DNA from: Nitrosospira multiformis ATCC 25196
GTDB taxonomy: Bacteria; Pseudomonadota; Gammaproteobacteria; Burkholderiales; Nitrosomonadaceae
Direction of reading: 5' to 3'
Assembly (NCBI RefSeq): GCF_000196355.1
Contig: NC_007614.1
Coordinates: 1,380,001 to 1,412,000, forward strand
DNA length: 32,000 nucleotides
The translations under genes were made by a program, and so were the position numbers. Of this stretch, positions 1-32,000 are shown one piece after another. The notes under the pieces are model-generated. The model was not told the DNA's origin, did no database searches, and worked only from the letters and a program-made list of their open reading frames with translations. Position 1 is the first letter of the stretch. The number at the start of each line of letters is the position of its first letter.

Positions 1-284
1 TAATTCACCGGGCGTGGATGGAGTCCGTTGCGAATATCCAGTATTTCGTTGAAATACCGCTTGTAGACCGGGTCGCCGGTGATCACATACGTGCGGGCCA
101 TGCGTGTGAGGTCGTTGGAGGTGTGAAGCAGTTCATCCCCGAGCAGCAGCGCCTGGAACCGGTGCCGTTCCGCGATGTTGATCTCCTGGCGAATACCCAT
201 CGAATGAAAGACGAGGGCACCGATCGCCGCAAGCAGGAGCGCAAGGGTGACATTGGAAAAACTGATAAAGTTTCTGATGTTCAT
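1..284 (-). CDS. N-terminal fragment (runs off the left edge) of a membrane-anchored sensor/signal-transduction protein
   Basis: Absent from the ORF track because it has no in-window stop. The reverse complement from ATG at 284-282 reads MNIRNFISFSNVTLALLLAAIGALVFHSMGIRQEINIAERHRFQALLLGDELLHTSNDLTRMARTYVITGDPVYKRYFNEILDIRNGLHPRPVN. That is one N-terminal TM helix followed by a helical segment with an R-x-Y-x-x-TGD-x-x-Y pattern, reminiscent of CHASE3/helical periplasmic sensor domains. The family call is from memory only. Confidence 0.45.
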   Translation of the reverse strand, partial: MNIRNFISFSNVTLALLLAAIGALVFHSMGIRQEINIAERHRFQALLLGDELLHTSNDLTRMARTYVITGDPVYKRYFNEILDIRNGLHPRPVN

Positions 285-539
285 AAACCCATCCCGCTGC
301 AATTGCCCGTCCATTTTCTATCGCATCAATTGCCTGTTTTAATTTTATACGCCTGGACTCCGGAGCGCGATTTATTTACAGACTCCTGTATCGAGCCGGG
401 GGGGATATACGGCAAGCGGCTTCCCTCCCGCTTTTCTAAAAGAAAGAACGGTAACCCGCTCTATTTCTTCATTTCCATGCAATGCTGTTGAAATGAACCG
501 GTGTTAGATTTCCTGGTATCAATCCACAGGAGGAAAAAG

Positions 540-1556
540 ATGCGTTCATATCACTCCCGGCTGGTTTTTGCGATTCTGGCAATTCTGCTTAGCTTCAGTG
601 CAGCGGTTGCCGCGCTGCATAGCATGTCCGCGAACTACAGTTCCGATGCAAGTCACAAAATGTTCGATGATTTCAACAAGGCGTTTATCAAGCACTGGAA
701 AACGCGAACGGGTGTGGAGGTGACGATCCGCCATGCGGAAAGCAAGCCAGGCATACCTCTCCGGGCGAATATAGATGGACTCGATGTTACGTCAATTGCT
801 CTGTCCTATGATCCGGAGATACTGCAAAAAACCAATAGATTTTCGTTACCTGACTGGCAAAAACCCCTCCCACGAAAATCACCATATACCTCAACCATTG
901 TCTTTCTGGTGCGCAATGGCAACCCGAAGAAGGTGCGGGATTGGAATGATCTCGCGAACCCGGGTATCGAGATTGTAACTTCCAATCCAAAGACTTCGGG
1001 GGATGCACGCTGGAGTTACCTGGCCGCCTGGGGGTATGCGCTCAAACAGTCCCGAGGAAGTGATGTAACGGCGATCGAATTCATAAAAAAAATATTTGGC
1101 AACGTAAAGACTCTGGAAAACGGAACGCGCAGTTCAGTAATAACTTTCGTCGAACGCGGCAGAGGGGATGTGCTGCTGATTTGGGAAAATGAAGCCCACC
1201 TGATCGTCAAAGAGCATGGTGGAGACAAATTTGAGATCATTACCCCCTCCTTCTCAATCCTGGCCGAACCCACTGTGAACATAGTAAGTGATGCCGCCTC
1301 ACAGAATGGAACGCGTGAAGTGGCCAAGGCTTACGTCGATTATCTCTACACACTGAAGGCCCAGGAAATAGCAGCCAGACACTATTATCGCCCGCGTGAT
1401 GAGAGGATAGCCGCCAGGTATTCGAGGCAATTTCCATCTCTCGAATTGTTTACCGTCGATGAAATGTTTGGAGGCTGGAAGGAGGCTCGAAACATCCATT
1501 TTGCGGACGGCGGCATTTTCGACCGAATTCAAACGCATTCAAGCGCGTTTCACTGA
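540..1556 (+). CDS. sbp: Sulfate/thiosulfate ABC transporter substrate-binding protein (Sbp/CysP family)
   Basis: ORF 501..1556. I prefer ATG 540, preceded by AGGAGG with a 6-nt spacer. It has a signal peptide (LVFAILAILLSFSAAVAALHS). The motif SNPKTSGDARWSYLAAWGYAL closely resembles the E. coli Sbp/CysP core. Confidence 0.9.
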   Translation: MRSYHSRLVFAILAILLSFSAAVAALHSMSANYSSDASHKMFDDFNKAFIKHWKTRTGVEVTIRHAESKPGIPLRANIDGLDVTSIALSYDPEILQKTNRFSLPDWQKPLPRKSPYTSTIVFLVRNGNPKKVRDWNDLANPGIEIVTSNPKTSGDARWSYLAAWGYALKQSRGSDVTAIEFIKKIFGNVKTLENGTRSSVITFVERGRGDVLLIWENEAHLIVKEHGGDKFEIITPSFSILAEPTVNIVSDAASQNGTREVAKAYVDYLYTLKAQEIAARHYYRPRDERIAARYSRQFPSLELFTVDEMFGGWKEARNIHFADGGIFDRIQTHSSAFH

Positions 1557-2025
1557 AATTGCAGCCGCCTGTCAGTATGGGAGTATTTCCAACTGACATT
1601 CATGCCTACCACAATCTTCTGCAAAAATTCCTCCTATCTTTCCGACTGTAATTTCCCCTCTTTCAAACCCGCAGCTTCGTCGAAATAATTCTTCCGGGTT
1701 TCTCACCTTTTTCTTTGTTGCTGACTGCTTTTTGCTTCAACCACCTTCAGCTCCTCAGTTTCCTTGAGGGGGAAGGTGGCCGCGAGCAGGAGCAGGCTTT
1801 TTGCACAACTATGCGTTTTGCAACAGAGACTTATGGTATTCGTCGAAATGCGGCTAATTGACTTTTTCCAATTTATGTGCGCCAGCGCACTGAGCCATAA
1901 GCGATAGCGCGAGATGATTGAATCGTAGGATCGTAAGCTAAGCCGGTGTGGAGCAGGGCATGGATGGCCTTTAGCTGCGCGTCATTGGCGACCCTTAATT
2001 CAAATCTAGTCGGGAGAAAAACAGC

Positions 2026-2625
2026 ATGAGTATTCAAAATAAATCGCTTGTTCTGACCATTGCGCTCATCAGTGCGCTTGCCTTCGCAGGTTGCGGAAAG
2101 AAAGAGGAGAAAGCCCCTGCCCCGGGGGAGCCGAAGTCGGAGGCTCAAACAGCTCCAACGACGATTGGCACCGAGATCGACGATACCGCGATTACTACTA
2201 AAGTAAAAACTGCGCTTCTGGCGGATGATTACGTCAAGGGACTGGATATCAAGGTGGAGACTCGTAAAGGGGAAGTTCAACTCAGTGGATACGTGGATAG
2301 CCAGGAGCAGATTGACAAAGCGGTTGCCATTGCGAAGGGTATTGAAGGCGTCAAAAACGTCAACAATGAAATGATGGTAAAAGGAGGCGAAGCCTCGGTA
2401 GGCGAAAAGATCGATGACACTATCATCACTACGAAGATCAAGGCTGCGCTGGCAGGGGATGACAATATCAAGAACAGTACTGACATCGCGGTAGAGACTC
2501 AGGAGGGGGAGGTTCAGCTTAGCGGTCATGCGAACGATCAGGCCCAGATGGATCGTGCCGTCGCGGTTGCACGAGGGGTTGAAGGGGTCAAGAACGTCGT
2601 CAATAAAATGAGCATCAAGGAATAG
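2026..2625 (+). CDS. OsmY-like lipoprotein with two BON domains
   Basis: Lipobox LAFAGC|GKK. Two repeats of the BON pattern are present (ITTKVKTALLADD..GLDIKVET.KGEVQLSGYV....Q...AV.IA.G.EGVK.V.N). Length and architecture match OsmY. Confidence 0.85.
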   Translation: MSIQNKSLVLTIALISALAFAGCGKKEEKAPAPGEPKSEAQTAPTTIGTEIDDTAITTKVKTALLADDYVKGLDIKVETRKGEVQLSGYVDSQEQIDKAVAIAKGIEGVKNVNNEMMVKGGEASVGEKIDDTIITTKIKAALAGDDNIKNSTDIAVETQEGEVQLSGHANDQAQMDRAVAVARGVEGVKNVVNKMSIKE

Positions 2626-2699
2626 GAATCAAAAGCGTCTGCACCGCGGCGCTTATTTCAGGACTTTTAACTCAATCAAACCAGAAAGAGGAGCTAAAA

Positions 2700-2918
2700 A
2701 TGAACTGGGATCAAGTAGAAGGCAACTGGAAGCAATTCAAGGGTAAAGTGAAAGAGCAGTGGGGCAAGCTCACCGACGATCATATCGACCAGATCGCCGG
2801 ACGGAAGGATCAACTCTCTGGCCAGATCCAGGAAACGTACGGGATCACGAAGGAAGAAGCCGAGAAACAGATCGACGAATGGGAAAAACAGCAGGATACA
2901 CATCGTCGCTCCTATTAA
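2700..2918 (+). CDS. CsbD/YjbJ-family general stress protein (copy 1)
   Basis: GNWKQFKGKVKEQWGKLTDD is nearly identical to the E. coli YjbJ N-terminus. SD GAGGAG lies upstream. Confidence 0.9.
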   Translation: MNWDQVEGNWKQFKGKVKEQWGKLTDDHIDQIAGRKDQLSGQIQETYGITKEEAEKQIDEWEKQQDTHRRSY

Positions 2919-2992
2919 AGAGAAAAGTGGACCGGTAGGGGGCTGGTTTGCCAGCCCAAGTACAAAATAAAACCATCAAAAACGAGGGAATC

Positions 2993-3571
2993 ATGCATAA
3001 ATCAAATGTCATTCTTGTCGCACTTGGCTTTTCAATCAGCTCCGCCCTGATGGCCCAGCAACATGCCTCGGGAGAACCTAAGTCGGAGGCTCAAACAGCT
3101 CCAACGACGATTGGCACCGAGATCGACGATACCGCGATTACCACTAAAGTAAAAACTGCGCTTCTGGCGGACGATCACGTCAAGGGGCTGGATATCAAGG
3201 TGGAGACGCGCAAGGGAGTGGTCCAGCTCAGCGGGTATGTGGATAGCCAGAAGCAGATTGACAAGGCCGTTGCGATTACAAAGGGTATCAAGGGGGTAAA
3301 ACACGTTGACAACAAAATGATGGTAAAGGGGGGCGAGGCCTCCGTCGGCGAGACGATAGATGACAGTATTATCAGCACCAAGGTCAAGGCCGCACTGGCG
3401 GGTGATGACAGCATCAAGAACAGTACTGACATCGCGGTGGAAACCCACGAAGGGAAGGTTCAACTCAGCGGGTATGCAAACGATAAAGCGCAGATGCATC
3501 GCGCCGTCGAGGTTGCCCGTGGCGTTGAAGGTGTCAAGAGCGTCGTCAATAAAATAAGCATCAAGCGATAG
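2993..3571 (+). CDS. BON-domain protein (copy 2), chimeric: non-lipoprotein signal peptide joined to two BON domains
   Basis: The track ORF starts at TTG 2948. ATG 2993 has SD GAGGGA and gives MHKSNVILVALGFSISSALMAQQ, with no lipobox Cys. From GEPKSEAQ onward it is colinear with ORF 2026..2625. Confidence 0.85.
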   Translation: MHKSNVILVALGFSISSALMAQQHASGEPKSEAQTAPTTIGTEIDDTAITTKVKTALLADDHVKGLDIKVETRKGVVQLSGYVDSQKQIDKAVAITKGIKGVKHVDNKMMVKGGEASVGETIDDSIISTKVKAALAGDDSIKNSTDIAVETHEGKVQLSGYANDKAQMHRAVEVARGVEGVKSVVNKISIKR

Positions 3572-3662
3572 GAATTCGAGATTGTCGACAGTAGATCGGT
3601 ATCAATGAGCATGCATGCTCAAGAGTTTTCAAACGGGATAAGCCTTAAAGGAGGAGCTAAAA

Positions 3663-3881
3663 ATGAACTGGGATCAAGTAGAAGGCAATTGGAAGCAATT
3701 CAAGGGTAAAGTGAAAGAGCAGTGGGGCAAGCTCACCGACGATCATATCGACCAGATCGCCGGACGGAAGGATCAACTCTCCGGCCAGATCCAGGAATCA
3801 TACGGAATCACGAAGGAAGAAGCCGAGAAACAGATCGACGAATGGGAAAAACGGCAGGACACGCATCATCGTTCCTATTGA
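3663..3881 (+). CDS. CsbD/YjbJ-family general stress protein (copy 2)
   Basis: 72 aa, with 3 aa differences from copy 1. The upstream AGGAGCTAAAAATG context is the same. Confidence 0.9.
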   Translation: MNWDQVEGNWKQFKGKVKEQWGKLTDDHIDQIAGRKDQLSGQIQESYGITKEEAEKQIDEWEKRQDTHHRSY

Positions 3882-3969
3882 AGGGAAAGGAAGGGAGAAA
3901 CGGGGAATGAAGGGCCGTTTGCCGTTTCTCTGTCCGAATCACAAGTCAAACTATCAAAGCGAGGGGATC

Positions 3970-4386
3970 ATGGGGAAATCAAATGTCATTCTTGTCGCAC
4001 TCGGCTTCGCGGTGAGTTCAGCCGTGGTAGCGCAGCAACAGCGGCTGCCATCCGATGTCTATGAAGTATATACGGCCGACAAGGAGCGCATCGAGCGTGA
4101 ATACAAGGCGGACAAGCAGCGCTGTGATTCCCTTGATGGCAATGCCGAGGATATATGTGAGGCGGAAGCCAAAGGTCGGGAAGAAGTTGCAAAGGCCGAG
4201 CTGGAAGATAAGTACAGGCCATCGAAAGAAAGCCGGTACGAAGTGCGGGCGGCAAAAGCGAAAGCTGACTATCGGGTGGCGAAAGAGCGATGTGATGACT
4301 TATCAGGCAATGTGAAGGATGTGTGTCTAGAAGAAGCAAAAGCTGCGCAAGCGGCTGCGATAGCGGATGCCAAGAGGGAAGATTAG
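3970..4386 (+). CDS. Secreted protein with two internal RC-D-x-L-x-GN-x-x-D-x-C-x-x-EAK repeats; unknown function
   Basis: The track ORF starts at 3907. ATG 3970 has SD GAGGGG and gives the signal peptide MGKSNVILVALGFAVSSAVVAQQ. The mature part is highly charged and helical with 4 Cys in two C-x8-C pairs (QRCDSLDGNAEDICEAEAK and ERCDDLSGNVKDVCLEEAK). Confidence 0.6.
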   Translation: MGKSNVILVALGFAVSSAVVAQQQRLPSDVYEVYTADKERIEREYKADKQRCDSLDGNAEDICEAEAKGREEVAKAELEDKYRPSKESRYEVRAAKAKADYRVAKERCDDLSGNVKDVCLEEAKAAQAAAIADAKRED

Positions 4387-4554
4387 GAATCTCTGGACAG
4401 ATTCCTCTTGCGGGAGGTTTTCCATCAGCACAATACTCAGAAGAGCGGGCTTGAGGAATATACCCCTGGCAAGTAAAGCAAGCGTCATCTAGCCCAGGCA
4501 GGATGCAAGGGCGGCGCTTGTCGATAACTTCATGATAATGAAAAGGAGGCTATC

Positions 4555-4704
4555 ATGCTTTACACAATCGCTGTTGTTTTGATCATCCTGTGGCTCTTGG
4601 GATTGGTCAGTTCCTATACGATGGGGGGCTTCATACACCTTCTTCTGGTAATAGCCATCGTAATGATTCTGCTTCGCGTAATCAGCGGGCGAAAACCGCT
4701 TTAA
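4555..4704 (+). CDS. 49-aa double-TM membrane peptide, lmo0937-family-like (below the ORF-track size cutoff)
   Basis: AGGAGG lies 5 nt upstream of ATG 4555. Translation: MLYTIAVVLIILWLLGLVSSYTMGGFIHLLLVIAIVMILLRVISGRKPL*. It matches the remembered pattern of lmo0937-type small stress membrane proteins (ILWLLG....GG.IHLLLVIA......GR). Confidence 0.6.
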   Translation: MLYTIAVVLIILWLLGLVSSYTMGGFIHLLLVIAIVMILLRVISGRKPL

Positions 4705-4750
4705 TTATTTACGCCCGTGACGCCGCAGGCGAGCCGATGAGGAGAATGAC

Positions 4751-5170
4751 ATGCAAAAGATAAGCGAAGTGATGAGTTCGGATGTGCAGACCATCAGCCC
4801 GGATGCAACCATTGAGGAGGCGGCCCAGGAAATGCGCGACGGCGACTTCGGGCTTTTGCCCGTGGGAGATGAAGAGCAGTTGCTGGGGGTCATCACTGAT
4901 CGAGACATTGCTATCAGAGCGGTCGCGGAGGGCAGGGGGCCAAGTACTCCCGTCAGTGAAATCATGTCCGAAGGCGTGATCTGGGCTCATGAGGATGATT
5001 CCATAGAGGAAGCAGCCGAGATCATGAGTGATAACCAGATTCGCCGCCTGCCGGTCGTAAACGCCGAACAACGACTGGTGGGAATCGTCTCTCTCGGAGA
5101 TTTTGCAGTGGATGCTTCCGATATCGGCCCGGTTGCGGATGCGCTTACCGAAATTTCCAATCCGTCGTGA
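4751..5170 (+). CDS. CBS-pair domain protein
   Basis: Two CBS motifs are present (VMSSDVQTISPDATIEEAAQEM....G.LPV ; IMSEGVIWAHEDDSIEEAAEIMSDNQIRRLPVV..EQRLVGIVSLGD). SD GAGGAG lies upstream. Confidence 0.85.
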   Translation: MQKISEVMSSDVQTISPDATIEEAAQEMRDGDFGLLPVGDEEQLLGVITDRDIAIRAVAEGRGPSTPVSEIMSEGVIWAHEDDSIEEAAEIMSDNQIRRLPVVNAEQRLVGIVSLGDFAVDASDIGPVADALTEISNPS

Positions 5171-5180
5171 GTTTATTCAG

Positions 5181-5211
5181 GAAAGCATTCGGGCTTCCTC
5201 CGGATGCTTTC
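5181..5211. terminator. Hairpin between the convergent CBS gene and guaA
   Basis: GAAAGCATTCGG / CCGGATGCTTTC forms a 12-bp stem (one G-U pair) with a 7-nt loop. It overlaps the guaA stop codon. No strong T-run follows. Confidence 0.4.
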
Positions 5212-6772
5212 ATTCCCACTCTATAGTGGCTGGCGGCTTGCCGGAGATATCATAGACCACGCGATTTATTCCACGTACTTCGTTCACGATGCGGCTGGAT
5301 ATTCTCGCGAGCAGGGCGTAAGGCAGTTCCGCCCAGCGTGCCGTCATGAAGTCCTCTGTCTGAACGGCGCGCAGGGCTACGACAAAATCATAAGTGCGGC
5401 CGTCGCCCATCACCCCCACCGATTTCACCGGTAGAAAGACCGCGAATGCCTGAGACGTTTTTTCATACCAGCCCGCATTGCGTAATTCCTCGATGAAGAT
5501 TGCATCGGCACGCCGCAATAACTCGGCATACTCGCGCTTGACTTCACCGAGAATACGCACTCCAAGCCCCGGTCCGGGAAAAGGGTGACGAAAGACCATA
5601 TCGTGCGGCAGCCCCAGGGTCAGTCCAAGCTCGCGTACTTCATCCTTGAACAATTCCCGCAATGGCTCCAGAAGCTTCAGATGCAATGTTTCCGGCAGGC
5701 CGCCGACATTGTGGTGGGATTTGATCGTGTTTGCCTTTTTTGTTTTGGCGCCGGCGGATTCGATGACGTCCGGATAAATCGTGCCCTGCGCAAGCCAGCG
5801 CGCATTAGCGATTTTTGCTGCTTCCCGCTGGAATACCTCGACGAATTCGCGTCCGATAATGCGGCGCTTCGCTTCCGGATCCGTAATGCCTTGCAAATGT
5901 CCTAAGAATTCTTCGCTGGCATCGACATGAATGACTTTTACGCCGAGATTCCGGCTGAAGGTGTCCATTACCTGTTCGGCCTCATTCAGGCGCAGCAGGC
6001 CGTTGTCCACGAAAACACAGGTAAGCTGCTTGCCAATAGCACGATGAATGAGTGCCGCTGCAACCGAGGAATCCACACCTCCGGACAGCCCTAGAATAAC
6101 CTCGTCCGGTCCCACTTCGGAACGGATTCTGCCAACCATTTCCTCCAGATAGTCGGGCATGTTCCAGTCATAAGCGAGTCCGCAAATTTCATGGACAAAC
6201 CTGTCTATAATGGCTTTGCCTTGCGGGGTATGAGTGACCTCCGGATGGAATTGCATTCCGTAGAACCTGCGCGCTCCATCCGCTATGGCAGCCAAGGGGG
6301 TGGCAGGATTGCTTGCCATGACCTGGAAACCGGGAGGAAGAGTGTTTACGCTGTCGCCGTGGCTCATCCACACATCCAGAAGCTTTTGGCGCGATGCATC
6401 AGTACGATCATGGATATCCTGAAGCAGGCCGGCAAGGTTTTTTACCTGCAATTCGGCGTAACCGAATTCCCGCACCTTCGAGTTTTCAACTGAACCACCC
6501 AACTGGGCCGCCATGGTTTGCATGCCATAGCAGATGCCCATTACCGGCACTCCCAGCTCAAAGACGATCTGGGGAGCGCGGGGCGTTTCATTCTCGGCCA
6601 CAGAGGCTGGCCCCCCGGAAAGGATAATGCCTGCCGGAGCGAAATTCCCGATGAATTGCGAGCTTATGTCAAAAGGATGAATTTCACAGTAGGCATTGCT
6701 TTCCCGCACGCGGCGGGCAATCAACTGCGTATATTGGGAACCAAAGTCAAGGATGAGTATTTTTTGATGCAT
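5210..6772 (-). CDS. guaA: GMP synthase (glutamine-hydrolysing)
   Basis: GATase domain ([27 protein letters not shown]), ATP-PPase P-loop SGGVDSS, and a C-terminus ending PATIEWE. I prefer ATG at 6772 to the TTG at 6778. Confidence 0.97.
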
Positions 6773-6931
6773 GACCAAAGCTCTCGGACCCGATCATAGG
6801 AGCATTCAGAGAGCGGGAATTCGTCCTAAAATGTATTGCTGTCAGTGAAGAGGGGAGGAAAGCAGCAGGGCAACCGAAGGTGCAACAGTTAGGCTGAGAC
6901 ATATGTTATTGCCATGCACCGTCATTTCCGC

Positions 6932-8404
<1,473 letters not shown>

Positions 8405-8584
8405 TCACAAAGCGGCATTATAGCGAACATGGATGCTATGGGGAATCATCCCGAACGAAGACGAAGCGCAGGAACGATCGAAGCTTTCCTATCTGTTCAT
8501 GCCGTAGGCCACTTGTCGCAATTGTTCACGGCGCACCTCCATTCACAAGCTTGGTTCTTATTTTCGTTCCGGGGTGATGCACAA

Positions 8585-8875
8585 TCACCGTTTTTTTGCA
8601 CGCTTCCTGCGGGCTTCCTTGGGATCGACCCTCAGAGTACGGTAAATTTCTATCCGGTCGCGATCGCGCAGAACCGTGGTTGGCGGGACCAGTTTGCCAT
8701 ATATACCGAGCTTGTTTTTCAGGAGGTCGATCTCGGGAAACCGGGGGAGGATGCCGGATAGTTTTACCGCTTGTTCCACGGTAGTGCCCTCCGGCAAATT
8801 CATCTGCCGTACAACCTGTCTCTCCGGCAATGCATACACCACTTCGATATCAATATTCCGACCAGGAACTTCCAT
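8585..8875 (-). CDS. ratB: RnfH-family (UPF0125, ubiquitin-like fold) protein
   Basis: IEVVYALPERQ...LPEGTTVEQAV..SGIL..FPEIDL..NKLGIYGKLV....L.DRDRIEIYR.L..DPKE.RR. It sits downstream of ratA and divergent from smpB, as in E. coli. Confidence 0.85.
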   Translation of the reverse strand: MEVPGRNIDIEVVYALPERQVVRQMNLPEGTTVEQAVKLSGILPRFPEIDLLKNKLGIYGKLVPPTTVLRDRDRIEIYRTLRVDPKEARRKRAKKR

Positions 8876-8899
8876 AGACTTCCCGCCGTCAATACCCGA

Positions 8900-9337
8900 T
8901 CAGGAATTCCCATAAACTTCTTCTGCGCGCTCGATGAATGCTTCCACGAAGCTATTGGCAATGACAAAGAAGACGGGCCCTACCAGTTTTTCCAGAAATA
9001 TGTGCGAGAACGTGTAGTGCAGGCGAAACTCGATCTTGCATGCATTTTCCGCGAGGGGAATGAAGCGCCAGTGCCCATCCAGGTTCTGGAACGGCCCGTT
9101 CAATAATGTCATTGTGATCAGCTCTGGCGGCTTGCGTACGTTCTCGGTCGTGAAACTGTGCTTGATGTGATGATAATCGATCATGATGGTAGCATGGGTG
9201 ACCGCCTCGCTTTTATGCACAACGGAAGACCCCCCGCACCAGGGTAAGAATTTCGGATAATCCTCCACTGCATCCACCAGTTCGAACATGCGGCTTGCGG
9301 AATAACCGATCAGAACCGATTTTTCGATGTCAGCCAT
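8900..9337 (-). CDS. ratA: SRPBCC-fold RatA/CoQ10-like protein (annotated as type II TA RatA-family toxin)
   Basis: Length 145 aa. VEDYPKFLPWC motif. Conserved ratA-ratB/smpB neighbourhood. Confidence 0.85.
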   Translation of the reverse strand: MADIEKSVLIGYSASRMFELVDAVEDYPKFLPWCGGSSVVHKSEAVTHATIMIDYHHIKHSFTTENVRKPPELITMTLLNGPFQNLDGHWRFIPLAENACKIEFRLHYTFSHIFLEKLVGPVFFVIANSFVEAFIERAEEVYGNS

Positions 9338-9704
9338 GCGATGAATTGCCCCGCTTCAGCGAGACAGTATGAAACCTTAAATTGATGGCGGACTGCTCGT
9401 TTTTTGACTTGGAAAATTGATACATATGCATTGTTTTAGTTGCTTGGGTGTTTCCAGCCTATGAACCTGCCGGAGCCTGAACTCCGGCCGGAGCTGCGTC
9501 AGTGCTCCAGCTTGTCCATCTGCCGAATTCAAGGCGAAAGCTGTTAAAATACACGAAACCCGCGTTGAACTCACCCTTTTTCTTCCCTTGAGGACATATC
9601 CAGGGATTTCTTGAACATCGTACCTCCTTATATCGTACCTTTTATTCTTTGCGCCCCTTTGCACTCTTTGTGAGCAGCGAGCACCTTGTCTTGAGAATCC
9701 CTGA

Positions 9705-10148
9705 ATGAGCATCGTCCAGAATAAGAAAGCTTTCCATGACTATTTTATCGAGGAGAAGCATGAAGCAGGGGCAGTTCTGGAAGGATGGGAAGTCAAGGCG
9801 ATTCGCGCGGGACGAGCGCAGCTGAAGGAAGCCTATGTCATTATCCGGAACGGTGAATTGTTTCTCATCGGGTGTCATGTCAGTCCCTTGCTGGCAGCTT
9901 CCACCCACATCCAGCCCGACCCGGTTCGTACGCGCAAGCTGTTGTTGCATGCTGAGGAAATCAAACGGCTTATCGGCAAAGTGGAACGGGCGGGCTACAC
10001 CCTGGTTCCACTGGATATCCATTATAAGAAAGGGCGAATCAAGCTTGAAATCGGTCTTGCAAAGGGCAAGAAGCAGCATGACAAACGCGAATCCGAGAAG
10101 CAGAAAGAGTGGGAACGCGACAAGCAGCGGTTGATGCGTCCAAAATAA
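9705..10148 (+). CDS. smpB: SsrA-binding protein SmpB
   Basis: [29 protein letters not shown]......L.EAYV.I.NGE..L.G.H.SP, plus a basic C-terminal tail. Confidence 0.95.
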
Positions 10149-10186
10149 TCCTCGATATTTTATAACCTTAGATCAAATTCCTAGCC

Positions 10187-11257
10187 ATGCAGTTTGTCCA
10201 AACTTCAACACTTCCGCAAAAAACCGATCAAAAGTTTGCTGTGCAGAAACCGATTGCTATCTGGTTGTTCGTTTGCTGCGCTCTGGTATTCGCCATGGTG
10301 GTTGTAGGCGGTGTAACCCGTCTTACCGATTCAGGGCTTTCCATCGTCGAATGGCAACCCCTCGTTGGCACGGTTCCTCCACTCAGCCAGAATGACTGGG
10401 ATGAGCTCTTCGAGAAATATCACCAGACGCCTCAGTATAAAAAGGTAAATCTTGGCATGAGCCTGGAAGAGTTCAAGACAATCTTCTGGTGGGAATATTT
10501 CCACCGCTTATTGGGGCGCGTCATCGGGTTGGCATTTTTCATACCATTCCTGTATTTTCTGATGAAAAAGGCAGTCGACCGGCCACTGGGACTGAAGTTG
10601 TCAGGAATTTTCCTGCTGGGGGCTTTGCAGGGTGGGATGGGATGGTACATGGTAAAGAGCGGGTTGGTGGATAACCCCCACGTCAGCCAGTATCGTCTGA
10701 CTGCGCACTTGGGTCTCGCTTTCGCGATTTATGCCGCAATGTTCTGGGTAGCCCTCGATCTGCTCAATCCCGGCCGCGGTTTGTCCGCAAACAGCGGACT
10801 GCGTGGTTTGCTCAATTTCTCCACCATGCTGTCTGCCCTGGTATTCATAATGGTTTTATCGGGCGGGTTCGTGGCAGGCATTCGGGCAGGTCTGGCTTAC
10901 AATACTTTTCCACTCATGGATGGCCACTTCATCCCCCCGGAACTATTCATGCTGGAACCCTGGTACCGGAATTTCTTCGACAATATGACCACTGTGCAAT
11001 TCGACCATCGCCTGATTGCATGGACACTGGCAATTCTCGTTCCGATTTTCTGGCTCAAATCGAGAGCAGTGCCACTTTCAGGCTCGGCTCGTCTTGCATG
11101 CACTCTACTGTTGATCATGCTGGCAGTGCAGATCACTCTGGGGATTTCCACGCTGCTGCTGGTTGTTCCTCTAACCCTCGCGGCAGCACATCAGGCAGGC
11201 GCACTACTGTTGTTTACCGCTGCCCTTTGGGTGAATCATGAGCTACGGCGCCAATAG
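10187..11257 (+). CDS. ctaA: Heme A synthase (COX15/CtaA family)
   Basis: Polytopic membrane protein. N-terminal [27 protein letters not shown]...W..EFEKY..TPQY is typical of COX15/CtaA. Conserved His residues sit in TM segments (FHR, AHL, DHR, AHQ). Confidence 0.85.
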
Positions 11258-11626
11258 TTGAGCGTTTCAGTCCGTCGGCAGCGGGCCGCTCCAGGAGTTT
11301 GGCCTCGACGCCTTTATCCACCGCGCAGGGCATGGTCGGTGAATGATTTTTTTGATTGCTTGTTGCAAGCTTTATACCCTTCATGGCTTTGACAAGATTT
11401 TTTTGGAAGCCGAGCGGGGCAATGCACCTTATTAATAACGATGAGCATGCATTAATTACTGCGGCGTCTTCGTCATCCCGCGTTATGCCAAACAACTGGT
11501 AGGTCGGATTGAGCAAAGTGGGATCCGACAAGAAATTTATCAAAATCAATAAACCCCGAATTGCCCTTTGATCTGTTTTGAAGTTTGTTCTTCCTTTCGA
11601 GCAAGCGTGTCATGAATATCATTCCT

Positions 11627-11680
<54 letters not shown>

Positions 11681-11801
11681 GTTGTGGAAGGAGCATGAAA
11701 GACGGGCAAAAGATTTGGAACGGCAGCACGCGAAGTCGCAGTGGGAAGGCGCAGATTCTATTTATCCGGAAATCACCTTAGGGGGATTTCCAGAGAAAGA
11801 A

Positions 11802-11832
11802 GGGGGCGCAAAGGCTCTGCCTTTGCGCCCCC
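11802..11832 (-). terminator. GC-rich perfect hairpin downstream of ccmI
   Basis: GGGGGCGCAAAGG-ctctg-CCTTTGCGCCCCC forms a 13-bp perfect stem with a 5-nt loop. On the minus strand it is followed by TCTTTCTCT. It lies 52 nt after the ccmI stop. Confidence 0.65.
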
Positions 11833-11883
11833 CCAGGGGCATGCTTCAGAGATAGCTATGCTGTTGCCAGTGGGTACTGACTA

Positions 11884-13194
11884 CTAAGGCAACTGCTGAT
11901 CGATAACCACGCTAATCCCGCTGGCGCCGACCATTACCGGCTGACTCAAACCTTGCAGGTCGCCGCTTTGCGGCATTGGGGATCCCGATTTCGAAATCCG
12001 GGCGCCTACTACCACCTCGGCAGGGAAAGTGGATAACTGCACGCCGGACCGAGCCATGGAGTCGTTCAGTGAAAAGCTTGCCGGGAGATCCTTGACTTGC
12101 AGACGCAGGGTCGCAAGGGGTGCCTTTGGTCCCACTTTGGCACGGGCAAAAATATACAGGCTGTCGCCGGGGGAGGCCTTGCTTGCGAGGCCGGGGCTGA
12201 GTGTTACCTTGCCGGAAAGTGTGCCGGAGGTAGCGCCTCCCGCGCCCGAGGCTGATCCCTGTTTATTTGCAGGAGGAGGTGTCTGAGTACCCGGCTGGTC
12301 TGGCGCTCTAGCCACCAAGCTGCCTTTTCCTGCTGCCAGCGATTTTGCTTCTGCGATGCTGGCGTTAACGGATTGCACCAGCTCAGCCTCGGATGGCGGA
12401 ATCAGCGCTGCCAGTTTTTCCCAATATCTGGCAGCCTCCTTGTATCTCTTCTCCTCGAATTCGGCTGTGCCTGCCAAGGCCAGCGCCTTGGGGTTATTGG
12501 GGTCCAGGCTCAATGCCTTTTTGATCAGTTCCGTCGGCTTCCCGACCAGACTGCCATTGTTCGTCATCGCCACGATATCGGCGTAATCCGTGATGATGGC
12601 GGAGTCGTCGGGCGTCAAGGCAAGCGCCTTTTCATAAGCTTCCTTTGCCTCGTTGAACCGCTGCATCATTGCGTAGGTCCGACCAAGCATAAGCCATCCC
12701 TCGACGTTGTCGGGATTGTCCTCAAGCTTCGCAATGAGGTTTTCCATCACCGAGGAAAAATCGGGATGGCCTCCTTGTCCTTGCTCGGACGACATCGATG
12801 GATGCTCCGCGGCAGGCTGCGGCAGCAACGCCTTGGTGTTGCCTATCGCCAAGTAAAGGGAAACCGCGAGGACAGGCAGGACGAGCGCGGTGACAGTCAT
12901 GGTTGCCACGTTGTGCCTTCCACCCATTATCATGGTCGTCGTATTGCCATCTTCGGGAATATCCTGCAGCATTCTTTGCTGCAACTCACGCTTGCTTTGC
13001 TCGTATTGTTCCCGCGTCAGGATGTCGCTGCGCAGATCGCTGTCGAGTTCCGCCAACTGATCCCGATAAACGTCGATATTGGTGGCATCCCGTTCGACGC
13101 CGGCCTCGCGATCCTTCTTGCTCCACAATGTAGGCAACACGAACAGCAGGGCGCCGACAATAAATATGCCGGCTACAATCCAGAATGAAGTCAT
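11884..13194 (-). CDS. ccmI: Cytochrome c-type biogenesis protein CcmI (CycH), TPR-containing
   Basis: N-terminal TM plus the DVYRDQLAELD......L...QYE....EL.RR pattern, then a second TM, a TPR region and a C-terminal beta-rich domain. It is the last gene of the ccm cluster. Confidence 0.85.
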   Translation of the reverse strand: MTSFWIVAGIFIVGALLFVLPTLWSKKDREAGVERDATNIDVYRDQLAELDSDLRSDILTREQYEQSKRELQQRMLQDIPEDGNTTTMIMGGRHNVATMTVTALVLPVLAVSLYLAIGNTKALLPQPAAEHPSMSSEQGQGGHPDFSSVMENLIAKLEDNPDNVEGWLMLGRTYAMMQRFNEAKEAYEKALALTPDDSAIITDYADIVAMTNNGSLVGKPTELIKKALSLDPNNPKALALAGTAEFEEKRYKEAARYWEKLAALIPPSEAELVQSVNASIAEAKSLAAGKGSLVARAPDQPGTQTPPPANKQGSASGAGGATSGTLSGKVTLSPGLASKASPGDSLYIFARAKVGPKAPLATLRLQVKDLPASFSLNDSMARSGVQLSTFPAEVVVGARISKSGSPMPQSGDLQGLSQPVMVGASGISVVIDQQLP

Positions 13195-13201
13195 GCGTTT
13201 A

Positions 13202-13750
13202 TCACCCCTTGCCTTCCTTCAGCAAGGCTTCCGCCTGCTTGAGTTGCTGTTCGGATAGCGCGGGTTCTTCGATGTGTTTGCGACGGCGCTTGAGATAAAA
13301 CACCAGGAAGACTGCGCCAGTCAAAAGGAAGATGAAAGGACCGAACCACAGGAGCAGGGTGGTACTTTTCATCGGTGGACGATAAAGCACGAAATCGCCG
13401 TAGCGCGCCACCAGAAAGTCGACAATTTCCTTGTCACTCTTGTTGGCTTGCATCTGTTCGCGGATTTCGCGCCGCAAGTCGTTGGCAAAGTCGGCACGCG
13501 AAGCGGCTATCGTCTCATTCTGACAGACCAGACATCGCAGGTCTTCGGATAGCGCCACCATGCGTCTCTCTATTTCCGGATTTTCGGCAACAGGAGCAGC
13601 TTCCTTTGCCTCCGCAAACGGGGCAAGAAGCAACAGACAGAGCAGCAGCGCCGCTTTTAACAGCGCAAAGCCGCCCCCATTGTTGCCTTGATCGTTTTTA
13701 CCGCTGCCACAAGCCGCCAAAGACGACCGGGATAAAAGTTTCAATCTCAT
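13202..13750 (-). CDS. ccmH: Cytochrome c-type biogenesis protein CcmH (CycL)
   Basis: LRCLVCQNETIAAS (LRCxxCQ motif) plus a C-terminal TM. Its start overlaps the ccmG stop as ATGA (13747-13750). Confidence 0.9.
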   Translation of the reverse strand: MRLKLLSRSSLAACGSGKNDQGNNGGGFALLKAALLLCLLLLAPFAEAKEAAPVAENPEIERRMVALSEDLRCLVCQNETIAASRADFANDLRREIREQMQANKSDKEIVDFLVARYGDFVLYRPPMKSTTLLLWFGPFIFLLTGAVFLVFYLKRRRKHIEEPALSEQQLKQAEALLKEGKG

Positions 13751-14271
13751 CCTTGTAATTCTCTCACCAGAGGCAGAATTTTATTCTGCAGTGCTTCCAC
13801 TGTTACGGGACCGATCTGCTTATAGCGAATTACCCCATTCTTGTCGATGACATAAGTTTCCGGCACACCGTAGACGCCGAACTCTATGCCGGTCCGACCT
13901 TCAGGATCAACCGCGCTGACGGCGTAGGGATCACCAAACTGCTGAAGCCATCTCAATGCGTCATCTCGCTGATCCTTGTAATTGAGTCCGTAGACAGGGA
14001 CAATTCCCGACTTCGACAGTTCCACCAATACCGGATGTTCCTGCCGGCAGGAAACGCACCACGAGGCCCACACATTCAATAGCCATACCTTGCCCAGGTT
14101 TTCCTTCGAGGTCAGCGTTTTTTCCGGTTCGTGCAATTGCTGCAACTGGAATTCTGGAGCTGGTTTCCCCACCAGGGGAGAGGGGACTTGGCGCGGATTG
14201 AGACCCAGGCCGACGAGCAGAAAACCTACCAGTACGACAAAAACAGCGAGCGGCAGCAGGAAGCGCGTCAT
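13747..14271 (-). CDS. ccmG: Thiol:disulfide oxidoreductase CcmG/DsbE
   Basis: N-terminal anchor, thioredoxin fold with WASWCVSCRQEHP (CxxC), and GVYGVPETY. ATGA overlap with ccmF (14268-14271). Confidence 0.92.
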   Translation of the reverse strand: MTRFLLPLAVFVVLVGFLLVGLGLNPRQVPSPLVGKPAPEFQLQQLHEPEKTLTSKENLGKVWLLNVWASWCVSCRQEHPVLVELSKSGIVPVYGLNYKDQRDDALRWLQQFGDPYAVSAVDPEGRTGIEFGVYGVPETYVIDKNGVIRYKQIGPVTVEALQNKILPLVRELQG

Positions 14272-16307
14272 GCCTTTTTGCTCCGGGCAATCATGGGCGC
14301 AGTGGCTTTCCTGCCGGCTTTGCTGGCTTTAGCGACCTTCCTTTCCTCTATCTCTACGGTCTCGCGCTGTTTGCGTGAGGACAGGCGATAACGTCTGTCA
14401 GTGATGGCAAGGAAGCCTCCGAATGCCATCAACATACAGCCGAACCATATCCAGTCGACGAAGGGCTTATGGTAAACACGCACGACCCATGCTCCGTTTT
14501 CCAGGGGTTCACCCAGAGCAACATACAGATCGCGGAGAATACCGGCATCGATTGCCGCTTCGGTCATCGGCATCCCGGATGCGTTATAGGTTCGTTTTTC
14601 CGGTTCCAGTACATTGATTTTCTTTCCGTCGCGCAATACGTCGACATTGCCGATGTCGGACATGTAGTTTGGACCCGGCGCTTTTTTCACGCCATTGAAG
14701 CGGAAGGTATAGCCTCCTACCTCGACCGTGTCGCCAATTTCCATGCGCACATCTTTTTCCGTTTCATAACCACCCACAAGCGCCACACCGATAATAAAGA
14801 AGGCAATCCCAAGGTGGGCAGCGTGCATGCCGTAGTAGCTGCGCGATTGCGCGGCCAGCTTCGCAAGCAAGCCCTGCTTGCCGGTGCTGCGGAGACGATG
14901 AATTACGCTGACGATCACGCTCGTAATGACCCAGAAAGCCATCAGCAGACTGAAGCTCACCATCAGCTTCCATTCACCCATGATAAAGGGCATGACGAGA
15001 GCGGTAACTGCGCTTACCCCGAATGCCCAACGCAGGCGTACCGCAAGCTCAGGCAGGCTTGCCTGCTTCCAGCGCGCAAGGGGGCCAAGGCCGATCAGAA
15101 AGACGGCGGGAGTCATCAACGGGACGAATACTGCTTCGAAGTAGGGAGGGCCAACCGAAATCTTGCCGAGTTCAAGCGCATCCATGAACAGGGGATAGAG
15201 TGTGCCCAGCAGTATGCTTCCCGCTGCAACCATCATCAACAGATTGTTGGCGAGCAGCATGGATTCGCGTGAAACCAGTTCGAACTTTCCACCCAACCCG
15301 ATTTTTGGCGCCCGCCATGCAAAAAGCAGCAGAGAGCCTCCAGTGATGGTCACCAGAAAGGCCAGGATGAATATACCGCGCGTGGGATCGGTTGCAAAAG
15401 CGTGAACCGAGGTCAGCACGCCCGAGCGAACCAGGAACGTACCGAGCAGGCTCAGGGAAAATGCGCAGATTGCCAGCAGCACGGTCCAGCTCTTGAAGCT
15501 GCCGCGTTTTTCCGTCACGGCAAGGGAATGAACCAGGGCAGTTCCCACCAGCCAGGGCATGAAAGAGGCATTTTCAACCGGATCCCAGAACCACCATCCG
15601 CCCCAGCCCAGTTCATAATAGGCCCACCAGCTTCCCATCATGATGCCGATGGTGAGGAACATCCAGGCCACCGTGGTCCACGGCCGCGACCAGCGCGCCC
15701 AGGTCGCATCCATCTGGCCGCTCAGCAGTGCGGAAATGGCGAATGCAAACGCCACGGAAAAGCCGACATAACCCATGTAAAGCATGGGCGGATGGCAGAC
15801 CATGCCGGGGTCCTGCAGCAGCGGGTTGAGGTCGCTTCCTTCCATCGCCCCGGGCAGCATCCGCTCGAAAGGATTGGAAGTGAAAAGCATGAATATCAGA
15901 AAACCCACGCTGACGAGGCCCATGACGCCCAGCACGCGCGCCACCATTTCATTCGGCAAATGCTTGCTGAATACGCTTACCGCCACCGACCAGCATGCCA
16001 GCATGAACGTCCAGAGCAGCAGGGAGCCCTCATGCGAGCCCCATGTGGCGGCAAAGCGGTACTGCAGCGGCAGGTTCGAATTCGAGTTCTGCGCGACGTT
16101 GACCACGGAAAAATCACTGTTTACGAATGAATAGGCCAGGCAGAAGAAGGCGATGGCTACAAACACAAACTGCCCCTGAACCACCGGCCGCGCCAGGGCG
16201 ATCCAGGAAGGGATGCCGCGGGCGGCGCCGATGATGGGCAGGGTGCCTTGTATGAGTGCCAGCAGCAAGGCGAGGATCAGGGCAAAGTTACCAAGTTCTG
16301 GAATCAT
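14268..16307 (-). CDS. ccmF: Cytochrome c heme lyase subunit CcmF
   Basis: 679-aa polytopic protein with the WWD motif WGGWWFWDPVENAS. Confidence 0.95.
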   Translation of the reverse strand: MIPELGNFALILALLLALIQGTLPIIGAARGIPSWIALARPVVQGQFVFVAIAFFCLAYSFVNSDFSVVNVAQNSNSNLPLQYRFAATWGSHEGSLLLWTFMLACWSVAVSVFSKHLPNEMVARVLGVMGLVSVGFLIFMLFTSNPFERMLPGAMEGSDLNPLLQDPGMVCHPPMLYMGYVGFSVAFAFAISALLSGQMDATWARWSRPWTTVAWMFLTIGIMMGSWWAYYELGWGGWWFWDPVENASFMPWLVGTALVHSLAVTEKRGSFKSWTVLLAICAFSLSLLGTFLVRSGVLTSVHAFATDPTRGIFILAFLVTITGGSLLLFAWRAPKIGLGGKFELVSRESMLLANNLLMMVAAGSILLGTLYPLFMDALELGKISVGPPYFEAVFVPLMTPAVFLIGLGPLARWKQASLPELAVRLRWAFGVSAVTALVMPFIMGEWKLMVSFSLLMAFWVITSVIVSVIHRLRSTGKQGLLAKLAAQSRSYYGMHAAHLGIAFFIIGVALVGGYETEKDVRMEIGDTVEVGGYTFRFNGVKKAPGPNYMSDIGNVDVLRDGKKINVLEPEKRTYNASGMPMTEAAIDAGILRDLYVALGEPLENGAWVVRVYHKPFVDWIWFGCMLMAFGGFLAITDRRYRLSSRKQRETVEIEERKVAKASKAGRKATAPMIARSKKA

Positions 16308-16401
16308 GGCTGAGGCTGTGGGTTATGGAAAATATGAATAGATATGAGCAGGAATGACAGAGCCCTTTCGGTTCGGGAAGGGCTCGGGGCGAAACTTTTT
16401 G

Positions 16402-16848
16402 CTACTGCATCACTGTCTTGCGAGCCTTGTCGGCTTGATCAAGCGCGCCCGCGGCTTCCGGTGGCATATAATTTTCATCGTGCTTCGCGAGCACCTCGTC
16501 CGCCCGGAAAATGCCATCCGAAGCCAGCTTGCCCTGGGCTACCACGCCTTTGCCTTCCTTGAACAGGTCGGGAAGGATGCCGGTATATACGACCGGAATA
16601 ACCTTTGCGGTATCCGTCACCAGGAAATTGACCGTCACGCCGTCGGCCTGGCGTTTGACGCTGCCTTCTTCCACGAGGCCGCCGATACGGAAACTCTTGC
16701 CAACGGGTGCTTCATTATTGGCCACCTGGGTAGGGCTGAAGAAAAATACGAGATTACTCTGAAATGCGTTTAAAACCAGCACCGAAGCAACGCCCAGCGC
16801 GGTCACGCTCGAAGCGATGATTGCCAATTTTTTATGACGTGGTTTCAT
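16402..16848 (-). CDS. ccmE: Heme chaperone CcmE
   Basis: N-terminal anchor, an OB-fold region, and the heme-binding [12 protein letters not shown] motif. Confidence 0.95.
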
Positions 16849-17029
16849 TTCCCTTCTCTTGTTTTGTTGACTGATGAATCAGACTGAGATGCCTGAGCAA
16901 AGTTCGCCTGCGGTTGGAAACCAGAACGATTTCCCCTGCAATGCAGATCAAGGTAACGAGGTAGGACCCCCATACGTAGAACCCGTACCCGCCCATATCC
17001 AGAAATTCAGACACACTGTTCCAGTTCAT
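16832..17029 (-). CDS. ccmD: Heme exporter protein CcmD
   Basis: [43 protein letters not shown] at 17029 overlaps the ccmC TGA (CAATGAAC). The track ORF extends to 17059, but the shorter form fits CcmD and the coupling. Confidence 0.75.
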
Positions 17030-17766
17030 TGCGCTGCCTCCTGCAACTGACCTACCCACGCGGTATGACGTTCACGTTCCAGGATAATGGCGCGCGTGCG
17101 TATCAATATCACCGCGATGGCATACATCCAGCATGCGATTGACATGATCAGCATCCCCGTAAGCATGGTGGTGGCCATTTTAGGCGACTGCGTGAGACTG
17201 ACGGAGGCGCCTTGATGCAATGTATTCCACCACTTCACAGAAAAATAGATGATGGGGACGTTTACCACGCCTACCAGAGCAATCACTGCTCCGGCTTTGT
17301 CCGCACGGCGCGGATCGTCTATGGCCGCCTGCAAAGACATGAAGCCGATGTAGAGGAACAGAAGAATCAGTTCGGAGGTAAGGCGCGCATCCCACACCCA
17401 CCAGGTGCCCCACATGGGCTTGCCCCACAGGGCCCCGGTCCAAAGCGCAATAAACGTGAACATTGCGCCAGTGGGGGCAATGGCGGTTGCCACCATGGCG
17501 GAAAGGCGGGTATTGAATGCAAGGCCGATACCCGACCATAGCGCCATGATGACGTAGAGAAACATCGACAGCCAGGCCGCGGGCACATGGATGAAAATGA
17601 TACGATAGGCTTCGCCCTGCTGAAAATCGGTGGGAGCTACAAAAAAGCCGATATAAAGTCCCACTGCGCACAATACAATTGCAGCAATGGAAAACAGGGG
17701 AATCATTTTGCCGGCGAGAAAATAGAAGCTTGCCGGAGAGGAATATTTAAACCAGTTTATCGCCAT
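17026..17766 (-). CDS. ccmC: Heme exporter protein CcmC
   Basis: WWD motif WGTWWVWDARLTSE. Size and TM pattern match CcmC. Confidence 0.95.
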   Translation of the reverse strand: MAINWFKYSSPASFYFLAGKMIPLFSIAAIVLCAVGLYIGFFVAPTDFQQGEAYRIIFIHVPAAWLSMFLYVIMALWSGIGLAFNTRLSAMVATAIAPTGAMFTFIALWTGALWGKPMWGTWWVWDARLTSELILLFLYIGFMSLQAAIDDPRRADKAGAVIALVGVVNVPIIYFSVKWWNTLHQGASVSLTQSPKMATTMLTGMLIMSIACWMYAIAVILIRTRAIILERERHTAWVGQLQEAAQ

Positions 17767-18191
17767 GTAGCAAAGTAGGTAGCAGACTTCATAATTGAGG
17801 CCCCGATGAGGCTTTGATAGATTGCGCCGTGCATATGATCATATGGCCATAATATCCCATGTGGTCGTGCATCCCGCAGGACACTGTCGTCCACTGCAAC
17901 CCAATCTACCTACCCATCCTTACGCCCCGTGCGCGTAACTCCCAATTTTAACCTAAAAACCTCAAATTCAGAATTGGTTTGTTAAAAACTACCGCTTGAT
18001 TGTAACCGGGAGGGGGATATTGCGGAGGAAAGCGAGGGAGTGTGGATCGGCTACAGGTGATATAGATGCAAAAATACGCGCAAAAACAGGAAAACAGGAT
18101 TTCGCGCAAGGTATCCTGGGACCATAATCGTTTCATTTAGCCGAATAATCCGGCAGATACTTCTTTCCGTTCCGGAAATCCGAAAGCGACC

Positions 18192-19085
18192 ATGCAATTT
18201 TCCTGTTCCATTCCCTTACCTGCGACCTTTCGTCCCGGCGATATCTTGGCCTTTCATCGGCGCGACCGGCAAGAGATCGCAGAGCGTGTCAACCATGCCT
18301 CCGTGCAAAAAGCCATGATCTGGTGCGGCGCCCCGGCGTACCTTTCTATCAGCTTTGAGCCGGGATTGGCAAAGGCTTCACTGGTCATCGATGGCAAAAT
18401 AGCGGAGGATCGCCAGCCCATCTTCGAAGGTATGGTCCGGCGCATGCTGGGTCTGACCCAGGAGATCGAGATCTTCGAGGAACGGTATCGCGATCATCCG
18501 CAATTGGGCATCCTGATCGCGCAACAACCCGGTTTACGGGTGCCGGTCACTGCCACCCCATTCGAGGCCCTGACCTGGGCAGTCACCGGCCAACAAATCA
18601 GCGTCAACGCCGCGGTTTCCCTGCGGCGAAAGCTGATCGGCGCGACCAATACCCCTCACTCCTGTGGCCTGTTCTGCTACCCGGACGCGCGCCGAATTCT
18701 CGAGCTGCCCGAAGAGACGTTACGGCAAGCGGGTTTTTCGACAACCAAAACCAGGACTTTGCTTGCACTCTCCGCCCTCGTGGCTGACAACGAGCTTCCA
18801 TTGGATGCGTGGGTGGAGACGCTTCCGGTCGATGTCATTCGCGAAAAACTGGAAGCAGTCCGCGGCATCGGTCCGTGGACGGTGAATTATGGATTGCTGC
18901 GCGGTTTCGGCTGGCTCGACGGCTCACTGCACGGCGATGCAGCAGTCCGGCGAGGCCTGCAAGCCTTGCTCGGGGCGCAGGACAAAATCAGCGAGGAAAA
19001 TACGAAGGTCTGGCTCGCGCAATTCTCCCCCTGGCGAGCCCTGGTCGGCGCCCATCTGTGGGCAGCCCCGGTTGCGATTGCCTGA
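18192..19085 (+). CDS. DNA-3-methyladenine glycosylase II family protein (AlkA-like, HhH-GPD)
   Basis: HhH-GPD region: LLALSALV....L.........D.....L.AVRGIGPWTVNYGLLRGFG..D....GD..VR. Confidence 0.8.
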   Translation: MQFSCSIPLPATFRPGDILAFHRRDRQEIAERVNHASVQKAMIWCGAPAYLSISFEPGLAKASLVIDGKIAEDRQPIFEGMVRRMLGLTQEIEIFEERYRDHPQLGILIAQQPGLRVPVTATPFEALTWAVTGQQISVNAAVSLRRKLIGATNTPHSCGLFCYPDARRILELPEETLRQAGFSTTKTRTLLALSALVADNELPLDAWVETLPVDVIREKLEAVRGIGPWTVNYGLLRGFGWLDGSLHGDAAVRRGLQALLGAQDKISEENTKVWLAQFSPWRALVGAHLWAAPVAIA

Positions 19086-19201
19086 CGGGAATTCGATGCG
19101 CCTCATTGTGGTCCGACAGTCTCGTTGTGCGATACGGACAGCAATTTGGATGATACGTTTCTGTGCCCTTGAGCAACAGGCGGGGCTTATGAATTCCAGC
19201 A

Positions 19202-20008
19202 CTAGGATGCGGCAGTTACGTCGATCAGTTCTATATCGGCAGCCACCAGTCCCTGGTCGAAGAATTTGGAAGCATTGGCGGCAAAGCGCTCAGGATCGTC
19301 GGTTGCCAGCATTTTAATCTGGCCCCTTGTTCCCGTAATTCCCGAAAGCTGCGTGGCTGCCGCTTCACCGCTGTTGATGAGTGTGACCGATGATCCCAGA
19401 ATGTCCCGGAAGAGGGCTTCAAAGACAGGAAAATGGGTGCACCCGAGAATCAACGTGTCCGGCGCTTCGGCTGTGTCGAATATAGGATCGAGATACTGGC
19501 GGACAATAGCCGTGGCTATGGGGCCTGAAGACCAGCCTTCTTCCGCAAGAGCCACCAGCATCTGACAGGCCTGGGACGATGCCTTTATATGAGGATTGAT
19601 TTTTTTCAGTTCCTTTTCATATACTCCGCTCCGGATGGTGCCGAAGGTAGCGATGACGCCGATATGCTGATTTTTTGTTGCCTGAATTGCCGCAGCCGCA
19701 GCCGGCTCGATCATGCCGATCACGGGCAGCGGAGCTGCTAGCGCGCGTACGGCCTCCAGCGCATGAGTCGATGCGGTATTACAGGCGATCACGATGGCAC
19801 TCGGGTTATAGTTCAGCAGAATCCTGCACAGGCTCTGGCTATAACGCTGCACGATTTCAGGGCTCTTGGTTCCATAAGGAAGGCGGGCGGTATCTCCTAG
19901 ATAGACGTAAGATTCTTGCGGATAACGCTTTTTCAGCGCCTGAAGGACAGTCAATCCTCCGATACCGGAATCGAATACAGCTATGGGAGAAAATATTTCC
20001 GGCATCAT
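19202..20008 (-). CDS. murI: Glutamate racemase
   Basis: VFDSGIGGLTV, IACNTAS and LGCTHFP motifs. Confidence 0.93.
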   Translation of the reverse strand: MMPEIFSPIAVFDSGIGGLTVLQALKKRYPQESYVYLGDTARLPYGTKSPEIVQRYSQSLCRILLNYNPSAIVIACNTASTHALEAVRALAAPLPVIGMIEPAAAAAIQATKNQHIGVIATFGTIRSGVYEKELKKINPHIKASSQACQMLVALAEEGWSSGPIATAIVRQYLDPIFDTAEAPDTLILGCTHFPVFEALFRDILGSSVTLINSGEAAATQLSGITGTRGQIKMLATDDPERFAANASKFFDQGLVAADIELIDVTAAS

Positions 20009-20114
20009 TTATCTTTCACTCAATGGCTCATATGTACATATACCCGTGCTTCCTGTATCAGGCTAATGGAGACGGTCTCCAGCAGCGTGTTCATGAGCTC
20101 ATGCGAGAATCCTC

Positions 20115-20612
20115 TCAGGTCGCATCAAACCCAGGGTGGAACACGACTTCGCCTTCAGGCACGATCCCGGTGAACCCCAATCGCTGGAAATACTCCGGTG
20201 GCACGTCCCCATAGCGGAGTCCAGGATCACTGATGAACCCGAAACGGCTGTAGTAGCCAGGGTCGCCGAGGACAACGCACCCCTGGGCGTTCATGTCTCT
20301 AAGGCGGGCAAGCCCCTCGCGGATCAAAGCCTGTCCGATGCCTCTTCCTTGTCGATCAGGTCGGACAGAAACCGGGCCAAGTCCATACCAGCCATTTGTT
20401 GCACCGGAGATTGCAACGGGCGAGAAAGCAACATGGCCGATGATCTCGCCATCCTCGATGGCGATGAGCGAAAGGATCAATGCTCCCGCGCTCCTCAACG
20501 CATCGGCGACAGCTCCCTCGGTCTGGCTGCCATAAGGCATTTCCTTGAAGGCGGCAGTTATGAGGCTTTGGATGGCGGCAATATCCTCGGGTCGTTCCAA
20601 GCGGATTTGCAT
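20115..20612 (-). CDS. GNAT-family N-acetyltransferase (YhbS-like)
   Basis: ATG at 20612 is preceded by AGGAGG with a 6-nt spacer. Acetyl-CoA motif RPDRQGRGIGQALI. The C-terminal GDPGYYSRFGF is typical of YhbS-like GNATs. Confidence 0.8.
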   Translation of the reverse strand: MQIRLERPEDIAAIQSLITAAFKEMPYGSQTEGAVADALRSAGALILSLIAIEDGEIIGHVAFSPVAISGATNGWYGLGPVSVRPDRQGRGIGQALIREGLARLRDMNAQGCVVLGDPGYYSRFGFISDPGLRYGDVPPEYFQRLGFTGIVPEGEVVFHPGFDAT

Positions 20613-20697
20613 GTAAACCTCCTGCCGCGATTGGCACCCCCTCTTCACCGCGCTCGCCGATCCGCAATGAAGAGCTGCCGGGATTCTTCGACCTTCT

Positions 20698-21357
20698 TTA
20701 TTCCAGGGATATACGCAGCGCGACCGCGGTACTCCACGGCGCCAATACGAGAGATGCCAGCAGGAAAGCGCCTAGCAGCGACATGTGTGCTCCCGCCCCT
20801 AACCCGGCGGAGCTTGCTTCCACTGCACCCGCACCGAAAATCAGCACAGGAATGTACAGCGGCAACACCAGCAGCGAGACCAATACGCCCCCGCCGCGCA
20901 GGCCCAGAGTAAGCGCTGCGCCGATTGCACCGATCAGGCTCAGCACGGGCGTTCCGAGCAGCAGGGAAGCGGTCAGCACCAGAAGGGCATCACCCGTCAG
21001 ATCGTACTGAATGCCCAATACCGGCGCCATCAGTACAAGGGGGACCCCGGTCACGAGCCAGTGGGCCAGTGCCTTGCCCAATACGAGCAGGGGCAGAGAT
21101 TGGGGCGAGAGCAGCATCTGCTCCAGCGTGCCATCCAGATAATCGCTGGAAAACATGCGTCCCAGTGATAACATCGAGGCCAGCAGAGCAGCCACCCAGA
21201 CCACGCCTGGCGCCATCACACGAAGCATGTTCATCTCCGGCCCGACGCCAAGCGGGAAAAGACTGACGACGATGATGAAAAAAAACAGCGTCGTCAGGAC
21301 ATCGGAGCGGCGTCTTGCCGCAAGCAGAAGATCTCGGCGGAGGATCCAGAAAAACAT
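20698..21357 (-). CDS. ccmB: Heme exporter permease CcmB
   Basis: 219-aa six-TM protein with FF.IVVSLFPLGVGPE and SSDYLDGTLEQMLLSP motifs. It lies 1 nt downstream of ccmA. Confidence 0.92.
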   Translation of the reverse strand: MFFWILRRDLLLAARRRSDVLTTLFFFIIVVSLFPLGVGPEMNMLRVMAPGVVWVAALLASMLSLGRMFSSDYLDGTLEQMLLSPQSLPLLVLGKALAHWLVTGVPLVLMAPVLGIQYDLTGDALLVLTASLLLGTPVLSLIGAIGAALTLGLRGGGVLVSLLVLPLYIPVLIFGAGAVEASSAGLGAGAHMSLLGAFLLASLVLAPWSTAVALRISLE

Positions 21358-21358
21358 G

Positions 21359-21979
21359 TCAGGTGAGCTGCAGCCGCTGGATGGCGGCGCCTGCTATCTC
21401 GATTTCCTGGTGGGTGGTCATCACGATCATGCCCCCGTGTTCCAGGTGCCGCTCTATCAAACCTTGTACCAGCTTGACTGCACTCGTATCGAGTGCAGTC
21501 AGGGGCTCATCCAGTATCCAGAGCACGGTACCGCATACCAGCAGGCGCGCCAGCGTCACCCGGCGGCGCTGTCCCTGCGACAACACCTTGGCAGGCAACA
21601 GTTCGCGTCCGCCCAATCCCATGTGCTGCAAGGCGTCATGGGCCTTGCGTTCATCCAGATCAACCCCGCCCAGTGCGCTGGAGATGCGCAAATTCTCGAT
21701 GGCAGTCAGATCGTCTTTTACCCCGCCTAAATGGCCGAGATAGGTCATCGCACCAAAATAATCTCCGCCAAGAGAGCGAATCTGGGTACCATCCCAGCGG
21801 ATTTCGCCCTCGGCCGGCGAAGCCAGTCCGCACAACATGCGTAGAAGACTCGTTTTACCGCTGCCGTTGGGGCCCTGAACCTGCATCAACCCCCCGGATT
21901 CGAGCAAAAAATTGACGCCACTGAACAGCTTGCGGTCACCGCGGATGCATGTCAGGTCAATTCCTTCCAGCGTGGGCAT
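21359..21979 (-). CDS. ccmA: Heme ABC exporter ATP-binding protein CcmA
   Basis: Walker A GPNGSGKTSLLR, ABC signature LSQGQRRR, Walker B LWILDEP. Confidence 0.92.
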   Translation of the reverse strand: MPTLEGIDLTCIRGDRKLFSGVNFLLESGGLMQVQGPNGSGKTSLLRMLCGLASPAEGEIRWDGTQIRSLGGDYFGAMTYLGHLGGVKDDLTAIENLRISSALGGVDLDERKAHDALQHMGLGGRELLPAKVLSQGQRRRVTLARLLVCGTVLWILDEPLTALDTSAVKLVQGLIERHLEHGGMIVMTTHQEIEIAGAAIQRLQLT

Positions 21980-22319
21980 TATCAGTCGCCAAAAAAGTCA
22001 GCATTATAGCGTAACGATAAGGCCGATGGCCTTTGGATTGATCTTCCAGTTTCTGCGGCAGTACTGCTGGAAATCAGTATGATTTGGGTACAGCCGGGAT
22101 GTTCATGACATTACTGGTGGTGGGATTGATCAGAATAGGAGGGATAGAAGCAGGGGAGAGGGGGAACAGCAGGAATTTCGGGACAAGGTGACGGTGGCCC
22201 ATTACCTCGCTCCAAGCCTCTGGTTTGCGTTCGCCCGAAGATGTGGACCCGTCTCTCTTGTGTCAGAAGTACGGGGAGTTTTAAACATACTTCCAATGAC
22301 GTTGACAGCGGTCATTACT

Positions 22320-22347
22320 ACGGCTGCTACTCGCAGCCGTTTTTTTG
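22320..22347 (+). terminator. Intrinsic-terminator-like hairpin plus T7 run, oriented for the plus strand
   Basis: ACGGCTGC-tactc-GCAGCCGT followed by TTTTTTT (22340-22346). The loop contains the TAG stop (22327-22329) of the minus-strand 106-aa ORF. Confidence 0.5.
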
Positions 22348-22647
22348 GCTGTTTTGTTCCTTAGGAGATCTTGTCGCAATTTGTGCCGAAAGAGTGGGAC
22401 GGATAGCTATTTGCGTTACCCTGTCTCTCGCCACTTCAAGACTTGCTGGACCGCCGACAGTGGTTTTTGACTCCCGGTCGGTAATATGCGCGACAAATTT
22501 GACGCATTTCCCATGGATCTCTTTCTGGGCAAAGACGATCCCCTCGTGATCGGATAGTTTTTTTTCGGCTTCAAAACCCAGTTCCCTGAGGCATTCCTGG
22601 ATCTTGTCGACAACATCTGCTTGAATGTTACGGGACGTTTCTTTCAT
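22327..22647 (-). CDS. Hypothetical protein, 106 aa
   Basis: Strong SD (AGGAGG, 5-nt spacer) before ATG 22647. It lies 28 nt downstream of the Trp-rich ORF. The N-terminal ~65 aa look folded (MKETSRNIQADVVDKIQECLRELGFEAEKK...) and the C-terminal ~40 aa are low-complexity. No family recognised. Confidence 0.55.
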   Translation of the reverse strand: MKETSRNIQADVVDKIQECLRELGFEAEKKLSDHEGIVFAQKEIHGKCVKFVAHITDRESKTTVGGPASLEVARDRVTQIAIRPTLSAQIATRSPKEQNSQKNGCE

Positions 22648-22675
22648 TTAATCCTCCTGATTGACTCTCCTATCC

Positions 22676-23371
22676 TCAGCGAGGCAGCAGCGCAATGGAA
22701 ACATGCTCGTCGACATTGACGTTCCCGCCACCCGTGCGAGTTCCGTCGCCGGGGAGCAAATAGAGCATGTCAAATCGACGCTCCGAGAACAGTGTCAAAC
22801 GATCATCGATCATGGATTGGAGCGTTGACATGCCGCCAGGAACAGCGTTATTCAGCGTATCACTTATTGCGCCGGTGCAGAAAGGGGCGCCCCCGTCATA
22901 GTGATAGCTCCACCAATCAACGTAGGCCCCCAGTTGTCCTGATGAATCCAGATATGGAATCACGTAATAATTTATGTTTCCATCTGCCTCCGAACAATAC
23001 CAGGGAGTGGAAACATGAAAATTGAAGAAAATTCTGATCAAAAGATCCAGATCGGCGTGGCGGCCTGGATCGTTTTCATGGAAAGGTACGTGACGCCAGG
23101 GTATCCACCCTGCTTTGATGTCAGACGTTCTCCTGGCGTTTTCACCGAGTAGTCTGTCTACTGCGGCCAGAATATCCGGGGCGTTGAGTAGGGGCGGAAG
23201 ATCTATTGCGATTTCCCTGTCTTCTCTTTCCCAGACCAATGTGCTGTCCGTGGAGCCAATATTGGGCCAGTTGATCCACGCCCAACACCCGGCGCAATGG
23301 CTTATGTTCAGAAACTCCGTATTACCTCGGAAATCTGTATCACTGAACCAGTAATTCGTAAGTATGGGCAT
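22676..23371 (-). CDS. Hypothetical Trp-rich protein, 231 aa
   Basis: The track ORF runs to 23521 (TTG/ATG without SD). ATG 23371 has GGGAGAG 7 nt upstream and an AT-rich promoter-like stretch beyond. It has 10 Trp and 4 Cys in 231 aa and no signal peptide. No family recognised. Confidence 0.6.
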   Translation of the reverse strand: MPILTNYWFSDTDFRGNTEFLNISHCAGCWAWINWPNIGSTDSTLVWEREDREIAIDLPPLLNAPDILAAVDRLLGENARRTSDIKAGWIPWRHVPFHENDPGRHADLDLLIRIFFNFHVSTPWYCSEADGNINYYVIPYLDSSGQLGAYVDWWSYHYDGGAPFCTGAISDTLNNAVPGGMSTLQSMIDDRLTLFSERRFDMLYLLPGDGTRTGGGNVNVDEHVSIALLPR

Positions 23372-23527
23372 CTCGATACTCTCCCGTTTACTATTGATAT
23401 ATTTCTTCCTTTCTTTCAGTAAATTTGCCTCTAGATCTGTAAACGCTGAAACAATTCGATTTAACTTTAGTCTCGTGCAGGGATAAGTCAAGTGGGGTAA
23501 ACCTGGCGCGTGAGGCATCAAAAGTAC

Positions 23528-23991
23528 TTATTGCTTGAACTTTGCCTCGGCGCGTTGCCTGATCTGCTCCAGCGACAGATCTTCCTTACGCGTCGTGATG
23601 AACCAGATATGGCCGAAAGGATCTTGCAGCGCGCCTGACCGGTCTCCATAAAACTGGTCTTCCAGCGGCTTGATGATCTTTGCTCCTTCTCCCACGGCCT
23701 GGTCAAACACCGCATCCACATCGTTCACATATAAATGCAAACCGACCGAAGAACTGCCGGAGGATTGCGGATTACGAAAAGGGCTTTCTTCGCCGCAGTC
23801 ATCCGCCATCATGATGCGCGAGTCACCGATCCGAATCTCCGCTGGCCGACTTTTCCATCTCGCGTATCCATCCTGAACAATTCCATTGCGCTGAAAGCAC
23901 GTTTGTAGAATGCGATCGCCTCAGCTGCTCCATCGATGATGAGGTAGGGAGTGATGCTGTGGTAACCATCGGGTATGGGTTTAACAATCAT
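23528..23991 (-). pseudogene. VOC/glyoxalase-family (PhnB-like) gene interrupted by a 1-nt frameshift
   Basis: ORFs 23809..23991 (MIVKPIPDGYHSITPYLIIDGAAEAIAFYKRAFSAMELFRMDTRDGKVG...) and 23528..23812 (...MMADD...SVGLHLYVNDVDAVFDQAVGEGAKIIKPLEDQFYGDRSGALQDPFGHIWFITTRKEDLS) are the N- and C-halves of one PhnB-like protein. Shifting frame at GTCGGCCA|GCGGAGATTCGGATCGGTGAC restores the expected (H)AEIRIGDSRIMMADD. Confidence 0.8.
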
Positions 23992-24160
23992 GTGCGGTTC
24001 CTTGGTTGATTGATGAATTCCCGAAGGGAGCGGGAGGATTGAGGGCGGAAACTGGAGCTTGCCGATGAACTTGCAATTGCCCGCGAATGGGAAAGAGTGG
24101 AAGTGGAGGGTGATTGAAAGACTCCCGGCCAGGACTCCCGACCGATTCCTCCTTCGGGTG

Positions 24161-26827
24161 TTATTCGGGTTTTATCCAGGCGCCACACCGTTCATCCAGG
24201 CATTTCAACAGTGTCGGCACATCGATTCCCTGTTCTTTCAGCCTGTGTATGAGTTCCTCGCTGATCACATCCTTCTCCTGAAGGCAGTGCAGCAGGTTAC
24301 AGAAATCGTTGGCTTTTGGTTCGTTCGGATTCCATACATTACCCCCCGGGGTCGCAACCGCAGTAAGCGTGCGTTCCCGTTCAAAAGGCGTTCCCCGTGC
24401 CGTTTCACCGCGTGCACGCACCCGGATGTGGAAGACGCCTTGCACCTTGAGTGGATAGGCAGCGGTAAATTGCCCCTGTGGATCGCGGCTGAGTGGGATA
24501 AGCTCAGCAACTCCATCCGGTCGCACTATCTCCCCCCAGACCCTTGCATTTCCCTGAAGCGGCGCATCATATTCGTACAGTGCAGCGATCAGGTGAATAA
24601 TGGTATCCACCTTGAAACTCGCTTGCCTGACATACGTTGTGAAGGTCAAGCTCGAATAGATGTGCGCGACAAACTCATAAGGCAGCGCCGCGTGCTGTGC
24701 AGCAGATACCGAGGTTCCGCCCTGCAGTTTCAGTATTGCATGCCACTGCCCGGCATGGCTTCCGGCTGACTGAGCTGGAAGCACCGGCAACGCGCACCGG
24801 TAATAGGATGCATACGGGCTCAGGATGAATCGTGAATTGGTCGATCCCGGTGGTGACGCTGGCGTAATACTGGAACCGTCCGGCGCTTCAAGCTGAAAAT
24901 CGATCGCTCGCGGAAAAGGGCTCAATACGATCAGATCCATTCCATAATCCGCTTCACAGATCGAAACCGGGATACGATGCTCCGATTCCCTGCTGAGAAT
25001 ACCCCGCGGATCGGCGGTGATCTGGGCATTCGATACGCCCGCGAGAATTTGCAGGAAATACTTGCCGAGCCGCATGGGCTGGTCGCCCGAAAGTGCGCCG
25101 GTCACCAGAAGATATCCGTTATGTACCTGACATAGCGTCGCCAGTGCGGGAATGCTGATGTTGGAGGGCAGTCCCAGGCCAACCGCATAGGTATTTGCCG
25201 TGATGCTGCCCATGACGTCGGCTAGAGGCGGGGGACGATTCCACATTCCATCGGTGAGCACGACCATAGCGGTAACATCGTACGGCGTACCCGCCGTCGC
25301 TTGCGCGTCATCCAGCATCTGCTTTCCATTCACGACACCGTCACCGATGGAAGTGGCGCCAGCGGGATCGATATCGCTTCCGGCAATATGTTCAAGGGCA
25401 ATGGTCCGCCCCGTACCGCCCGGGGCAGCGCCAGCCTCCTGGATTTCCATCAGACGCTGGGCCGCTTCGTTGAAGCGGACCAAGCCGATACCGTCCGCCG
25501 GTTGCATGGCACTGATAAAAACATTGGCGGCTTCGCGCAGTTTCTGGACCTTGGAGATGCCATCGCCAGCATCTTCATTCATGCTGCCGGAGCGATCGAG
25601 CACGAGCGCGACTGCAGAACGGGGACGCGCAGTCGTGTTGGCAGCAATGTTGATTACCCAGCTTTCCCCCGTCTGGACGCAACGCACGGTAACGTTGCCG
25701 CTTGCAGTATCGCCTGGATTCGTGGAGGTGTAGGACAGCCAGAGCCGTGCGTAGGTAACCGGCAGAATCGGATCGCTCGCCACAGCAACGGAGGTGCCAT
25801 TCGGGGTACCGAATCCGCCGGTAGGGCCTGCGGTCATCTCAAATGTCAGGCTTCGGCAGGACACCACTTCCCATAGGATGGCCCGGTGTGTCGTTACACC
25901 GACACCCCCCATCCCGGCGGGAACATTCAGGAAGTTTATACTCGGGGTGGTCAGGGTGATCGATTCAGGGGGAAGAAACAGTTGCAGCGTTTGCCGGATT
26001 ACGCCTGCGCAGACGGGACAGAAAGGGGCGTAATCCCGCATATAACAGCTTGGCAGAGGGCGATAGGTGTCGCAGTCCGAGTAAATTGCGCCTTCATAGG
26101 TGCCTACCGCACCCGCTGCGGGAGGCATCGCGGGTGGGACGCAGACGGAGGCCGCGCAACCGGGGTCGCATTGTGACGGCATGGGAGTGCCCGGCGCGAT
26201 GAGGTCGCGCCACTTGTTAGTGGTGCGGCTGGTATCGCGTGTTACATTCGGCTGAGAGGGTTCTCCCGCCGGTGTGCCTGCGCCATTCCCTCCATACTCA
26301 TCGGCCAGTCCAAAAGCGCTGTGTCCCATTTCGTGGATCGCTATCTGCGCCGCCTGGGCATGGGTAGAGCACGTGGCGATCATTCCACCTGATCCTCCAT
26401 ACTTGCTCGAATTGACTATGCAAAGCACCTGATGCCTGAGCGGGACCTGGGCGGACGCAACGGACAACGCGAGCGCGGCATCCACGGTGAGCAGACGATC
26501 GAGCGGTGTTCCGGCAAAGATGCTGCAAAATGTCGCGTCAAAATAGGTATTGGCCGTGGTTGGAGTTCCTCCGGCGCATCCCGGATCGTCCGCGCCGCTT
26601 TCATTCGACACGATGTCGACACGGTGTACATTGATCCCGCAGAAGAGTTCGTCCAGGGGCGGAGTAGTGCGCAGGGCCGTGACAAAGTTCTGTACGTCGG
26701 TATGATACTGCGCCAACTCGGTCGCACGATATCCATCACCCAGGATGACCAGATTCCATCGGACACTATCGGAGCCGTGATCAACGATCTTCGTGGTGCC
26801 CACGACATACCCGTCACTCGCACTCAT
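24161..26827 (-). CDS. M64-like zinc metallopeptidase fused to a vWA domain and C-terminal beta-rich domains (888 aa), no signal peptide
   Basis: M64 hallmarks: RWNLVILGDGY, VNSSKYGGSGG, HEMGH (aa 165-169 = nt 26321-26335) followed by GLADEY, then YEGAIY..C..YRP...CYM.....FCPVC. vWA domain at aa ~403-590 with a complete MIDAS: DRSGS (aa 411-415 = nt 25583-25597), GATSIG, VLTDG. The C-terminal tail has 4 Cys (FCNLLHC...KCLDERC). Confidence 0.85.
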   Translation of the reverse strand: MSASDGYVVGTTKIVDHGSDSVRWNLVILGDGYRATELAQYHTDVQNFVTALRTTPPLDELFCGINVHRVDIVSNESGADDPGCAGGTPTTANTYFDATFCSIFAGTPLDRLLTVDAALALSVASAQVPLRHQVLCIVNSSKYGGSGGMIATCSTHAQAAQIAIHEMGHSAFGLADEYGGNGAGTPAGEPSQPNVTRDTSRTTNKWRDLIAPGTPMPSQCDPGCAASVCVPPAMPPAAGAVGTYEGAIYSDCDTYRPLPSCYMRDYAPFCPVCAGVIRQTLQLFLPPESITLTTPSINFLNVPAGMGGVGVTTHRAILWEVVSCRSLTFEMTAGPTGGFGTPNGTSVAVASDPILPVTYARLWLSYTSTNPGDTASGNVTVRCVQTGESWVINIAANTTARPRSAVALVLDRSGSMNEDAGDGISKVQKLREAANVFISAMQPADGIGLVRFNEAAQRLMEIQEAGAAPGGTGRTIALEHIAGSDIDPAGATSIGDGVVNGKQMLDDAQATAGTPYDVTAMVVLTDGMWNRPPPLADVMGSITANTYAVGLGLPSNISIPALATLCQVHNGYLLVTGALSGDQPMRLGKYFLQILAGVSNAQITADPRGILSRESEHRIPVSICEADYGMDLIVLSPFPRAIDFQLEAPDGSSITPASPPGSTNSRFILSPYASYYRCALPVLPAQSAGSHAGQWHAILKLQGGTSVSAAQHAALPYEFVAHIYSSLTFTTYVRQASFKVDTIIHLIAALYEYDAPLQGNARVWGEIVRPDGVAELIPLSRDPQGQFTAAYPLKVQGVFHIRVRARGETARGTPFERERTLTAVATPGGNVWNPNEPKANDFCNLLHCLQEKDVISEELIHRLKEQGIDVPTLLKCLDERCGAWIKPE

Positions 26828-27294
26828 TGCATGTCCCCTTTCTCTCCCCTCGGTATGTCAAACCGGGCCAACTCGGTTGAGGTGGCACGCTGCTGCGCGC
26901 CCGCAGCAGAAAGAGCGGAAAGGTCCAGCGACTCACCTATCAGGGCAATGGATTCGGCAGCAGGATTATCCGGAAGAAGCACTTCAAAAATACTCTCCTT
27001 GACCTCCCCAAATTTTCGTTCGATCTTGCCATCGGGTGAGTGCACCTCAACGGAGCCGATGAGCGGGGAATGGATAAGCCGATGAAACAGGACGTGGTTG
27101 TTCCCGTCCCGGAGTTCCATCCAGAAGCCACCATTTTTCCTGGCCTGAGGGGCTTCTCCGACCGAAGGCGGACAAATCATGGGAAGCCGCTCATACGAGA
27201 CAAGGTGAACCGCTCCATCTGCAACCCGGAATGTGAGTCTCAGCGTCCCGTGCTGATTGGGCTCGAGCCGGCGGGATTGATTCGAATTTGGCAT
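26824..27294 (-). CDS. Hypothetical protein, 156 aa, translationally coupled to the M64-vWA gene
   Basis: Strong SD AGGAGAAAG before ATG 27294. Its stop overlaps the downstream start as ATGA (26824-26827). The sequence is beta-rich with no TM or signal peptide. No family recognised. Confidence 0.65.
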   Translation of the reverse strand: MPNSNQSRRLEPNQHGTLRLTFRVADGAVHLVSYERLPMICPPSVGEAPQARKNGGFWMELRDGNNHVLFHRLIHSPLIGSVEVHSPDGKIERKFGEVKESIFEVLLPDNPAAESIALIGESLDLSALSAAGAQQRATSTELARFDIPRGEKGDMQ

Positions 27295-27453
27295 GCTTTC
27301 TCCTGTGAGTAGGAGGGTATGGTTTGCGGCGGCGATGCGTTGAAACTCGGTTCGCCGGTTCTAGTCCTGATGCCTGCTCCTGTTTACATGCGCTGTTCGC
27401 ACCCTGTGCGTTCCTGTTCGCCCGCCGAATCCGCTGAGCTATCCGGAGCCATC

Positions 27454-28395
27454 TCAAGCTTCCACAGTCTTACGTTCAAGCGCGTCCCTATCCCAATGGG
27501 CGAGAGTGGCGGCTGCTTCATAAGTGGTTTGAAAAAACGAGAGAAGTGTCTGCGCAGGGTTCCCGGTTGTTCGCACGGCCTCATACGGCAGGATGAATTC
27601 GCCGAGCTTGTCATGAAAATAAGCTGCCTGCGGCTGAACCTTGTATTCGTTGAAGCCCGCAGGGGTGGGGTAGGCATAAGCATAAAAGGCCGCCTCTCCC
27701 AGCCCTGTTCCAGGCCAGAAGCCTGCACTCGATACCTCGTGCGAATAGGCCTCTTCCATTACGCGAGCGGCAACGTTAGGCGCGCCCCCCGGATGCTTCG
27801 GCGCAGTTCGCCCCGAGAACCGGGTTACCGCGAGATCGAATGCGCCCCAGAAGAAGTGCACCGGACTCACCTTGCCTGTGAAGCGGGCTCGGAAAGCCTT
27901 CAAGACACAGTCCGCCTGCACCAGGGCGCGCCAGAAGAGGGAAACTGCGTCTTTATCATAGCTTGCATGCTGGTCATCCTTCTCGAAAGGAATAGCCACT
28001 TCCACTTCCACCGGCCTTGCAAGGATTTTTACCTCGATGCCGAGTTCTTGAAGCGCCTGCATGGTCTTGTGGTAGAAATCAGCAACCGACATCGGCTCCA
28101 GCGCGAAGGTGTGATCAGCGCCCTTTGATGTGGTGATGTGAAGCGTGTGCGCGATAAAATCGAAATCGATGGCGAAGGTAAATATCCCGTAAGGAATGGG
28201 CGAAGTGGTGAGGCCACGGGTGGTGACATAAAGCGTGGAGCCCCAGCAGTGGTTGATATCCGGGGAAAGCATAAGCCTGATCTTCCCCACGACTTGAGTC
28301 CACATATGGAGGGTATTGCAGGTATCCTGCCAGGCTTCCAGGGGAGGCAGTTTCAGCCAGCCATTCCCCATATCCGCTATATGTTTATTTATCAT
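27454..28395 (-). CDS. Conserved hypothetical protein, resembles DUF5996 family
   Basis: LPPLEAWQDTCNTLHMWTQVVGKIRL.L.P..NHCW...LYVT.RGLTTSPIPYG...F.I.FDFI.H.L matches my memory of proteins annotated DUF5996. I chose ATG 28395; the start is uncertain because there is no clear SD and the track ORF extends to 28452. Confidence 0.6.
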   Translation of the reverse strand: MINKHIADMGNGWLKLPPLEAWQDTCNTLHMWTQVVGKIRLMLSPDINHCWGSTLYVTTRGLTTSPIPYGIFTFAIDFDFIAHTLHITTSKGADHTFALEPMSVADFYHKTMQALQELGIEVKILARPVEVEVAIPFEKDDQHASYDKDAVSLFWRALVQADCVLKAFRARFTGKVSPVHFFWGAFDLAVTRFSGRTAPKHPGGAPNVAARVMEEAYSHEVSSAGFWPGTGLGEAAFYAYAYPTPAGFNEYKVQPQAAYFHDKLGEFILPYEAVRTTGNPAQTLLSFFQTTYEAAATLAHWDRDALERKTVEA

Positions 28396-28744
28396 AGTAT
28401 TATGATGATGCGGTGACACGGGAAAACAGAGAAATCGCAATGACCACGACACGTATTTTCATCTGGCATGCTTATATCAAACCAGCTCGAATGCACTGGC
28501 CTTACAGTTTTTTCTAGTTCATGTTGTTTCAAATAGCAAGAAAGCTTGAAAGACCTCCCGTAACAAGAAATCTGGAGAAACTCAGATCAATAAATTCGTT
28601 CTCTGAAAGTGGGGGAGAGGAAAGGGATAATCTTCACTTTCCGTGGTGGCAGGCGGCAGATCATCGTTTCAAAAGCTGATCGCGAAGGGCATGCGGGTTT
28701 TGGAGCAGGGTGGCCAGTCCGAGGACGGAACATTTTTTCAGTAA

Positions 28745-29747
<1,003 letters not shown>

Positions 29748-29969
29748 GTACCGTCCGCCCGCTGACTTCAAGGGGACAGAAGGAGCAGAGGGAGCAAAGT
29801 CCGAATCAAAAGGAAGTCTTGATGCGACTTGGCCAGCCGAACATGATGAAGTTCCAAGGAGACGTTACGGCTGTAACAAAGATCGGGTATAAGGAGAAGA
29901 GGGTGAATTCGGCGCTTCCCTGGCACTTCATCCATAAAACACGACTTTGCCATCCAGCCCCAGTCCAAT

Positions 29970-29998
29970 TTGAGTGGCGAGGTGTTTTCAGGTATCAT
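29970..29998 (+). promoter_or_regulatory. Candidate sigma70-type promoter TTGAGT-N17-TATCAT upstream of pyrG
   Basis: Hexamers at 29970-29975 and 29993-29998 with a 17-nt spacer. The predicted TSS at ~30005-30007 coincides with the ATG of the upstream ORF. This is a pattern match only. Confidence 0.3.
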
Positions 29999-30006
29999 AT
30001 ACGTCC

Positions 30007-31811
<1,805 letters not shown>

Positions 31812-31939
31812 CTGTATTGTTGGAGGCGCCTTTCAAGATCGTTTCAGCCTCTAGTCCTCAGGCCGATTCTCCGGTAGTCCTCGGAGAGTGGCAGAATCGT
31901 TTTCAATAACTTGCAGATAAATGATCAGGGAAAAATAGC

Positions 31940-32000
31940 ATGAGTGCAATTGTAGATGTCATCGCCCGCGAAATTCTTGACTCGCGCGGAAACCCAACCG
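31940..32000 (+). CDS. eno: Enolase, N-terminal fragment (runs off the right edge)
   Basis: ATG 31940 gives MSAIVDVIAREILDSRGNPT, the canonical enolase N-terminus. pyrG-eno adjacency matches E. coli. Confidence 0.85.
   Translation, partial: MSAIVDVIAREILDSRGNPT

What the first reader, a model, noticed from the sequence alone, without database searches (positions are those of the whole stretch)
24161..27294. Translationally coupled pair: 156-aa orphan plus signal-peptide-less M64-metallopeptidase/vWA fusion (best candidate for an undescribed system)
An 888-aa ORF combines three things.
- An M64 (IgA-peptidase-like) zinc protease core with an intact HEMGH...GLADEY.
- A vWA domain with a complete MIDAS (DRSGS / T / D).
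- About three further beta-rich segments and a 4-Cys helical tail.

It has no signal peptide or lipobox. By memory, M64-family enzymes are generally extracellular, which makes that absence notable.

Its ATG overlaps (ATGA) the stop of a 156-aa ORF that has a strong SD and no family I recognise. That implies stoichiometric co-expression, as seen for protease/inhibitor, protease/chaperone or effector/immunity pairs.

A cytoplasmic, ligand-gated (vWA) protease with a dedicated partner is an architecture I cannot assign to any described pathway. The function is inference only.
Basis: partly seen in the sequence, partly recalled or inferred. Interest (0 to 1): 0.7.

Follow-up and report, generated by a model that had tools for sequence, protein, structure and literature searches.

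The report
Split M64 protease on vWA scaffold
Two overlapping genes in Nitrosospira multiformis encode what looks like a two-piece zinc protease that stays inside the cell, with its usual N-terminal cap domain made as a separate small protein and its catalytic part fused to a protein-binding (vWA) scaffold; the pair is conserved across many phyla and nobody has studied it.

Summary
An 888-aa ORF (24161-26827, minus strand) combines an intact M64 zinc peptidase, a vWA domain with a complete MIDAS, three beta-sandwiches and a two-CX4C helical tail. Its ATG overlaps (ATGA) the stop of a 156-aa ORF with a strong SD. Neither has a signal peptide.

New findings:
- The small gene lies directly upstream of the M64 gene in 92 of 99 informative loci from Proteobacteria, Bacteroidota, Chloroflexi, Acidobacteriota, Actinobacteria, Firmicutes and an archaeal MAG. 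No third gene recurs.
- It follows the M64 catalytic domain, not the vWA scaffold: it also precedes M64-only, M64-propeller and M64-TIG genes.
- It is not an orphan (938 sequence clusters). Its predicted beta-sandwich best matches, among 350,542 PDB chains, only the N-terminal cap domain of canonical M64 enzymes. The gene boundary maps into their inter-domain linker. Sequence-profile support is absent.
- The same scaffold also carries M14 carboxypeptidase or tyrosinase heads, each preceded by its own small upstream ORF.
- Distant exported relatives carry N-terminal hydrophobic signals on both proteins, so their absence here is meaningful.

Best reading: a cytoplasmic two-subunit M64 peptidase with a trans-encoded cap/chaperone, on a target-binding scaffold. 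The biological role is unknown. It is a new variant of a known kind.

The parts
26824..27294 (-). Gene for the 156-aa small subunit (ABB74526.1 / Q2Y9P5). It has a beta-sandwich core at aa 17-154, and I propose it is the detached equivalent of the M64 N-terminal cap domain.
   Evidence: ORF. Homologues. AF2 model with pLDDT 79, all-beta. The 11 best Foldseek PDB hits are all M64 peptidases BF3526/BACOVA_00663, probability 0.91-0.99. It is directly upstream of the M64 gene in 92 of 99 loci.
27299..27304 (-). Shine-Dalgarno sequence AGGAGA, 4 nt before the small gene's ATG (27292-27294).
   Evidence: Sequence read.
26824..26827 (-). ATGA overlap: the stop codon of the small gene (TGA, 26824-26826) overlaps the start codon of the large gene (ATG, 26825-26827).
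   Evidence: The same -4 junction occurs in 36 related loci. All but one junction lie between -14 and +35 nt; L091 has +70.
26834..26850 (-). Purine-rich stretch AGGGGAGAGAAAGGGGA inside the end of the small gene. It is a candidate internal ribosome-binding site for the large gene.
   Evidence: Sequence read. Its function is inferred.
24161..26827 (-). Gene for the 888-aa large subunit (ABB74525.1 / Q2Y9P6), with the layout M64 - Ig-like - vWA - two beta-sandwiches - Cys-helical tail.
25973..26827 (-). M64 catalytic domain (aa 1-285). It starts directly at the catalytic domain and has no N-terminal beta-sandwich and no signal peptide. It includes a highly conserved but low-confidence Cys-rich loop at aa 179-257.
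   Evidence: Pfam E 8e-33. PDB sequence match to 4df9/3p1v, E 1e-22. Foldseek match to BF3526, E 7e-15. pLDDT 45-58 over aa 179-257 despite many invariant residues.
26321..26335 (-). HEMGH zinc-binding/catalytic motif (aa 165-169). The third ligand, D176, lies in GLADEY (aa 173-178).
   Evidence: H165, E166, H169 and D176 are invariant in 62 homologues. The motif HEXXHXXXGXXD is given for the family in PMC12402451.
25631..25963 (-). First Ig-like beta-sandwich (aa 289-399).
   Evidence: AF2 secondary structure. The domain HMM 'Ig1' recurs in M64-, M14- and tyrosinase-headed relatives.
25034..25618 (-). vWA domain (aa 404-598) with MIDAS residues D411, S413, S415, T492 and D526.
   Evidence: Pfam VWA_2 and VWA. 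MIDAS residues invariant. Fold matches to vWA structures including 4fx5, the CLCA1 vWA domain 6pyo and ArnB.
25583..25597 (-). DRSGS, the DxSxS part of the MIDAS (aa 411-415).
24725..25024 (-). Second beta-sandwich (aa 602-701).
   Evidence: HMM 'B2' is conserved in relatives.
24353..24688 (-). Third beta-sandwich (aa 714-825), filamin-like.
   Evidence: Weak Filamin hits in relatives. HMM 'B3' is conserved.
24182..24307 (-). Three-helix C-terminal tail (aa 841-882) with two CX4C motifs (C843/C848 and C876/C881). In a subset of homologues it is replaced by about four hydrophobic helices.

Best explanation
The two genes encode the two subunits of one cytoplasmic M64 zinc metallopeptidase.

The small subunit. 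[quoted passage not shown] Here it is made as a separate protein. ATGA translational coupling to the catalytic subunit should favour a roughly 1:1 yield. By analogy with BF3526, it should help the catalytic domain fold and should cap the non-primed side of the active-site cleft. That would limit the enzyme to short, free N-termini until the cap moves or is lost.

The large subunit. The catalytic domain is fused to an Ig - vWA(MIDAS) - beta-sandwich x2 - Cys-helical tail scaffold. The scaffold most likely binds a protein or peptide target through the MIDAS metal and presents it to the enzyme head. The same scaffold carries other enzyme heads (M14 carboxypeptidase, tyrosinase), each preceded by its own small upstream ORF. 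It is therefore a general platform for enzymes that come with a separately encoded helper.

Shown:
- the domain composition and the intact catalytic and MIDAS residues;
- strict pairing of the small gene with this M64 clade, and no third conserved gene;
- no signal peptides on either protein;
- head swapping on the scaffold.

Inferred:
- physical complex formation and the capping/chaperone role;
- target binding by the vWA domain;
- the cytoplasmic location.

The biological role is unknown. The candidates are regulated intracellular N-terminal processing or a latent effector of a conflict system.
For: 1. Pairing. The small gene is directly upstream in 27 of 27 genome loci and in 92 of 99 informative loci overall. 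The 7 scored as exceptions are distant M64s at 32-36% identity. Only these two gene families recur in the neighbourhoods.

2. The partner follows the M64 domain, not the scaffold. It precedes M64-only genes of about 290 aa, M64 plus propeller-like genes of about 635 aa, M64-TIGx6 in Ralstonia, and an M64-only gene on a Bacillus plasmid.

3. Fold. The AF2 model of the small protein is a beta-sandwich. Its 11 best Foldseek hits among 350,542 PDB chains are all chains of BF3526 or BACOVA_00663, at probability 0.91-0.99. The next hits fall below 0.5. These are the same proteins that best match the neighbouring gene's catalytic domain.

4. Complementarity. The large protein lacks an NTD. Motif mapping puts the small protein's C-terminus at about BF3526 residue 155 and the large protein's residue 1 at about residue 153, inside the BF3526 linker 146-162 (domain limits from PMC12402451).

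5. Precedent. In BF3526 the NTD restricts access to free N-termini, the catalytic domain alone failed to express, and proteolytic removal of the NTD gave non-specific cleavage (PMC12402451).

6. A likely interface. The most conserved stretch of the large protein (aa 179-273) is the least confident part of the monomer model. That fits a surface that needs a partner or a metal to become ordered.

7. Location.
- There are no N-terminal hydrophobic segments in 62 large homologues and in 66 of 67 small ones.
- The distant exported relatives L091 and L104 carry N-terminal hydrophobic signals or anchors on both proteins.
- Some variants have C-terminal membrane helices or tail anchors, with basic residues on the N-terminal side.
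- Small subunits of the M64-only group carry Lys-rich basic tails.

8. Generality. The scaffold carries M14 heads in Thioclava and Caballeronia, whose small upstream ORFs are homologous to each other (E 2e-8). It carries tyrosinase heads in Microvirga and Haloarcula, again with small abutting upstream ORFs.
Against: - Sequence-level homology between the small protein and M64 NTDs is not demonstrable. No member hits PF16217 even at E<=10. An A1 profile search of the PDB finds no M64 protein. hhalign against the BF3526-clade NTD gives P = 0.06, with 5 of 120 column shuffles reaching the score and a reversed control scoring as high.
- No fused small-plus-M64 protein was seen among the 150 best of 938 family representatives.
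- No complex prediction could be run.
- The accessory domains (vWA, Ig/filamin, TIG, lectin-like propeller) and enzymes such as M14 and tyrosinase are more typical of extracellular proteins. A tyrosinase active in the cytoplasm would be unusual.
- The tyrosinase partners share only a short motif (E 0.04).
- The M14 and tyrosinase partners match no known propeptide or caddie family.
Confidence: 0.55

Rival explanations
1. The pair is an anti-phage or other conflict module. The vWA scaffold senses an invader protein. The peptidase head is a toxic effector that the small protein keeps latent, and its release causes abortive infection. This concerns the biological role and is compatible with the structural reading above.
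For: - Distribution is patchy across phyla, with 57-77% identity between phyla, which points to horizontal transfer.
- Several loci sit among mobile or defence genes: TIR, SIR2 and a recombinase in Saprospiraceae; transposases in Nitrococcus; an integrase and a transposase in L116; transposases and DruA in L117; a toxin-antitoxin pair in Nakamurella.
- Swapping of enzyme heads on a constant scaffold, and trypsin-vWA paralogues in the same operon, resemble the effector diversity of the conflict systems described by Kaur et al. 2020.
Against: - No PADLOC match, and nothing comparable in the searchable anti-phage literature.
- Sequence conservation is unusually high for an arms-race gene: mean column identity 67%.
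- About half of the sampled contexts are ordinary housekeeping neighbourhoods, and the position is stable across Nitrosospira and Nitrosovibrio.
- No MoxR or NTPase component is present.
- Enrichment near defence genes was not tested statistically.
Confidence: 0.2
2. The proteins are exported by an unconventional route and act outside the cell as an adhesin-protease, comparable in layout to eukaryotic CLCA proteins (metalloprotease + vWA + beta-rich domains). The small protein would act as a secretion chaperone.
For: - The domain types (vWA, Ig/filamin, TIG, lectin-like propeller) and the characterised M64 members are extracellular.
[quoted passage not shown] That it is exported together with the caddie is from my own knowledge.
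- Weak vWA-level similarity to CLCA.
Against: - Neither protein has a Sec, Tat or lipoprotein signal in well over 100 sequences from diderm bacteria, monoderm bacteria and archaea.
- Exported relatives of the same family do carry ordinary N-terminal signals or anchors on both proteins.
- No secretion-system gene recurs nearby.
- Membrane-anchored variants have a topology that places the enzyme on the cytoplasmic side.
Confidence: 0.1
3. The small protein is an unrelated dedicated inhibitor or immunity protein for a protease toxin. Its resemblance to the M64 N-terminal domain is a generic beta-sandwich similarity.
For: - There is no sequence-profile support for homology to the NTD.
- Foldseek statistics are marginal.
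- Tight translational coupling is also typical of toxin-immunity pairs.
Against: - If the fold match were random, the chance that the single best-matching PDB family would be the family of the adjacent gene is very small.
- Length, order and boundary are collinear with BF3526.
- The large protein lacks exactly that domain.
- The partner is encoded upstream, whereas immunity genes usually lie downstream (my own knowledge).
- No trafficking or toxin-delivery domains or genes are present.
Confidence: 0.1
4. The split is an artefact: a single gene broken by a frameshift or by a sequencing error in this strain.
For: A real frameshift of that kind exists only 170 nt downstream, in the VOC gene.
Against: The two-gene arrangement, with separate start and stop codons, is conserved in 92 loci from many phyla. 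No fused form was seen among the 150 best family representatives.
Confidence: 0.01

Closest known systems
BF3526 and BACOVA_00663 (Bacteroides M64 peptidases, cluster CL-I of PMC12402451; PDB 4DF9, 9QDI, 3P1V)
   Same: The catalytic domain is homologous (phmmer E 1e-22, Foldseek E 7e-15), with the same HEXXHXXXGXXD motif. An N-terminal beta-sandwich followed by a catalytic domain matches the order, sizes and boundary of the small and large proteins.
   Different: BF3526 is a single exported lipoprotein of 426 aa with the NTD in cis and no further domains. Here the NTD equivalent is a separate gene product, neither protein has a signal peptide, and the catalytic domain carries about 600 extra residues (Ig, vWA, two beta-sandwiches, tail). 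The small protein does not match PF16217.
Thomasclavelia ramosa IgA protease ThomasA (the founding M64 member)
   Same: M64 catalytic fold followed by beta-sandwich domains (Foldseek E 2e-11 to 8e-10).
   Different: ThomasA is secreted and cell-wall anchored, and has a DUF6273 N-terminal domain. It has no vWA domain and no separate partner, and it recognises the IgA Fab region (PMC12402451).
Helper proteins encoded by a separate gene: the Streptomyces tyrosinase caddie protein. From my own knowledge also lipase-specific foldases and the pro-segments of M14 procarboxypeptidases.
   Same: The concept is the same: a small dedicated protein or pro-domain occupies or shields the active site and is needed to produce an active enzyme. 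The caddie is described in PMC6312201. The tyrosinase- and M14-headed relatives of the scaffold each have a small upstream ORF.
   Different: No sequence or profile similarity to MelC1 or Propep_M14 was found. Those systems are exported, and none is attached to a vWA scaffold.
vWA-MoxR ternary conflict systems (Kaur, Burroughs, Iyer, Aravind 2020, PMC7159879)
   Same: Cytoplasmic vWA domains are proposed to capture peptides, are fused to variable effector domains that include peptidases, and are horizontally mobile.
   Different: Those systems need a MoxR AAA+ ATPase and a third component, and their effectors lie C-terminal to vWA and are often inactive. Here no ATPase or third gene recurs, the enzyme head is N-terminal, and its catalytic residues are invariant.
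CLCA proteins (eukaryotic metalloprotease + vWA + beta-rich domains)
   Same: The order of a zincin protease, a vWA domain with MIDAS and beta-sandwich domains is the same. The vWA domain matches the CLCA1 vWA structure 6pyo (TM 0.79 on the target). There is a weak NCBIfam hCaCC hit over the vWA region.
   Different: The protease is M64, not the CLCA type. The NCBIfam score is 17.6 against a cut-off of 900. CLCA proteins are secreted and cleave themselves (my own knowledge) and have no separate small partner.

Membership tests
MEROPS/Pfam peptidase family M64 (PF09471) | Profile match above the curated threshold | tested here: met
   114.3 bits against a cut-off of 26, E 8e-33
MEROPS/Pfam peptidase family M64 (PF09471) | Catalytic motif HEXXHXXXGXXD | tested here: met
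   H165-E166-M-G-H169-S-A-F-G173-L-A-D176, invariant in 62 homologues. The motif is as given in PMC12402451.
MEROPS/Pfam peptidase family M64 (PF09471) | Catalytic-domain fold as in solved members | tested here: met
   Foldseek match to BF3526 at E 7e-15 and to ThomasA at E 2e-11, on a predicted model
MEROPS/Pfam peptidase family M64 (PF09471) | Proteolytic activity | not testable with these tools
   Needs an enzyme assay
Canonical CL-I M64 architecture (PF16217 M64_N + PF09471 in one exported polypeptide) | N-terminal beta-sandwich in the same polypeptide | tested here: not met
   The large protein starts at the catalytic domain. The candidate NTD is a separate ORF.
Canonical CL-I M64 architecture (PF16217 M64_N + PF09471 in one exported polypeptide) | The small protein matches the M64_N profile | tested here: not met
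   No PF16217 hit in 67 members at E<=10. hhalign P = 0.06, no better than controls.
Canonical CL-I M64 architecture (PF16217 M64_N + PF09471 in one exported polypeptide) | The small protein has the NTD fold | tested here: inconclusive
Canonical CL-I M64 architecture (PF16217 M64_N + PF09471 in one exported polypeptide) | Signal peptide or lipobox | tested here: not met
   Maximum N-terminal hydropathy is 0.93 for the large family, against 2.49 for BF3526
vWA domain with MIDAS | Profile match above threshold, and DxSxS...T...D present | tested here: met
   VWA_2 at 34.3 bits (cut-off 27) and VWA at 28.5 bits (cut-off 23.8). D411, S413, S415, T492 and D526 are invariant.
vWA-MoxR ternary conflict systems (PMC7159879) | Adjacent MoxR AAA+ ATPase and a third conserved component (VMAP, iSTAND, FtsH or propeller) | tested here: not met
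   Only the small and large genes recur in 39 loci. No AAA+ gene appears in the nine annotated neighbourhoods.
Known anti-phage defence systems (PADLOC-DB 2.0) | Match to any system component model | tested here: not met
   No hit for the large protein, the small protein or two neighbours
CLCA family | CLCA-type N-terminal metalloprotease and a family-level profile match | tested here: not met
   NCBIfam hCaCC scores 17.6 bits against a cut-off of 900.85, over the vWA region only. The protease is M64.
Toxin-immunity / polymorphic toxin systems | N-terminal trafficking domain, C-terminal toxin, downstream immunity gene | tested here: not met
   The enzyme head is N-terminal, the partner is upstream, and no trafficking domain or secretion gene is present

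The most novel reading that the evidence does not exclude
The window pair would be one member of an undescribed class of self-contained two-gene modules found in bacteria and archaea. In this class a normally extracellular-type enzyme head (M64 peptidase, M14 carboxypeptidase or tyrosinase, with related trypsin-vWA proteins alongside) is held inside the cell on a common Ig-vWA-beta-beta-Cys-tail scaffold. A separately encoded, head-specific mini-protein, equivalent to a pro-domain or caddie, keeps the head latent. Capture of a target protein by the vWA MIDAS would release the cap. The module would then act as a triggered protein-modifying effector, for example in defence or programmed cell death.
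Probability: 0.25. Interest if true: 0.8.

Novelty: new variant of a known kind. Interest (0 to 1): 0.6.

Why it matters
M64 is a family of roughly 7,000 known proteins (6,830 in the published network) in which only two enzymes have been characterised, both exported gut-bacterial proteins. This locus shows three things.
- A large, cross-phylum branch of the family appears to work inside the cell.
- That branch always needs a separately encoded small protein, from a family of 938 sequence clusters that has no annotation at all.
- In the window's sub-branch the enzyme is mounted on a vWA scaffold that also carries carboxypeptidase and tyrosinase heads.

If the small protein is the detached cap domain, the system is a natural experiment in which a protease's gate is a dissociable subunit. 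That would make regulation by cap release directly testable, and it would give the small-protein family its first functional annotation. If the module proves to be a triggered effector, it would add a new type of protease-based conflict system.

Tried and rejected
Approaches that gave nothing:
- Sequence-level link between the small protein and M64_N. Tried a Pfam scan of 67 members at E<=10, a profile search of the PDB, and hhalign against BF3526-clade NTDs with shuffled and reversed controls. All were negative or not significant.
- Search for a Rosetta-stone fusion of the small protein to M64 among 1.84 billion representatives. None was found in the best 150.
- Metagenome scans with divergent small-protein alignments failed for lack of conserved stretches. 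A scan with the single protein P0279 found nothing.
- Look-ups of the divergent small proteins P0300, P0330 and P0387 returned contigs too short to show the partner.
- Viral contigs and phage records hold no relative beyond canonical M64 domains at about 30% identity.
- Pfam at E<=10 found no Propep_M14 or MelC1 similarity for the M14 and tyrosinase partners, and the Thioclava M14 partner has no PDB sequence match.
- Simple promoter and terminator scans gave nothing above the shuffled background around the operon.

Ideas considered and rejected:
- The 281-aa ORF downstream is a third component. Rejected because it lies in a strain-specific 1.2-kb insertion and occurs in no other locus.
- DUF5996 and the VOC gene belong to the system. 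Rejected because they are conserved only within Nitrosospira and Nitrosovibrio.
- The conserved C-terminal ELARF motif of the small protein is a free MIDAS ligand. Rejected because the model places it as a strand of the sandwich, and because the partner also accompanies M64 proteins that have no vWA domain.

Full report
**1. Source and observation.** The window comes from Nitrosospira multiformis ATCC 25196. The two proteins are identical to ABB74525.1/Q2Y9P6 (888 aa) and ABB74526.1/Q2Y9P5 (156 aa).

The ORFs lie at 24161..26827 and 26824..27294 on the minus strand. The small gene has AGGAGA 4 nt before its ATG. Its TGA overlaps the ATG of the large gene (ATGA at 26824-26827), and a purine-rich run precedes that ATG.

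Pfam gives Peptidase_M64 (E 8e-33, aa 14-218) and VWA_2/VWA (aa 406-552), all above the curated cut-offs. HEMGH(165)...GLAD(176)EY forms the family motif HEXXHXXXGXXD. The MIDAS residues D411, S413, S415, T492 and D526 are present and invariant in 62 homologues.

AlphaFold2 (pLDDT 81) resolves six parts:

| Residues | Part |
|---|---|
| 1-285 | M64 catalytic domain |
| 289-399 | beta-sandwich |
| 404-598 | vWA domain |
| 602-701 | beta-sandwich |
| 714-825 | beta-sandwich |
| 841-882 | three-helix tail with two CX4C motifs |

The small protein matches nothing in Pfam, NCBIfam or PADLOC.

**2. The pair is a conserved, self-contained module.** The large protein has hundreds of homologues at 57-77% identity. 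They come from Nitrosospira, Nitrococcus, Saprospiraceae, Vicinamibacterales, Anaerolineales, Rhodospirillaceae and Nakamurella, among others.

Profile HMMs built from the alignments find the small gene directly upstream in all 27 genome-derived loci with this architecture. That includes Thioclava, where tblastn had missed it.

Across 99 informative loci, 92 carry the small gene upstream. The seven scored as lacking it are distant M64s at 32-36% identity. One of those seven, L104, had a weak upstream hit (E 6e-4).

The junction is a 4-nt overlap in 36 loci, -14 nt in 8 and -1 nt in 8. It never exceeds +35 nt, apart from one exported relative at +70.

Clustering all flanking ORFs from 39 loci shows that only these two families recur. 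The window's other neighbours (DUF5996, the VOC gene, ccmA and ccmB) are conserved only within Nitrosospira and Nitrosovibrio.

**3. The small protein partners the M64 domain, not the vWA scaffold.** The metagenome survey shows the small gene upstream of several architectures besides the full one:
- M64-only genes of about 290 aa;
- genes of about 635 aa with M64 plus a C-terminal half that gives weak fucose-lectin (beta-propeller) hits;
- M64 followed by six TIG repeats on the Ralstonia pseudosolanacearum megaplasmid;
- an M64-only gene on a Bacillus wiedmannii plasmid.

The family is large. There are 938 cluster representatives at E<=1e-3, and all of the 150 best are small proteins of 68-290 aa. 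So the partner is not an orphan, and its constant companion is the catalytic domain.

**4. What the small protein is.** Its AlphaFold2 model (pLDDT 79) is a beta-sandwich. Against 350,542 PDB chains, the 11 best Foldseek matches are all chains of BF3526 (4DF9, 9QDI) or BACOVA_00663 (3P1V), at probability 0.91-0.99. Later hits fall below 0.5. These are the same Bacteroides M64 enzymes that best match the catalytic domain of the adjacent gene.

The published BF3526 structure has a beta-sandwich NTD (residues 21-145), a linker (146-162) and the catalytic domain (163-426). According to that work (PMC12402451):
- the NTD limits access, so the enzyme cuts near the free N-termini of pre-digested proteins;
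- the catalytic domain alone failed to express;
- removing the NTD with chymotrypsin gave non-specific proteolysis.

The window's large protein has no such domain. Conserved motifs of the small protein line up in the same order with the BF3526 NTD. The small protein's C-terminus then maps to about BF3526 residue 155, and residue 1 of the large protein to about residue 153. The gene boundary therefore falls inside the linker.

I therefore read the small protein as the NTD equivalent encoded in trans.

The caveats are real:
- No sequence-profile method supports homology.
- The hhalign score (P 0.06) is matched by 5 of 120 shuffles and by a reversed control.
- Foldseek E-values are about 1e-2, on a predicted model, and the aligned target range was not reported.
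- No fused form was found.

**5. The scaffold is a platform with exchangeable heads.**
- Thioclava has, next to its M64 version, a convergently oriented 1030-aa paralogue with a Peptidase_M14 head (E 5e-45) on the same Ig-vWA-beta-beta-tail scaffold.
- Caballeronia insecticola plasmid p1 has another M14 version (E 3e-52).
- Microvirga ossetica and the archaeon Haloarcula sp. JP-L23 carry tyrosinase heads on the scaffold (E 5e-28 and 9e-43).

Each of these genes is preceded by a small ORF. In Caballeronia, Microvirga and Haloarcula it overlaps or abuts the large gene (ATGA, TGATG and TAGATG junctions). In Thioclava a gap of about 39 nt separates them. The two M14 partners are homologous to each other (E 2e-8). 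The two tyrosinase partners share only a short motif (E 0.04). None matches a known propeptide or caddie family.

In two loci a trypsin + vWA protein is encoded next to the small + M64 pair. It shares the vWA and downstream beta-region with the window protein (E 2e-22), and the complete copy in L116 ends in a C-terminal hydrophobic anchor.

**6. Location.** Four observations favour the cytoplasm, in some variants at the inner face of the membrane:
- No N-terminal hydrophobic segment occurs in 62 large or in 66 of 67 small homologues. Exported controls score clearly higher.
- The distant exported relatives L091 and L104 carry N-terminal hydrophobic signals or anchors on both the small and the M64 proteins. 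The family therefore uses ordinary signals when it is exported.
- Some homologues replace the tail with about four hydrophobic helices, and the trypsin-vWA relative in L116 has a tail anchor. In both cases basic residues lie on the N-terminal side.
- Small subunits of the M64-only group begin with long Lys/Ala/Pro-rich basic tails.

Against this, the accessory domains and enzyme types are usually extracellular.

**7. Mechanism proposed.** I propose that the small cap and the catalytic subunit are co-translated in roughly equal amounts and assemble into a complex. The cap would assist folding and would restrict the cleft to free N-termini. The vWA MIDAS and the flanking sandwiches would recruit a protein target.

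Whether target binding displaces the cap is speculation. So is any metal-binding or redox role for the Cys-rich loop or the CX4C tail.

One observation fits an interface: the most conserved stretch of the large protein (aa 179-273) is the least confident part of the monomer model.

**8. Biological role.** This remains unresolved. Across the ten sampled contexts (nine related loci plus the window):
- five related loci contain mobile-element or defence-type genes;
- four are mainly ordinary housekeeping contexts, although a second contig of the Anaerolineales locus has a transposase inserted just upstream of the pair;
- the window itself is also a housekeeping context, and its position is stable across the genus.

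No PADLOC model matches. No phage or viral contig carries the module. No paper in the searchable library links M64 with vWA or describes such a system. The vWA-MoxR ternary systems are the nearest concept, but their defining components are absent here.

**9. Verdict.** The feature is a new variant of a known kind: an M64 metallopeptidase with a trans-encoded cap-like subunit, without export signals, on a vWA scaffold shared with other enzyme heads. Interest is moderate to high (0.6). The architecture and its generality would surprise specialists and can be tested directly, but no function is yet known.

Noticed in passing
window 23528-23991 (minus strand), indel near 23843: The VOC/glyoxalase-family gene just downstream of the pair is split into 60-aa and 94-aa ORFs. 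The cause is a 1-nt deletion relative to N. multiformis strain Nl18 (GTCGGCCA-GCGGAG against GTCGGCCATGCGGAG). The gene is a single frame in other strains. This is either a pseudogene or a sequencing error.
   Followed up: yes
window ~22311-23505: A 1.2-kb, lower-GC (~0.50) insertion that is absent from strains Nl18 and Nl12. It carries most of a 281-aa ORF (22676-23521) with no Pfam, NCBIfam or PADLOC match, and all of a 106-aa ORF (22327-22647). It is strain-specific and not part of the M64 module.
   Followed up: partly
L021 8725-11817 (-) and 11857-12234 (-); L113 2900-5791 and 2481-2903: Thioclava and Caballeronia encode M14 carboxypeptidase heads on the same Ig-vWA-beta-beta-tail scaffold. 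Each is preceded by a small ORF, and the two small ORFs are homologous to each other (E 2e-8) but match no known family. They may be pro-segment-like partners acting in trans.
   Followed up: partly
L111 2964-5830; L112 2780-5857: Microvirga ossetica and the archaeon Haloarcula sp. JP-L23 encode tyrosinase heads on the same scaffold, without signal peptides. Each is preceded by an abutting ORF of 66-84 aa, which might be caddie-like. Tyrosinase plus vWA is not described in any paper I could search.
   Followed up: partly
L116 10785-13676; L075 1-3159: A trypsin-like peptidase + vWA protein of about 960-1050 aa (the L075 copy runs off the contig start) is encoded immediately next to the small + M64 pair in two unrelated metagenome loci. 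The L116 protein has no N-terminal signal and a C-terminal hydrophobic tail anchor. This hints at multi-peptidase operons.
   Followed up: partly
L011 (Methanosarcina sp. MAG contig, 2683-5882): The complete pair occurs at 74% identity on a contig binned as Methanosarcina. This is either transfer between domains of life or a binning error. I did not check the flanking genes.
   Followed up: no
L024 (Alphaproteobacteria MAG, 182-3063): The large gene is broken across at least three reading frames, which looks like a decaying copy of the module.
   Followed up: no
L059-L064, L071, L073 (small ORFs upstream of M64-only genes): The small subunits of the M64-only group start with a 40-50-residue Lys/Ala/Pro-rich basic tail that resembles a histone H1 tail (e.g. 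MVARKATRKSKASKKTKPAKKTSKTKARKK...). This suggests binding to nucleic acid or to some other polyanion.
   Followed up: no
L026 7599-9056 (-); L118 7020-7412 and 12154-12519: Two possible recurring neighbours that I did not test. A tyrosinase + DUF7868 gene lies divergently upstream of the pair in L026. Glyoxalase/VOC genes flank the pair in L118, as one does in Nitrosospira.
   Followed up: no
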